From sequence record NC_073038.1: 57,599 nt of DNA; one strand, 5' to 3'. This document shows positions 1 through 57,599 of the stretch, piece after piece. The position numbers and the translations under genes were made by a program. Each line of letters begins with the position of its first letter. Position 1 is the stretch's first letter. This DNA is from Pseudomonas phage AAT-1. The notes below the pieces were generated by a model. The model worked only from the letters and a program-made list of their open reading frames with translations, did no database searches and was not told the origin of the DNA.

Positions 1-91
1 CGCTGGGCAATGTCGGGCGATCGGCGGTCCGGGCGCATTGCGTTCCGCGTCATGATCGAGAGCCCGACCAACCGAGCAAAGGAGCTCCCAC

Positions 92-1819
92 ATGACACGA
101 CCGACCGGCCCACAACTGCCGTTCTCCGACGAGCTGCACGCGGGCAAGTACCGCGCCGAGGGCGAGGGCTTCCGCGAGGCGATGAACCGCGTCGCCGCGG
201 GCCTCAAGGACGACGACGCCCACTTCCACTCCCTCCGCGACGTCCTCCTGGACATGCGCTTCATGCCGGCCGGGCGCATCCAGTCCGCCATTGGCTCCGG
301 CAAGAACACCACCCCCTACAACTGCTACGTCTCGGGCACCATCGCTGACAGCTACGTCGAGGGCGAGGGCTCGATCATGGAGCGCGCCACCCAGGCGGCC
401 GCGACCATGCGCATGGGCGGCGGCATCGGCTACGACTTCTCCACCCTGCGTCCGAAGGGCGACCTGATCGTCAAGCTCCAGTCCCGCAGCTCCGGCCCCA
501 TCTCCTTCATGGAGATTTTCGACGCGGTCTGCCGCTGCACCTCCTCGTCCGGCCACCGCCGCGGCGCGCAGATGGGCGTCATGCGTATCGACCACCCCGA
601 CATCTTCGAGTTCGTGCACGCCAAGCAAAACGAGCACTTCCTGCGCGGCTTCAACATCTCCATCGCCGTCACCGACGAGTTCATGGAGTGCAAGCGGGAC
701 GGCAAGCCATTCCAGCTGAAGTGGGGCGGGCGCGTCTACCGTGAGGTCGACCCCAACGAGCTGTGGGACGCCGTCATGCGCTCTACCTGGGACTGGGCCG
801 AGCCGGGCGTCCTGTTCATCGACACCATCAACCGCATGAACAACCTCTGGTACTGCGAGGAGATTGCCGCCACCAACCCGTGCGGCGAGCAGCCGCTTCC
901 GCCCTTCGGTGCCTGCCTGCTGGGCTCCTTCAACCTGGTGCGCTACCTCAAGCGCGACATGGCAGGCTGGTCCTTCGACTGGCACCAGCTAGCCGAGGAC
1001 ATCCCGGTCGTCGTCCGCGCTATGGACAACGTGGTGGACCGTGCGCGCTACCCGCTCCCGCAGCAGGAGCACGAGGCGAAGTCCAAGCGCCGGATGGGCC
1101 TGGGCGTCACCGCCCTGGCGAACGCCGGCGAAGCCCTGGGCCACCCCTACGGCTCGCCTGGCTTCCTGGACTTCACCCGTCGCGTGCTGACGATGGTGCG
1201 CGACGAGTGCTACCGCGCGTCGGCCCTCCTGGCCCATGAGAAGGGCTCCTTCCCGCTCTTCGACGCCGACCAGTACCTGGCGTCGTCCTTCGTGCAGACC
1301 CTGCCTGAGGACATCCGCGAGATGATCGCCGAGCTGGGCATCCGCAACTCCCACCTGACCTCGATCGCGCCGACCGGCACCATCAGCCTGTGCGCCGACA
1401 ACGTGAGCTCCGGCCTGGAGCCCGTGTTCTCCTATGGCATGGAGCGCACTGTCATCGACGAGGGCGGCCCCCGCAAGGAGCTCATCGAGGACTACGGCGT
1501 GCGCGTGCTCGGCGTCAAGGGCAAGCGCTCCTCGGAGGTCTCCGTGGCCGACCACGTCGCCGTGCTGGCGGTTGCCTCCGAGCTGGTGGACTCCGCGGTG
1601 TCCAAGACCTGCAACGTGGACTCGCGCGTCAGCTGGGACGAGTTCAAGCAGGTGTACGACCAGGCCTGGGAGCTCGGCTGCAAGGGCATCACGACCTACC
1701 GGGCGGACGGCAAGCGCGGCGGGGTCATCGTGGCGAAGGACGACGACACCGGCAAGGCCCAGGAGGAGGCCGCGTCGTGCCAGATCGACCCGGAGACCGG
1801 ACGCCGCAGCTGCGAGTGA
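92..1819 (+). CDS. nrdJ: Ribonucleotide reductase class II (adenosylcobalamin-dependent, NrdJ-like)
   Basis: 575 aa. Contains the NPCGEQ active-site region and a C-terminal CxxxxxxxxC pair typical of class II RNR. AAGGAG SD lies 8 nt upstream of the ATG. Confidence 0.8.
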   Translation: MTRPTGPQLPFSDELHAGKYRAEGEGFREAMNRVAAGLKDDDAHFHSLRDVLLDMRFMPAGRIQSAIGSGKNTTPYNCYVSGTIADSYVEGEGSIMERATQAAATMRMGGGIGYDFSTLRPKGDLIVKLQSRSSGPISFMEIFDAVCRCTSSSGHRRGAQMGVMRIDHPDIFEFVHAKQNEHFLRGFNISIAVTDEFMECKRDGKPFQLKWGGRVYREVDPNELWDAVMRSTWDWAEPGVLFIDTINRMNNLWYCEEIAATNPCGEQPLPPFGACLLGSFNLVRYLKRDMAGWSFDWHQLAEDIPVVVRAMDNVVDRARYPLPQQEHEAKSKRRMGLGVTALANAGEALGHPYGSPGFLDFTRRVLTMVRDECYRASALLAHEKGSFPLFDADQYLASSFVQTLPEDIREMIAELGIRNSHLTSIAPTGTISLCADNVSSGLEPVFSYGMERTVIDEGGPRKELIEDYGVRVLGVKGKRSSEVSVADHVAVLAVASELVDSAVSKTCNVDSRVSWDEFKQVYDQAWELGCKGITTYRADGKRGGVIVAKDDDTGKAQEEAASCQIDPETGRRSCE

Positions 1820-1850
1820 CGCCCAGCTAGAAACGATGGCTCCGTGAGAT

Positions 1851-1892
1851 GAGGGGCGACGGTAACATGGGAACCGTCGCCCCTCTTCTATT
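1851..1892 (+). terminator. Rho-independent terminator after nrdJ
   Basis: Hairpin gaggggcgacgg...ccgtcgcccctc followed by ttctatt. Confidence 0.6.
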
Positions 1893-1926
1893 GCCCCGGC
1901 CTGGCGACACCGGGTAGGAGACCACC

Positions 1927-2407
1927 ATGAAAGCAACCCTCGGGACCAAGCCTGCACCGCGGCCGCCGTTCTACGCCGGCTACTTCGACGACCTCACCCG
2001 CTCGGCGCACACCGCCCTGGCGCGTGCCCTGGAGCAGGGCAAGGGCTGGCTCTTCCGCGTCGACGCCGGCGACCTTTTCGACAAGTACCTCACCCAGTTC
2101 GCCGGCGTGGACGACCGCCAGTACCACAACTGCAACTGCTGCCACTCGTTCCTGCGTCGCTTCGGCTCCCTCGCCGTGCTGACCGAGGACGGGCGTATCG
2201 TGTCCGCTCTCTGGGACGAGGGCCTGCTGCCGCACCACCATGCCTACCACGATGTGGCCCACGCCCTCCGTCAGGCCGTGGAGTCGGGTCGCGTCGTCGA
2301 CCTCTTCCTGTGGGACGAGCGCGAGTGGGGCGTGCGCGAGGCCGGCGGCTTCACCCACCTGTGGGCCGCTCGAAGACCCCTGCACCGCTGGGCACGTCGT
2401 GACATGA
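1927..2407 (+). CDS. Hypothetical protein, N-terminal segment (Cys/His-rich YHNCNCCHSF); the frame-1 ORF runs to 2736 but only about the first 155 codons look coding
   Basis: AGGAG SD before the ATG at 1927. Residues 1-155 have protein-like composition. After about nt 2400 frame 1 becomes Arg/Pro/Ala-rich (typical out-of-frame GC translation) with no stop until 2736, while frame 2 is open from 2408. Confidence 0.45.
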
Positions 2408-2422
2408 CGGCCGAGCAGGCCA

Positions 2423-3550
2423 ATGGCGACCAAGCGCGAGGACCGGCGCCACCTGGCCCGCGCCATCGCCACCATGCCTCGCGACGTCGTGCTCCGCGCG
2501 GCCGGCATGCTCCGCTCCGGCGAGCTGTCGCGTGGCGAGAAGCTCGTGGAGTGGGCCGACTGGATCGTGTCCCTGCAGGACGAGGCCGACTCCAAGGCCT
2601 CCCGCCATCAGCGCGAGTACCTGAACCGTCTGCTGTGGCGCGCAGTGGCCTCGGCGCCTGCCGGCTGGTGCACGCCGCGCTCGTCCTCGCTCGGCGCCCT
2701 GGTCGACGACCTGGCGTCCGGTCTGCCCCTCCGTGAGGTCAAGCGCCGCCACGAGGAGCGCGTCGACCCGCTGAAGTACCAGCGCCCGACGTCCCTCAAG
2801 GAGGGCAACGTGCGGCAGGCCGAGCGCTTGTTCGAGGAGATGGGTCTCGCCCCGGCCCTGCGCCGTCGCTTCGCCCTCGCCTCCGAGCTGGTACACCTGT
2901 GGACGCCGCAGCCGACGCCGGCGGGACAGGAGTCGGGCCTGTTCGGCCATCTCCTGCCGGGTCGTCGCAAGACAGCCGAGGCCAACCTGACGGCGGGCCA
3001 CGTGGCCATGACCTTTGCCAAGTTCCGCCGCGACGTCCTGCCGCGCGCCCTGGAGGTCGAGGTCCTCGTGCCGCAGCACGGGCAGTTCTCCGCGTTCACG
3101 ACCCAGTCGGACCGCGACGCGCCGCCGATCCTGCAGTGGGACTCGGAGGAGTGCCGTAACCCGTTCGCGTGGTACGTCTACCACAACGGGTCACCGGCAT
3201 CCGTGTGGGGCCTGCGCGGTGGTTCCCGCTCCCGTGTCGTCTCCATGTCGCTGATGCCGTGCTGCTGGGGTGACGAGGGCCGCCACCGCGACCTGGGCAA
3301 CCGCGCGCTGCTAGTGCTCGAGGGCGCCAAGGACGGGCGCAACTCGTCGCTGGCGCTGTTCCCCGAGTGCCTGCGCTCCGAGCTCCACGCCGTGCGCTCC
3401 ACCATCGAGGCACACTCCCGCGCCGGCCGGCTCGAGGACGTGGACGGTCAGCACGCCTCCGGCCTGCTGGTAGGCGATGGCTGCGAGGCGACACTCGTGG
3501 TGCGCACCCGCGAGGGCATCTCGTCCTACCGCATCGACCGGTGGGAATGA
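2423..3550 (+). CDS. Hypothetical protein (375 aa; frame 2 open from 2408); possibly the C-terminal part of a single gene split from 1927 by a frameshift
   Basis: Long ORF with protein-like composition. It overlaps the 1927 frame by more than 300 nt. No family recognised by eye. Confidence 0.5.
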   Translation: MATKREDRRHLARAIATMPRDVVLRAAGMLRSGELSRGEKLVEWADWIVSLQDEADSKASRHQREYLNRLLWRAVASAPAGWCTPRSSSLGALVDDLASGLPLREVKRRHEERVDPLKYQRPTSLKEGNVRQAERLFEEMGLAPALRRRFALASELVHLWTPQPTPAGQESGLFGHLLPGRRKTAEANLTAGHVAMTFAKFRRDVLPRALEVEVLVPQHGQFSAFTTQSDRDAPPILQWDSEECRNPFAWYVYHNGSPASVWGLRGGSRSRVVSMSLMPCCWGDEGRHRDLGNRALLVLEGAKDGRNSSLALFPECLRSELHAVRSTIEAHSRAGRLEDVDGQHASGLLVGDGCEATLVVRTREGISSYRIDRWE

Positions 3551-3566
3551 GGGCGTAGCCGGACAC

Positions 3567-3602
3567 GGGGCGGCGGTACGATCACCGCCGCCCTTTCTAT
3601 TT
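3567..3602 (+). terminator. Rho-independent terminator
   Basis: ggggcggcgg-tacgatca-ccgccgccc followed by tttctattt. Confidence 0.6.
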
Positions 3603-3619
3603 ATGCAAGGAGAAGACTC

Positions 3620-4510
3620 ATGTCCAAACAGTTCCGCCCCATGCTGTCCGCGACCGTGGCCGAGGTCGGCAAGCTCCGCTTCCCGCTGCTGGCTAGCCAC
3701 AAGCTGGACGGCATCCGCGCCCTGGTACGCGACGGCGTCGTCGTGTCCCGCAGCCTCAAGCCGATCCCCAACCGCCACGTGCAGGCCCTGTTCGGCCGCC
3801 CCGAGTACGAGGGCCTGGACGGCGAGCTCCTGGTCGGAGACCCGACCGACCCGACCGCATTCCTCGGTACGACCTCCGCGGTCATGAGCCGCGAAGGCGA
3901 GCCCGACGTGTACCTCCACGTCTTCGACGACGTGACCGAGCCACACCTACCCTTCCGCGACCGTCACGCTCGCCTGCAGGGTCGCCTGCAGGGTCGCCTG
4001 ACGCTGGTGGCGCAGGTGTACGTCGGCTCAGTGGCGGAGGTCGAGGAGTTCGAGCGCGAGGCCCTGGACGCCGGCCACGAGGGCATCATGCTGCGCTCGG
4101 CCGACAGCCCATACAAGTTCGGCCGCGGCACGCTGTCAAAGCAGGACCTGCTGAAGCTCAAGCGCTTTGAGGACGCGGAGGCCCGGGTCGTAGGCCTGGA
4201 GGAGCTGCTGCACAACTCGAACGAGGCGACAGTGGGCCTGCTCGGACAGACCGAGCGCGGCCACTCGAAGGCCGGCATGGTGGGCAAGGATACGCTCGGG
4301 GCCCTGCAGGTCGTCGGCGTCGGAGGGCGGTGGGACGGCGTCCGCTTCAACATCGGCTCCGGCTTCGACGCCGCCACCCGGCAGGCCATCTGGGACGCCG
4401 GCGACGCGTGGGTGGGCCGCCTGGTCAAGTTCAAGTTCTTCCCGCTCGGCTCCAAGGAGGCCCCGCGCTTCCCGATCTTCCTCGGCGAGCGCCACCCGGA
4501 CGACCTCTGA
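3620..4510 (+). CDS. ATP-dependent DNA ligase (small phage-type)
   Basis: 296 aa. KLDGIR adenylation motif I (KxDG) sits near the N-terminus. Size and layout resemble T7/Chlorella-virus ligases. AAGGAGAAG SD. Confidence 0.75.
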   Translation: MSKQFRPMLSATVAEVGKLRFPLLASHKLDGIRALVRDGVVVSRSLKPIPNRHVQALFGRPEYEGLDGELLVGDPTDPTAFLGTTSAVMSREGEPDVYLHVFDDVTEPHLPFRDRHARLQGRLQGRLTLVAQVYVGSVAEVEEFEREALDAGHEGIMLRSADSPYKFGRGTLSKQDLLKLKRFEDAEARVVGLEELLHNSNEATVGLLGQTERGHSKAGMVGKDTLGALQVVGVGGRWDGVRFNIGSGFDAATRQAIWDAGDAWVGRLVKFKFFPLGSKEAPRFPIFLGERHPDDL

Positions 4511-4591
4511 CGGGGAACCATCGTTGGCTTCCGACGTGGGCCGGGCGGTGTAGCATCGCGAGCTATACTGACCAACACCGAGGAGCTGACG

Positions 4592-6121
4592 ATGGCCGAC
4601 GGACCCAAGAAGAAGGCGACGGTTGCGACCCCGTCGTCTGCCTACCAGCGGATGTATCCGCGCTGGCGAATGATCGACGTCCTCCTGGGCGGCACTGAGG
4701 CCATGCGCGCGGCGGGCACCGAGTTCTTGCCCCAGTACGACAACGAGTCCAACAAGAACTATGCCGCGCGCCTGGCCCGCGCGACCCTGCTCAACATGAC
4801 CGAGCAGACGCTTGACACCATCGCAGGCAAGCCCTTCCGTGAGCAGGTGGTGCTTGGGGACGACGTGCCGCCACAGATCGAGGAGATGACCGAGGACGTG
4901 GACATGCAGGGCAACAACCTGCACGCGTTCTGCCGCACCTGGTTCCGCGAGGCCTGGGCGAAGGGCCTGTCCCACGTGCTCGTGGAGCACCCGACCCCGG
5001 AGGAGCGGGTCGACCCTGACACGGGCGAGACTCTCCCACGCACCCTGGCGGACGACCGCGCGGACGGGCTGCGCCCGTACTGGGTGCACGTCAAGCCCGA
5101 GTGCCTCATCGCAGCGTACTCTATGGTGGTCAACGGCCGCGAGGTCCTGACCCACGTCCGCATCCGCGAGACCACTGTGGAGCGGGTGGACTGGGACGAG
5201 GTAGAGGTGCAGCGCGTCCGCGTACTGGAGCCTGGACGTTGGGAGCTCTGGGCGCCGGACGATAAGGGCGAGGAGTGGCATGTCGAAGACGAGGGCTTCA
5301 CGGCCCTGGACTACGTGCCGCTTGTCACGTTCTACGCGGGCAAGCGCTCCGGCCTCATGGAGTGCAAGCCCCCGCTGACCGACCTGGCCCACCTCAACGT
5401 GGCCCACTGGCAGTCCTCGAGCGACCAGCGCAACGTCCTCACCGTGTCGCGCTTCCCGCTGCTTGCTGCCTCCGGCGTGCCCGCGGACCAGAAGGTGACG
5501 ATCGGCCCCAACAACTTCCTGACGACCGAGGCCGCGGACGGCAAGTGGTACTACGTCGAGCACACCGGCGCGGCTATCAAGGCCGGCGCAGAGGACCTCA
5601 CCTCGCTTGAGGACCAGATGGCCACCTACGGCGCCGAGTACATGCGGAAGCGCCCCGGGGACCAGACAGCTACTGGCAGGGCGCTAGACTCTGCGGAGTC
5701 CTCGTCCTACCTGGCGTCCACTGTGCGCGACTTCCAGGACTGCGTCGAGCTCGCCATGCAGTATACGGCCGACTGGCTTGGCCTCGACGAGGGCGGATCG
5801 GTGCGGATCAACGCGGACGTCGACCTCAGCGAGGCGGACGCGGCGGAGCTGGACGCGCTGCTCAAGATGCGTGCCCAGCGTGACATCTCCCGCAAGACGC
5901 TGCTCGACGAGATGCAGAAGCGCTCCGTGCTGTCCGACGACTTCGACGAGGAGGCGGACGCGGAGCTGCTAGCCGATGAGGGCAAGAATACCCTAGGCGA
6001 CATGTTCGGAGGCGGCAACGGCACTACCAGTCCGCTGCCGGCCGCCCCGGCCGCCCCGGCCGCGGGCCTGGAGGACGAGGACGAGGACTTGCCCACCAAC
6101 ACGCCCCCGGCTCAGGAGTAA
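4592..6121 (+). CDS. Portal protein (DUF4055-type)
   Basis: N-terminal YPRW...LLGGTEAMRAAG..FLP...NESN..Y..RL.RA pattern matches DUF4055 portals. Acidic C-terminus. Lies immediately upstream of the MuF-like gene, as in SPP1. Confidence 0.7.
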   Translation: MADGPKKKATVATPSSAYQRMYPRWRMIDVLLGGTEAMRAAGTEFLPQYDNESNKNYAARLARATLLNMTEQTLDTIAGKPFREQVVLGDDVPPQIEEMTEDVDMQGNNLHAFCRTWFREAWAKGLSHVLVEHPTPEERVDPDTGETLPRTLADDRADGLRPYWVHVKPECLIAAYSMVVNGREVLTHVRIRETTVERVDWDEVEVQRVRVLEPGRWELWAPDDKGEEWHVEDEGFTALDYVPLVTFYAGKRSGLMECKPPLTDLAHLNVAHWQSSSDQRNVLTVSRFPLLAASGVPADQKVTIGPNNFLTTEAADGKWYYVEHTGAAIKAGAEDLTSLEDQMATYGAEYMRKRPGDQTATGRALDSAESSSYLASTVRDFQDCVELAMQYTADWLGLDEGGSVRINADVDLSEADAAELDALLKMRAQRDISRKTLLDEMQKRSVLSDDFDEEADAELLADEGKNTLGDMFGGGNGTTSPLPAAPAAPAAGLEDEDEDLPTNTPPAQE

Positions 6122-6124
6122 CCC

Positions 6125-9100
6125 ATGGCCAAGACCGCGAACGAGGAGATTCTCGACGCTACGGTCCGCCACCAGATCAAGCTCCTGCGCTTCTCGCAGG
6201 GCGAGGCCAACATGGCCGCGTCCCTGTTGGCGGAGAGCGACGCGGAGCTGGTGGCGCTGATCCAGGCGGGCAACCTGACCGAGGCCAGCGAGGCGCGCCT
6301 GCGTGCCCTGCTGGCTGACGTGCGACGGCTCCGCTCCACCGTGGCCGAGCGTATCCAGTCGGAGCTCGAGGGCGACATGGAGGAGCTGGCGGCCACCGAG
6401 GCCGAGTGGGAGACGGCCATGCTGCAGGGCGCGACGCCCGTGGCTATGTCGTTCGCCTCCGTGCCTGTGACAACTCTCAAGGCCCTGTCGGCATCGCCCA
6501 TAAATGGTGTGCCGCTCGAGGGGTGGCTTGGCAAGATGGCGGTGAACGACGTCTCCCGTATAGAGCAGCAGCTACGCCTAGGCATCCTGGCCGGCGAGAC
6601 AAACGACCAGCTTGTGGCGCGCATCCGCGGCACGAAGGCGAACGGGTATAAAGACGGGGTGCTGGACATCACTCGGCGCGAGGCCGAGATGATCGCGCGC
6701 ACCGCGACCAACCATGTCTCGACGTCCGCACGGCAGGCCACCTGGGAGGCGAATGCCGACATCATCAGCGGCGTTCGGTGGGTGGCCACGCTCGATGGGC
6801 GGACCTCGCCTGTGTGCCAGTCCCGCGACGGCGAGGTATACTCCATCGACCGGGGACCGCGTCCGCCCGCGCACCCGAACTGCCGTTCAACCGTGGCGCC
6901 GGTGCTTGCCGGTGAGGAGATTGTCGGTGAGCGCCCGACCATCACTGACACCCGCACTCGTGCCCAGCGCGAGGTCGACTTCCGCGCCGAGGCGCGCGAG
7001 GCGGCAGGCGATAAGTGGAAGGGCATGAGCGAGGCGGAGCGCCGCGCGGCCATCAAGGCCCGCCGGGACAAGTGGGCTGACGAGAACATCGGCCAGGCAC
7101 CCACCTCCACGAACTACGAGAAGTGGCTACGCGGGCAGTCCAAGGAGTTCCAGGACGACGTACTTGGCAAGGGCAAGGCCCAGCTTTTCCGCGACGGCAT
7201 GCCTCTCGACAAGTTCGTGGACGAGAAGGGTAAACCGTACTCGCTGCAGCAGCTCAAGGCCGAGCTGGAGGGCGACAAGCTCAACGTGGTGCAGCCGGGC
7301 GTCGGCCTGAAGGCCAAGTCCCTGCTGCAGCAGGGCCTCTCCAACCAGCAGGTGCTTGACCAGATCAAGGCGGAGTACCCTGACGCCAGCACGTCGATCG
7401 CGTCGATCGCGTCCTACAAGTCGGAGCTGAACAAGGCCGGCGCACTGAGCCTGCCGGACGTCGGCAAGGTGCCGACCGGGGCCCTGGCGCAGGCCAAGAA
7501 CGTCAAGGCCGTGGTGGAGAACCTGGAGCAAGCACTACCGGCTAACGTCAAGCACGCCGTTGGCGGGCAGTGGTCCACGGTGGTCGAGGACCTGGACGGG
7601 GCGCCCGGGGTCTACGGCTACTACCAAGCCGGCAAGGGCGTGACGCTGAGCGGCAAGAAGCTGGCGGCGGTATCGACCGCGCAGGCCCAGCAGGCCGTGG
7701 CGCACGAGCTCGGGCACCTGCTGCACAAGCAGCACGACCTGCTACTCCCTGACGAAGTTCTGGCAGCCTTGAAGGCCTCGGCAAAGGGCCTGCCTCCGGA
7801 TGCCCGGAAGCTCTACTCGTACTATCTGAGCAGCGCAGACGAGCTCGTCGCTGAGGTCTACGCCCAGGCGCTCAGCCCGAGCGCGCTGACATCTCAGGGC
7901 CTGAGCGCCTTGGAGTTCAACAAGGCCTTTGGTCCTGCCATCGAGGCGGCCAAGAAGGCGATGGCGGACAAGTTCCCGATGCCTGCCGCGGCGGCCAAGA
8001 CGCCGCTGCCAGGCGGCCCCGTGTTACCCTTCGAGGTAGCTGGCAAGCACACGACGGTCGGCTCGCTGTCCAAGGCTCTGCTGCAACAGGGCATGCCGGA
8101 CGAGCAGGTGCTGCAGTCCGTGCTCGCTGAGTTCCCTGAGGCCAAGACCAAGCTGGCGTCCATCCAGAGCTACAAGTCGCAGCTCAAGAAGGAGGGCCTA
8201 CTGCCCAACAAGGCCTCCGGGCCGGTGGTGCAGCCGAAGGTCATCCCGGACGTGGCGCCAGTACCTGCCAGCGCAGAGGTAGCGGCAGCAGCGCCCGACG
8301 TCGTGGCCGCAGTTCCCTCGGCCGTGCAGCTGACGGCGGCCGAGCTCAAGGCCAAGGGGATGGAGCTACTCAAGCAGGGTGTGCTGGGCAACTCCGACGT
8401 GGCGACCACGCTCGACAAGATGTTCCCGCTTAACGCCGGGCAGGCGAAGCCCAGCACTGTGGCGACCTGGAAGAGCCTGTGGAAGAAGGCCGACCCGGAG
8501 GGATACGCGAAGGCCAGCGCCCTTGCGGAGAAGTCCACGGTCAAGGCAGCAGTCTCCGGCCCGGTAGCGCCGCCTAAGCTGCTAGGCCAGAAGCTTGGCG
8601 CCGTGTCGACTAAGGCCCTGGAGAAGGTCAAGTCGGTCGTCGCGGCTGGTGGCTCGGTGGACGAGGCGTACGCCGCCATGAAGTCGGTCTTCGGCTCAGT
8701 GCAGGAGCCCGGCGCCTCTGACCTGCTGGAGCTGGCCAAGTACCAGGTCGCGTCGGCCAAGGCCGCCGGTAAGCCCTACTTGGATGCCGCCTTCACTACG
8801 CCCAAGGGCTACGTCGCAAACCCCAAGATCGAGAGCTACGTCGCAAACCTGGACGCCAAGGGCAAGGCCGCGCTCGAGGCCTACAAAGAGGCCAAGGCCA
8901 AGGGCTTTGGCGTCGTCAAGACCAACAAGCTGGTGAAGGCCAAGGCGGGATACGAACCGTCGGCATCGGCCAAGGTGAAGTTGAAGGAGGCGGCTGACTA
9001 CGAGCTGACCAAGGCGGGCACGCCGATCCTCGAGCCGTACAGCCCGGCGGCCAAGGCAGCTCAGAAAGCCTCGCCGTCCGTCGCGCCGATACCGCCTACC

Positions 9101-9733
9101 GAGAAGGTGGACCTCACGCCAGTCCGTCCGGCTTCTACCCCACGCGACGGGCTGCCACCGCCTCCACGCTTCAACTCCCAGCAACGCGCTGCAGGAGTTC
9201 GCAAGTTCGCCGGCCGGGTCGAGACGTCCACGCTCAACTCCATGAACGCGCAGCAGCAGCGGCTCGGACTGCCCGAGCTAACGGCGGAGGAGGCGGCCGC
9301 GATTCGGTCGTATACTGGCAACACGTACCGGGCGCTGAACGACGCGCTCCGGTCGGGTAGGTACGCGTCAGACATGCACCTGCAGGCCTACGTAGATGCT
9401 GCCCAGCATGGACTCGCAAAGATGCCGAAGTTCGTGGGTCGGTCAGCCCGCGGTATGTCGTTTGGGGAGGCAGAGCTCAAGAAGGTGCTCGCGACCTACC
9501 GCAAGGGAGCTGTCGTCGAGGACTCGGCCTTCGTGTCGTCCTCGTACGGTGAGCAGGCGGCCTTCGGGGGCAATGTGTTCCTGCAGATCAACGGGAAGAC
9601 AGGGGTCAATATCTCCAGCTTCTCAAAGTACGGCGGCGAGCGTGAGGTACTGTTCATGCCTGGCACCCGCTTCAGGGTGGACGACGTGGTGCAGACCAAT
9701 GGTAAGTACGTGATAACTGTGACGGAGGTATAA
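6125..9733 (+). CDS. MuF-like (SPP1 gp7 family) minor head protein fused to a C-terminal C2/C3/VIP2-type mono-ADP-ribosyltransferase toxin domain
   Basis: 1202 aa. Mu-F motif VATLDGRTSPVCQSRDGEVY...HPNCRST. Middle part carries 3 copies of a roughly 35-aa helix-loop-helix module. C-terminus has LTAEEAAAIRSYTGNTYRALNDALR (NAD-binding helix), FVGRS (Arg), FVSSSYG (STS) and GGEREVLFMPGTRFRV (ExE ARTT loop plus EVL.PrGt.F.V). Confidence 0.8.
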   Translation: MAKTANEEILDATVRHQIKLLRFSQGEANMAASLLAESDAELVALIQAGNLTEASEARLRALLADVRRLRSTVAERIQSELEGDMEELAATEAEWETAMLQGATPVAMSFASVPVTTLKALSASPINGVPLEGWLGKMAVNDVSRIEQQLRLGILAGETNDQLVARIRGTKANGYKDGVLDITRREAEMIARTATNHVSTSARQATWEANADIISGVRWVATLDGRTSPVCQSRDGEVYSIDRGPRPPAHPNCRSTVAPVLAGEEIVGERPTITDTRTRAQREVDFRAEAREAAGDKWKGMSEAERRAAIKARRDKWADENIGQAPTSTNYEKWLRGQSKEFQDDVLGKGKAQLFRDGMPLDKFVDEKGKPYSLQQLKAELEGDKLNVVQPGVGLKAKSLLQQGLSNQQVLDQIKAEYPDASTSIASIASYKSELNKAGALSLPDVGKVPTGALAQAKNVKAVVENLEQALPANVKHAVGGQWSTVVEDLDGAPGVYGYYQAGKGVTLSGKKLAAVSTAQAQQAVAHELGHLLHKQHDLLLPDEVLAALKASAKGLPPDARKLYSYYLSSADELVAEVYAQALSPSALTSQGLSALEFNKAFGPAIEAAKKAMADKFPMPAAAAKTPLPGGPVLPFEVAGKHTTVGSLSKALLQQGMPDEQVLQSVLAEFPEAKTKLASIQSYKSQLKKEGLLPNKASGPVVQPKVIPDVAPVPASAEVAAAAPDVVAAVPSAVQLTAAELKAKGMELLKQGVLGNSDVATTLDKMFPLNAGQAKPSTVATWKSLWKKADPEGYAKASALAEKSTVKAAVSGPVAPPKLLGQKLGAVSTKALEKVKSVVAAGGSVDEAYAAMKSVFGSVQEPGASDLLELAKYQVASAKAAGKPYLDAAFTTPKGYVANPKIESYVANLDAKGKAALEAYKEAKAKGFGVVKTNKLVKAKAGYEPSASAKVKLKEAADYELTKAGTPILEPYSPAAKAAQKASPSVAPIPPTEKVDLTPVRPASTPRDGLPPPPRFNSQQRAAGVRKFAGRVETSTLNSMNAQQQRLGLPELTAEEAAAIRSYTGNTYRALNDALRSGRYASDMHLQAYVDAAQHGLAKMPKFVGRSARGMSFGEAELKKVLATYRKGAVVEDSAFVSSSYGEQAAFGGNVFLQINGKTGVNISSFSKYGGEREVLFMPGTRFRVDDVVQTNGKYVITVTEV

Positions 9734-9734
9734 G

Positions 9735-10022
9735 ATGGCAGGAGACACCGTGGACCGCAGCTTCGAGCCTGGGCCAGACTGGGATGACAAGACGTCCTTC
9801 GCCCCAGGAGTGCCGGACGACCCCGATGCTGTGCCAGAGCTGCTCTACCAGGTGCTGCTCGGCAAGGTCTTCACCCTTACGCGATGGCGCGACGGGTCCA
9901 CCGCACGCGGTGAGGTCGCGCTAGCCGACCTGGAGGCAGTCGCCGGCGGGCCGGTGGCTAAGGAGGGGTGGTACGATGCTCTCGGCAAGTATGTCGGGGC
10001 TGAGTTGCCCGGCTCTCTATGA
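9735..10022 (+). CDS. Hypothetical protein (candidate immunity/antagonist for the ART domain)
   Basis: 95 aa ORF directly downstream of the toxin-domain gene. GGAGG SD. Role inferred from position only. Confidence 0.4.
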   Translation: MAGDTVDRSFEPGPDWDDKTSFAPGVPDDPDAVPELLYQVLLGKVFTLTRWRDGSTARGEVALADLEAVAGGPVAKEGWYDALGKYVGAELPGSL

Positions 10023-10321
10023 TGAGGGACAGGCTCCATGACCGGGTGCTGCGCCTAGTCTCCGCCGTCAGGGAGTCGAGGTCTGACTCCGTCCAGGCGT
10101 ACACGCAGGGTGGATGCTACCAGTTCTTCCTGGTCCTGCGCGCTGCCTTTCCTGGCGCCGTTCCATACTACGACGGCGTGCAGGGGCACGTGCTGACCAG
10201 AATCGGAGGCCGGCTGTACGACGTGACCGGCGAGGTCCGCTGCCCGCAGGCCTACCCGCTCTCCCGCGAGCCGCGCATAGCGAGGCAGGCACATCGCTGG
10301 CAATACCGCAGCCACGCTTGA
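10019..10321 (+). CDS. Hypothetical protein
   Basis: 100 aa, ATGA-coupled to the upstream ORF. Confidence 0.4.
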   Translation: MMRDRLHDRVLRLVSAVRESRSDSVQAYTQGGCYQFFLVLRAAFPGAVPYYDGVQGHVLTRIGGRLYDVTGEVRCPQAYPLSREPRIARQAHRWQYRSHA

Positions 10322-10424
10322 ATGCTGGCTCACGATGCGCCGGCGCCCACGGTAAGGTGCCGGCAGTATGTCAACCCGGGCGCGATGCCCAACAATCGCG
10401 CGTGATGCGCAGAAGGAGAGAATA

Positions 10425-11201
10425 ATGGACTTCGAGTTCCTGAAGAACCCCACCGTGGACAGCCTGGACAATGTGCCCGAGCAATTCCGCGGCCTGTACG
10501 CCGAGGGCGAGGGCGGTTACGTCCTGAACGACGGCTTCAAGGGTGTTGCCACCGCGGTGGACGGCCTGAACAAGTCCCTCAAGGCCGCGCGCCGTGATGC
10601 GGACGAGGCCAAGCGCAACCGCCCCGACGTGTCGGGCTTCGCCGCGGTCGGCCAGCTGCTCGGCATCGAGGGCGACGACGCCACGAACGCAGACGCCCTG
10701 CGTACGGCCGTCGAGAAGGTCATCTCCGAGTCCAAGGACGGCAAGGTCAACTGGGACAAGATGAAGAAGGACCTCGAGCGGGGATTCCAGGCCCAGCTGC
10801 AGACCAAGGACGGCGAGCTGCAGACCATGAACAAGACCCTGCAGAAGTACCTGGTGACCACGGCCGCCGTGCAGGCGATCGCCGGCCACAAGGGCGTGCC
10901 CGAGCTGCTGCTCCCGCATATCCAGGCCAAGACCAAGGTCATCAAGGAGGGCGAGGAGTACGTCGTCCGCGTGGTCGACGAGAGCGGCGACCCGCGCGGC
11001 AACGCCTCCGGCGGCTTCATGACCGTTGAGGACCTGGTCAAGGAGATGAAGGCCAGCCCGACCTTCGGCCGCGCCTTCGAGAGCGAGGCACCTGCCGGCT
11101 CGGGCGTCAAGCCCGGCTCGACCCAGCAGAAGCCTGCCCAGAAGGGCCGCGAGCTGTCGCCGACCGAGAAGATCGCCGCGGGCCTCGCGAAGCGTCGCTG
11201 A
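10425..11201 (+). CDS. Capsid scaffolding protein (putative)
   Basis: Starts MDFEFLKNP after a GAAGGAGAG SD (the ORF-track start at 10368 lacks an SD). Helical, charged composition. Sits between the head-morphogenesis and capsid genes. Confidence 0.55.
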   Translation: MDFEFLKNPTVDSLDNVPEQFRGLYAEGEGGYVLNDGFKGVATAVDGLNKSLKAARRDADEAKRNRPDVSGFAAVGQLLGIEGDDATNADALRTAVEKVISESKDGKVNWDKMKKDLERGFQAQLQTKDGELQTMNKTLQKYLVTTAAVQAIAGHKGVPELLLPHIQAKTKVIKEGEEYVVRVVDESGDPRGNASGGFMTVEDLVKEMKASPTFGRAFESEAPAGSGVKPGSTQQKPAQKGRELSPTEKIAAGLAKRR

Positions 11202-11276
11202 CCGTCAAGCCCCCACTGATTGCGGGAAACAGTCGTGGGGCAACCCTCCACCGTCCTGGCGGAGGACCTACAAGAA

Positions 11277-11303
11277 GGGGAGCCAACCGGCTCCCCTTTT
11301 CTC
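11277..11303. terminator. Bidirectional intrinsic terminator between scaffold (+) and NADAR (-) genes
   Basis: ggggagcc-aacc-ggctcccc followed by ttttctc on +. The hairpin also sits directly 3' of the minus-strand gene. Confidence 0.6.
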
Positions 11304-11811
11304 ATTCCGCGTGCGGGCAGGTCGAGCACGACATGGGCAGCATCTGCTCTCGCAGGTCAGTCAGCACCTGCCCAAGCCAGTTACGCCCGCGCCAGCGTTC
11401 ACGGTTGTGCACGCGCGGGTCGTCCTCCGCCAGGCCGACTCCCCAGATGACGTCGGTCGGGCTGGCCTCGACGAGCACGGTGCCTTCGGTGAGCAGCAGC
11501 TTGGCACGTAGCTTCGGGTCGCTCGAGAACTTCGCGAGGCTGGCCCGCATCACGACATCGCGCGCCACGGTCTCCCAGGTCCGGACGTCGAACCCGCGCA
11601 CCAGCTTGCCAAGGCGCTTCTGCTGCGCCGGGTCGTCCGTCGACATGATGGCCCTCAGGGCAGCGTCGTCCCCGAACAGCCGGGCCTTCTGAGCCATCAT
11701 GTACTGCTCGGCGCAGGAGTAGGTCACGCCGTCTACTACCATCGGGGACGGGTACCACTGGCTAAACACGCCGCCGTAGAACGGCGTGAACTTTTCACTA
11801 TTGTTGGGCAT
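11302..11811 (-). CDS. NADAR (YbiA-like, DUF1768) domain protein
   Basis: 169 aa. SCAEQYMMAQKARLFGD plus ...DVIWGVG... match the YbiA/NADAR fold signature. Confidence 0.75.
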   Translation of the reverse strand: MPNNSEKFTPFYGGVFSQWYPSPMVVDGVTYSCAEQYMMAQKARLFGDDAALRAIMSTDDPAQQKRLGKLVRGFDVRTWETVARDVVMRASLAKFSSDPKLRAKLLLTEGTVLVEASPTDVIWGVGLAEDDPRVHNRERWRGRNWLGQVLTDLREQMLPMSCSTCPHAE

Positions 11812-11867
11812 CTAAGTCCCCTCCAGGTTGTGGCGGCCTGGCCGACCGCCGATCTACAGTTTAACGC

Positions 11868-12740
11868 TCACAGACGGCGCGACGTAGCCGGTGCAGGCTG
11901 CACCTCGTGCACCGACACTGCCTGCAGGACGAAGAACTTCTCTCCGCGGCTTACTCCCGCAAGACGCTGAGCCTCGCGCTCGGCGTCACGGCACGAGGAC
12001 TGGACGGTGACCGGCGGCTTCTTGAGCTGGGGCTTGCCGTGTGGGCCACCCTTCATGCAGTCACCTGAGGCCACGAGGAAGAAGCGCTGGTCATCCAGTG
12101 TGCTGGTGTTGCGCTCACCGGCCCAGGACGTGCTCGCCGACCCGCCCGACGTCGAGGTCTTACCCAGCACGGCCTCCACAAGAGCGCGCCCGTCGTCAGT
12201 GAGGTCAGGCTGCCGGCCACCGTGGCCGACCGTGGCGAGGCCCTCCGCCACCAGGTGGGCGAGGTCGGGGCCCGACGTGCCGACCCTCAGCTCGTTCTCG
12301 TAGGTCCCGCGGTAGAGCGCGAGCAGGGCCATCATGCGGTTGGCGGTCATCTTCATGGTCTTCTCCTTGGTTGGTTCGCGGAAGTCGTCTGCTGGGTTAT
12401 TGAGCCCGAGGTGCGACAGCCGCATCTCGATGGCGATGTGGGTGCGGCCGTGTCGCTCGGCAAGCTCGGCCACTGGCATCCCGTGGCGACAGTATGCCTC
12501 CTTAAGGTCCCAATCCTCCTGCTGATTCCAGCGGGCCCCATTACGTGGGGCGGTGGAAGTGGGCGTGCCACCAGAGGTAGACCAACCCAGAAGCGGGGTC
12601 GCCGACGGCTTCGCACTCAGCGAAGGCGGCGTCCTCGGCTCTGGTCCTGAGGCAACCGGGTCTCCCGTGGTACGGGCGAAGAGCGACTCGTCAAAGTCGT
12701 ACTCGTCACCTATCCCGTTTACTAAATCCCAATCGGGCAT
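11868..12740 (-). CDS. Hypothetical protein with Myb/SANT-like HTH region
   Basis: 290 aa. WNQQEDWDLKEAY...GMPVAELAERHGRTHIAIEMRLSHLGL resembles a SANT/Myb-type helix-turn-helix. The rest is unassigned. Confidence 0.4.
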   Translation of the reverse strand: MPDWDLVNGIGDEYDFDESLFARTTGDPVASGPEPRTPPSLSAKPSATPLLGWSTSGGTPTSTAPRNGARWNQQEDWDLKEAYCRHGMPVAELAERHGRTHIAIEMRLSHLGLNNPADDFREPTKEKTMKMTANRMMALLALYRGTYENELRVGTSGPDLAHLVAEGLATVGHGGRQPDLTDDGRALVEAVLGKTSTSGGSASTSWAGERNTSTLDDQRFFLVASGDCMKGGPHGKPQLKKPPVTVQSSCRDAEREAQRLAGVSRGEKFFVLQAVSVHEVQPAPATSRRL

Positions 12741-12753
12741 ATCGACTCTCCTA

Positions 12754-13299
12754 TCAGATAGTTGTCAGGGCCATCCACTCGGGCTGATCGCCCAGGCGGT
12801 ACTCGGCGATCGCGGACTTCTCCACGCGGTAGTAGGCGCGGTAGGCGGCCACCGGATCGGCTTGGCGGTACTGCTCGGGCATCGCGAGGGCGAACGGCGT
12901 CATGGCGTCGGGCCGATCGGCGCAAGCTTTGACGAGCGCACGGGGCGGGTTGCGCAGGACGGGCAGCACGTCCCATGTCTTGTGGCGCTTCTTGGCGCAG
13001 TCGCCGTAGCGGCGCTGGTACTCGTGCAGGAGGGCTTCGAGCAACGAGCAAGTCCAGCGGTAATTGCCGACGGCCTCGCGCACCCACACGGCGCACGGGT
13101 GGTTGGCGTGGGTGGGGTGGTACACGCGCTGGCCTCGCACCTCGAAGCAGTTGCGGGCCTCAGAGTATACGGCCTCACCAAAGTGGGCGTGGGCCGTGCT
13201 GAGCAGCTGGGCCGTCTCGAGCACCATCTTGACGACGTGCTTGTCGCAATGGGCTCGGGCGGCCAGCCGCGGGTTGCGGTCTAGCACGAACAGGTTCAT
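12754..13299 (-). CDS. Hypothetical protein (conserved His/Cys: AHCDKH, HPCAVW)
   Basis: 181 aa with protein-like composition. No confident family assignment. Confidence 0.45.
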   Translation of the reverse strand: MNLFVLDRNPRLAARAHCDKHVVKMVLETAQLLSTAHAHFGEAVYSEARNCFEVRGQRVYHPTHANHPCAVWVREAVGNYRWTCSLLEALLHEYQRRYGDCAKKRHKTWDVLPVLRNPPRALVKACADRPDAMTPFALAMPEQYRQADPVAAYRAYYRVEKSAIAEYRLGDQPEWMALTTI

Positions 13300-13361
13300 C
13301 TTGTTCTCCTAGTTTGTTGCGCCAAGGGTATGATGCGCCCAACTTGGGGCGCGCCATGCCA

Positions 13362-13658
13362 TCAATTGAGGGGCTTGGTCATCAGCTCCTTGGCCTCGTC
13401 CCACGAGGCATTCCAAAGGTCGACCCCCCAGTCGGGCATGCCGTCCTCGTCGTCCGGCAGCGCCACCACGCCGAGCGAGGCGAGGGCCTCGTCCATCGTC
13501 ATATTGGCGTCGCAGTAGTCGTGGGAGTAGCAGACTCCGGCGATGGGCTTCTCGCGTTGTAGGCGGCAGACCTCGGCGAAGTTCTCCTCGCCAATGTCCT
13601 CGCGCAGCTGCTTGATGAAGGCATGAGCCACTTGGCTCGTGGTGGGCGTGTTGGTCAT
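13362..13658 (-). CDS. Hypothetical small protein (CYSHDYCDANM motif)
   Basis: Start chosen at MTNTPTT with a GAGGAG SD. The supplied ORF extends further 5' with a non-coding-like N-terminus. Confidence 0.45.
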   Translation of the reverse strand: MTNTPTTSQVAHAFIKQLREDIGEENFAEVCRLQREKPIAGVCYSHDYCDANMTMDEALASLGVVALPDDEDGMPDWGVDLWNASWDEAKELMTKPLN

Positions 13659-13668
13659 TGCGGTCTCC

Positions 13669-13881
13669 TCAGAGGTCAAGTAGGTCGAGGCCGTCGTCAT
13701 AGGACGGCAATTCCCAATGGTCGGTGTGCTTCTTGCGGCCGTCGGCCGTGATAGCGATGAGGGTAGATTCATCGCCCAGCGTGGGGTGCTCGTAGAGGTC
13801 CACGCCGTGCACCCGGCCGATGAGGGTCGGGTTCTTGGCAAGAAAAGCCTTTGCCTTGTCGGTAGTTGGCTTGTTGGTCAT
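13669..13881 (-). CDS. Hypothetical small protein
   Basis: Start at MTNKPTT with an AAGGAG SD. Its 5' end and RBS are near-identical to those of the gene at 13658. Confidence 0.45.
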   Translation of the reverse strand: MTNKPTTDKAKAFLAKNPTLIGRVHGVDLYEHPTLGDESTLIAITADGRKKHTDHWELPSYDDGLDLLDL

Positions 13882-13891
13882 TGCGGTCTCC

Positions 13892-14119
13892 TTAGAAGGC
13901 AGTTGCCTTGATGTCGTCGGCGTAGGACTTGTAGGGCAGGTAGTGGGCACGCATCTTCGCCATCGCGCCGCGCTCGGTTGTGGCGTTGCCGATGATCTTG
14001 GCTATCTCCTCGTCAGAGTAACACTCGACGACGGCGTCCCAGCCCTTCTCGTAGTTGCGGATGGCGTGGGCCTTGATGTGCTGCACCAGCTCGGCGGTGG
14101 TCTTGGTCTCTTGTGCCAT
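13892..14119 (-). CDS. Hypothetical small protein (first gene of leftward accessory operon)
   Basis: Start at MAQETKTT with a GGAG SD. Lies directly downstream of the conserved promoter element. Confidence 0.45.
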   Translation of the reverse strand: MAQETKTTAELVQHIKAHAIRNYEKGWDAVVECYSDEEIAKIIGNATTERGAMAKMRAHYLPYKSYADDIKATAF

Positions 14120-14141
14120 GTTCGTGCTCCAGTTGTTTGCG

Positions 14142-14185
14142 TCGATGGGGTAATAATAGCGGGAAGAAGGTATCACTGGAGCCCC
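14142..14185 (-). promoter_or_regulatory. Conserved leftward promoter-like element P1 (GGGGCTCC..N..CTATTATTACCCCATCGA on minus strand)
   Basis: One of 4 copies sharing a GGGRGCTCCC box, a TATWAT -10-like hexamer and a CCCATCGA box, each 20-45 nt upstream of a minus-strand start codon. Confidence 0.5.
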
Positions 14186-14400
14186 TTGTTTAGATTATTT
14201 TTTATATTTTCTAGGGATGATTGATAATCTAAACCTATCTAAACCACCATCTAAGGCAGCAGGCAGTCTGCAGTCCTTGTCCGGCAAGGCTATCTGGACC
14301 TTCTGGACCTTCTAGGGCATCTCTCGACGCCGTGGCCGACCGTGGCCGGCTTGTCGGGTGTTCGTTTTCCTGGCGCAACACGGTCGAAAAGGCTCGTGCG
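14186..14400. promoter_or_regulatory. AT-rich regulatory region A
   Basis: About 30% GC stretch in a 65% GC genome. TCTAAACC x2 at 14221-14241 (+). ATCTGGACC x2 (inverse of GGTCCAGAT) and CTAGGGCATCT at 14290-14325. CGTGGCCGA direct repeats at 14326-14348. A roughly 40-bp block at 14351-14392 is homologous (inverted) to 54262-54300. Confidence 0.5.
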
Positions 14401-14684
14401 GCCCAAAATCAGCCTAAGGCCTTGGTGCGCAAGGCTTTTCGTGTACGAGCCTGGTTTTTACGGGGTCCAGAAGGCTCGTATAGCCACAACGTTGGCATAG
14501 GTTCATGGGGTTACGGGCCGCACGGGCTGCAGCATTATCCGCTCCATAGCGTGCGAGCGCGGACGACGTCCGAGCCCGCGCTCGCTGACCCGGCAGAGGC
14601 GTGACGCCCGGCAAGGGGTCGAATCGTCGGGCGATCCGGCACCAAACCAAGCACCACTTTCAACCTCTGTCTAGGAGAAATACC

Positions 14685-15614
14685 ATGGCTTCTGTAACCC
14701 TTGCCGAATCGGCGAAGCTGGCGCAGGACGAACTCGTCGCCGGCGTCATCGAGAACGTCATCACCGTCAACGAGATGTTCGAGCTGCTGCCCTTCGACGG
14801 CATCGATGGCAACGCTCTCGCCTACAACCGCGAGAACGCCCTGGGCGACGTCCAGATGGCTGGCGTCGGCTCGACCATCACCGCCAAGGCCGCCGCGACC
14901 TTCACGCAGGTGACCTCCACCCTGACCACCATCATCGGCGACGCCGAGGTTAACGGTCTGATCCAGGCCACTCGCTCCGGCGACGGCAACGACCAGAAGG
15001 CGGTCCAGATCGCCTCCAAGGCGAAGAGCTGCGGCCGCAAGTACCAGGACCAGATGATTAACGGCGATGGCACTGGCGCCAACATGACCGGCATGCTCGG
15101 CCTCGTTGCCGCGGGCCAGACCATCTCCGCCAATAACGGCGCCGCGAACGGCGCGGCCCTGTCCTTCGAGGACCTGGACGCGCTGATCGACCTGGTGACC
15201 GACAAGGACGGCCAGGTGGACTACCTGATGATGAACGGCCGCACCCGCCGTGCCTACCTGGCGCTGCTCCGCGCCCTGGGCGGCACCTCGCCGGGTGACA
15301 TCTACACCATGGTCTCCGGCCGTCAGGTGCCGGCCTACCGCGGCATCCCGATCTTCCGCAACGACTGGATCCCCATCAACCAGACCACCGGTACCAGCAC
15401 CAACACCACCACGGTGTTCGCCGGCACCCTGGACGACGGCTCCCGTAGCCATGGCATCGCCGGCCTGACCGCCGAGCGCATGGCTGGCATCAACATCAAG
15501 GAGGTCGGTGAGAAGGAAGACGCGGACGAGTCCATCACTCGCGTGGTGTGGTACTGCGGCCTGGCGCTCTTCAACGAGAAGGGCCTTGCCGCGCTCGAGG
15601 GCGTCACCAACTAA
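14685..15614 (+). CDS. Major capsid protein (HK97-like)
   Basis: 309 aa from the ATG after a TAGGAGAAATACC SD. Typical major-capsid composition and position, followed by a partial terminator. Confidence 0.75.
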   Translation: MASVTLAESAKLAQDELVAGVIENVITVNEMFELLPFDGIDGNALAYNRENALGDVQMAGVGSTITAKAAATFTQVTSTLTTIIGDAEVNGLIQATRSGDGNDQKAVQIASKAKSCGRKYQDQMINGDGTGANMTGMLGLVAAGQTISANNGAANGAALSFEDLDALIDLVTDKDGQVDYLMMNGRTRRAYLALLRALGGTSPGDIYTMVSGRQVPAYRGIPIFRNDWIPINQTTGTSTNTTTVFAGTLDDGSRSHGIAGLTAERMAGINIKEVGEKEDADESITRVVWYCGLALFNEKGLAALEGVTN

Positions 15615-15629
15615 CCAGCAGACCGGTGG

Positions 15630-15665
15630 CCCTCCCGCAGCTGACGCTGCGGGAGGGCTTTCTGG
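15630..15665 (+). terminator. Intrinsic terminator after capsid gene
   Basis: ccctcccgcag-ctgacg-ctgcgggaggg followed by ctttctgg. Confidence 0.55.
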
Positions 15666-15688
15666 CATAAAGTCGAAGGAGAAAAGAG

Positions 15689-16153
15689 ATGGCATCCGTC
15701 ACCCAGAAGTTCGTCCTGGTCGGCCCGCACGCTGGCAAGACCATGAACGTCAACGGACACGAGTTCGTCGACGGCGAGTACACTTTCCAGGGCAGCGCCG
15801 AGCAGGTCGCAGTGCTGGCCCGCGTCTTCAAGCGCTATGCGGCCTTGCCGGCCGAGCACGCAGAACTTGCTGAGCTCAAAGCCAAGCAGGCTGCTCCGGC
15901 TGCTCCGGCTGCTCCGGCTGCTCCGGCTGCTCCGGCTGCTCCGGCTGCTCCGGCTGCTCCGGCTGCAGGCAAGCCCACTCTTGGCGAGGCGATTGGCGCG
16001 CTTGACCCCGAGAACGACAAGCACTGGACCTCCAACAACCTACCGGCCCTCGACGTGCTTGAGGAGCTGACCGGCAAGAAGGTCGCTCGCAACGAAGTCG
16101 ACGCCGTGGCCGAGGGCTACACCCGCGCCAAGGCTCGCGCTGCTAAGCAGTAA
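15689..16153 (+). CDS. Hypothetical head-associated protein with (Ala-Ala-Pro)x8 linker
   Basis: 154 aa. N-terminal globular part, then an AAPAAP... linker, then a C-terminal domain. GAAGGAGAAAAGAG SD. Confidence 0.5.
   Translation: MASVTQKFVLVGPHAGKTMNVNGHEFVDGEYTFQGSAEQVAVLARVFKRYAALPAEHAELAELKAKQAAPAAPAAPAAPAAPAAPAAPAAPAAGKPTLGEAIGALDPENDKHWTSNNLPALDVLEELTGKKVARNEVDAVAEGYTRAKARAAKQ
15890..15961 (+). repeat. Tandem 9-bp repeat (gctgctccg x8) encoding (AAP)8
   Basis: Perfect tandem copies visible directly in the sequence. Confidence 0.9.
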
Positions 16154-16163
16154 GGAGTAGGAC

Positions 16164-16679
16164 ATGACGATCAAGGTCCAGAACGAGAACGGAACCGTCG
16201 AGGGCGCCAACTCCTACGTGGACGCGGCGGCCGTGCGTGCCTTCTGGCTGGACCGTGGCGTCGACCTCTCCGCCAAGACCGACGACGAGCTGTCGGTCGC
16301 TGCCGTGCGCGCGACCGACTACCTCGACGCGAAGTACCGCTGGACGGGCTACCAGCTCTACCGCCTGCAGGGCACGCAGTGGCCTCGCGGCGGTGTGACG
16401 TCCTTCCTGCGTGGGCTTCCCCCGGCGCTGGTCAGCGCAGCATGCATGCTAGCGCAACGGGCGCTGACCAAGCCGCTCATGCCGGACCCGACCTTCGACG
16501 CCTCCGGGCAACTGGTCACCGAAAAGACCACTGAGGTCGGGCCCATCAAGACAGGCGTCAAGTTCGCCGCGCCCACTGGCGTCAAGTCCATGACGCCGGA
16601 ATATCCCGAGGTCACCCTGATGCTGCAGGCCGCCGGCCTGATCGCGTCGGGCAACTCCGGCGAGATTGGGAGGGGCTGA
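16164..16679 (+). CDS. Head-tail connector/adaptor protein (putative)
   Basis: 171 aa, AAGGAG SD, in the position of gp6-like adaptors. Confidence 0.45.
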   Translation: MTIKVQNENGTVEGANSYVDAAAVRAFWLDRGVDLSAKTDDELSVAAVRATDYLDAKYRWTGYQLYRLQGTQWPRGGVTSFLRGLPPALVSAACMLAQRALTKPLMPDPTFDASGQLVTEKTTEVGPIKTGVKFAAPTGVKSMTPEYPEVTLMLQAAGLIASGNSGEIGRG

Positions 16680-16681
16680 GC

Positions 16682-17074
16682 ATGGCCTTCGACTACGCTG
16701 CGGTGCGCGAGGAGGCCAAGGCCATCCTGGACGAGTTCGGCGGGCAGATGACCGTCAGGCGCTACACCGACACGAGCAACGCCGTGGCCGGGACCGTCTC
16801 GCGCGTCGTCAGCCAGGAACAGACTCTGACGGCGGTCATCCTGCCGGCGTCACAAGGGACTCTCGAGGCCTTCGACGTGCGGTTCATGTCTGACCTGTTG
16901 GACAGTACCGACGTGCGGTTCACGATCATGTCCGCCAGCGGTGCGGCGTTCACACCGGCACCGAAGGACGAGGTCGAGTTCTGGGAAGACGGCAAGTGGC
17001 AAGTGATGGGATGCACTCCGCTGAACGTGAACGGGACGCCCGTCATCTTCAGCGTCGGATTGAAGAGGCCCTGA
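16682..17074 (+). CDS. Head-tail joining/head closure protein (putative)
   Basis: 130 aa, translationally coupled, in the structural module. Confidence 0.4.
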   Translation: MAFDYAAVREEAKAILDEFGGQMTVRRYTDTSNAVAGTVSRVVSQEQTLTAVILPASQGTLEAFDVRFMSDLLDSTDVRFTIMSASGAAFTPAPKDEVEFWEDGKWQVMGCTPLNVNGTPVIFSVGLKRP

Positions 17075-17075
17075 C

Positions 17076-17477
17076 ATGGCCGGCAGATTCGAGAGCCAGC
17101 TGCGCGGCTTCGGCATAAAGGCGCTGGACAAGGTTGACAAGATCAGGCGGGCCTCGGTGCTCGAGCTGTTCAAGCTAATCATCTACGCATCGCCGGTCGA
17201 CACGGGTCGGCTGCGTGGCAACTGGCAGACGACCATCAACTCGCCTGCCACGGCCCAGATCGAGCGCACAGACGCCAACGGCGGTCTGGCACTCGCGGAG
17301 GCCATGGCAAACCTGGGTGGCCTGCTAGACGTAGTATGGTTTACCAACAATCTGCCCTATGCCGAGCGCATCGAGTACGACGGCTGGAGCAGGCAGGCGC
17401 CAGAGGGCATGGTGCGTAAGCACGTGGCGCAGTGGCGCAGGATAGTTGAGGCCAAGGCGCGAGCCCTGGGCCGATAG
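17076..17477 (+). CDS. HK97 gp10-like tail completion/neck protein
   Basis: ASPVDTGRLRGNW motif characteristic of the Phage_HK97_gp10 family. Confidence 0.6.
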   Translation: MAGRFESQLRGFGIKALDKVDKIRRASVLELFKLIIYASPVDTGRLRGNWQTTINSPATAQIERTDANGGLALAEAMANLGGLLDVVWFTNNLPYAERIEYDGWSRQAPEGMVRKHVAQWRRIVEAKARALGR

Positions 17478-17492
17478 AGGAGGAGTTTGACA

Positions 17493-17915
17493 ATGGCTGT
17501 GAACCCGTATTCGGGTCTGCGAGGGGCGCTGATGCAGGGAGTCGAGGACTCCCCGCTCGGACTGCCGTACGCCGCCGAGAACTCCCCCTTCACGAAGCCG
17601 ACGGACCAGAGCCCCTGGGCGTCGGCCTTCGTGCTGATGAACCAGCCCTCTCCCGCCACGCTGGGCGCTGAGGGGCAGGATGCGCACGATGGCATCCTGC
17701 AGATCGACCTGAACTATCCGCTGATGACCGGCGAGGCGGCCGTGACGGCCAAGGCGGACGAGCTGTCAGACTTCTTCAAGGCGGGCAAGCGACTTGCCCA
17801 CTCCGGGGTCGAGCTCACGGTCACCTCGTGCGGCCGCTCACGCGGGCGCGAGGTGGATGGATGGTATCGCGTGAGCATGACAGTCACCTGGGAAGCCCGG
17901 GTGCCCCGAAACTAA
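17493..17915 (+). CDS. Tail terminator-like protein (putative)
   Basis: ATG at 17493 after a GAGGAGGAG SD (the track's TTG at 17487 is less likely). Lies just upstream of the major tail gene. Confidence 0.4.
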   Translation: MAVNPYSGLRGALMQGVEDSPLGLPYAAENSPFTKPTDQSPWASAFVLMNQPSPATLGAEGQDAHDGILQIDLNYPLMTGEAAVTAKADELSDFFKAGKRLAHSGVELTVTSCGRSRGREVDGWYRVSMTVTWEARVPRN

Positions 17916-17933
17916 CCTCTTAGGAGAACGACC

Positions 17934-18872
17934 ATGGCAAACGGCAGCCGCCACAGCATGCGCATCGTCGCCGAGTCGGCCTACGGCACGACCCCGGCAA
18001 CGCCCGCCTTCGACATCATCCGCCATACCGGCACCACCCTCGGCCTGTCCAAGGAGTCCCTGCAGTCTGAGGAGCTCCGCGACGACCGCCAGATCGCGGA
18101 CTTCCGCCACGGGGCCTACCAGGTTGGCGGCGACATCAACATCGAGCTGTCCTACGGCAGCTTCGACGAGCTGCTCGAGGCCGTCCTGTGCGGCACCTGG
18201 CAGACCGACTCGCCCGTGGTCGGCACCGATCGCCTGAAGGCCGGCACCGTGCGTCGTTCCTTCACGATCGAGCGCTTCTTCGGCGACATCCTGACGGTGG
18301 ACAAGCCCTACCACCGCTTCACCGGCGTCGAGTTCAACACCATGTCTCTGGCGATCAACGCCAATGCGATGATTACCGGCAGCTTCGGTGTGCTGGGCCA
18401 GAACATGACCACCAGCACGGCCATCGTGGCGGGGGCCACCTACAACTCGGCCACCACCACGAGCCCGCTGGACTCGTTTACCGGCGCGCTGCAGGAGGCA
18501 GGCACCCCCATCGCCGTCATCACGGAGATTCAGCTCAACGTGGAGAACGGGCTCGAGGCTCGCTTCGTGGTCGGTTCCAAGCAGTCGATCCGCCCGTCGA
18601 TCGGCCGCTCGAACATCTCCGGCCAGGTGACCGCGTACTTCGAGAACTCGACCCTGCTGGACAAGTTCATCAACGAGACCGAGTCCAGCATCGTGTTCGA
18701 GCTGCCGGACGGCGCTGGCAACCTGTACGAGGTCACGCTGCCGCGCATCAAGTACACTGGCGGCCAGCCGGACGTCGACGGCGAGGGCCCGATCACCCTG
18801 AGCATGCCCTTCCAGGCGCTGCTCGACTCGGTGACTGGCACCAACATCATAATCGACCGCACGCCGGCCTGA
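17934..18872 (+). CDS. Major tail (tube) protein
   Basis: 312 aa, Ser/Thr/Gly-rich beta-type composition, strong SD, upstream of the G/GT chaperones. Confidence 0.65.
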   Translation: MANGSRHSMRIVAESAYGTTPATPAFDIIRHTGTTLGLSKESLQSEELRDDRQIADFRHGAYQVGGDINIELSYGSFDELLEAVLCGTWQTDSPVVGTDRLKAGTVRRSFTIERFFGDILTVDKPYHRFTGVEFNTMSLAINANAMITGSFGVLGQNMTTSTAIVAGATYNSATTTSPLDSFTGALQEAGTPIAVITEIQLNVENGLEARFVVGSKQSIRPSIGRSNISGQVTAYFENSTLLDKFINETESSIVFELPDGAGNLYEVTLPRIKYTGGQPDVDGEGPITLSMPFQALLDSVTGTNIIIDRTPA

Positions 18873-18900
18873 TAGGCTGGCACACTAGGAGAGAAGTGGC

Positions 18901-19353
18901 ATGACCGATAACGATAACAAGGCCGCGGGCGCGGTCACCGGCATGGACGCATTCTTCACCCGCAGTCGGGCGAACGAGGGGCTGGAGTTGCCCCTCTACC
19001 TCCCCAACGGGCAGAAGAGTGAGCACTGGGTGCGCATCCTCGGGGTCGACTCCGATTCCTTCCGCAACGCGGAGGCGGAGTCCCGGCGTGATGCCTTCCG
19101 CATCGCGCAGATCGAGGACCTGACGGACCGGGCCAAGGCCATAGCGGACAGCAAGCGCCGCCTGGTCGCCAGCCTGGTGGTCGCCTGGTCGTTCGACCGG
19201 CCGTGCAACGTGGACGAGGTCGAGGCCTTCTTCCGCGAGGCCCCGCAGATCATGGACGCCATCGACCTGGCTGCGAGTAAGCGCGCACTTTTTTTCGGGG
19301 CAGGGTCGAGCAGCTCGCGGCCTACGCCGAGCACGAGTTCAAGCTCGACCTGA
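18901..19353 (+). CDS. Tail assembly chaperone G
   Basis: 150 aa ORF directly upstream of the tape measure gene. Contains the slippery run T_TTT_TTC at 19290-19296. Confidence 0.65.
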   Translation: MTDNDNKAAGAVTGMDAFFTRSRANEGLELPLYLPNGQKSEHWVRILGVDSDSFRNAEAESRRDAFRIAQIEDLTDRAKAIADSKRRLVASLVVAWSFDRPCNVDEVEAFFREAPQIMDAIDLAASKRALFFGAGSSSSRPTPSTSSSST

Positions 19354-19694
19354 TCCCGAAGGGGTCCAAGCAGACGCTGCGCGAGTCGCTCATGCAGGTC
19401 TGGAAGACCCTAAAGCGTAAGCCGCCACAACTGGCGGAGGCGCCCGAGCTCCCGGAGGAGCTCGGGTATGTCTGGGAGTGGTTCAGGGAGGTGTTCGCGG
19501 GTGAGCCGCTGACGTACCAGGAGCTGCAGGCGTGGTCCGGCATGACGGGCAAGCGGCTGCAGGGCTGGGAGGCCGAGCTGATTAAGTCCCTCGATCGTAT
19601 ATTCTGGAAGGTGCAGCATGGCAACCACCGACGTGGCAAGTCTGGCGATCAGGGTCGAGTCCCTGCAGGTGGCGGAGGCCAACCGTCGCCTTAA
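18901..19694 (+). CDS. Tail assembly chaperone GT (-1 programmed frameshift at 19290-19296 joining frame 1 to frame 0)
   Basis: XXXYYYZ heptamer t ttt ttc. The -1 frame is open from the slip site (..ALFF/RGRVEQLAAY..) to a stop at 19694 and overlaps the TMP start. This is the canonical G-GT arrangement. Confidence 0.55.
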
Positions 19695-22104
19695 GGGCAT
19701 GGCATCCTCCGGGGGCGGCGCCGAGCGCGCCACCTCCGGCCTCACCGGCGCGTTCACGCGCCTCATCGGGCCGCTGACCGCGGCCGTCTCCGCCACCGCA
19801 GCCCTTAGCAAGCTCGTGGACGTGCAGCGCCAGTTCGACGTGCTCAACGCCGGCCTGGTGACTGCAACCGGCAGCGCCGAGAGCGCCGGCGTCGCGTTCG
19901 ACGCCCTGCGCGAGTTTGCCGCCAACACGCCATACAGCCTGGACCAGGCCGTCGAGGGCTTCACCAAGCTCGTGAACCTCGGCCTCACCCCGTCCGAGCG
20001 CGCGCTGACTTCCTACGGCAACACCGCCTCTGCAATGGGCAAGGACCTCAGCCAGATGGTCGAGGCCGTGGCCGACGCCACCACCGGCGAGTTCGAGCGC
20101 CTCAAGGAGTTTGGCATCAAGGCCAAGCAGGAGGGCGACAAGGTCTCCCTCACGTTCCAGGGCGTCACCACGACGATCGGGAACAACGCGGCCGAGATTG
20201 AGGAGTACCTCACCAAGATCGGCGAGAACGAGTTCGCCGGCGCCATGCAGCAGCGCATGGACTCCCTAGACGGCGCCATCAGCAACCTCGGCGACACCTG
20301 GGACCAACTCTTCCTGACCGTATCCCAGTCTGGAGTCGGCGACGTCATCGAGGACGCCGTCCGGCTCGCCACGGACGCGCTCCAGGGCCTGACCGACATG
20401 ATCGCGTCGGGAGAGCTAGAGGCCTACCTGAAGTCCATCACGGTACAGTTCGACGCCTGGGGCCGCGACATCGAGCAGACCGTCACGATCCTGACTTCGT
20501 TCATCAAGGACAACTTCGGCGAATGGGAGGATGAGGCCAAGGCTACGGTCGACTTCCTCATCGCGGCCTTCAAGAATTGGCCCTCTAACGTCCGCGCCTT
20601 CATCCAGATCATGGTGGTCGAGGTCGCGGCCGGCCTCGACCAGGCGTCGGCATACGCCGGCGCGTTTGTGGACGGCATCAAGGCCATCTTCAACGACGAC
20701 ACCCTGGCAGGCGTCGGCCAACGCCTCGAGACCCAGCTGTCCGGCATCCGCTCAGCGCGCATGTCCTCCATCGAGGACGCGCTCAAGGAGCGCGACGCCT
20801 CCGTCAAGGCGAGCGACGACCAGATCGAGGCGGCCCAGCGCCTGCGCCGCGAGTACGAGGAGAACGCCGAGGCCCGGAAGAAGGCGAATGCGGGCCAGGA
20901 CCGCCTTGCAGGCTTCAAGGTCGGCGGCTCTGACGGCGGCAAGGCCAGCGGCGCAGTAGACAAGGCAGCCGAGACGGCGCGCAAGGCCCGGGAGCGCGAG
21001 TTCCAGTCGGTCGTCGAGGGTCTTCGCTCCGAGGAGGAGGCGCTCCAGGCGTCCTACGAGAAGCGCCGGGCGATCATCGAGGCCAACACCGGCGTGGAGT
21101 CCGCGCAGCGGGCCGACCTGATGGCCCGCCTTGAAGCCGACCGCGCCGAGCAGCTCAAGAAGCTGGAGGAGCAGCGCGGCGCCGAGCTCGAGGGCCTGCG
21201 CCAGTCCCTCCGCACCGAGGAGGAGGCCATTCAGGAGTCCTTCGACCGGCGCATGCAGATCATCGCGTCGAACACAGCCGAAGGCTCGGCACTGCGTGCC
21301 CAGCTGGAGGAGCGCACGGCCGCCGAGCGCGACAAGGCCCTGGCCGACCTCGAAGCCCAGCGGCAGCGCGAGCGGGACTCGCTCTACAGCGGGCTGCTGA
21401 CCGAGGAGGAGATGCTGCGTCAGTCGTATGAGCGGAAGAAGGCGCTGATCCTTGAGAGCGAGGCTGTGACCGAGACGGAGCGGCAGGAGCTCCTGCGCCG
21501 GCTGCAGCAGCAGTTCCAGGACGAGCAGGCAGCGATGGAGCAGAAGCGCATCCAGACCCAGCTAGGCGCAGCTTCCCAGATGTTCGACGGCCTGGCAGGC
21601 CTGGCTAAGGCGTACGCTGGCGAGCAATCGCAGGCTTACAGGGTACTATTCGCGATCAGTAAGGCGTTCTCCGTCGCGCAGGCAGCCATGTCGATCGCCA
21701 CCGGCCTGGCCAAGGCTCAGGAGCTAGGGTTCCCGGCCAACCTGGCGGAGATGGCCCGGGTCGCTGCGACTGGCGCGTCTATCATCTCGCAGATCAACGG
21801 CGCAAACTTCGCGGGAGCCTATGACCAGGGCGGGCAGATTCCGGCCGGCAAGATCGGCCTGGTCGGTGAGTACGGGCCGGAGCTGGTTAAGGGCCCGGCA
21901 TCCGTGACGGGGCGTGTGGGCACGGCCAGGGCGATGCAGGAGGCACAGGGCGAGGGAGCGGCTGCGGCCGCTCCACCGGTGGTGAACGTCAGGAACATCA
22001 ACGTGCTCGACCCGTCGGTCGTGGGGGACTACCTCGGGTCCGACGACGGTGAGCAGCTCATCATGAACGTGGTCCAGCGCAATCAACGCGCGCTGGGCTA
22101 TTAA
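19618..22104 (+). CDS. Tape measure protein
   Basis: 828 aa with a long coiled-coil region of internal RxxEEExLxxSY repeats. Canonical position. Confidence 0.85.
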   Translation: MATTDVASLAIRVESLQVAEANRRLKGMASSGGGAERATSGLTGAFTRLIGPLTAAVSATAALSKLVDVQRQFDVLNAGLVTATGSAESAGVAFDALREFAANTPYSLDQAVEGFTKLVNLGLTPSERALTSYGNTASAMGKDLSQMVEAVADATTGEFERLKEFGIKAKQEGDKVSLTFQGVTTTIGNNAAEIEEYLTKIGENEFAGAMQQRMDSLDGAISNLGDTWDQLFLTVSQSGVGDVIEDAVRLATDALQGLTDMIASGELEAYLKSITVQFDAWGRDIEQTVTILTSFIKDNFGEWEDEAKATVDFLIAAFKNWPSNVRAFIQIMVVEVAAGLDQASAYAGAFVDGIKAIFNDDTLAGVGQRLETQLSGIRSARMSSIEDALKERDASVKASDDQIEAAQRLRREYEENAEARKKANAGQDRLAGFKVGGSDGGKASGAVDKAAETARKAREREFQSVVEGLRSEEEALQASYEKRRAIIEANTGVESAQRADLMARLEADRAEQLKKLEEQRGAELEGLRQSLRTEEEAIQESFDRRMQIIASNTAEGSALRAQLEERTAAERDKALADLEAQRQRERDSLYSGLLTEEEMLRQSYERKKALILESEAVTETERQELLRRLQQQFQDEQAAMEQKRIQTQLGAASQMFDGLAGLAKAYAGEQSQAYRVLFAISKAFSVAQAAMSIATGLAKAQELGFPANLAEMARVAATGASIISQINGANFAGAYDQGGQIPAGKIGLVGEYGPELVKGPASVTGRVGTARAMQEAQGEGAAAAAPPVVNVRNINVLDPSVVGDYLGSDDGEQLIMNVVQRNQRALGY

Positions 22105-22114
22105 GGAGATAGGC

Positions 22115-23626
22115 ATGGCGAACCAAGTTGGTACCGCAAGCAACCTCGAGGACCTGTTCGGGAAGATTATCTCTTTCCTGACGACTGATTCTGCCCTCGT
22201 GGCAGCCAATCAGGATTGGACTGTCAACCGCCAGTTCCGCGATGGCCTGGCTGGGATGACCACGAACCTGACCGAGCCGACTACTGCTACTTCGCGGAAG
22301 ATTCTGCACTCCTTCCGGTACACCCCTCGATCACTGAACACGGATAACCCGAACAGCACCGCTGGTTATACCCAGTGCACCGGGTACGCCTCCGGGACAA
22401 GCCACATCTCGATGACCTTGCGCTCGGCGCAGGAAATCAAGAACGTGCGGTTGTGGGCACCTAACAACTCTGACGTCTCGACGATGTTGCAGAACTTCCG
22501 CCTGCAGTACTCGGACAACAACTCAACTTGGACCACAGCGCTGACTGTCAGCAGCAACCCGACTTACGCCCAGAATGAGATGAAGGACTTCGCTGTGCCT
22601 GGAACTCCGGGCGCCCACCTCTATTGGCGAATTCTGATCGACCGAGTGCAGAGTGGCTCGGGGTCGACGGTGTCCTGGCGCTCACTCCTGCTGCAGTTGA
22701 ACGACGGTACCATCGCCAACCACTTTGGCAGTGAGGCGCTCCTCAAGGCCCCCGGCAACTCTGGGACTGAGAATATCTACACCGGGATTCGCTGCGAATA
22801 CGATGCTGCCAATGGCTGGTACAACCTATTCCTCATGGGCTACACTGGCTATGACGCAAACGTGTTGGACTTTTTCCAACAGCCTGGTGCATTGTCCGGC
22901 TACGGCGACGTCAACCCGATGATCTGCCCGATGGTGCCATGCTGGAACACCTCGATGCCTTACTGGTTTGCAGCCACTGGCCGCTCATTCCGCTTTGGCG
23001 TGAAGGTGTCCACCAGCTTCGAAGGCGGGTACCTTGGATTCTTCCTGCCCTACGCCACGCCGGGGCAATATCCATACCCGCTCGCGGTCGGCGGGTCGTT
23101 GATTCCGACCAGCGGCGCTCGGGGAGTGGAGTGGCGTTACTCCTACAACGACTATCGCCATAGCGTATTCCCGACACCTGGAGCTTCATCAGTGTCAGCC
23201 CAGTTCACTGACGCGACCCTGTATCTGAGGTTGCCTGATGGAACCTGGCGCTCGGCTGGACAACGCGGCACGTCGAACAATCCGAATACCATCACTCGAA
23301 TGACGATGGGCTCCGCGTCACCTTTTGCGACAGGCGGTCCTGCGATAGGCGTATGGCCGACGTGCGTCCACTCAACAAACACGGGCGATGGTTGCCTGCC
23401 CTACCGTGAGGTGCTCGGAGGTGGTTATCTGCTGCAACCACTGATTCTCCTCCAACGCTTGCCCACACTTGCCGTCTGGGGTGAACTTGAGGGAGTCTAC
23501 TCCATCTCAGGTTTCAGCAACGCAGCTGAGAACACAACTACCTTCAGTGGCGTGAACCACGTGGTCTTCCAGAACGTGGCCCGCACAGAGGTCCAAGAAT
23601 ACTGGGCGCTGGCCCTCCCTGCCTAA
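22115..23626 (+). CDS. Minor tail protein (paralogue 1)
   Basis: 503 aa. Its N-terminus (..DLFGKIISFLTTD..QDWTVNR) is paralogous to the next gene. Confidence 0.5.
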   Translation: MANQVGTASNLEDLFGKIISFLTTDSALVAANQDWTVNRQFRDGLAGMTTNLTEPTTATSRKILHSFRYTPRSLNTDNPNSTAGYTQCTGYASGTSHISMTLRSAQEIKNVRLWAPNNSDVSTMLQNFRLQYSDNNSTWTTALTVSSNPTYAQNEMKDFAVPGTPGAHLYWRILIDRVQSGSGSTVSWRSLLLQLNDGTIANHFGSEALLKAPGNSGTENIYTGIRCEYDAANGWYNLFLMGYTGYDANVLDFFQQPGALSGYGDVNPMICPMVPCWNTSMPYWFAATGRSFRFGVKVSTSFEGGYLGFFLPYATPGQYPYPLAVGGSLIPTSGARGVEWRYSYNDYRHSVFPTPGASSVSAQFTDATLYLRLPDGTWRSAGQRGTSNNPNTITRMTMGSASPFATGGPAIGVWPTCVHSTNTGDGCLPYREVLGGGYLLQPLILLQRLPTLAVWGELEGVYSISGFSNAAENTTTFSGVNHVVFQNVARTEVQEYWALALPA

Positions 23627-23636
23627 GGAGAACGAC

Positions 23637-24632
23637 ATGGCATACGAAACTGGAACGGCAACCGGCGCCACTGATCTGCTTGACAAGCTTCGGTTGTTCG
23701 CCATCGCTCAGGGTTGGACTGTGAACCGCTGGGTATCATGGACCTCAGGCTACGAGCTGTGCCTGCAGAAAGGTTCGGCCTACTTCAATCTGCGCTCCTG
23801 CCAGAATGGTTCACTGCTGGTGAATGGTTCGACGCAGGCCAGCAAGTATGGCATCACCTTGAACGGATCAGACGGCTATGCCGGCGGCAGCGCCTGGGAT
23901 CGCCAACCCGGTTATGCTCAGCGCGCCATCACACCGTCGGCAACTGACCAATACCACGCCTTTTTGCCGATGGTCACAAACTTCGGTCCGTTCCCGGCGT
24001 ACCACCTGTTCGCGCCCGACAGCAAGACGATCTATCTCGAGTTGGAAATCTCGACCGGGGTCTTCCAACGTCTTGGATTTGGATCATTGGATTTGTACAA
24101 CCCGTCGACTCCTGGCGGTGGTCGTTTCTTCTACGCGACCGGCGCGGAGCACGTGACGAATGCCACCGGGGCGTCATCGTGGCTTGGGGCTGAAATTGAC
24201 TCCACTTGGTCGCAAGAGGAAGTTCCTTTCCGTGCCGCTGAGGTGCCCCTTTCTGCAGGGCGCTCAGGCTCGGCCGTTCGATGCGCGTTCGACGCGTTCG
24301 ATAACTGGGCCGGGTCTGGCACCACTTCGGGTGCTACACACTTGGCCCAGTCATGTCAGGGTGGTGGAACCCACGACCGTCTGATCCGGGATTTGGCCCC
24401 GAACCCCCTCAACAACATCGGACTCCTGACTCCCAACGTTGTGTCAGTCAACCGTGCCAACCTGTACCTGCATCCTATCGGTGTGGTTCCTGGTATGCGC
24501 TACATGGACATGGCCAACTATCTGCCTGGCGACGAGTTCACGCTGGGTTCTGATACCTGGAAGGTCTTCCCGTGGTACAACAAGGGCGGCCGCAGCTTCC
24601 AACGCGGAATTGCCTACCTGAAGGTGGTGTGA
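23637..24632 (+). CDS. Minor tail protein (paralogue 2)
   Basis: 331 aa. N-terminus (..DLLDKLRLFAIAQGWTVNR) is similar to the preceding gene. Confidence 0.5.
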   Translation: MAYETGTATGATDLLDKLRLFAIAQGWTVNRWVSWTSGYELCLQKGSAYFNLRSCQNGSLLVNGSTQASKYGITLNGSDGYAGGSAWDRQPGYAQRAITPSATDQYHAFLPMVTNFGPFPAYHLFAPDSKTIYLELEISTGVFQRLGFGSLDLYNPSTPGGGRFFYATGAEHVTNATGASSWLGAEIDSTWSQEEVPFRAAEVPLSAGRSGSAVRCAFDAFDNWAGSGTTSGATHLAQSCQGGGTHDRLIRDLAPNPLNNIGLLTPNVVSVNRANLYLHPIGVVPGMRYMDMANYLPGDEFTLGSDTWKVFPWYNKGGRSFQRGIAYLKVV

Positions 24633-24633
24633 T

Positions 24634-26316
24634 ATGGCCGTCATCACAGTCTACGGACTTCAGAACTACAACGTCTGGCGGCAGAAGAACCCGCCTGAGA
24701 TTGCACCCGGCTACGACGAAATTGACTTCGTCGACGGTTCGGTGCCACCTGACCGCCCTGTGATGCTAGCTCCGGGTTTTGGCTTCTGTACTATCACCGA
24801 CAATACACCGATCGACCTTGAACCTCATGAGGTGCTGACCAGCTATCGTCAGCAGTCGTTCCTTGACGACTACTATTTCCGCGTTCATGTTAATCCTGGG
24901 GTCATCGAGCTGGGCAACCTGTTGTCCACACAGACTCGCAACGTGGAGGTCTGGAGCGCCTACTTCGAGCCCCGGCTTCTGTCCAGTATAAGCCAGGTCG
25001 GTACTGACGGCATCACGCTGACCCAGCCAGCTCTGCCGCCGACGTCCTTCGCGGCGCTGGAGGCCCGAATCTATACACTGAACATCAGTACCAACGGGGC
25101 GCCGGTCATCAACGCCCTCTACACCTTCAACTTCCCCGGTGACTCGCCGACGCTCACGGTGACAGGTCGTCGCGTGGTCGTGTGGCCCTTCGTGCCGCAG
25201 ACGGAGCACCGCGAGACCCTGGAGTGGTTCACCGACATCCTGCCCAGCTTCGGCGCTGAGCAGCGGATTGCCCTGCGCACCGCGCCGAGGCAGTCCTTCA
25301 ACCACGAGTTCCAGCTGGACGAGTACCAGTACAGTCGAGCCAAGGCCATCGCCACGCAGTGGGCCCACCGGGTGTACGGCCTGCCTGTCTGGTCTGAGCT
25401 GACACGCCTCGGCCCGGTGCCGATGGGCACGACCGAGCTCATGTTCGACACGTCCAACGCAGACTACCGGTCTGATGACATCGTGATCGTGTGGGAGTCG
25501 GACGAGCACTTCGTGGCGGCCGAGTGCACCGACGTCCTGGCGGACCGCGTGGTGCTGAAGCTGCCGCTCGAGCAGTCCTACCAGAACGCCTACGTGGCCC
25601 CATTGCGGTTCGCCCGCACCTTTGAGGGCATGCAGTTCCGCCGCAGGGCGCACGACGTCGTGACGGCCAGCGCCACCTTCCAGGTCACGGCCAACAAGGA
25701 CCTTGGCGCCTCGGTAGGCCTCCCGCAGTACCGTGGCAAGGACGTGCTGACCGACCGCACCATACTCGTGGGCGACCTGGTCGAGCGCATCTCCCGCTCC
25801 ATCGACGAGTTCGATAACGGCTCTGGCCCCATAGCTGTCGACATCAAGAACGGCTGGGTGAACTACGCCAGGGCTATCACGTTCGACACTCTCGACCGTG
25901 CCGCCCGCTGGTCTGCCCGCAAGTGGGTCCACTCACGTCGCGGGCGCCAGAAGGCCTTCTGGCTGCCGAGCTGGAACCCCGACCTGGTCATACTGGACGA
26001 CGTCGGGCCGACGGGCGCCTCGCTGACGGTCCGGCCGATCGGCTATCCGCTTTACTATGGCATCAAGGACGTGATGATCGAGCTCAACGACGGCACTCGC
26101 ATCTTCAGCCGTGTGCTAGGCGCAGCGGTTGACGTGAACGGGAACGAGGAGCTTTCCCTCGAGGCGCCGGTCGGCACCGGGTTCGCAGCGGCAGACGTGG
26201 CGCTGGCCTGCTTCATGTCCCACGTGCGGTTCAACTCGGACCGCGTCGAGATTAGTCACAGCTACGCGGGCAGGGCCACGGCCTCCGTGCCCGTCACGGA
26301 GACGCCAGAAGCATGA
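24634..26316 (+). CDS. Minor tail / distal tail protein (putative)
   Basis: 560 aa, coupled to its neighbours, positioned between TMP and the gpL-like gene. Confidence 0.45.
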   Translation: MAVITVYGLQNYNVWRQKNPPEIAPGYDEIDFVDGSVPPDRPVMLAPGFGFCTITDNTPIDLEPHEVLTSYRQQSFLDDYYFRVHVNPGVIELGNLLSTQTRNVEVWSAYFEPRLLSSISQVGTDGITLTQPALPPTSFAALEARIYTLNISTNGAPVINALYTFNFPGDSPTLTVTGRRVVVWPFVPQTEHRETLEWFTDILPSFGAEQRIALRTAPRQSFNHEFQLDEYQYSRAKAIATQWAHRVYGLPVWSELTRLGPVPMGTTELMFDTSNADYRSDDIVIVWESDEHFVAAECTDVLADRVVLKLPLEQSYQNAYVAPLRFARTFEGMQFRRRAHDVVTASATFQVTANKDLGASVGLPQYRGKDVLTDRTILVGDLVERISRSIDEFDNGSGPIAVDIKNGWVNYARAITFDTLDRAARWSARKWVHSRRGRQKAFWLPSWNPDLVILDDVGPTGASLTVRPIGYPLYYGIKDVMIELNDGTRIFSRVLGAAVDVNGNEELSLEAPVGTGFAAADVALACFMSHVRFNSDRVEISHSYAGRATASVPVTETPEA

Positions 26317-27122
26317 CCTATAGCAGCTACGAGACCTCACTGGAGGCTGGCACGCCCGTCGAGCTCTACGAGTTCGTCCAGGGTATACAGCGCTGGAACT
26401 ACATAAGCGGGGCTGACTCGATCGTCCGCCTGGGGCAAGTCTACACGCCCATGCCGGTCACGCGCGACCGTATCAAGCAGTCCAGCGACATCTTCAAGGA
26501 CTCGCTGAAGCTGTCGTTCCCGCGCGACGACGCCTTCGCCAGCCAGTTCCTGGGCTTCGCACCCGAGGACGTCACCACGGTCACTGTGCTGCGCGGCCAC
26601 GTTGGCGATCCTGACGAGCAGTTCATCGTATACTGGAAGGGGCGCGTGGTCGGGGCTAAGGCCGCTGGCAACAAGGTAGACGTGGAGTGCGAGTCAGTCT
26701 TCACGTCGATCAAGCGGCCGGGCCTACGGGCCCGCTTCGAGTACGGCTGCCGTCACGCCCTCTACCTGCGCGGCTGCGGCGTCAACCGCGAGCTGTACAA
26801 GCTGGAGGGCACGGTCCTGTCCATAGCCGGCGGCCTCACCGTGGCCGTGGCCGGCGCCGCACTACAGCCCGCTGGGTACTACACCGGCGGCATGTTGGTG
26901 GCTCCGAGCGGGGCGTCCAGGTTCCTGGTGAACCATACGGGCGACCAGGTGACGATGGCCAGGCCCCTGGCAGAACTGGTCGGCGGCATGACAGTCGCCA
27001 TCTACCCTGGCTGCGACCACCTCAAGAGTACCTGCAAGGACAAGTTCAACAACCTGCCGAACTTCGGCGGCTTCCCGTACATACCGACGCGGAACCCGTT
27101 CGACGGCAGTTCAATCGCCTAG
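26313..27122 (+). CDS. Tail tip assembly protein, lambda gpL-like / 'phage BR0599' family with C-terminal Cys cluster
   Basis: C-terminal YGCRHALYLRGCG...YPGCDHLKSTCKDKFNNLPNFGGFPYIP matches the DUF2163/BR0599 (GTA g13-like, gpL-like Fe-S) signature. Confidence 0.6.
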   Translation: MTYSSYETSLEAGTPVELYEFVQGIQRWNYISGADSIVRLGQVYTPMPVTRDRIKQSSDIFKDSLKLSFPRDDAFASQFLGFAPEDVTTVTVLRGHVGDPDEQFIVYWKGRVVGAKAAGNKVDVECESVFTSIKRPGLRARFEYGCRHALYLRGCGVNRELYKLEGTVLSIAGGLTVAVAGAALQPAGYYTGGMLVAPSGASRFLVNHTGDQVTMARPLAELVGGMTVAIYPGCDHLKSTCKDKFNNLPNFGGFPYIPTRNPFDGSSIA

Positions 27123-27131
27123 GAGAATAGC

Positions 27132-27365
27132 ATGGCATGGGTTTACGCTATCATCTTTGTCGTGGCGCTGGTCGTCGCCTACACCATGCAGCCGAAGCCG
27201 GAGACGCGCCCTCCGGCCGGCCTCGACGAGATTCAGGCGCCGACGGCCGAGGTCGGGCGTGAGATTCCCGTGCTGTTCGGCCGCCGCCGGTTCGACGGCG
27301 CCAACGTCGTCTGGTACGGCCACCTGCGGACCGTGCCGATTAAGAGTAAAGGGGGCAAGAAGTGA
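27132..27365 (+). CDS. Small membrane-anchored protein
   Basis: 77 aa with an N-terminal TM helix (AIIFVVALVVAYT), between the gpL-like and gpJ-like genes. Confidence 0.35.
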   Translation: MAWVYAIIFVVALVVAYTMQPKPETRPPAGLDEIQAPTAEVGREIPVLFGRRRFDGANVVWYGHLRTVPIKSKGGKK

Positions 27366-27565
27366 CGGACAGCGTGACAGTACGGATGGAGCATTGCCGC
27401 GAGCTGCGGTACTGCGCCAGGGGCGTCCGCGAGCTGTTCGCCCGCTACGGGCTGGACTACGCCGACTTCCTGGTGAACGGGGTGGACTCCGGGCGACTGC
27501 TCGAGGCCACAGGCAACGACGCGATGGCCCAGGCGGCCGTGGAGGTGGCACGTGGGCGGAAGTAG
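27362..27565 (+). CDS. Hypothetical small protein
   Basis: 67 aa, ATGA-coupled. Confidence 0.3.
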   Translation: MTDSVTVRMEHCRELRYCARGVRELFARYGLDYADFLVNGVDSGRLLEATGNDAMAQAAVEVARGRK

Positions 27566-29726
27566 CAAGTCGGCGACGGTGGGCTACAAGTATTACCTCG
27601 GGATGCACATGATCCTGTGCCACGGGCCCATCGACAAGATAACCGCGATTGAGGTCGACGGCAAGACCGCATGGACGGGCACGTCCACCGGCGGCGCGGT
27701 CAACGTGTCGGCCGAGAACCTATTCGGTGGCGAGAAGCGCGAGGGCGGCGTGTCCGGCCGCGTCGACGTTGAGATGGGCGGGCCAACGCAGGGCCAGAAC
27801 GACTACCTGGTGGGACGGCTGGGCTCGGACATACCCTCCTACCGTGGAGTCGTGGGGGCAGTTCTGCGCCAGTGCTATCTTGGGCTGAATCCGTACCTCA
27901 AGCGCTGGGCTATTTGGGGCAGCCGAATCCACGTCAGGCAGAACGGCATCGCGCAGTGGTATGATGAGAAGTCGGAGATTGCTGGCGACATGAACCCCGC
28001 GCACATCATCCGCGAGTGCCTGACCGATCCGGACTGGGGCATGGGCTACCCGGAGGCGGACATGGACGACGTCGCCTTTGCCGCAGCAGCCGACCAGCTG
28101 TACGCCGAGGGCATGGGCATGTCCCTCCTGTGGGACCGCTCCGTGACGCTCGAGGAGTTCCTGCAGATCGTGCTGGCACACATCGACGCCTCGCTGTACG
28201 TGGACCGGAATACGGGCAAGTTCGTGCTCAAGCTGGCGCGCGACGGGTACAGCGTGGCTTCCCTGCTCGTACTCGACGAGGACTCGGTCGACCGCATAAC
28301 GGACTTCAAGCGCAACACGATTGGCGAGCTAGTCAACTCGGTCACCGTGGTCTACTGGGATGCCAGCACGGGCAAGAACGGCTCTGTGACTGTGCAGGAT
28401 ATAGCCCTGGTGGCGCAGCAGCAGGCCGTCGTCGGCACCACCAAGCAGTTCCCTGGCTTCACGAACGGCACCATAGCCACGCGCGTCGCCGCCAGGTCGC
28501 TGAAGGCGCTGTCAGTGCCGCTGGCCAGCGCGACGATCTACGCGAACCGCAAGGCGGCCTCGCTGAACGTGGGCGACGTCTTCGTGCTGAGCTGGCCGCG
28601 CTTCGGCGTGTCCCAGCTTGTGATGCGCGTCGCGAATGTCGAGCTCGGCGCTCTTGGCAGCAACCAGGTGAAGATACAGGCCGTCGAGGACGTGTTCGCC
28701 CTGTCCAGCGCCATCTACGCGCCGCCACCGCCGAGCGGGTGGACTGACCCCAACAATCTGCCTGCGCCGTGCCCGTACCACTCCGTGATCGAGGCCCCGT
28801 TCTGGGAGCTCTGCCAGCGTATGGGGGAGACGGACGCGCGCAGCCAGCCGCCCACCGCGGGCTTCGTGGTTGCTACCGGGGTTCGGCCCACGAGCGACGC
28901 GGGCAACGCGACGCTTATGACCAACCCCACTAACACGGCATGGGAGGAGGCCGGCACAGTAGACTTCTGCCCCACGGCCGTCCTGACTGCGGCCATCACT
29001 CCGGCGCAGACTGTGCTGCCGATCGGCAGCGGCGTCGACCTGGACGTCGTGAAGGTTGGTACCTACGCCCTGGTGGACAGCGAGCTGGTCTCGATCGTGG
29101 CCGTCTCCGACACATCCCTGACGGTAGGACGCGGGGTATTGGACACCGTGCCGGCGGCGCACTCCGTCGGGGCGCGCCTGTTCTTCTCGGACTTCTACTA
29201 CGAGACCGACCAGGTGGAGTACGCGACCGGCGAGGAGGCGCGCATACGGCTCCTGCCGACCACCGGCCGCGGCACGCTGGACATAGCCTCGGCGACCACG
29301 CAGACCGTGACCATAGTGGGGCGCGCCTACAAGCCCTACCCGCCGGGCAAGCTGCGCGTGAATGGCCTGGCGTACCCGGATGCCGTCCGCGGGGACCAGA
29401 ACCTCACGGTGACCTGGACGCACCGCGATCGCCTGCAGCAGACAGCCACCCTCGTTGACACGGAGGCTGCTAGCATCGGGCCTGAGGCAGGCACGACCTA
29501 CACCTGCCGCCTGCTCACCCAGGGCGGCTCTGTGATCGTCAGCCACACAGGGCTGACGGACCTCACCGATACCTTCACGCTGGCAGAGATGGGGTCAAAC
29601 TACGGGCGCCTGCGGGTGCAGCTCTGGTCCGTCAGGGACGGGGTTGCCAGTCTGCAGGTGCATGATTGGGAATTTACGCGCGCCGGGTACGGCGCTGGAT
29701 ATGGTTACGCCTACGGAGGTGCATGA
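27552..29726 (+). CDS. Tail tip/central fibre protein, lambda gpJ-like (host specificity)
   Basis: GTG start after a GGAGGTG SD. N-terminus MGGSSKSATVGYKYYLG resembles the lambda J start MGKGSSKG. 724 aa. Confidence 0.65.
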   Translation: MGGSSKSATVGYKYYLGMHMILCHGPIDKITAIEVDGKTAWTGTSTGGAVNVSAENLFGGEKREGGVSGRVDVEMGGPTQGQNDYLVGRLGSDIPSYRGVVGAVLRQCYLGLNPYLKRWAIWGSRIHVRQNGIAQWYDEKSEIAGDMNPAHIIRECLTDPDWGMGYPEADMDDVAFAAAADQLYAEGMGMSLLWDRSVTLEEFLQIVLAHIDASLYVDRNTGKFVLKLARDGYSVASLLVLDEDSVDRITDFKRNTIGELVNSVTVVYWDASTGKNGSVTVQDIALVAQQQAVVGTTKQFPGFTNGTIATRVAARSLKALSVPLASATIYANRKAASLNVGDVFVLSWPRFGVSQLVMRVANVELGALGSNQVKIQAVEDVFALSSAIYAPPPPSGWTDPNNLPAPCPYHSVIEAPFWELCQRMGETDARSQPPTAGFVVATGVRPTSDAGNATLMTNPTNTAWEEAGTVDFCPTAVLTAAITPAQTVLPIGSGVDLDVVKVGTYALVDSELVSIVAVSDTSLTVGRGVLDTVPAAHSVGARLFFSDFYYETDQVEYATGEEARIRLLPTTGRGTLDIASATTQTVTIVGRAYKPYPPGKLRVNGLAYPDAVRGDQNLTVTWTHRDRLQQTATLVDTEAASIGPEAGTTYTCRLLTQGGSVIVSHTGLTDLTDTFTLAEMGSNYGRLRVQLWSVRDGVASLQVHDWEFTRAGYGAGYGYAYGGA

Positions 29727-30082
29727 TGCCCGCGTCAACTGAACCGCGCTCGGGGCTCAGCTTCGGCTGGACCCTGGGAGAGAATAACTGGAACACCGGC
29801 ATGGACGCCAACCTGCTGTCCATCGGCCGGTTCGCCTACCACCTGTCGGTCAAGGACCGCAACCTCGCGACGCCGCCAGGATCGCCTGTGGCAGGTGACA
29901 CCTACATCGTCGCTGCCTCGCCCACCGGGGCGTGGTCCGGGCAGGCAAACAAGGTGGCAGTCTGGTCCGGGTCCGCGTGGGTCTTCGGCACCCCGCGTGT
30001 TGGCTGGGTTGCCTACGTCGAGGACGAGGAGAAGCTCTGCGTCTACAAGGCGGCAGGCTGGTCGGCCGGCGTCGCGCTCTGA
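29723..30082 (+). CDS. DUF2793-like tail fibre/receptor-binding protein (putative)
   Basis: About 119 aa with the GDTYIV...GAWSG...VAVWSGSAWVF..P..GWVAYVEDE pattern seen in DUF2793 proteins next to GTA/phage tail genes. Confidence 0.45.
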   Translation: MMPASTEPRSGLSFGWTLGENNWNTGMDANLLSIGRFAYHLSVKDRNLATPPGSPVAGDTYIVAASPTGAWSGQANKVAVWSGSAWVFGTPRVGWVAYVEDEEKLCVYKAAGWSAGVAL

Positions 30083-30087
30083 CGGCT

Positions 30088-30129
30088 CGCCCATAAGCCA
30101 GCACGCAGTACAGTGCTGGCTTATGGGCG
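30088..30129 (+). other. Perfect 17-bp stem hairpin (loop 8 nt) without U-tract
   Basis: cgcccataagccagcac gcagtaca gtgctggcttatgggcg, between the tail and lysis genes. Confidence 0.7.
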
Positions 30130-30147
30130 ACATCAGGAGCACAGACC

Positions 30148-30459
30148 ATGGACCAACCAGACCGCAACCCAGGACAATCAAGCTGGCGGATTCGGCGACG
30201 CTTCATGTTCGCCGTCTCCGCCTTCTGCATGTGGACCGTCGCCTACGTGCTGTGGCGAGACCTGTCGTCTGGGCCGGCCGACACTGCCGTGACCATGTCC
30301 TTCCTGACCTTGCTAGGTATCGTCGGCTCGTACGTGTTCGGCGCCACCTGGGAGGACATCCGCATGACCCAGATGCGCGGCCCGTCGGCCGCGGCATCCA
30401 AGGCCACTAAGCCAGCGCCCGGCCCGGGCGCGCAGACGAAGATAGAGGATCAACCATGA
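30148..30459 (+). CDS. Holin candidate (two predicted TM helices)
   Basis: 103 aa. TM segments FMFAVSAFCMWTVAYVLW and FLTLLGIVGSYVFGATW. Immediately upstream of the endolysin and ATGA-coupled to it. Confidence 0.45.
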   Translation: MDQPDRNPGQSSWRIRRRFMFAVSAFCMWTVAYVLWRDLSSGPADTAVTMSFLTLLGIVGSYVFGATWEDIRMTQMRGPSAAASKATKPAPGPGAQTKIEDQP

Positions 30460-30956
30460 CCTACATGCTTGGCAACAAGTCGCGACAGAACCTGCAGGGC
30501 GTGCACCCGCACCTGGCCCGTGTGGTGGAACGCGCCATCGAGATGACCGCCGTTGACTTCAGCGTGCACGAGGGGCTGCGCACGCGGGCCCGTCAGGCCA
30601 AGTTGGTGGCGGCCGGGGCGAGCCAGACCATGGACTCGCGCCACCTGCCGAGCCAGGCCACCGGGTACGGCCACGCGGTCGACCTGGTGCCGTTCGTAGA
30701 CCTGGACGGCGACAACCGGGCGGAGCTGCGGTGGGACTGGAGCCTGTGCTACAAGGTGGCGGACGCCGTGCGCCGCGCGAGCATCGAACTCAACGTCCCC
30801 ATCCGCTGGGGAGGCGTGTGGGACAGCGCGCTGGCCGACCTTGCCGGTGACCTCGAGGACGAGGTGGCCGAGTACGTGGCCCGCCGCAAGGCCAAGGGCA
30901 AGAAGGCCTTCCTGGACGGCCCGCACTTCGAGCTGCCCGCGTCGCTCTACCCGTGA
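30456..30956 (+). CDS. Endolysin, peptidase M15 (L-alanyl-D-glutamate peptidase / VanY-like)
   Basis: SRHLPSQATGYGHAVDL (SxHxxGxAxD) plus a downstream D..H, the M15 zinc-peptidase signature. Confidence 0.7.
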   Translation: MTYMLGNKSRQNLQGVHPHLARVVERAIEMTAVDFSVHEGLRTRARQAKLVAAGASQTMDSRHLPSQATGYGHAVDLVPFVDLDGDNRAELRWDWSLCYKVADAVRRASIELNVPIRWGGVWDSALADLAGDLEDEVAEYVARRKAKGKKAFLDGPHFELPASLYP

Positions 30957-30963
30957 GGATCAT

Positions 30964-31452
30964 ACCATGCTCAGTCTTACTAGTCTTCAGTGGAAGCTCG
31001 GCGCTGGCGTACTTATCGGGGTTGTCGCGGTCTCGGTCATCGCGCTATCATATCGCCACTATACCGGCCTGGTCGATTCCAAGGCAGAGCTCTCGGCCCA
31101 GGTCGCAACGCTGCGCGAGGACGTCGCCCGGGAGAAGGCACGGGCTGACTCGTTCGAGCGTGCCATAGACCGGTGGGACCAGGCCGCCAAGGACCAGGCG
31201 AAGGTCCTGGACGACTTCACAATCGCCCAGCGTGAGGCTGGCACGTACGCGAGGGAGCTACTGGATGTTCTATCCAAGCACGACCTCGGCGCGCTCGCCA
31301 AGCGCAAGCCGGGTCTCATCGAAAATCGCATTAACGCTGGCAGCGCTGACGCTCTGCGCCTGCTCGAGCGTGCCACCCAAGGCCCAGCCGTCGACGGGGG
31401 CCAAGGAGCCACCGCTGCCGGTACTGCCACGCCCAGAGCCCGTGCGCGTTGA
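30964..31452 (+). CDS. i-spanin (Rz-like)
   Basis: N-terminal TM (LGAGVLIGVVAVSVIAL) followed by a coiled-coil periplasmic domain, directly after the endolysin. Confidence 0.55.
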   Translation, partial: TMLSLTSLQWKLGAGVLIGVVAVSVIALSYRHYTGLVDSKAELSAQVATLREDVAREKARADSFERAIDRWDQAAKDQAKVLDDFTIAQREAGTYARELLDVLSKHDLGALAKRKPGLIENRINAGSADALRLLERATQGPAVDGGQGATAAGTATPRARAR

Positions 31453-31627
31453 GCAGGTGAAGTGGCAGGTCGTCGAGGTGGACGGCGAGCCACTTTTCGC
31501 GCTCACAGCCCGAGGCTACGAGGCCCTGTCGCGCAACGTGTCCGAGATGGTACGCTGGGCCCAGGAGGCTTCATGGCAGCTCGACTTCTACCGCAGGGGC
31601 CGCGCGGCCGGGGAGGCCTCCAAGTGA
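31265..31627 (+). CDS. o-spanin (Rz1-like lipoprotein), out-of-frame overlap with the i-spanin
   Basis: Signal peptide plus a lipobox-like ALTLCAC, then a Pro-rich mature region. Starts inside the Rz gene in another frame and ends after it (overlapped architecture). The start codon choice is uncertain. Confidence 0.5.
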   Translation: MFYPSTTSARSPSASRVSSKIALTLAALTLCACSSVPPKAQPSTGAKEPPLPVLPRPEPVRVEQVKWQVVEVDGEPLFALTARGYEALSRNVSEMVRWAQEASWQLDFYRRGRAAGEASK

Positions 31628-31896
31628 GCGACAACGGCCCCGAGAAGCAGCTGCAGAACCTGACCCCCGAGGAGGCCCGCGCCCTGATCCGCGAGGCGGT
31701 GCGCGAGACCTTTCTCATGCTCGGCGTGAAGGTGGACGACCCGATCGAGGTGCAGAAGGACTTCCAGCACCTACGCGAGTGGCGCACCACCACTGACTCC
31801 ATCAAGTCAAAGGGCATGCTGACGATCGTCGGCATAGCCGTCTCCGGCCTTGCCGCCGCCGTCTGGCTCGGCTTCAAGGAGCTGGTAGGCAAGTGA
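31624..31896 (+). CDS. Small membrane protein with C-terminal TM (lysis-associated?)
   Basis: GTG start 8 nt after a GGGGAGG SD, overlapping the Rz1 stop. C-terminal TM MLTIVGIAVSGLAAAVWLGF. Confidence 0.35.
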   Translation: MSDNGPEKQLQNLTPEEARALIREAVRETFLMLGVKVDDPIEVQKDFQHLREWRTTTDSIKSKGMLTIVGIAVSGLAAAVWLGFKELVGK

Positions 31897-31943
31897 GCGC
31901 CCCGGCGCCTGCGGAAGTTCTCTCCTTCCTACCGCAGGACCTT

Positions 31944-31971
31944 CCGCCGCCTCCGGGCGGCGGCTTTTTCT
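31944..31971 (+). terminator. Rho-independent terminator ending the lysis/late operon
   Basis: ccgccgcc-tccg-ggcggcgg followed by ctttttc. Confidence 0.65.
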
Positions 31972-32088
31972 AAGCATCCAGGTGACCCACAGGCCCTCGG
32001 GCCACGGTGAGTAGCTCAGCACCAGGGCCTAGGCCACCTAGACCGCCTCGGTCTGCCCGGGACGCACGTGTGGCACGTCCTGGGCCGA

Positions 32089-32337
32089 TCATTGCACCCA
32101 GACGCGCTCGTAGCGCGCGGGCAGGCGGTCACAGGACCACTCGGACTCGACACCGTGATGCAGGGCCACGTGGTCCACGACCTCCACGCACTGCCCTGTC
32201 CCATACGACACGCGCACCTCAGGTAGGTCGAGGGCGTCCACGACGCCACGTACCAGCAGCCCCGCGCTCAGCGCGACAACCAACATCAGGGCCAAGTATC
32301 CGAGCAACGCCCGACCGCGGTTCCTCTTCAGCGTCAT
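32089..32337 (-). CDS. Small membrane protein
   Basis: 82 aa with TM LLGYLALMLVVALSAGLLV. Confidence 0.35.
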   Translation of the reverse strand: MTLKRNRGRALLGYLALMLVVALSAGLLVRGVVDALDLPEVRVSYGTGQCVEVVDHVALHHGVESEWSCDRLPARYERVWVQ

Positions 32338-32349
32338 GGTGTCTTCCTC

Positions 32350-32649
32350 CTACTGAAGAGCCGACGGGGCGTCGTGGGTCGGGGTCACCTCGTCGCCGAG
32401 CCCCTTGTCAGTCAGCTGAACCGTGGCCGTGCCAGCCCGCTCGTCTATCGCGATCGCTATGCCGCGGCCGTCGAGTTCCTTGAGCCCATCCAGTCGCAGC
32501 TCGACTGAGCCACCGGCTTGCAGGGCCACGAGTCCGAGCAGCCCCGTGATGCGGCCTAGCTGCACCTCGTGCAGGCACTTGCCGGTCAGTATGGCCAGCA
32601 GCTCGTCCGCCGACAAGCCGCCGTCCTTCTTCTCCGTGTTATCGCTCAT
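32350..32649 (-). CDS. Hypothetical protein
   Basis: 99 aa ORF in the leftward operon. Confidence 0.4.
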   Translation of the reverse strand: MSDNTEKKDGGLSADELLAILTGKCLHEVQLGRITGLLGLVALQAGGSVELRLDGLKELDGRGIAIAIDERAGTATVQLTDKGLGDEVTPTHDAPSALQ

Positions 32650-32650
32650 C

Positions 32651-32938
32651 TCAAGCCTCCCACTCGATCGCTATCGAAGTCGTGCTGGTCTTGCCGTCGA
32701 AGTGGCAGCTGCAGGGTAGCTCGCGGTCGAGCACCTTGGCCACGGCCGGCGCGTCGACGCGCGGGACGTAGCCGAGCTTGGTCCCGTCCGCTGCGTGTAC
32801 GGCCACGGCGTTGCGGTCGTGCGGGTTGGAGGGCTCGCGGACGAGCACGAGCTCCTCGCCCTTGCGCAGCTTGGCTATCGTCTCACGGGCGCCCGTGTGG
32901 TACGGGGCGCCCGCGACGTATGTCTTCATCACGGGCAT
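32651..32938 (-). CDS. HIRAN domain protein
   Basis: 95 aa from MPVMKTY after a GAGGAG SD. GAPYHTG..L..GEELVLVREPSNPHDRNAVAV...GTKLGYVPR is the HIRAN signature. The longer track ORF is an artefact. Confidence 0.65.
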   Translation of the reverse strand: MPVMKTYVAGAPYHTGARETIAKLRKGEELVLVREPSNPHDRNAVAVHAADGTKLGYVPRVDAPAVAKVLDRELPCSCHFDGKTSTTSIAIEWEA

Positions 32939-32948
32939 GGCTGTCTCC

Positions 32949-33461
32949 TCATTCTGCCTTGGCGGAGGCGCGGGGACGGTTGGGCACCTTCTCACCGCGC
33001 TCGCGCATGTGGACGGCATACCAGCGCAGGCATGCCACGGTTGTCTTAGCTCCCTCGAACTGTGCGAGCAGCGTGGACAGGATGTACTCGTAGGAGTGGC
33101 CCCACGGACGCTTGTCCTCGTCCACTTTGACGACCTCGAGCAGCAGCTTCTCGGCCTCGACTCTGATGACGGGGCCCTTCTCCTTCTTCTCGGTCGGTGC
33201 TTTCTTGACGCGCTTCGGCTTCTCCGACTTAGCGGGCTCCGACTTGGCGCCGAGCTGCATGAGGGACTTCGCGAATGCGCTCGGCTCCTCTGCCTTAGGT
33301 TCCTCCGGCGGCAGCTTGGCCTCCATGGCTTCAATCTGCGCGAGGAGCTTGGCCTTGCCTCGCTTGGCCAGGGTCTTGACGTCGGTGGAGGAGCCGTTGA
33401 GCTCGTTGAAGCGGGCGGCGATGTCGGCGATGGAGGATTCTGCGGTCAGCTTGGTCATGGT
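32949..33461 (-). CDS. Hypothetical protein with C-terminal recurrent helix-loop-helix module
   Basis: 170 aa from MTKLTAESS. C-terminus ..LLLEVVKV.....YEYILSTLLAQFEGAKTTVACLRWYAVHMRERG matches the module repeated in other proteins of this phage. Confidence 0.45.
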   Translation of the reverse strand, partial: TMTKLTAESSIADIAARFNELNGSSTDVKTLAKRGKAKLLAQIEAMEAKLPPEEPKAEEPSAFAKSLMQLGAKSEPAKSEKPKRVKKAPTEKKEKGPVIRVEAEKLLLEVVKVDEDKRPWGHSYEYILSTLLAQFEGAKTTVACLRWYAVHMRERGEKVPNRPRASAKAE

Positions 33462-33515
33462 TGCACCCCTGTGTGGTGGTTGATCGGTGTCTCTTAACTC
33501 AACGCATTGCATGCG

Positions 33516-33560
33516 TCGATGGGTTCCATTATACGCCTTCTGCGGGGTTCGGGAGCCCCA
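33516..33560 (-). promoter_or_regulatory. Conserved leftward promoter-like element P3
   Basis: Minus strand reads gggGCTCCCgaaccccgcagaaggcgTATAATggaaCCCATCGA. Confidence 0.5.
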
Positions 33561-33598
33561 TCGGGCGACTTTTTTCCATTATTTTTGCAGACGCTGGC

Positions 33599-34348
33599 TC
33601 ACTTGACCGCGCGCACGGCGGCGAGCATCGCCGGGTCGTCCATGCCGTTGAGCACGACCGCGCCCGGGTTGCGCTCCTTCACCTTGGCGACGTTCGCGGC
33701 GGTCGGCTCGCACTTGACGGTGTAGAGCTTGCCGTCGCGGACGAAGGCCACCTTGCCACGCGTCATCTTGGCCACGTCCTTGAGGAGGAGCGCGTCGTTG
33801 ACGAGCCCCTCGATAAAGAGCTCGGACGTCATGCTGAGCTCGGCAGGCCGGCCGGTGTCCGGGTCGATCCAATCGCAGACGCTCGGCGGCAGCGACGTGG
33901 CGTGCTCGTGCAGGGCCTTTTCCTCGTTGGTCATCTTGGCGACCCACGGGTTGCCCTTGTAGTCCTTGGTCTCCACCTCCACGAGGCCATCGGAGACGTC
34001 CTTCCACTCGATCTGCAGGGGTCCGCCGGACGCATCGTCGATCACGAAGGCGACCAGCTTGCCGTCTCGGTAGAGCGAGCCGTTGTAGCCGTAGCCCTCC
34101 ATGCCGACGAAGGTCTTGACGCCCTTGACCGTGTAAGTCGGGTGGCCGGACGCGGGGTAGAGCGCCTTGTGGATGGCGCGGCTAACGGAGCCCTCCTTGC
34201 CGCCAGCCTTTTTCTCCTTGCTGCGATAGTACGCCACGCAGGAAGCGTTGGTCTTGGCGGTCGGGTGGATGCTGCGCACGGCCTCGAGAATCTCGTCCGT
34301 GGTGGAGCCGAGGGCTATGCCGCGGCGGATGATGTCGGCGATCTTCAT
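33599..34348 (-). CDS. Hypothetical protein with N-terminal recurrent helix-loop-helix module
   Basis: Start MKIADII after a GGAG SD. DEILEAVRSIHPTAKTNASCVAYYRSKEKKAG matches the module. Confidence 0.45.
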   Translation of the reverse strand: MKIADIIRRGIALGSTTDEILEAVRSIHPTAKTNASCVAYYRSKEKKAGGKEGSVSRAIHKALYPASGHPTYTVKGVKTFVGMEGYGYNGSLYRDGKLVAFVIDDASGGPLQIEWKDVSDGLVEVETKDYKGNPWVAKMTNEEKALHEHATSLPPSVCDWIDPDTGRPAELSMTSELFIEGLVNDALLLKDVAKMTRGKVAFVRDGKLYTVKCEPTAANVAKVKERNPGAVVLNGMDDPAMLAAVRAVK

Positions 34349-34372
34349 GATGAACTCCAATGTTTGTTTGTT

Positions 34373-34407
34373 TCGATGGAGTAATAATAGATGGAAAGCG
34401 GACTGCT
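34373..34407 (-). promoter_or_regulatory. Conserved leftward promoter-like element P2
   Basis: Minus strand reads GGGGGCTCCCagcagtccgctttccatCTATTATTACtCCATCGA. Confidence 0.5.
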
Positions 34408-34484
34408 GGGAGCCCCCTCTAGCAACTTTTTTTTAGACCAGCAAAACATAAGGGGAGACCGAAGTCTCCCCTTATGATATTAGC

Positions 34485-34853
34485 CTATCTATATGGAGTT
34501 GAGTCAACTGCGCGAGCCAGCAGGTCTGCGGGCCGGTGGTCCGAGGGCAGCACTGACATCGAGGCCAGCGTCTCCTCTGTGACGCCCTCCTTGACCAGCG
34601 CCGTCTTCGAGCCCGGCACCAGGTACCGACGGACATCTCGCCCCTTGCCGACGCGCACGTAGAGCCACACATTGCCCCCACACTTCCAGCGGCGTCGGTG
34701 CCACACTACCTGGGACTGCCGGACGTCGAAGTCCAGCCGGCCGTCCCTGGCGGGCCGGTCGCAGCCCTTGAGCTCGAGCTCGAAGTACCGGCCCTTCCAG
34801 CAGCCGTCGACGTCCGGGTCGCCCTCGCTCACCAGATTCTCGACCCGGCGCAT
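34485..34853 (-). CDS. VRR-NUC domain nuclease (PD-(D/E)xK)
   Basis: GDPDVDGCW...YFELELK...SQ..W....GG.V.YV matches VRR-NUC. Start taken at MRRVENL after a GAGGGG SD. Confidence 0.5.
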   Translation of the reverse strand: MRRVENLVSEGDPDVDGCWKGRYFELELKGCDRPARDGRLDFDVRQSQVVWHRRRWKCGGNVWLYVRVGKGRDVRRYLVPGSKTALVKEGVTEETLASMSVLPSDHRPADLLARAVDSTPYR

Positions 34854-34903
34854 GTGCAGCCCCTCGACGCCGCGCAGGCCGTCGCGGAGCCACTCCCACA
34901 GTC

Positions 34904-35359
34904 TCACCTCGCGGGCCACTGCTGGTCCTCCCTGTACAGCTCTATGACCAGGGCGTCGTTCTTCACAAAGCCCCACGGCTCCTTCGGCAGCAGCTCGCGC
35001 AACGGCGCAAACGGTATGCCCTCGCCCAGGACGTGCTGGGTGCGGTGGATGAACGCCCTGTGGACCAGGCCGAGGCGCAGGGCCTCCATGGCGATAGTCG
35101 GGCCGCCGATCAGCCAGGCCTCCCGCATTAGGCGGCCGGCCATGTCGAGCGGCAGAGTCGAGCGGCTCAGGTGGACGATGTCCCGGCCAGGCAGCGGAGG
35201 CATGAGCCTGGCGGTCTGCTTGCCGGCCAGGAGCGGCTCACCGTCCGACAGGGTGAGCAGGCGGAAGGCGTACTTGTCCGCTGGGCCTGTCCAGCGCATG
35301 TCGTCGTCGGGCCCGGAGGCCAGAAAGCCGTCGCGGGAGACGGCAAGGATGAGCTTCAT
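34904..35359 (-). CDS. folA: Dihydrofolate reductase
   Basis: 151 aa from MKLILAVSRDGFLA after a GAGGAG SD. DHFR-like core with ..LIGGPTIAMEAL... The track ORF's N-terminal extension is GC-artefact-like. Confidence 0.7.
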   Translation of the reverse strand: MKLILAVSRDGFLASGPDDDMRWTGPADKYAFRLLTLSDGEPLLAGKQTARLMPPLPGRDIVHLSRSTLPLDMAGRLMREAWLIGGPTIAMEALRLGLVHRAFIHRTQHVLGEGIPFAPLRELLPKEPWGFVKNDALVIELYREDQQWPAR

Positions 35360-35363
35360 GGTG

Positions 35364-35828
35364 TCACTCCTCGTTGTATGAGATGATGTGGACCCCGCGC
35401 CGGAGCAGCAGCCCATCGGCCTCGGCCCAGGACTGTCCCCACCGCGCGTGGCCAAAGTCGGGCCGCTCGGGCACCACCAGCCGGGCCACGCCGGCCTCGA
35501 CGATCTTGGTGGCGCATGGCAGGCACGGGTAGCGGGTGACGTACAGCGAGCATCCACGCGGGTTGAACGGGGCCTGCCGGAGGCAGTTGTCCTCCGCATG
35601 TCTCATGTGGGCGTTCTTGAAGTCGCGGTCGGCCAGCAATGACGGCAGGTCGGGCACGTCCTCCGGGAACCCGTTGAACCCGAAGGACACCTGTCGCCGA
35701 TCGGCCGACGCAAGGACGGCGCCGACCTTGCGGTCTGGGTCCTTCGACAGCAGGGCAACCTGCCGCGCCAGGTCCATGAAGAACCTGTCCCAGTACCCCT
35801 GGCTCCGCTTGATCGGCGCCTCGTCCAT
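35364..35828 (-). CDS. dCMP deaminase (cytidine/deoxycytidylate deaminase family)
   Basis: HAEDNCL ... PCLPCATKI zinc-binding H-x-E / PC-x-x-C signature. Start is ATGA-coupled to the upstream stop. Confidence 0.75.
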   Translation of the reverse strand: MDEAPIKRSQGYWDRFFMDLARQVALLSKDPDRKVGAVLASADRRQVSFGFNGFPEDVPDLPSLLADRDFKNAHMRHAEDNCLRQAPFNPRGCSLYVTRYPCLPCATKIVEAGVARLVVPERPDFGHARWGQSWAEADGLLLRRGVHIISYNEE

Positions 35829-36244
35829 CACTCCACGACCTCCGTCAGCGCCTCAGCAAGTTCGAGCACGACCTCGTCACCCCAGGTGTTCTTGGCGGCG
35901 TTGTAGGCCCACACGACGAGCCGGCAGTTCCCCATAGTGTAGCCGAGGGCCGAGTCACGCCGGTCAATCGTCGGACTCCACGGGTTGGCCTTGGTGAAGG
36001 TGCCAAGGTCATAGTCAAACGGCAGGCGTGAGACCTCGCATTGCCCGCGGTCCAGACGCTCGCGCACCCACTCGACGGTCAGGTCGAACTCAAGGCCCCT
36101 CTGCCGGGCCCGGCTGCGCGCCTTGTGGAACAGGTACTGGGCGGGGTTGTTCTCCTTCCAGGCCTGTCTGGACTCGCGACTGCGCTCGGGGTGGCGCTCT
36201 CGCCATCGCCGGGCATACTCCGCCTTCTCTTCCTTCGTAGCCAT
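35828..36244 (-). CDS. HNH/endonuclease VII-like protein (putative)
   Basis: 138 aa from MATKEEK. C-terminal ..WSPTIDRRDSALGYTMGNCRLVVWAYNAAKNTW resembles HNH-family nuclease cores. Weak call. Confidence 0.35.
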   Translation of the reverse strand: MATKEEKAEYARRWRERHPERSRESRQAWKENNPAQYLFHKARSRARQRGLEFDLTVEWVRERLDRGQCEVSRLPFDYDLGTFTKANPWSPTIDRRDSALGYTMGNCRLVVWAYNAAKNTWGDEVVLELAEALTEVVE

Positions 36245-36310
36245 GCGCCCCTCCAAAATAAAAATGCAACCCGTATATCGTACGGGTTGCATCAGGGCAA
36301 CAATGCCAGC

Positions 36311-37207
36311 TTACTCGATGACCTCGGGACGAGGATTATAGGCCGGCCACGTCAGCTGCTTGGCCTCCTCGGCGTAGCGGACCACGTAGTCGTCAGGGGC
36401 GCGCTCGACCTGCGAGAGCGTCCAGCCCGGCAGCTGCAGCGCGGGCACGACGGGCTCCTGCTTCATCATCTCGACCGTCAGGTCCCAGTGGCTCTCGTAC
36501 AGGTGCGCGTGGGCCAGGGTGACGTGCATGACGCCAGGACGGAGGCGGAGCTCGTGGGCCACGGCGTCCATCAGCAAGGCATGGCCCATGACATCGTACG
36601 GCAGCCCAACGAACACGTCGGAAGAGCGGATGAAGAAGCTGGAGTGCAGCTCCCCGTTGAACACACTGAAGGTGAACGACGCGGGGCAAGGCACATTCCG
36701 CTGGCCGAGTGCGCCGAGCCCGTCCTCCGCCGGGTCCCAGGCGGAGACGTAGCAGCGGCGATCGCTCGGGTCCTTGCGCAGCGCCTCGACAGCGAGCCTG
36801 ATCTGGTCACGGCCGAAGTGGTTGCGCCAGCGATAGCCGTAGGCGGCCTTGACACCCTCGAAGGTGGGGTTGACCTGCACCTTCTCGGGCTGGTGCTCGC
36901 CGATCCGGCGCAGGTCGAGCTCGTCACCGCCAAGAGGCTCGACAAACTTGTCCCACAGTGGCGCGTACTTGCGGATGAAGGTCGCGTCCTGGGTGCCCTG
37001 CAGGTACCACGCGACCTCTGCCGCAGCAGACTTCGGGAAGGTCTTGCGGAAGCCGACCGTGGGCAGCATACCGTCGGACAGGTCCACGCGGAAGGACGTC
37101 CCGCCGCGGCCGACCTTCACACGCACGCCGGTGCGGGCGTTAGTCTCGACGTCGCCGGAGAACACCCAGGCCACGATGGCCCCGTAGGCGTCATAGAAGG
37201 GCACCAT
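36311..37207 (-). CDS. Thymidylate synthase family enzyme (ThyA-like; Asp at the Asn177-equivalent position)
   Basis: Aligns along its full length with E. coli ThyA: DQI..L..DPxxRR.xVSAW, catalytic PC (NVPCPASFTF), RSSDVFVGLPYD vs E. coli RSCDVFLGLPFN. ATGA-coupled start. Confidence 0.75.
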   Translation of the reverse strand: MVPFYDAYGAIVAWVFSGDVETNARTGVRVKVGRGGTSFRVDLSDGMLPTVGFRKTFPKSAAAEVAWYLQGTQDATFIRKYAPLWDKFVEPLGGDELDLRRIGEHQPEKVQVNPTFEGVKAAYGYRWRNHFGRDQIRLAVEALRKDPSDRRCYVSAWDPAEDGLGALGQRNVPCPASFTFSVFNGELHSSFFIRSSDVFVGLPYDVMGHALLMDAVAHELRLRPGVMHVTLAHAHLYESHWDLTVEMMKQEPVVPALQLPGWTLSQVERAPDDYVVRYAEEAKQLTWPAYNPRPEVIE

Positions 37208-38004
37208 CACTCCACCTCCGCCGTGGCAAGCGAGGCCTGCGACAGGCGACCATCGCGCATGGCCTCCGCGTAGTAGGTCGCATAGTTGATGAGGTCCTCC
37301 ACGGTGTCCAGGATGCCCTCGAAGTTAACCGGGCGACCGGTCTGCATGGCCTTGAGCAGCGACTGCAGGCGCAACTCCTTGGTGTGGATCATGTGGGCAT
37401 AGGACAGGTGTCCGAAGGGGAAGTAGGCGTCACGCCCGCCGGGGACGTCGTTGTAGTCCTTGCCCTTGGCCTCGCGCAGCTGCTGCAGGCGGAGCCACAC
37501 CGGGCTGAGGGCCTCACGCTGCGCCTCCTGATCGCGCAGGCGACGGAGGTCCGCGAGGTCGGCCAGGGTGAAGCCCAGGAGCCATGCGTGGTCCGGAGGG
37601 GTCCAGCCCTCGGGCTTGACGGCGTCGTGGCCCTTGGAGCCGGGGCGCTTGGACAGCTCGCCGCGCTCCTTGCCCATATTCGCGCGCTGCACCTCGTCCA
37701 TGACGGCAGTTGCGGGCACGCCCATCTCGATGAGGCGGCCGAGGGCAAAGTAGACAAGGTCGATGAGCGCATCCGCCGCCTCGAGCACGTCGCCCGCCTC
37801 ACAGGCCCCGTTGAACTCGGTCAGCTCCTCCTGCATTGCCGTGTTGGCCCACTCGAGGCGCTGCCCGTCCATGATGGACGGCTCGGCCGGGATGGGGAGG
37901 GCGCAGACCTCCAGGTTGAACTGCTCCACCTTGGCGAGCATGCGCGCTGCCACGGCTGCTGCAAACGCCTCGCGGGGGCTGATGTTGTCGGTTAGGTCGT
38001 GCAT
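37207..38004 (-). CDS. MazG/HisE-like nucleoside triphosphate pyrophosphohydrolase with an unassigned C-terminal domain
   Basis: QEELTEFNGACEAGDVLEAADALIDLVYFALGRL is the EExxE...E..D all-alpha NTP-PPase motif. 265 aa. Confidence 0.55.
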   Translation of the reverse strand: MHDLTDNISPREAFAAAVAARMLAKVEQFNLEVCALPIPAEPSIMDGQRLEWANTAMQEELTEFNGACEAGDVLEAADALIDLVYFALGRLIEMGVPATAVMDEVQRANMGKERGELSKRPGSKGHDAVKPEGWTPPDHAWLLGFTLADLADLRRLRDQEAQREALSPVWLRLQQLREAKGKDYNDVPGGRDAYFPFGHLSYAHMIHTKELRLQSLLKAMQTGRPVNFEGILDTVEDLINYATYYAEAMRDGRLSQASLATAEVE

Positions 38005-38088
38005 GGTTGACTCCTTACAGGTTGAACGTGGAAACTAGATGATGACATAGCCGGGGGCGTGAGCACGCCGCCATCCCGGCTTGAGTAG

Positions 38089-38316
38089 CTAAACGCTGAC
38101 GCCCTCGGCCCGTAGGATGCGGCGGACGGAGCAGCGGCAATTCTCGAGGGCGCGCCAGTCGCTCGGGGTCTTGGCGCAGGAGTAGGAGAACTTGCGGCCA
38201 CCAAGCTCCCACTTGACCTTCACGTGCTTGCGGCCGACGTGGACGGAGTACTCCAGGCCTGCGGCCTCGAGCACGGTGCCCACGACGTCGGACTCCTGTC
38301 GTCGGGCCACGGTCAT
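38089..38316 (-). CDS. Hypothetical small protein
   Basis: 75 aa ORF. Confidence 0.35.
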   Translation of the reverse strand: MTVARRQESDVVGTVLEAAGLEYSVHVGRKHVKVKWELGGRKFSYSCAKTPSDWRALENCRCSVRRILRAEGVSV

Positions 38317-39308
38317 TCCCCCTTCTTGGCCCGCGGCTGCTTTGCCCCGAAGACCACGTGGCCATCTGGGACGATGAGGCGGGCCATCGCACTGTCCTCG
38401 CTCAGCTCGTACCCAAGCCCGTTCTCCTTGTTGATGGTGAACAGGTGGGACAGCACGGCGGAGCGGTCCAGGTCCAGCTTGGCCATGGCCTCGGCGATGG
38501 GGAAAAACCCCGACACGAACATGCGGGCGACCGTGGCGCGCTTGCCCGGCTCAGGGATCGGCTTCAGGGCCTCCACGACGACGGGCTTGCCGCTGGTGCG
38601 CTTCCTGGGCTCGGGCGAGCCCTCTGGGCGCTCTGGCTTGGCGGCTCGGACGGGGCGCTCTGGCTCCACCCAGGCGAACAGGTCGAAGCCCTCTGGCACG
38701 ACCAGCCGAGCGCAGTCGCTCATCAGCTCGTAGCCGACGCCGTGGTCCTTGTTGAGGGTGAACAGGTGAGATAGCACCCCGGACCGTGTCAGGCCGAGAC
38801 GGGCCATTGCCTCGTGCAGAGACTGGGGCTCCTCGTGCATGAAGAAGCGCGCCACGTCGGCCCGCTTGCTGGATGGGTTGCACGGGCGGAGAGCCGCCTC
38901 GTCCACCTGCTTGCCGCCGCGAGCCTTGTTCTCGTCGCGCTTCGCCGGGTCCGGCGGTGGCGGCAGGAACTTTGGCACCGGCTGGCCGAGCTCGGTCAGC
39001 ACGAGGGCGGCCACGCCGAAGTCGCGTTGGAACCCAAGCTTGACGGCCTCCTCCCACGCTTGGTTGATGTGGTCAGCCAGCTTCTCCGGCGTCACCTCCA
39101 CGTCGACGGCCGAGGCCAGCTCGCCGCAGCGGTTGTTGACCTGGTAGGCCTCAAGCGTGAATGGGCTGAATATAGTGGAGCGCTTGTCGCCGGGGATGAT
39201 GACTGCGTGCCCGTGACCGCTGGTGGGAGGGTCGGTTATCTCGTACTTGTGCTTCCAGTAGTTCGGGGCGCCACCTCGGACGAAGTAGATGCGGGCGAAT
39301 CGGATCAT
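38313..39308 (-). CDS. Hypothetical protein with internally duplicated ~55-aa C-terminal modules
   Basis: ATG at 39308 after a CAGGAG SD. The two repeats SLHEAMARLGLTRSGVLSHLFTLNKDHGVGYELM... and IAEAMAKLDLDRSAVLSHLFTINKENGLGYELS... are clearly homologous. Confidence 0.45.
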   Translation of the reverse strand: MIRFARIYFVRGGAPNYWKHKYEITDPPTSGHGHAVIIPGDKRSTIFSPFTLEAYQVNNRCGELASAVDVEVTPEKLADHINQAWEEAVKLGFQRDFGVAALVLTELGQPVPKFLPPPPDPAKRDENKARGGKQVDEAALRPCNPSSKRADVARFFMHEEPQSLHEAMARLGLTRSGVLSHLFTLNKDHGVGYELMSDCARLVVPEGFDLFAWVEPERPVRAAKPERPEGSPEPRKRTSGKPVVVEALKPIPEPGKRATVARMFVSGFFPIAEAMAKLDLDRSAVLSHLFTINKENGLGYELSEDSAMARLIVPDGHVVFGAKQPRAKKGE

Positions 39309-39410
39309 GCTGTACTCCTGGCGGTACAAAGAGAAGAGGGACGTGCCTTTCGGTCACGTCCCTCATCTTACTGCCCGGGGCCAGCCCCGTGGACCATCAT
39401 CTTCCCGCGA

Positions 39411-39902
39411 TCACTCGAGGAAGCTCTGGCCCTCGCCGCTGGCCTGCTCGCCACCGGTCTCGCCAGCCGCCTGGGCCTTCTCGGCTTCCTTCTTGGCCTT
39501 GGCCTCGGCCTTCTCAGCGGCCTTGGCCTCCTTGGCGGCCTGCTTCTCGGCTTCCTTCTTGGCCTTGGCCTCGGCCTTCTCGGCCTCCTTCTTGGCCTTG
39601 GCCTCGGCCTTCTCGGCCTCCTTGGCGGCCTTGGCCTCAGCCTTGGCGTCCGCCTTCAGCTCGCGGGCGGTCGGCACGTTCTCGCCGTCGCCGCGCAGCT
39701 TGTTGCGGTACCAGTTGATGCTGGCCATGGAGGTCTTGGCCTCCGGGAACTGCTCCTTCACCGCGGCGAGGACCTCCTCGTTGGTCTTGCCCTCGCGGAT
39801 CAGGGTCTTGGCGACGTCGCCGACGCCCGGGCCCTTCGGCTCCTTGGTCTGCTCGGCCGCGCCCTCGGCGCCCTCGGTCTGGGTGTTCAGCTCTTCGCTC
39901 AT
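39411..39902 (-). CDS. Lys/Ala/Glu-rich (histone H1-like) protein with N-terminal helix-loop-helix module
   Basis: N-terminus EEVLAAVKEQFPEAKTSMASINWYRNKLRG. Then (AKAEAKAKKEAEK)n encoded by about 39-bp tandem DNA repeats. Confidence 0.5.
   Translation of the reverse strand: MSEELNTQTEGAEGAAEQTKEPKGPGVGDVAKTLIREGKTNEEVLAAVKEQFPEAKTSMASINWYRNKLRGDGENVPTARELKADAKAEAKAAKEAEKAEAKAKKEAEKAEAKAKKEAEKQAAKEAKAAEKAEAKAKKEAEKAQAAGETGGEQASGEGQSFLE
39470..39655 (-). repeat. Imperfect ~39-bp tandem repeats (ggccttggcctcggccttctcggcctccttctt...)
   Basis: Visible directly in the sequence. They encode the KAEAKAK repeats. Confidence 0.7.
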
Positions 39903-40038
39903 GGTTCTCTCCTTCAGAGTGGTTTGGTCAGACTGCGCCGCCCGATCGGGCGACGTGCCCGGCGTGCGTCAGTGGTTGCAAGTGTACCGCCGGGCTGCTG
40001 TGACCTGGAGCCGTCGTTCGCGCGCCCGGTCGGGGCTA

Positions 40039-41535
40039 TCACAGCTGCGCCCGGAATAGGGCCAGCAGACGATCGCGGAGGCCACGCCCTGCCAAGGACT
40101 CCGACACCGAGCGCTTCTCGCCGAGGTTGGCGAGGATGTACTCGTCGACAGTGCCTGGGGTGACGAAGTCCTTGATGGTCACGGTCTTGCCGCCGATCTG
40201 GGTCGCCCGCTCGTTCGCCTGGTCCCGCTCGATCAGGTCGAAGGTGTGGGAGTACCACAGGATCAGGTCGGCCGCCGACAGGTCGAGGCCCTGTCCACCA
40301 GCCTTCGGCTGGCCGACAAAGACCCGCACCCCTGGATCGCTGTTGAAGCTGTCGATGGCCTGCTGACGCTTGGCCTGCGAGTGGACCGCGCCGTGGTACT
40401 CCACGCAGCGGATGCCCTCCTTGGACAGGGAGCGCACGACGCGGCGGATGTCCTCGCGGTACTTGCACCAGACGATGACCTTGCGGTCCGACGAACGCAC
40501 CTCGTCCAGCATGGCCTGCAGCCTCGGGTTGTCCTCGTCGGCGACGAGCTCCCGTACCTGCCCGTCCACGTCGACGACGAAGCCGCCAAGCATCTGCTGT
40601 AGCTTGACTAGGCGGGCGCCGCCGTCTACGGCCTCGACCTCGCCGCCGTCCTCGAGCTCCAGGATCATCTCCTTGACGAGCGTGCGATACGCGTCCATCA
40701 GGCGCTCTGGCAGCGCCACGGTGCGCTCATCCATGACCAGGTCAGGCATGTCGTCGACGTCCTCGCGGAGGACCACTGAGGACCACCGGGCCATCCGCTC
40801 CTGCAGGTCGTCCAGGTTGCGGTAGTGGTCCAGCCGGTCGTACGATCTGCCGCCCTTCGTCCGCTCCTGGACGTAGTAGGCATAGTGCCCCTCGAAGTCG
40901 GCGAACGTGTCGAAGCCTAGCGCCTTGTCCTCGAGCAGCTCGAACTGGCTGTAGGCAGCCAGCGGGCTATTCGACACGGCGGTGCCCGTCAGGATGCGAC
41001 GGACCCGGCAGTACCGCTTGAGGGACCGCGCCCGCTTGGTGCGCTTGGAGCCCGGCGAGCGGAAGTCGTGCGACTCGTCCACCACGAGCATGACCCGCCC
41101 CTTGTACTTTCGCAGGAAGCGCCCGATGAGCTTGGCGGGCTTGTCGTGGATGATGGACTCCGAGTTGACGGCTAGCACGGCCAGCGCCTCGGACGGCTTC
41201 GCCGAGAGCACCCGCTCAAGGGAGGCTGCGTGCTCAGGCTTGGCCGCCTCGGACGCCTGCCACGCATGGGCTACGTACGGCACCGTGTTCCACATGTGGA
41301 TTGGTAGCTGGCGCCGCACCCAGTTGACGTGGACCCCATTCGGGGCTATGACCAGCACTGCGTCAATGTCGCCCCTGGCGCGGCGGTAGCAGGCGACGTC
41401 CAGGGTGGCCTTGGTCTTCCCGGTCCGCATCTGCCAGAGCAGCGCGCGGGCGTCGTCATCGCGGTGCCGCTCCCACTCGATTTGCTGGTGCTTGAAGTTT
41501 GCCAGGCGCAGCGGGAACTCAGTCATGGTAGCCAT
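40039..41535 (-). CDS. SNF2/DEAD-like helicase
   Basis: Walker A MRTGKTK, DESH motif II and a C-terminal helicase domain (..VFVGQPKAGGQGLDL..). 498 aa. Confidence 0.75.
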   Translation of the reverse strand: MATMTEFPLRLANFKHQQIEWERHRDDDARALLWQMRTGKTKATLDVACYRRARGDIDAVLVIAPNGVHVNWVRRQLPIHMWNTVPYVAHAWQASEAAKPEHAASLERVLSAKPSEALAVLAVNSESIIHDKPAKLIGRFLRKYKGRVMLVVDESHDFRSPGSKRTKRARSLKRYCRVRRILTGTAVSNSPLAAYSQFELLEDKALGFDTFADFEGHYAYYVQERTKGGRSYDRLDHYRNLDDLQERMARWSSVVLREDVDDMPDLVMDERTVALPERLMDAYRTLVKEMILELEDGGEVEAVDGGARLVKLQQMLGGFVVDVDGQVRELVADEDNPRLQAMLDEVRSSDRKVIVWCKYREDIRRVVRSLSKEGIRCVEYHGAVHSQAKRQQAIDSFNSDPGVRVFVGQPKAGGQGLDLSAADLILWYSHTFDLIERDQANERATQIGGKTVTIKDFVTPGTVDEYILANLGEKRSVSESLAGRGLRDRLLALFRAQL

Positions 41536-41722
41536 CGTCTTCTCCTAGCACTTGGTACGGCGGCATGTCCTCCGTCATGCGCGAGGAGCTCGGCTGCCTG
41601 CGCATCCGCTTGTCCATGGCGCACCCGCAAAGGTAGTATGGCCCAACGCCGTCCCAGCCGCGGCCGTGGCGCGGGCACAGGCCCGCCTTCTTCTCTTTGT
41701 TCGTCTGCATCTCGTTCCTCAC
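41519..41722 (-). CDS. Small Cys-containing protein (possible)
   Basis: 67 aa ORF that exactly fills the gap between the polymerase stop and the helicase start. Confidence 0.3.
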   Translation of the reverse strand: MRNEMQTNKEKKAGLCPRHGRGWDGVGPYYLCGCAMDKRMRRQPSSSRMTEDMPPYQVLGEDDGYHD

Positions 41723-43992
41723 TTCTTGTACCTATACCCTGCCCAGCCTTCGGCCGCGACGGGGCATCCGTCAGCCCAGTCGGGCACGTGGGCCATGACG
41801 GCTTCGAAGTCCTCCACGCTGCCGACGCCCTCGTCGCACTCCGCGATGAGCTCGTCGTGCACTGACAGGATGACGTCGTACATGCCCTCCTGGTGGCAGC
41901 GCAGCATGGCATCCGCCATCAGGTCGCGGGCCGAGGCCTGCGTTATGTTCTCCACCAGCATCCCGCCGTAGGTGTCCTGCCGGCGCCACTTCTTGGTGTA
42001 CGGGTCGACGCCCATGTAGGTTAGGCAGTCGCGCTTCTCGCCCCACGGCGTCGCCTTCTTCTCGACGCGCGGGTCACAGTAGCCCAGGAGCCGACCGCTC
42101 GGGAGCCGACAGTGCAGGAACCCGTCAAAGCACATCCAGCGCACGCGGCCGCAGCGGAACTGCCGGCCAGGCTGCTGTACGGCGGCGATGGCCGCGGCCT
42201 CCTGGTCCCACCACATCTTCTTGACCCGCCAGAACTTCTTGCGGTACTTGTCAACGATGAGCTGGGCGAAGTCCAGCTCGATGAAGATGCCCCACTTCTC
42301 GGCAAGCGTCGCCTGGAACTTCTTGGCCCCCATCTGGTAGCCCAGGCCGAGGACGGCCTGCTTGCCCATCTGGCGCTCGTCGGCCTGCTTGACCTTGTCC
42401 GTGATTGGCCGCCCGTAAATCTCCGTGGCCATCGCCATGTAGATGCACTCGCGACGGCGGAACACGTCCAGCGCCTCGTCGTCTCCGGCAAGCCACAGCA
42501 CCACGCGAGCCTCGATGGCCGCGTAGTCCGCCACCATCAGCCGCCTACCGGGCGACGGGACGATCATCCCGCGCAGCGCGTGCGACAGGAGCGTCATCAC
42601 GTCCCCGTACATCAGCTCCATCAGGTCGACGTCGCGGGTCTTGATGACCTCCCACGCGAAGTCCATGTCCTTGATGCTGCCGCGGGGGAAGTTGTGCGGC
42701 TGCACGCCGGACCCTGACCACCGGCCCGTGCCGGCACCGTGGTAGAGCAGGCCGCCGTGGACCCGCCAGGTGCCCGGAGCGGCCCAGTTCTGCGCCGCAA
42801 CGAACTTGGCAGTGCTAGACCTGCCGAGCGCCCGGACGAGCTCCAGGCCGCGCCTGACCTCGGCCCCTAGGTCCTCGCGACGGAGCCACGAGTCGATGGT
42901 GCCACCCTGTGTGTCCTCGAGCGGCAGGCCCATCTCGTTGAACCACTGTATCATGCGGGCCCGCTGCGTCGCCTTCTGCACCTGCCCGTCCGTGAGGGCT
43001 ACCAGCTCGGCGTTGAGCTCCGAGAAGATGCCGTCCACCACCTCCAGCGCCGCGGCTATGCCCTCGTCGTCTAGCTGGAACCCGCGCTCGTTGATGGCCT
43101 GGTCCATGAGGTACATCTCCGTCTCCTTGGCGGAGAGGTCGCGCAGGCGGTGCGACGCTGCCTCCTCAGCCAGGACGTCCTGCCGGCAGTAGGCCCACAG
43201 GCGCTCGAACTCCTCCACGCCCTCGTGCCAGAAGAACGGCAGGCGGTACGACCGGTCCACCTGCGCGCCGTCCTCCCACGTGGCATCCACCAGCCAGCCC
43301 TCGTCCGTCGGCGAGACCGTGAAGTGTAGGGACTTGACGACCTGCTTGGCGGTGCCGATGTCGGAGTTCTCCAGTAGCCACTGCTTTACCTCGGCCTTGC
43401 GCGGCTTGCGCGGCTTGGAGACCTTCTTCATGACCTTGGCGCCCTCGGTGTCCTTCTTGACGGCAAGGGCCAGGGCCACGGTCAGCATGTCCAGCGAGCG
43501 CGGCAGGGAGTAGGCTGCAGCCTTGGCGGCGGAGCACCGCCACTGCCGGTGGCCGATCGCGGGCCAGCCCAGCTTGGGCACGCAGATGTTGGTCCAGATG
43601 CCGCGCTCGAACCACGCGTTGTGGGCCTCCACGAGCCCGCCGGAGACTATCCAGTCGAAGAGCTCGTCCAGCTCAGCATGGTCTGACTCGCGGATGCCGA
43701 GGTGCGGGTAGGCCGGGTGCCACAAGGCCGTGCGGCCCTCCTCCCAGTGAGGAAGACGGAAGGCCAGGCACATCACGGAGGTGGTGGGGTCGAGGGAGTA
43801 GCGCCACGACCCGCAGTCCTTGATGGAGCAGGCCGAGCGCGTCTCGAAGTCGATCGTGGCCTTCGGCGGGTTGTCGTACCGGAGCTCCCGGGTGGCGAGT
43901 ACCGACGCGGAGGGCCGCATCTTGGTCGCCACCACCGGCTCCAGGGTTGTCTCTGTCGTCAAGGGAGGGTCTCCTTCTAAGCAGTCTCCCAT
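41719..43992 (-). CDS. DNA polymerase I (family A) with 3'-5' exonuclease domain
   Basis: Exo I IDFETRS, motif A MVADYAAIEARV, motif B K..VLGLGYQMG, motif C VHDELI. Start uncertain: the ATG at 43992 abuts the upstream stop, alternatives are 44055 or 43920. Confidence 0.8.
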   Translation of the reverse strand: MGDCLEGDPPLTTETTLEPVVATKMRPSASVLATRELRYDNPPKATIDFETRSACSIKDCGSWRYSLDPTTSVMCLAFRLPHWEEGRTALWHPAYPHLGIRESDHAELDELFDWIVSGGLVEAHNAWFERGIWTNICVPKLGWPAIGHRQWRCSAAKAAAYSLPRSLDMLTVALALAVKKDTEGAKVMKKVSKPRKPRKAEVKQWLLENSDIGTAKQVVKSLHFTVSPTDEGWLVDATWEDGAQVDRSYRLPFFWHEGVEEFERLWAYCRQDVLAEEAASHRLRDLSAKETEMYLMDQAINERGFQLDDEGIAAALEVVDGIFSELNAELVALTDGQVQKATQRARMIQWFNEMGLPLEDTQGGTIDSWLRREDLGAEVRRGLELVRALGRSSTAKFVAAQNWAAPGTWRVHGGLLYHGAGTGRWSGSGVQPHNFPRGSIKDMDFAWEVIKTRDVDLMELMYGDVMTLLSHALRGMIVPSPGRRLMVADYAAIEARVVLWLAGDDEALDVFRRRECIYMAMATEIYGRPITDKVKQADERQMGKQAVLGLGYQMGAKKFQATLAEKWGIFIELDFAQLIVDKYRKKFWRVKKMWWDQEAAAIAAVQQPGRQFRCGRVRWMCFDGFLHCRLPSGRLLGYCDPRVEKKATPWGEKRDCLTYMGVDPYTKKWRRQDTYGGMLVENITQASARDLMADAMLRCHQEGMYDVILSVHDELIAECDEGVGSVEDFEAVMAHVPDWADGCPVAAEGWAGYRYKK

Positions 43993-43993
43993 G

Positions 43994-44446
43994 CTACCGC
44001 GGCGGGTCGGCGAAGTCCACCGCCGTCTCCCAGGCTCGGAAGACCTCGTTGGCACGAAGGCACTCCTCGCGCGTCAGCTCGCCGACGTGGAAGCGCCGCT
44101 CGGGCCCGAAGCCCATGAGGCCCGCCATGAGGCCGTAGACCTCGCCGCGCGACCGCAGGCCGGACTTCCAGGTGGGGTCTATCATGGCGTGCAGTGCCCT
44201 CCGCAGCGACCGAGTCTCGTCGTCCGCCATCAGACCCAGCGGGTAGACCGAGCGCGGATGGCACCCGACGAAGGCACCGCAGGCCATGCACAGATAGATC
44301 ATGGGCCAGTCGCCGCACTCCCGGCCGTAGACGACTTCGTTGCCAACCAGGACCACGAGGTCGTCGCCGCAGCAGTCGCAGGCCGTCGGGGGCTCCCGCC
44401 AGTCGGCGAACCGCTTGCGGTAGTTGTACGGTCGAAGGCTCACCAT
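43994..44446 (-). CDS. DUF3268-like zinc-finger protein
   Basis: CDCCGDDL...YLCMACGAFVGCHPRSVYPLG...SLRRALHAMIDPTWKSG matches the phage DUF3268 pattern. Confidence 0.5.
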   Translation of the reverse strand: MVSLRPYNYRKRFADWREPPTACDCCGDDLVVLVGNEVVYGRECGDWPMIYLCMACGAFVGCHPRSVYPLGLMADDETRSLRRALHAMIDPTWKSGLRSRGEVYGLMAGLMGFGPERRFHVGELTREECLRANEVFRAWETAVDFADPPR

Positions 44447-44835
44447 GAGGACTCGTCCTCCAGTATGGTCTGCATGTAGTGCGAGACTATTGGGTCACTG
44501 TCGGAGGTGTGCCCATTGGCCAGCGCACGCGCGGCCTTTTCCAGTCGCCCGACGTCGATGGCGCCTATGCGCGCCTCCCGGACCAGCGCGTTCTTCGTGG
44601 CGTAGATGGGCCGCAGGGCCGTCAGCTTGACGACCTCGAGCTCCTGCCACCGACGTCCGATGGATCGTATGACGTCGGAGAGCTTGACGTAGCGGACGCC
44701 GGGCACTAGGCCGTCTGGCCGATCCACCGGATTGCCGGCGAAGTCGGCCACGGCGTTGAGGTCTCTCAGGGGCCACGCGCCGAAGTGGCACAGCGGGCAC
44801 GGCTCCGACAGGTTGTGCTCCGTGCAGCGGCTCAT
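44440..44835 (-). CDS. Hypothetical protein
   Basis: Start at MSRCTEHN (131 aa). The upstream extension in the ORF track is Arg/Pro-rich artefact. Confidence 0.4.
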   Translation of the reverse strand: MSRCTEHNLSEPCPLCHFGAWPLRDLNAVADFAGNPVDRPDGLVPGVRYVKLSDVIRSIGRRWQELEVVKLTALRPIYATKNALVREARIGAIDVGRLEKAARALANGHTSDSDPIVSHYMQTILEDESSW

Positions 44836-45095
44836 CGGGTCGCCTCCGCCGCGTAGGCCTTCATGGTGTGCAGGAAGGTACGCCACAGCAGGTCGCTGCA
44901 GCCCATGTCGGACCAGTGCACGAGCACCGAGCGCGGCACCATGAGGTTGTCGCGAGACGCAGGGACCCGCGTCACCGCGTAGTCCTCGCCCTCTAGCTCT
45001 ACCCACTGACCGACGCCGAGCTGCACGCCGACCGGTCGGAACGCGTGGCCGTCCAGGGGGCCTCCGATGATGAGGAATATCTGCTGGCGGGCCAT
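44832..45095 (-). CDS. Hypothetical protein
   Basis: 87 aa from MARQQIFLI. Confidence 0.35.
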   Translation of the reverse strand: MARQQIFLIIGGPLDGHAFRPVGVQLGVGQWVELEGEDYAVTRVPASRDNLMVPRSVLVHWSDMGCSDLLWRTFLHTMKAYAAEATR

Positions 45096-45427
45096 CACTC
45101 GTCCTCGAGCTCGTGCGGGTAGTAGAAGACCTCCGATGAGGCCCCGTCGCGCAGCACCCACACCTTGCCCACGGGGTTCGGCTCCTGGAACACAACGACG
45201 CCGTGGGCGCCAGGGTGGAAGCCGGCCGACCTCGTGGCCGCGACACGGTCGCCGCGCTTGAAGCGCCGGACGGCCGGGAGCTTAAGGGTCGAGTCGACCC
45301 GCTCGATTGAGAGCCGGCGGCCGTGGCGGACCACGTAGTATGGTCGGCCCTCCTCCATGTGGCGTAACGGCGAGCGCACGCCGCCAGTCAGCAGCAGCAC
45401 AATAACCCAGCGCAAGAATGCCTTCAT
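45095..45427 (-). CDS. Small secreted/signal-peptide protein
   Basis: N-terminal MKAFLRWVIVLLLTGGVRSP looks like a signal peptide. Confidence 0.4.
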   Translation of the reverse strand: MKAFLRWVIVLLLTGGVRSPLRHMEEGRPYYVVRHGRRLSIERVDSTLKLPAVRRFKRGDRVAATRSAGFHPGAHGVVVFQEPNPVGKVWVLRDGASSEVFYYPHELEDE

Positions 45428-45428
45428 G

Positions 45429-45617
45429 TTAGTCCTCCTCGTTGTCTAGGCCAAGCACGCCCGCCGCGGCCCAGATGGCCTCGCCGTAGGTGCGCGAGCG
45501 CGTGCCCGGCGTCTCCGACCGGTCGTCGAGGTCGTACAGCGCCCAGCCAGAGTCGTCCCTCATGAACTGGAAGCCTGCGTCCTCGACGCGATCCCTCATC
45601 CGGACGGTCGGGGTCAT
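45429..45617 (-). CDS. Hypothetical small acidic protein
   Basis: 62 aa ORF. Confidence 0.3.
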   Translation of the reverse strand: MTPTVRMRDRVEDAGFQFMRDDSGWALYDLDDRSETPGTRSRTYGEAIWAAAGVLGLDNEED

Positions 45618-45841
45618 CCCGCCGTCTTCTCGTACTTACCGTCGGCACGGCGAGTGTACTCCTGCCCCTTGCCTGGGCCCAGCAGACCGCGGCCGGGGCC
45701 TAGTGCGTGGCACGAGGGGCACATGCAGGCCCATGCACCCATCTTGGTCGCGGCGTCATAGAACTTGCCGTCGATCGGCGTGTCGCAGGTGTCGCACTTC
45801 TTGGGCACGGGGCCCATCCAAACTGTCGCCATGGTTGTCAT
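45614..45841 (-). CDS. Small zinc-ribbon protein
   Basis: CDTCDT...CMCPSCH, i.e. CxxC...CxxC. Confidence 0.4.
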   Translation of the reverse strand: MTTMATVWMGPVPKKCDTCDTPIDGKFYDAATKMGAWACMCPSCHALGPGRGLLGPGKGQEYTRRADGKYEKTAG

Positions 45842-45876
45842 CCTATAAAGGGAGGGCCCGAAGGCCCTCCGCGTTG

Positions 45877-46185
45877 TTAGCCCTCGAAGCCCGGGACGTA
45901 GAAGCTCGGGAAGTAGAGGATGGTGCCGAGGCCCATCGCGTCCGTCCGTGCGTCCTGCATCATCTCAGGCAGCACCGACAGGATCGCCTCTCGGTCCTCG
46001 GCGTCCATGTCGTTGGCAGCCTCGAGCAGCTGGCCGAAGAAGGCCAGCGGGGTCACGTCTCTGTCCAGTGTGAAGCCGGCGCAGGTGCGGCCGAACATCA
46101 CACGACCGGAATAGTTGGGGTAGAGCTCGACGCCGTCCATCTCCTCGGCGACTTCCGCCACCATGGCGAGTAGTTCTTGTGCCAT
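45877..46185 (-). CDS. Hypothetical protein
   Basis: 102 aa, the first gene downstream of promoter element P4. Confidence 0.4.
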   Translation of the reverse strand: MAQELLAMVAEVAEEMDGVELYPNYSGRVMFGRTCAGFTLDRDVTPLAFFGQLLEAANDMDAEDREAILSVLPEMMQDARTDAMGLGTILYFPSFYVPGFEG

Positions 46186-46229
46186 CTCAGTTCTCCATCG
46201 ATCCGCCAGCGCGGCGCGCTGTTCAACGG

Positions 46230-46273
46230 TCGATGGGTTTATTATAGTGGGAGAACCTTGGCATGGGAGCCCT
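46230..46273 (-). promoter_or_regulatory. Conserved leftward promoter-like element P4
   Basis: Minus strand reads GAGGGCTCCCatgccaaggttctcccaCTATAATAAaCCCATCGA. Confidence 0.5.
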
Positions 46274-46276
46274 CTG

Positions 46277-46310
46277 AATAAAAAAAAGAGGGGACCCGAA
46301 GGCCCCCTCT
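46277..46310 (-). terminator. Rho-independent terminator (minus strand) after SSB-like gene
   Basis: On the minus strand, gagggggcc-ttcg-ggtcccctc is followed by ttttttttatt. Confidence 0.7.
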
Positions 46311-46346
46311 ACCCGACCGCCGACAGGCAGTCCCCACACCCGGACG

Positions 46347-46943
46347 TCAGTCCAGGAAGCTGGCGTCGCCCTCGGCACCCTCGCCCACGAAGTCGTCGAC
46401 AGAGTCGAAGTCGTCCTCGGCCGCGGTGCGACCGGAGAAGCGCTCGCCGTCGCCGAGCTTCTGCAGGTTCTGGAGGCCGAAGGCCACGCCCTTGTTGCCC
46501 GCCTTGTCGTAGCCGTAGGCCGTGATGGTGGCGCGGGCGTAGCAGCCGCTGTAGAAGTCGTCCTCGGAGATGATCCGATTCAGGCCCTGGTCCACGATGC
46601 CCGGCTGCATCTTGCTGGTGGCTGCGGCGAAGAAGCAGCCCTCGTAGCCGTCCAGCTCCGACTTCTCGGCGCCGTCACGGAGCGGGTTGCGCAGGCCGAT
46701 GAACCAGCCCTTGCCGTCCGGCTTCAGCTTGTCGCCGAACTTCTCCTTGGCGGCGTGGATCGCCAGCTTCTTCATCGCCTCGTACTGCGGGCTCTTCTGA
46801 GCGGCGCCGTCGAACAGCATGGTGACGCCGTACTTGGGATCGCCGGTGCTGCCCTCCATCGGGGGCTGCGGCTTGAACGCCCAGACGAAGCTGGCGCGGA
46901 ACTTGGGGGTCGTGACCTTGCGGACTTCTTTCTTCTCAGCCAT
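46347..46943 (-). CDS. ssDNA-binding protein, DUF2815 / T7 gp2.5-like with acidic C-terminal tail
   Basis: Start MAEKKEV after an AAGGAG SD. ..KFGDKLKPDG..LRNPLRDGAEK..DGYEGCFF.AATSKMQPGIVDQ follows the DUF2815 pattern. C-terminus DDFDSVDDFVGEGAEGDASFLD is acidic. Confidence 0.65.
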   Translation of the reverse strand: MAEKKEVRKVTTPKFRASFVWAFKPQPPMEGSTGDPKYGVTMLFDGAAQKSPQYEAMKKLAIHAAKEKFGDKLKPDGKGWFIGLRNPLRDGAEKSELDGYEGCFFAAATSKMQPGIVDQGLNRIISEDDFYSGCYARATITAYGYDKAGNKGVAFGLQNLQKLGDGERFSGRTAAEDDFDSVDDFVGEGAEGDASFLD

Positions 46944-47071
46944 GGTGTGCTCCTTATAGCAATTAGACTGGTTTGACGATGTAGACATGGAGCCTGCCCG
47001 ACACCTGGGGCTAGCTGCGTCCGGCACGGGGTCCGGGGCACGCGTCCTGCCAGGTGTTGAGCAGGATCGTA

Positions 47072-47368
47072 TTATCCCGAGGCGGGCCTGGGTCGCGGAC
47101 CGTCGATCGACCCCGAGTCCGCCAGCTCTGCCAGGACGTCGGCGTGGCACGGCCTCGGCTTGCACCAGCAGGCCAGCACCCTGCCGCGCAGCTCCGGCAG
47201 CCTGGCAAGCATGTCGGGGCGCGACAGCACCATCGCCCTATACTTGGCGATGACCTCGCGGCGCGTGCCGTCGACGCCCACGTGGAACGGGTTGCCCCAG
47301 AACGACGTCCGATCGACCATCAGGTCGTAAGGCTCGCCGCTCCGACGGTTGATGACGCGGGTCACCAT
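47072..47368 (-). CDS. DUF4326 family protein
   Basis: 98 aa from MVTRVIN. FWGNPFHVG...CWCKPRPCHADVL matches DUF4326. Confidence 0.55.
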   Translation of the reverse strand: MVTRVINRRSGEPYDLMVDRTSFWGNPFHVGVDGTRREVIAKYRAMVLSRPDMLARLPELRGRVLACWCKPRPCHADVLAELADSGSIDGPRPRPASG

Positions 47369-47898
47369 CCGCCAGCGATCCGCTCGAGCTCGGCCATCAG
47401 CTTGCGAGTGACCGTGGGGTCGATCGTCAGCCCGCTGAACTTGGGCTGCATCTCGATTGCCACAAGCTCGCGGTGCCGCTCCTCGTTGAAGGGCACGGAC
47501 GGCACGAGGTACTCCCAGGCCGCCCGCGCGCCTATCGGGTCGAACAGATCCTCGAATGGCAGATGCAGCCCCACGATCGAGTCGAGTAGCATGGCGTCGG
47601 CCGGGGACACAGGAGGCATACCGACGGCCCTCATGGACTCGATGACCTCGGCAGGCTCGCGGTGCAGTACCAGCTTGCGGGCGGGGTGATCGTTGAGCCA
47701 GTCGGTCCAGCGCCACACGCCGGTGCAGGACACGCCCACGACGCGACCGGGGGCGCGTGCGGGCAGCTCGCGATCCCAGTCCTCGTAGTGGCTCGTGTAC
47801 AGCGGGTCGTGCACGCAGTGGACCGAGTCGGTGGTGAGCCAGTTCGACGCCCAGGTCGTCGCGGACCTGGGCAGGGCTATGACCATGAAGTCCAGCAC
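47362..47898 (-). CDS. Stf0-like sulfotransferase-fold / P-loop protein (putative)
   Basis: N-terminal MVIALPRSATTWASNWL resembles the 5'-PSB (PKSGTTW / PRSGST) motif of sulfotransferases. Weak call. Confidence 0.35.
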   Translation of the reverse strand: MLDFMVIALPRSATTWASNWLTTDSVHCVHDPLYTSHYEDWDRELPARAPGRVVGVSCTGVWRWTDWLNDHPARKLVLHREPAEVIESMRAVGMPPVSPADAMLLDSIVGLHLPFEDLFDPIGARAAWEYLVPSVPFNEERHRELVAIEMQPKFSGLTIDPTVTRKLMAELERIAGGW

Positions 47899-47900
47899 GG

Positions 47901-48524
47901 TCAGGCCTCCGTGGTGGCGGAGGCTGCTGCAAGCACCTCCTCGTCGGTAAAGCGGCCGGTCGCCAGGTTGACCAGGCCGATGCGGTAGTGCCAGCTCTCG
48001 GCGACCTCCAGGTTGTCGCGCATGGCCTCGGCCTTGTCACGCTCGATCTTGCCGAGCTCGACTGCCTTGTCCATCGTGCGGTGCCAGGCCTCCAGGACCT
48101 CGCGGTCGGTGCGGGTCACCCACTTGTGGGTCGGCTCCAGGTCGCGAGGCAGGTCGAAGTGTGGGCCCTGCATCGACGAGACGGCGTGCTGGTACTTGGT
48201 CGCGCCGATGTTGATGACGAACGGCGTGACGCCGTCGCGGGAGTTCCAGACCAGCAGCCGCTCCGGACCCTCACCCTCAACGCGGACGTAGGTCATCAGC
48301 ATGAAGGCCTCCGCGTGGCCGAACTCGGGGCCGGAGGTCCGCACGCGGGACGTGGCCTCCTTGATGGTCTTGACCAGGCCGCGCAGGTGCATGACCTCGC
48401 GGGCTAGGTCCTTCTTGGACTGGGCCGCCAGGCCCTTCACCATGCCGGCCTCCTTGTCGATGAATGCCAGCAGGGTCTGCTTGAGCTGCTCGGCCTCAGT
48501 GGGCACGCGATCTTGTTGGTTCAT
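47901..48524 (-). CDS. Hypothetical protein
   Basis: 207 aa, protein-like composition. Confidence 0.4.
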   Translation of the reverse strand: MNQQDRVPTEAEQLKQTLLAFIDKEAGMVKGLAAQSKKDLAREVMHLRGLVKTIKEATSRVRTSGPEFGHAEAFMLMTYVRVEGEGPERLLVWNSRDGVTPFVINIGATKYQHAVSSMQGPHFDLPRDLEPTHKWVTRTDREVLEAWHRTMDKAVELGKIERDKAEAMRDNLEVAESWHYRIGLVNLATGRFTDEEVLAAASATTEA

Positions 48525-48542
48525 AGTTCTCTCCTTCAGATA

Positions 48543-48575
48543 TGAAAAAGCCCGCCAGCTTTCGCGGGCGGGCTT
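48543..48575 (-). terminator. Rho-independent terminator (minus strand)
   Basis: On the minus strand, aagcccgcc-loop-ggcgggctt is followed by tttt. Confidence 0.55.
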
Positions 48576-48587
48576 ACTAGCCGGGTC

Positions 48588-48851
48588 TTACTCGTCAAGC
48601 TTCATGCGGGCCGTCTGCACGAAACTCAAGCACTCGCGCAGGGTAATTTCCAGCTCGCGGAGCCCACGTCCGTTGTAGGACTTGGCCTCCCCGTCTTCGC
48701 CCTTGATATGGGCCGCGACGGCCTGGACAATCTTGTAGTGAGGCCCGCTGATATTGACCCGCTTGTCCTTGAGGACTTCGAGGTGGTTCTCGATGGCAAC
48801 GCGAATCTGACCGGCGGCAGACAGGGACTTCTTGGCGACTTCAGTCATGGT
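48588..48851 (-). CDS. Hypothetical small protein
   Basis: 87 aa from MTEVAKKS. Confidence 0.35.
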   Translation of the reverse strand, partial: TMTEVAKKSLSAAGQIRVAIENHLEVLKDKRVNISGPHYKIVQAVAAHIKGEDGEAKSYNGRGLRELEITLRECLSFVQTARMKLDE

Positions 48852-49001
48852 ACTTCTCCTGTATAGCAACAGCAGAGCTCGCGAGATTGCGAGCTTCTCA
48901 GCTGGTGACGAATAATGTGCCGGGCGGAATTGCTCGACACGGGGTAATGATGCCGGAGAAGACGAGGCTCGCACCCCGTCGTTCTCCGTATGATGGCTTG
49001 G

Positions 49002-50531
49002 TCAGTAGGACTGCTCGCCGTCGTCCACCGCGTCGAAGTCGGACTCGGCTGCCGCCGACGGATCGACAGGCTCGCGCGGGTCCGACAGCGGCGCGACGGT
49101 GATGCCGCCCTCCGGCTTGTAGGACACCTCGGCGACCAGCGCCTTGATGAACGCCGCCGGAGCCTTGACCTTCTCGGCCTTGAGCCTCGCCATCAGCTCG
49201 GGCGGGCGCACCGCCTCCACCTTGGACGGGCTCTTCGGCTTCGGCTCCTCGAACAGCAGCTCGCGCGGGATGCCCGCCTCGACCAGCTTGTCGAACGCAG
49301 TCACGGGCTCGCCCGTCACCTCGTCCGTCAGGTCCTGGCGGAAGGCGCGGTTGGCTTTCTTGCGGACCAGCTTGCCGTAGCAGGCCTGGCCGCCCGGCGT
49401 CTCGCGCAGGCGACGGAGCGCCTCCGTCTCGACCGACTTGACAAAGGCATCCAGCAGCGGGATGGCCCGCATGCGGAGCTCCAGGTCCTCGTCCGACGTC
49501 TCCGGGCCCGTGGCATGGAACGTCGGGTCGTCCCCGGGCTCCCCGAAGTCCACGCCGGCCTGGCGGAAGGACTCTTCCCGCAGCTCGGCGCAGACGGCGG
49601 CCGCCTTGCAGAACTTGCACCAGTCGCCGGCCTTGAGCGGCGCGTCCGGCTGCTCGGTCGCGAGGGCAGCCACGCGGAGCTCCTCCTCAAACTGGCGCAG
49701 GCGCTCCTTCGTCGTGGACCAGCGGCGGACCTTGCCGTCGGCATGGCGGGCGCGGGGCTGGACGATGACCAGGTCCAGGGTGTCGAAGGCCCAGTCGAGC
49801 TCCTTCGCGCACCCGAGGGCGTAGTACATCTCCTGCTCGTTGTCCTCCACCTCAACAACTACGCCCTGGCCGTGCTTATAGTCGAAGACGGAGACGTGGT
49901 CGAACAGTAGGACGACCGAGGCGTCGTTCGTGCCGAACATCGGCCCGTGGCAGACGCGGCCGTCGGCGTGGTACAGGCGGCCGTCGTCACCGCGGCGGAT
50001 GCCAGACGGCGAGACGTAGAAGTCGCCCGCCTCGAGCGCCCGGGCCTCGTCGTCCTCGTCGTAGTCGTAGCCGACCAGCCAGGACAGGTTGAACCGCTTC
50101 TCCACCTGCATCTCGGCGTGCTCGCCGAGGCGCGCCACCTCCTCGCGGACTGCGTCCAGGTAGACCTGCACGGCGTCCGTCATGTCGGCGTCGATGGGGA
50201 AGTCCTCGTGCCCCTCAGGCGGCAGGCCGTCCTCAGAGGCGTGGACTGGGACCACCATTGTCTTGTCGCCCTCATCCTCGCCCATGTAGGGCTGCTTCGG
50301 GCGATACACGGTGGCTTGCTCATTGGGGTCAAGCCGGACGAACCCGCCAAGCCACTCCCACGCCTCCGAGCCGTCCAGCAGGCAAGCCTCGCCCAGGGCA
50401 TGGGCGGCCGTGCCGAGCCGCGCGGCGTCGGAGGAGTTGTTGGGGCGGCCGTGCTCCATCTCGATGGAGCCCGGGCAGTTCATCCAGCGCTTGGCCCCCG
50501 ACGCGTTGCGTACGGCGTGGGCGCTAGGCAT
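49002..50531 (-). CDS. DUF2800-type PD-(D/E)xK (Cas4-like) exonuclease with C-terminal Cys cluster
   Basis: N-terminal HAVRNASGAKRWMNCPGS is the DUF2800 hallmark. C-terminal ..CKFCKAAAVC. Often paired with DUF2815 and PolA in phage replication modules. Confidence 0.6.
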   Translation of the reverse strand: MPSAHAVRNASGAKRWMNCPGSIEMEHGRPNNSSDAARLGTAAHALGEACLLDGSEAWEWLGGFVRLDPNEQATVYRPKQPYMGEDEGDKTMVVPVHASEDGLPPEGHEDFPIDADMTDAVQVYLDAVREEVARLGEHAEMQVEKRFNLSWLVGYDYDEDDEARALEAGDFYVSPSGIRRGDDGRLYHADGRVCHGPMFGTNDASVVLLFDHVSVFDYKHGQGVVVEVEDNEQEMYYALGCAKELDWAFDTLDLVIVQPRARHADGKVRRWSTTKERLRQFEEELRVAALATEQPDAPLKAGDWCKFCKAAAVCAELREESFRQAGVDFGEPGDDPTFHATGPETSDEDLELRMRAIPLLDAFVKSVETEALRRLRETPGGQACYGKLVRKKANRAFRQDLTDEVTGEPVTAFDKLVEAGIPRELLFEEPKPKSPSKVEAVRPPELMARLKAEKVKAPAAFIKALVAEVSYKPEGGITVAPLSDPREPVDPSAAAESDFDAVDDGEQSY

Positions 50532-50794
50532 CAGGCACCTCCTACGAGCTGGATGGTGGGATACTCGATTGTCACGCCGCGCAGGTCCTCGACTGCGAAG
50601 ACGGACTCAGAGCGCACGCCGCGCCCGTCCGGGTAGGACAGGAAGGCTACGACCTCGTCGCCGCCGCGGAAGCCAGCCAGGACCTTATCTGCCTCGTCGC
50701 GGGTGGTGAGGAAGGCGGTCGGCTGCGGCAGGCCCTTGAACCAAAACACGACCTGGGCCGCATCCTTCGGCATCTTCACGTTGGGCTGGTCCAT
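50531..50794 (-). CDS. Hypothetical protein
   Basis: 87 aa, ATGA-coupled. Confidence 0.35.
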   Translation of the reverse strand: MDQPNVKMPKDAAQVVFWFKGLPQPTAFLTTRDEADKVLAGFRGGDEVVAFLSYPDGRGVRSESVFAVEDLRGVTIEYPTIQLVGGA

Positions 50795-50795
50795 G

Positions 50796-51290
50796 TCACT
50801 TGCCCTCGCACTTGGCGATCAGCTCGCGCAGCTTGTCGTCGCCCTGCTCGGTCAGGGCCGAGACGGAGGAGGCGCCCATGGAGGTCAGCAGCTCCATGGC
50901 CGCGTCGTTGCCCTCGACGGAGGCGTAGGCTTTCAGCGCCTTGCGGGCGTCGTCGGCGGTCACCTTCTTCTCGGTGTCTGCCGGCTTGTCTTCCTTCTTC
51001 TCTGCGGCAGCATCGGCATCCGCTTTGGCCTTGACATCAGCGTCAGCCTTCTCCTTGGCAGCCTTCGCTTCGGCTTCCTTCTTCGCCTTGGCCTCAGCTT
51101 CGGCCTTGGCCTTCTTGTCAGCTTCGTCCGCCGGCTGGGCGTGGACTACGCTGCCGACAGCCTTCAGGTCCGTACCCTCGGGCAGGACGAAGTTGGTGAC
51201 GTGCACGCCATTGGCGTTGAGGGTCTCGATGCCCTCGGCGATGCGCTCCAGCAGGCTCAGGCTCTTCTTCATGTACTCGTTGACGTCCAT
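50796..51290 (-). CDS. Lys/Ala/Glu/Asp-rich protein (first gene of leftward early operon)
   Basis: Middle KKAKAEAEAKAKKEAEAKAAKEKADADVKAKADADAAAEKKEDK low-complexity region. Composition similar to 39411..39902. Confidence 0.45.
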   Translation of the reverse strand: MDVNEYMKKSLSLLERIAEGIETLNANGVHVTNFVLPEGTDLKAVGSVVHAQPADEADKKAKAEAEAKAKKEAEAKAAKEKADADVKAKADADAAAEKKEDKPADTEKKVTADDARKALKAYASVEGNDAAMELLTSMGASSVSALTEQGDDKLRELIAKCEGK

Positions 51291-51299
51291 CGTGCTCTC

Positions 51300-51503
51300 C
51301 TTCGTTGAGCGGGTTGTGGGACGCTCATGATACGGCCGGCCGGCGCATTGCGGAGCCGTCGAACGGGAGGCGCCGGCCGGGAGCCCTGCGAATCTGGGCC
51401 TCTAGGCCTTTCCAAGTACGCTGGCACGACCGACGGTCCCAGAACGCAATGCGTCGCGGCATCATGGCCTTCCCGACCGACAGAACACCCGAAAGGAGCA
51501 CCC
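51300..51503. promoter_or_regulatory. Divergent promoter/operator region between the leftward early operon and the rightward RHH-primase operon
   Basis: Inverted 9-mers GCGCATTGCG (51344) and CGCAATGCGT (51447), each adjacent to a start of divergent transcription. Confidence 0.4.
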
Positions 51504-51689
51504 ATGGCAAGCAAGCTACTGAGCCAGCAGGTCTCCCTCCGACTCTCCGAGGCACAGCGCACCGCGATCCGCGAGAAGCTGGAGGAGATGCGCAGGGACC
51601 ACCCGCGGCCGGATACAGTGACCGAGGCAGACGCCCATCGCGCCCTTCTCGACGAGGCAGCCGCCAAGAAGGCGGAGGCTAAAGAATGA
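51504..51689 (+). CDS. Ribbon-helix-helix (Arc/MetJ/CopG-like) DNA-binding protein (putative)
   Basis: 62 aa. The VSLRLSEAQRTAIREKLEEM N-terminus fits the RHH beta-strand/helix. GAAAGGAG SD. Overlaps the primase start. Confidence 0.45.
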   Translation: MASKLLSQQVSLRLSEAQRTAIREKLEEMRRDHPRPDTVTEADAHRALLDEAAAKKAEAKE

Positions 51690-54022
51690 GCGCAAACAAG
51701 AAGACCAACATGCGGCCGCGCACCGGGGACCTGCGCGCGTATATAGAAGTCGGACTGCAGCTCATCCCGCTGCACCGCTGGGACGCCAAGGACCAGCGCG
51801 GCAGGGACCGCGGCAAGACGCCCCGCGATGGCGCCTGGCAGGCACGCGAGTACGACAGCCGCGCCGTGGCCGCGCTGGCCGAGCGCGACGGCATCAACGT
51901 GGGCGTTCGCCTCCCGGATTCGATCATGGTCCTGGACGTAGACCCGCGCAACTTCCCAGATGGACGCGACTCCCTCGCAGAGCTGGTCAAGGACATGTCC
52001 CTCGACCTCTCGCAGTGCCCACACACCGTGACCGGCTCCGGCGGGCACCACTACTGGTTCCGCAAGCCCTCCGACGTGTCGCTGCTCGACTCGCTCGACG
52101 ACTACCAGGGCGTGGAGTTCAAGAGCCTCGGCCGTCAAGTCGTGGCCGCAGGCTCCGTCCACCCGTCGGGCCGCCACTACGAGTGGGACGACCTCGCCCC
52201 ACCGATCCAGGACGGCCTGCCCGAGCTGCCGGAGCGCCTGCTGCGCCTCATCCGCCGCCCCACCAGGGCGCACGGCGACGCCGCGGGCCTGGGCGAGCTC
52301 ACTCCGGAGATGCTGGCAGACACCCTCGAGCAACTGGACCCGACCGAGTTCCGCGACCACGACACGTGGCGCGACCTGATGATGGCCTGCCACCACGCCA
52401 CAAACGGGGACGGCCGTCAGGAGTTCATCGACTGGTCCACGCAGGACCCGCAGTACCAGGACGATGCCTGGATCATCGGACGCCGGTGGGACTCCCTGCA
52501 CGCGACCTCCGGTCGTGGCGGTCGCCCCGTCACCATCAAGTTCCTGCACAAAGTCGTGCAGGAGGCCGGCGGTGAGGTGGCGCGTGTCGAGCCGGAGGAC
52601 GACTTTGAGGTCTGGGAGGACCCGGACGAGGCCGGCCAGGGCGTGGACGATGCGCTGCTCCGCGAGGCGCCAAAGGCAGAGGGCATCGAAGCCGTGCTGG
52701 AGGACATGAACGACAAGCACTGCGTCGTGATGGAGGGCGGCAAGTTCCGCATCTTCACGGAGGAGATGGACCCGGTCCTCAACAGACCGTTCTTTCAGCG
52801 CTCCACCAAGGAGGACTTCGAGAACCTCTACTGCAACCAGCTGATAGAGATTCACGACAAGCTGGTGACTCGGTCCAACTACTGGATCAGGCACCCGCGT
52901 CGCCGCCAGTACAAGGGCGTGATCTTCGACCCCGAGCGGCATCACGATGGCTGGCTCAACCTCTGGCGCGGCTGGGCTGTGCAACCGAGGAAGGGCGACT
53001 GGTCCATGCTGCAGCAGCTCGTCCGCGAGGTCCTGGTGGACGGCGTCGAGGCCCACTACGAGTACGTGATGGACTGGCTGGCCTACATGGTCCAGCACCC
53101 GTCGCGCGCCGCCGAGGTGGCCATGTGCTTCAAGGGAGAAAAGGGCACCGGCAAGGGCACCCTCGGCCGCGCCGCCGCAATGCTGGCCGGCTCACACGGC
53201 CTGCACATCAGCTCGCCGGAGCACCTTGTCGGCCGGTTCAACTCGCACCTGCAGAACTGCATCTGCCTGTTCGCCGACGAGGCCTTCTGGGCTGGCGACA
53301 AGGCCGGTGAGGCGAAGCTCAAGCAGTTGGTGACCGAGCCCACAATCGCCTACGAGGGCAAGGGGCGTGACGCCGTGATGGGCAAGAACCACGTGCACAT
53401 CATCATGGCAGCGAACGGCGACTGGGTCGTCCCGGCAGGCCTGGACGGCGAGCGGCGCTTCGCGGTCTTCCAGGTCAACTCGTCCAGGCGCGGCGACAAG
53501 GCCTTCTTCAAGGCCCTGAACCGCCAGCTCTATCAGGAGGGTGGCATCGAGGCCATGCTGTTCGACCTGCTGGCCCGCGACATCGACGGGTGGGCACCGC
53601 GCGACGAGGTGCCCGCAACGGCCGCGCTCGTGGACCAGAAGGTGATGACCATGGACGACGTCGAGCGGTGGTGGTACAACAAGCTGCTCGACGGCATCCT
53701 CCCGAACGCACGCGGCGACTGGCACGAGGGCGGCGTGGTCGTCATCAAGGAGCACCTGCGCGCGGACTACGCGGACTTCGCCAAGGACCAGAGGGTGTAC
53801 CGCCCGGCCGACCCGGTGTCCTTCGGGATGCGCCTCAACAAGCTGGTCGGCGGCCGCCTCGAGAACACCCAGGTGAAGCCGGACGACACGGACTACGCGG
53901 TGAAGGTCGACAGGGCGGGGCGGGCATCCGCGACCAAGCTGCCGAGCCTCGCGGAGTGCCGCGCTACCATGGAGGACAAGCTGGGTGCGAAGGTGCCATG
54001 GCCGAAGGACGCGTTCGACTGA
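51686..54022 (+). CDS. Primase-polymerase (PrimPol) / D5-N / SF3 helicase (P4-alpha-like primase-helicase)
   Basis: N-terminal PrimPol-like block (..IMVLDVDPRN...HTVTGSGGHHYWF) and a C-terminal Walker A GEKGTGKGT with the P4-family primase C-domain. Confidence 0.75.
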   Translation: MSANKKTNMRPRTGDLRAYIEVGLQLIPLHRWDAKDQRGRDRGKTPRDGAWQAREYDSRAVAALAERDGINVGVRLPDSIMVLDVDPRNFPDGRDSLAELVKDMSLDLSQCPHTVTGSGGHHYWFRKPSDVSLLDSLDDYQGVEFKSLGRQVVAAGSVHPSGRHYEWDDLAPPIQDGLPELPERLLRLIRRPTRAHGDAAGLGELTPEMLADTLEQLDPTEFRDHDTWRDLMMACHHATNGDGRQEFIDWSTQDPQYQDDAWIIGRRWDSLHATSGRGGRPVTIKFLHKVVQEAGGEVARVEPEDDFEVWEDPDEAGQGVDDALLREAPKAEGIEAVLEDMNDKHCVVMEGGKFRIFTEEMDPVLNRPFFQRSTKEDFENLYCNQLIEIHDKLVTRSNYWIRHPRRRQYKGVIFDPERHHDGWLNLWRGWAVQPRKGDWSMLQQLVREVLVDGVEAHYEYVMDWLAYMVQHPSRAAEVAMCFKGEKGTGKGTLGRAAAMLAGSHGLHISSPEHLVGRFNSHLQNCICLFADEAFWAGDKAGEAKLKQLVTEPTIAYEGKGRDAVMGKNHVHIIMAANGDWVVPAGLDGERRFAVFQVNSSRRGDKAFFKALNRQLYQEGGIEAMLFDLLARDIDGWAPRDEVPATAALVDQKVMTMDDVERWWYNKLLDGILPNARGDWHEGGVVVIKEHLRADYADFAKDQRVYRPADPVSFGMRLNKLVGGRLENTQVKPDDTDYAVKVDRAGRASATKLPSLAECRATMEDKLGAKVPWPKDAFD

Positions 54023-54041
54023 CGCGAGCAGGTGGTGGGAT

Positions 54042-54069
54042 GAGGGCGCTTCGGCGCCCTCTTCTTTTT
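54042..54069 (+). terminator. Rho-independent terminator after primase
   Basis: gagggcgc-ttcg-gcgccctc followed by ttctttttg. Confidence 0.7.
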
Positions 54070-54099
54070 GCGCCGAGCTCGGCCACGGTCGTGCGAGGT

Positions 54100-54440
54100 C
54101 GAGGGACACGATCTAGGCCTTGGAAGGTCCAGATGCCCTAGATTGGGTTGGTCTGCTGGAGGAGCGTCTAGGACTAACGGGCCCTCAAACAGGCCAGGCT
54201 CAGACCAGGCTCAGCTAGAAAAAGCATTGCAGATCAAGGCCTTGTGCTCAGTCTGAGGCTGAAACGGACTCGACGAGCCTTTTGCGCTGTGTTGTCCCAG
54301 GAAAACGAAAAACGACATATTTTGACGACAAGAAAGCACGACAGCAACTCGGTCCAGATGGCTTAGATGCCTTAGATTGCTTATTTAAGTTATTGATTTT
54401 ATTGTACTTTTTAATCTAAACCTTAATCTAAACCTATAAA
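54100..54440. promoter_or_regulatory. Regulatory region B (motif-rich, AT-rich 3' part), homologous to region A
   Basis: GGTCCAGATGCCCTAGAT at 54109. A block at 54262-54300 is about 85% identical to the reverse complement of 14351-14392. GGTCCAGATGGCTTAGATGCCTTAGATTG at 54350. TAATCTAAACCTTAATCTAAACC at 54408. Confidence 0.5.
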
Positions 54441-54573
54441 TAAGGGTTTATACTGAATGGATTTTTCGGTTTTCCCAGCAAATATAGGCATGACGGTCGT
54501 GAAGGTCATGATGACTGTGACGGCCGGCGGGGCCTGGTTGCGGGGTAGGCGGTTCCCCTCAGAAGGGCGGCCG

Positions 54574-54622
54574 GTGGCCGACTCCGGCAGACCGTGGCCG
54601 ACTCCGGCAGACCGTGGCCGAG
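54574..54622 (+). repeat. Tandem 20-bp direct repeat (gtggccgactccggcagacc x2.4)
   Basis: Perfect copies seen directly. Related CGTGGCCGAC repeats occur at 14326-14348. Confidence 0.85.
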
Positions 54623-54794
54623 CGCGAGCCCCTCATAAGCAGCTCGTCTGCGTCCAAAATCCGTCGCCGGTCAGTCCCGGAGGGTTCGTGCGCGAAGGAA
54701 CGAGGGGCGGCCTCACCATCGCCGCTGGCTTACTCCTCAGGTCGGGCGCGGCACCATCGCGAGGATTCAGACCAACATGAGAAGGAGGTCCCCA

Positions 54795-55400
54795 GTGACC
54801 ACCAAGAATATGACGGACGACCAGCGGCTCTTCCTTCACGAGCGGGGCCCGGTGTCGGAGCTCGAGCTCGTGGAGTGGGAGCTGGACGGCCTCACTGCCC
54901 AGGAGCGCATGTCCCTGGAGCGCCGCCGGCTCTTCCTCCGCGCCTTCGCCTCGCGGGGCATTGTCCTCGAGGGCTGCCGGGCGGCGGGCGTGTCCCGCGA
55001 CGCCGTCTACCACTGGCGCGAGACGTCCGAGTGGTTCGAGACCCTCTACCAGATCGCTGTGGAGGAGGCTGCAGACCGCATCGAGGCTGAGGCTATCCGC
55101 CGCGCCGTGGATGGCTATGACGAGCCGGTCATCTACCAGGGCATGCCGACCCTTGTCACTGACCCGAACACGGGCGAGCAGCGTCAGCTGACGGTGCGCA
55201 AGTACAGCGACGCCCTGATGGCTCTGGTGCTCAAGGGTGCCCGTCCTGAGAAGTACCGCGAGAACCACAAGGTGGAAGTCGAGGGCGGCGCCACGGGTGT
55301 CCTGGTGGTGCCCGGTGTCATCGACCCGAAGGCGTGGGCAGAGGCGGCGCGCGAGCAGCAGGCCAAGTACGCGGGGAACGAGGGCGAGCCCTCGAGCTGA
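54795..55400 (+). CDS. Terminase small subunit (putative)
   Basis: GTG start 6 nt after a GAAGGAGG SD. HTH-like GCRAAGVSRDAVYHWRETSEWF. Position upstream of HNH and TerL. Confidence 0.55.
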   Translation: MTTKNMTDDQRLFLHERGPVSELELVEWELDGLTAQERMSLERRRLFLRAFASRGIVLEGCRAAGVSRDAVYHWRETSEWFETLYQIAVEEAADRIEAEAIRRAVDGYDEPVIYQGMPTLVTDPNTGEQRQLTVRKYSDALMALVLKGARPEKYRENHKVEVEGGATGVLVVPGVIDPKAWAEAAREQQAKYAGNEGEPSS

Positions 55401-55442
55401 CGCGCGGCACAATCTACACGACATCAACTAGGAGGAGCGGGC

Positions 55443-55697
55443 ATGCAGGCAGAGCACCACCCCGACCCGGTAGACCGCGCGTCGGCCGAGGCGGACGCGG
55501 CGACGGAGGACGCCCTGGCGCGTCAGGCTGGCGCCCACCAGCAGTACATGGGCAAGTGGCGGCCAGTCCTGGACCACGACACTGGCGAGCCGACCGGTGA
55601 GTGCGCCTGTGGCTGCGGTCGCGATGTGGACCCACGCCGGGTCGCCCTGGGCTACGGCCTGGCGATCGAGTGCGCAGAACGAATCCAGCGGAGATAG
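55443..55697 (+). CDS. Hypothetical protein
   Basis: 84 aa with a CACGCG Cys pair. AGGAGG SD. Confidence 0.4.
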   Translation: MQAEHHPDPVDRASAEADAATEDALARQAGAHQQYMGKWRPVLDHDTGEPTGECACGCGRDVDPRRVALGYGLAIECAERIQRR

Positions 55698-55702
55698 GCG
55701 AC

Positions 55703-56026
55703 ATGGGCGACAAGAAGTGCACCGCGTGCGGGGGCTCGGGCCACACGGCCGCGAACTGCCCCTGGTTCAAGGACTACGCGCTGACCGACGGCTTCAAGCT
55801 GGCGGTGCAGCGCATTGCCCGCACTGGCTGCTGGCACTGGCGTGGCGGGCGTGACGTGAAGACGGGCGAGCCGCGCTGCCACCGCAAGGGCAAGCGCGTC
55901 CGCGCAGCCCTGGTGGCGTGGGAGGCGGTGCACGGCGCCCTGCCGGTCGGGCAGCGCCTGGTCCGTGCCTGCGGCGACTCCACCTGCGTCAACCCGGCCC
56001 ACCACTTCCACGAGGCTGTGGCATGA
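55703..56026 (+). CDS. HNH endonuclease (terminase-associated)
   Basis: CTACGGSGHTAANC zinc knuckle and VRACGDSTCVNPAHH HNH core. Adjacent to the terminase, as in cos-type phages. Confidence 0.65.
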   Translation: MGDKKCTACGGSGHTAANCPWFKDYALTDGFKLAVQRIARTGCWHWRGGRDVKTGEPRCHRKGKRVRAALVAWEAVHGALPVGQRLVRACGDSTCVNPAHHFHEAVA

Positions 56027-56120
56027 TACGCGCCCTGCTGGAGGTAATGGCGGTAGCCGTCGCGATCAACGCGGCCGGCCTGGGGCTGACCTGGGCCGTC
56101 CTCTGCGCGTGGGGGTACCC

Positions 56121-57599
56121 GTGAAAAAGCCGCCGCCATGGGAGCTCAAGAAGCTCCGCGCTGCCGTGGAGCGCGAGCGCCCGCAGGTCAAGGCCTGGAT
56201 CGCCCAGGCCGGCAGCCAGGTCCTGTTCCTGTCCAGCCCCGTGTTCGAGACCCTCTACGAGGGAACCCGTGGCCCGGGCAAGACAGATGCGCTGCTGGCC
56301 GACTTTGTCCAGCACGTCGGGCAGGGCTACGGCGCTGCCTGGCGTGGCATCCTGTTCCGCTCCACCTACAAGCAGCTCTCCGACGTGGTGGCGAAGTCCA
56401 AGGCCTGGTTCAAGCTGTGGTTCCCCGGCGCCAAGTTCAACGAGCAGGACTACGTGTGGACCTTCCCGGACGGGGCCCAGCTCCTGCTCCGGTACATGTC
56501 GAAGCCCTCGGACTACGACAACTACCACGGCCACGCGTACCCGTGGATTGGCTGGGAGGAGCTCACGAACTGGGCCACCAGCGAGATGTACCTCAAGATG
56601 TTCTCGTGCTGCCGCTCCACCGTGCCGGGCATGCCCCGCAAGGTGCGTGCCACCACGAACCCGTACGGCAAGGGCCACAACTGGGTCAAGCTCCGCTGGC
56701 AGCTGCCGCAGATGCGCGGCCGGATCATCAGGACCCCCGGTGAGCCGGACCGCGTGGCGATCCACGGGCACATCAGCGAGAACCGCATCCTGCTGGACGC
56801 GGACCCCGAGTACATCTCCCGCATCCGCGCCGCGGCCTCGAACCCGGCGCAGATCGCGGCCTGGCTCGACGGCTCCTGGGACATCACCAGTGGCGGCATG
56901 TTCGACGACCTCTGGCAGACGACGGTCCACTGCGTGCCACACTTCCAGGTGCCCAGGTCCTGGACGGTGGACAGGTCCTTCGACTGGGGCTCCTCCAGGC
57001 CCTTCTCGGTCGGCTGGTGGGCGGAGTCCGACGGCACCGACCTGGTCCTGCCCAGCGGGCGCAAGATCAGCACGGTGCGCGGCGACCTGTTCCGCATCGG
57101 CGAGTGGTACGGATGCAAGAAGGGCACGGAGAACGAGGGCCTGCGGATGCTGGCGGCCGACATCGCCGAGGGGATCAAGTTCCGCGAGGTGGCCATGGGC
57201 CTGGCGGGTCGGGTCAAGCCGGGGCCGGCGGACTCCTCCATCTTTGACGAGGAGAACGGCAACTGCATCGCCAAGGACATGCAGGCGAAGGGCGTGCGCT
57301 GGGAGAAGGCGGACAAGGGCCCCGGCTCCCGGAAGCAGGGCTGGCAGCAGCTGCGCAAGCTGCTCAAGGGCGCGCTCAACCAGGACGAGGAGGGCAACCC
57401 GGTCGCCGGGCCCAGGGAGAAGCCAGGCCTGTTCGTCGTGGCCGAGCGCTGCCCCGACTTCGTGAGGACCTTCGTGCCCATACCGCGGGACGAGAAGGAC
57501 CCGGACGACGTGGACAGTGACGTCGAGGACCACATTGCCGACGAGGCGCGCTACCGCGGGCGGTTCAAGCGCAAGGAGGTGAGGCAGGGCAGCTTCTGA
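56121..57599 (+). CDS. Terminase large subunit
   Basis: GTG start. Walker A GTRGPGKT near the N-terminus. C-terminal nuclease-like region. Ends at the TGA at the window end. Confidence 0.75.
   Translation: MKKPPPWELKKLRAAVERERPQVKAWIAQAGSQVLFLSSPVFETLYEGTRGPGKTDALLADFVQHVGQGYGAAWRGILFRSTYKQLSDVVAKSKAWFKLWFPGAKFNEQDYVWTFPDGAQLLLRYMSKPSDYDNYHGHAYPWIGWEELTNWATSEMYLKMFSCCRSTVPGMPRKVRATTNPYGKGHNWVKLRWQLPQMRGRIIRTPGEPDRVAIHGHISENRILLDADPEYISRIRAAASNPAQIAAWLDGSWDITSGGMFDDLWQTTVHCVPHFQVPRSWTVDRSFDWGSSRPFSVGWWAESDGTDLVLPSGRKISTVRGDLFRIGEWYGCKKGTENEGLRMLAADIAEGIKFREVAMGLAGRVKPGPADSSIFDEENGNCIAKDMQAKGVRWEKADKGPGSRKQGWQQLRKLLKGALNQDEEGNPVAGPREKPGLFVVAERCPDFVRTFVPIPRDEKDPDDVDSDVEDHIADEARYRGRFKRKEVRQGSF

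Follow-up and report, generated by a model that had tools for sequence, protein, structure and literature searches.

We find that the gene at 36311..37207 of Pseudomonas phage AAT-1 (NC_073038.1), part of the 57,599-nucleotide stretch analysed here (the window), encodes a thymidylate synthase (TS)-family protein that is very likely an Xp12-type deoxycytidylate C5-methyltransferase feeding a 5mC DNA pathway, judging from its signature residues and its orthology to the Xp12 enzyme. The AAT-1 genome is that of a Pamexvirus-type Pseudomonas phage, its DNA 96% identical to that of phiH2. The features that enter the argument are as follows.

92..1819, plus strand: class II (adenosylcobalamin-dependent) RNR NrdJ, deoxynucleotide supply (TIGR02504 NrdJ_Z at 5.7e-151)
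34447..34476, minus strand: terminator-like hairpin with a 13-bp stem and T-run, closing the operon
34485..34976, minus strand: the cassette's conserved last gene (orf163), ~140-163 aa (PHROG 2165 at 7e-43)
34904..35359, minus strand: divergent dihydrofolate reductase (DHFR), 151 aa (PHROG 13578 at 2.6e-71)
35364..35828, minus strand: zinc-dependent dCMP-deaminase-family enzyme, 154 aa (PF00383 at 3e-16)
35828..36244, minus strand: free-standing HNH/endonuclease VII-like endonuclease gene, 138 aa (PHROG 3322 'endonuclease' at 3e-45)
36263..36293, minus strand: terminator-like hairpin, a 13-bp stem followed by TTTTATTTT
36311..37207, minus strand: TS-family enzyme, predicted dCMP C5-methyltransferase (5-methyl-dCMP synthase), assigned from PF00303, alignment, orthology and synteny
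37207..38004, minus strand: MazG/PRA-PH-type NTP pyrophosphohydrolase, two-domain and all-alpha (PF01503 at 2.6e-14)

The TS-family open reading frame runs from an ATG at 37207 to a stop codon at 36311..36313 and encodes 298 aa that match Pfam Thymidylat_synt (PF00303) with E = 2.7e-42; PDB matches are to the T4 and E. coli thymidylate synthases, at ~1e-27 to 1e-23. An AF2 model (pLDDT 94) resembles ThyA structures, not gp42 or MilA, and the top 50 Foldseek matches to this model are all ThyA (E ~1e-21 to 1e-19), with 1njc, the L. casei N229D enzyme with dCMP, among the top matches. The protein scores 104.8 bits against NCBIfam TIGR03284 (cutoff 108.35) and 110 bits against NF002497 (cutoff 327), and lies under the cutoff in eight of eight NCBIfam ThyA equivalog models. 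Pairwise comparison gives E = 1.4e-26 and 29% identity for E. coli ThyA, and E = 0.003 and ~18% identity for T4 gp42.

A multiple alignment places Asp205 of the 298-aa protein (in GLPYD) in the column of E. coli N177 and T4 gp42 D179, which bears out a preliminary description of this DNA that had read Asp at the Asn177 position; T4 E60, C148 and D179 land on their literature numbers, so that the register of the alignment is valid. Exclusion of dCMP is determined by Asn177 (Liu & Santi 1992 and Hardy & Nalivaika 1992, both cited in PMC8670742), and viral contigs with modified cytosine are best told apart by positions 177 and 147 (PMC8670742). In E. coli numbering, the catalytic residues R21, E58, W80, Y94, R126/R127 and C146 are kept, as are R166, S167, D169, H207 and Y209, with Pro as the equivalent of H147 and Phe as that of W83. 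The catalytic Cys is Cys174, with Asn at -3, giving the signature NVPCP...RSSD...GLPYD, and the C-terminal tail ..RPEVIE is present. A 4-residue insertion precedes the catalytic Cys and leaves two candidate positions for the L143 equivalent when it is placed by sequence alignment, L168 or N172 (299-aa numbering); neither is acidic, so the conclusion that the enzyme is not gp42-like does not depend on the choice.

The same residues recur across the closest relatives: all 120 of the nearest homologues have D177, D169 and NVPC, and in 119-120 of them the N(-3)/P(+1)/D177 triad is fixed. This triad also predominates among 150 cluster representatives, and Asp177 is found in about 130 of the 135 scorable 50%-cluster representatives; enzymes with the canonical LPPCH...N pattern are encountered among the homologues only from E ~1e-25. 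On these alignments Asp177 is a clade signature, neither a one-off change nor, since it is present in all of the closest homologues and in nearly all scorable representatives, a sequencing accident.

Identity of the TS-family protein to its counterparts is 98% for PaMx28, 91% for PaMx74 and 74% for Xp12 (over 298 aa), and the Xp12 enzyme (QNN97214.1, labelled 'thymidylate synthase') carries the same NVPCP...RSSD...GLPYD signature and ..PEVIE tail. Xp12 virion DNA is 100% 5mC by LC-MS (PMC7653180), and expression of the Xp12 TS homologue in E. coli gives 5mdC (bioRxiv 10.1101/2024.12.05.627091); this preprint reports dCMP methylation for the Xp12 enzyme and metagenomic relatives only, and states that PaMx74 is fully 5mC, citing no data for that statement. 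The DNAs of PaMx28 and PaMx74 are resistant to restriction enzymes (PMC6469090), and those of DLP4 and AXL1 resist enzymes with C-containing sites (PMC9206674, PMC6469090). AAT-1 and Xp12 are both members of the subfamily Bradleyvirinae (Mesyanzhinovviridae) and differ in host, Pseudomonas for the former and Xanthomonas for the latter.

The gene order MazG-TS-deaminase-DHFR-orf163 is the same in Xp12, PaMx74, phiH1, RcRudolph and RDJL Phi1 and is also syntenic in two metagenomic contigs, and the Xp12 neighbours are 59% (MazG-like protein), 65% (deaminase), 45% (DHFR) and 73% (orf163) identical to those of AAT-1. Junctions within the cassette are TGATG, with a one-base overlap, and not the ATGA couplings previously given. 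Unlike in Xp12, the TS and deaminase genes of AAT-1 are separated by an endonuclease gene and a hairpin, and the AAT-1 RNR is a class II NrdJ, whereas class Ia NrdAB is described for the Xp12 relatives AXL1 and DLP4; a TS loop of ~10 residues (aa ~91-112) varies in length among relatives. These analyses establish the sequence, signature residues, fold, orthology and synteny of the TS-family gene, and the earlier reading of its product as dCMP-directed draws support from the orthology to Xp12, from synteny and from the 5mdC activity of the Xp12 enzyme.

The neighbouring genes named in the preliminary description are largely as it had them. The MazG/HisE-like neighbour matches its family profile (PF01503, above), has a helical-bundle fold and an acidic metal-binding motif, EExxE...ExxD; its C-terminal half forms a helical domain that is conserved and weakly resembles DUF1599 (Nmad1; E = 0.056). 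A tandem duplication of the two halves was considered and rejected, as hhalign of the half-alignments gave a probability of 0.1%. Its closest solved relative is DR2231, which we take to be a dUTPase, and a search of the window with the T4 gp56 dCTPase found no sequence similarity. From its context, the MazG-like protein is predicted to be a pyrophosphatase for dCTP and/or dUTP, providing dCMP and excluding C. The RNR also stands as described, with 504 bits against the TIGR02504 NrdJ_Z cutoff of 400 and a PF02867 match at 2.5e-101. The DHFR is a probable one by its PHROG 13578 'dihydrofolate reductase' match; its Pfam DHFR_1 score (4.6e-4, 20.4 bits) is under the cutoff of 25. In experiments, the DHFR homologues of AXL1 and DLP4 increase resistance to trimethoprim (PMC9206674, PMC6469090). 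The last gene, orf163, probably has an internal true start and encodes a PD-(D/E)xK-like FELELK motif, recognised by eye; homologues lie beside the cassette in phiH1, PaMx74, Xp12, Axy14, RDJL Phi1 and RcRudolph, the counterparts in RcRudolph and phiH1 being annotated 'nuclease' and 'recombination protein U', respectively.

The gene previously called a dCMP deaminase does belong to that family (PDB matches: human DCTD at 3e-15; PBCV-1 dCMP/dCTP deaminase 7fh4 at 6e-12), and H77, A78, E79, P101, C102, C105 and W130 (HAE and PCxxC motifs) are invariant in its alignment. It does not lie next to the TS gene, and the best reading of its product is a 5-methyl-dC nucleotide deaminase of the Xp12 type. 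W130 is the equivalent of Xp12 W128, an aromatic residue facing C5 and proposed to contact the 5-methyl group (PMC12088426), and thymidine in Xp12 comes from 5-methyl-dC nucleotides via a 5-methyl-dCTP deaminase (Wang & Ehrlich 1982 and Kuo et al. 1982, as cited in PMC12088426 and bioRxiv 10.1101/2024.12.05.627091). Like the 5mC-selective mSCD-B5/Xp12 deaminases of the DCTD family, the AAT-1 protein has the HAE and PCxxC motifs and the Trp, and its gene has both a D177 TS gene and a PRA-PH gene in cis; 5mC selectivity is a prediction in its case. From this sequence comparison, it is most likely a 5-methyl-dCTP/5-methyl-dCMP deaminase that makes thymidine nucleotides, not a supplier of dUMP.

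What separates the TS gene from the deaminase gene is the 138-aa endonuclease gene, which further matches phrog_1035 endonuclease VII (9e-20) and an HNH family (1.5e-11). No endonuclease is present at this site in phiH1, PaMx74, Xp12, RcRudolph, RDJL Phi1 or Axy14, and among 50,697 phage records the gene is common to PaMx28 only, at 97.6% identity; it is probably a homing endonuclease and outside the pathway. The hairpin at 36263..36293 lies directly after the TS stop codon and before the endonuclease's own GGAGG ribosome-binding site, and the insertion together with this terminator-like hairpin could lower expression of the deaminase and DHFR.

Comparison with well-studied members of the superfamily clarifies which reaction is to be expected. 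The E. coli and L. casei ThyA enzymes share with the AAT-1 enzyme the fold, the catalytic Cys/Glu/Tyr/Arg set and the C-terminal tail, and the AAT-1 enzyme presumably carries out the same reductive methyl transfer, giving dihydrofolate. It departs from ThyA in H147P, W83F and the L143 region (the 4-residue insertion and Asn at -3), and its Asp177 is natural, whereas the same residue was engineered in the N177D (E. coli) and N229D (L. casei) dCMP methylases. T4 gp42 is another member of the superfamily, with Asp at the corresponding position (D179), and uses dCMP, the predicted substrate of the AAT-1 enzyme too; T4, like AAT-1, also encodes a deaminase and an NTP pyrophosphatase as partner. Unlike the AAT-1 enzyme, gp42 has acidic residues before its catalytic Cys (D141 and D145), has no C-terminal tail and makes 5hmdCMP without oxidising folate.

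Might the gene nonetheless encode an ordinary thymidylate synthase in a phage with canonical DNA, with a deaminase converting dCMP to dUMP, a DHFR that recycles folate and a MazG-like house-cleaning dUTPase? The full ThyA fold, the complete set of catalytic residues and the tail are all compatible with this, as are the T4 deaminase-TS-DHFR trio, which serves dTMP synthesis, the presumed dUTPase activity of DR2231, and the GenBank label in all relatives. The DLP4 and AXL1 papers likewise read the cassette genes as ordinary dTMP synthesis (PMC9206674, PMC6469090). We consider this reading extremely improbable, with Asp fixed across the clade at the position where Asn excludes dCMP, scores under the NCBIfam ThyA equivalog cutoffs, an Xp12 orthologue that makes 5mdC in a phage whose DNA is without C, and PaMx28, PaMx74, DLP4 and AXL1 DNAs that resist enzymes with C-containing sites. 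A relaxed enzyme that methylates both dCMP and dUMP, paired with a conventional dCMP deaminase and giving partial 5mC replacement, has only a small chance of being correct. Engineered N177D/N229D thymidylate synthases keep some dUMP activity, the phage has no other TS gene, and the endonuclease insertion splits the TS gene from the deaminase gene, all of which count in favour of relaxed specificity; replacement in Xp12 is 100%, Xp12 thymidine is made, by the cited accounts, from 5-methyl-dC nucleotides via the 5-methyl-dCTP deaminase, and the methyl-contacting Trp of that deaminase is kept here, all of which count against it.

A dCMP enzyme could also make a different C5 product, 5-hydroxymethyl-dCMP as T4 gp42 does or 5-hydroxy-dCMP as in RB69, maybe further modified, given that Asp177 is common to gp42, MilA and the 5hodCMP synthases and that the -3 residue is a polar Asn and not Leu. 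The 5hodCMP synthases (RB69 gp48 type) carry D169N (PMC13326640), and the D169 kept here argues that the AAT-1 enzyme is not one of them. By the hydroxymethylase rule, an acidic residue at the L143 equivalent lets water reach the methylene intermediate (PMC13326640); neither L143 candidate is Asp or Glu here, whereas gp42 has Asp at both, and this, with the tail that gp42 lacks, indicates that the enzyme is not gp42-like. The same work holds that a bulky hydrophobic residue at the L143 equivalent gives a methyl product (PMC13326640), a rule that makes no positive 'methyl' prediction here because the -3 residue is Asn rather than bulky and hydrophobic. Similarity to gp42 is also far lower than to ThyA, a co-transcribed DHFR is required only if folate is oxidised, and the 74%-identical Xp12 enzyme yields 5mdC. 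Scans of the window ORFs with Pfam and PHROG and the phiH1 annotation revealed no TET/JBP dioxygenase, glycosyltransferase or kinase, and likewise no SAM-dependent C5 methyltransferase and no second TS or ThyX gene. Another C5 product is accordingly very unlikely, and the preference for methyl over hydroxymethyl in the preliminary description holds on the strength of D169, the non-acidic L143 equivalents, the C-terminal tail and the ThyA-like model.

Methylation of dCMP thus remains our preferred reading, with Xp12-like activity, and 5mC in place of C in AAT-1 DNA, inferred from the literature on Xp12 and PaMx74. In the pathway we propose, Asp for Asn177, together with Pro for His147, would cause the enzyme to bind and activate dCMP instead of dUMP. 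The methylene group of 5,10-methylene-tetrahydrofolate would be transferred to C5 and reduced by the folate hydride, giving 5-methyl-dCMP and dihydrofolate, from which the co-transcribed DHFR would regenerate folate. Upstream, the translationally coupled MazG-like protein would probably hydrolyse dCTP, perhaps also dUTP, to the monophosphate, a step that would provide substrate for the methylase and also prevent incorporation of unmodified C. Phosphorylation of 5-methyl-dCMP to the triphosphate would fall to kinases that are not apparent from the phage sequence, and the family A DNA polymerase would incorporate 5-methyl-dCTP, so that 5mC replaces C in virion DNA and, we propose, restriction is blocked. 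The downstream deaminase, as the counterpart of the Xp12 5-methyl-dCTP deaminase, would convert part of the methylated pool to thymidine nucleotides, such that one folate-dependent enzyme could supply both 5mC and T.

Three further suggestions, which taken jointly we regard as doubtful, extend this scheme. The MazG-like protein may be a dCTP pyrophosphatase that spares 5-methyl-dCTP, judging by its place in the pathway; if true, it would define a novel class of specificity, with no sequence relationship to T4 gp56. The 5-methyl-dCMP kinase may reside in an unrecognised conserved protein, e.g., the sulfotransferase-like P-loop protein at 47362..47898. A 5-methyl-dCMP kinase activity was reportedly described for Xp12 decades ago. 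A search of AAT-1 for a dNMP kinase recognised none, and the DLP4 'dNMP kinase', an ORF of just 65 aa, is not a credible one. Finally, dCMP methylation would have a second natural determinant in the clade-wide Asn(-3)/Pro(+1) pair, which escapes the rule equating a hydrophobic L143 with a methyl product.

The AAT-1 system is very likely the known Xp12 pathway, the idea having been established already in close relatives, and the cassette adds to that system and brings no new mechanism. What the assignment does is correct a systematic mis-annotation, and it bears on two related-phage papers that left the genetics of restriction resistance open or invoked ordinary dTMP synthesis. The cassette is also a potential source of tools, a dCMP methylase together with a 5mC-selective deaminase such as methylation sequencing already employs. 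If the DNA is fully 5mC, P. aeruginosa therapy phages of this type are predicted to resist most type II restriction enzymes, to be sensitive to modification-dependent nucleases (McrBC-/MspJI-like) and to give trouble with some sequencing and cloning methods.

The open reading frame at 36311..37207, which the preliminary description had assigned to a thymidylate synthase (TS) homologue, is real and lies on the minus strand; it starts with ATG at 37207 (alternatively GTG at 37210), has its stop codon at 36311..36313 and encodes 298 aa. The protein matches Pfam Thymidylat_synt (E = 2.7e-42) and solved thymidylate synthases (4e-27 for T4 td down to ~1e-23 for E. coli), and falls below all curated NCBIfam cutoffs for true thymidylate synthases. 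HMMER places its GLPYD opposite the GLPFN of T4 TS, and when MAFFT aligns it with E. coli ThyA and T4 dCMP hydroxymethylase (gp42), the Asp shares a column, as had been proposed, with E. coli N177 and gp42 D179; the register is sound, since gp42 E60, C148 and D179 fall on their literature numbers. The remaining ThyA catalytic residues are all present (R21, E58, W80, Y94, R126/R127, C146, R166, S167, D169, H207 and Y209; E. coli numbering), with Pro in place of H147 and Phe in place of W83. The protein also retains the C-terminal tail (..RPEVIE vs ..APVAI), which closes the folate site and is absent from gp42. An AF2 model (pLDDT 94) has as its nearest solved structures only bona fide ThyA enzymes, including L. 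casei N229D with dCMP. Its sole low-confidence stretch (pLDDT 58-69) is a length-variable loop at residues ~91-112 (window 36880..36940); the phiH2 and PA_LZ02 proteins have 287 aa vs 298 aa here, and that of Xp12 is ~10 residues shorter at the same loop.

Asp177 belongs to a wider signature. Among the best 120 proteins of a 5.8-billion-sequence collection (54-93% identical to the window protein), Asp177, Asp169 and Asn-Val-Pro before the catalytic Cys occur in all 120, and Pro follows the Cys in 119. When 1.84 billion cluster representatives were scanned with HMMER without an index and the best 150 matches inspected, D177 was present in ~130 of 135 scorable sequences, mostly with Asn at -3 and Pro at +1 relative to the Cys; canonical LPPCH...N enzymes are confined to the end of this list (E ~1e-25). 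The two surveys agree, which places the protein within a large, deep clade defined by the D177/N(-3)/P(+1) triad, and, judged by these comparisons, its Asp177 is not there by chance.

Exchange of Asn177 for Asp is the established dUMP-to-dCMP determinant (Liu & Santi 1992, Hardy & Nalivaika 1992 and Graves et al. 1992, as cited in PMC8670742), and in viral metagenomes the best separation of cytosine-modified from unmodified contigs comes from positions 177 and 147 (PMC8670742); the window protein has the "modified" state at both. In the residue code of a 2026 paper (PMC13326640), D177 specifies dCMP, an acidic L143 equivalent marks hydroxymethyl rather than methyl transfer, and D169N yields a 5-hydroxy-dCMP synthase. 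Here D169 is kept and neither possible L143 equivalent (L168 or N172) is acidic, whereas gp42 has Asp at both. We therefore favour, as did the preliminary description, reductive, dihydrofolate-producing methyl transfer by the predicted dCMP enzyme over hydroxymethylation, given the retained tail, the co-transcribed DHFR gene, the exclusively ThyA structural neighbours and a similarity to ThyA (1e-26) far above that to gp42 (0.003). The near-invariant Asn at -3 is a misfit with a simple "bulky hydrophobic = methyl" rule. The strongest argument for a dCMP methylase is orthology, as read from sequence, to the active enzyme of Xanthomonas phage Xp12.

Xp12 is the textbook phage in which 5-methylcytosine (5mC) replaces every cytosine; its biochemistry was studied in the 1970s and 1980s, and its genome was published in 2020. 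The window TS is 74% identical to the Xp12 "thymidylate synthase", 98% to that of PaMx28 and 91% to that of PaMx74. At the DNA level the window shares 96% identity with Pseudomonas phage phiH2 and 92-93% with phiH1 and PaMx28, all Pamexvirus phages (Bradleyvirinae, Mesyanzhinovviridae). LC-MS of Xp12 DNA gave 100% 5mC and zero C (PMC7653180), and co-expression of the Xp12 TS enzyme with T4 dNMP kinase in E. coli yields 5-methyl-dC (bioRxiv 10.1101/2024.12.05.627091); the same preprint states that C is wholly replaced by 5mC in PaMx74. Restriction-enzyme resistance is reported for DNA of PaMx28, PaMx74, DLP4 and AXL1, the AXL1 paper calling the genetic mechanism unknown. We found no published nucleoside analysis for AAT-1, PaMx28, phiH1, phiH2 or PA_LZ02.

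The TS gene lies in a minus-strand cassette, given here in transcription order together with the two genes upstream of it:

38313..39329, minus: orf338, conserved, function not assigned
38089..38316, minus: orf75
37207..38004, minus: MazG/PRA-PH-type pyrophosphatase, stop overlapping the TS start (TGATG)
36311..37207, minus: TS-family gene
36263..36293, minus: 13-bp hairpin and T-run
35828..36244, minus: HNH/endonuclease VII-like gene, 138 aa, own GGAGG, stop overlapping the deaminase start (TGATG)
35364..35828, minus: zinc deaminase
34904..35359, minus: divergent DHFR
34485..34976, minus: orf163, small conserved PD-(D/E)xK-like protein
34447..34476, minus: terminator-like hairpin

Coupling through ATGA had been described; the overlaps at MazG/TS and endonuclease/deaminase are instead TGATG. 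The MazG-like gene does adjoin the TS gene, but the deaminase gene, also placed beside it, is separated from it by the hairpin and the endonuclease gene. The ribonucleotide reductase at 92..1819 is a class II NrdJ, as described. phiH1, PaMx74 and Xp12 share the syntenic series MazG, TS, deaminase, DHFR, orf163 (identities to Xp12 of 59%, 74%, 65%, 45% and 73%, respectively). The series recurs in the Rhodobacter and Roseobacter phages RcRudolph and RDJL Phi1, respectively, and, lacking DHFR, in Achromobacter phage Axy14 and two metagenomic contigs. The endonuclease gene, which starts at ATG 36244 with the hairpin and T-run upstream, is missing at the TS/deaminase site in phiH1, PaMx74, Xp12, RcRudolph, RDJL Phi1, Axy14 and both contigs, and among 50,697 phage records is common only to the window and PaMx28, which argues for a mobile insertion outside the pathway. 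The segment 35828..36293 resembles a free-standing homing endonuclease unit, whose hairpin might lower read-through to the deaminase and DHFR genes.

At the cassette's edges, orf163 is always the last gene (Xp12, PaMx74, phiH1, RcRudolph, RDJL Phi1, Axy14); it carries by eye a PD-(D/E)xK-like FELELK motif, its counterparts are variously annotated RecU, nuclease or helicase, and its possible roles are those of a resolvase or, speculatively, of a nuclease against unmodified DNA. In the orf338 protein (PHROG 11422, annotated unknown function), encoded upstream of the cassette, a helix-turn-helix-like segment occurs twice, as ..MARLGLTRSGVLSHLFTLNKDHGVGYEL.. and as ..MAKLDLDRSAVLSHLFTINKENGLGYEL..; the protein is conserved alongside the cassette in Xp12, PaMx74, RDJL Phi1, Axy14 and RcRudolph.

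In the MazG-like protein the acidic metal motif (E59, E60, E63, D78, D82) is invariant. The C-terminal half shows strong conservation, has a weak match (E = 0.056) to DUF1599 ("nucleotide modification associated domain 1") and is not detectable as a duplicate of the N-terminal half; no similarity to the T4 dCTPase gp56 was found. In metaviromic contigs with modification, PRA-PH ranks among the top domains neighbouring deaminase and TS(Asp) (bioRxiv 10.1101/2024.12.05.627091). We infer a predicted dCTPase that would both supply dCMP to the methylase and exclude C. The Xp12 deaminase converts 5-methyl-dCTP to dTTP, according to older work as cited in a passage of PMC12088426, and deaminases in cis with D177 TS genes prefer 5mC substrates (bioRxiv 10.1101/2024.12.05.627091). 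The window deaminase retains HAE, PCxxC and W130, the equivalent of Xp12 W128, a proposed methyl-group contact (PMC12088426). The TS would thus make 5-methyl-dCMP, and the deaminase would convert part of the pool to thymidine nucleotides; because the phage has a single TS-family gene, one folate-dependent enzyme feeding both 5mC and T is the likely logic.

Wang, Huang and Ehrlich reportedly described in 1982 a phage-induced 5-methyl-dCMP kinase activity in Xp12. A dNMP kinase could not be recognised in any part of the window, and the DLP4 "dNMP kinase" annotation is a 65-aa ORF. A speculative candidate is the 178-aa protein at 47362..47898 (minus), which has by eye a sulfotransferase-like IALPRSATTW motif, no Pfam or NCBIfam matches and a PHROG 10855 "hydrolase" match; in the phiH1 record its counterpart is divided between the two termini of the genome, annotated as "similar to sulfotransferase" and as "NTP hydrolase". 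The phage was found to have neither a SAM-dependent C5 methyltransferase nor a TET enzyme nor a glycosyltransferase, which suggests that 5mC would be made pre-replicatively and be the final product.

Elsewhere in the window, 6125..9733 (plus) encodes a 1202-aa Mu-F-like head protein with a C-terminal ADP-ribosyltransferase domain (PF01129 6e-15; PF03496 1e-11) and 11302..11811 (minus) a NADAR domain protein (PF08719 3e-49), mis-annotated "GTP cyclohydrolase II" in phiH1; the two may pair a virion-delivered transferase with an ADP-ribose-processing enzyme. The 181-aa protein at 12754..13299 (minus) matches PHROG 624 (3e-59) and, below cutoff, pyrimidine-dimer DNA glycosylase (PF03013 3.3e-4).

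Xp12 orthology and the residue code bear out in substance the proposal, made from raw sequence, of a dCMP-directed TS homologue and possibly modified cytosine in the phage DNA. The gene is still labelled "thymidylate synthase" in all database records. By its predicted proteins, the window carries a Pseudomonas-phage version of the Xp12 system, a kind already known: the 2024 preprint has both the enzyme activity and a second example, PaMx74.
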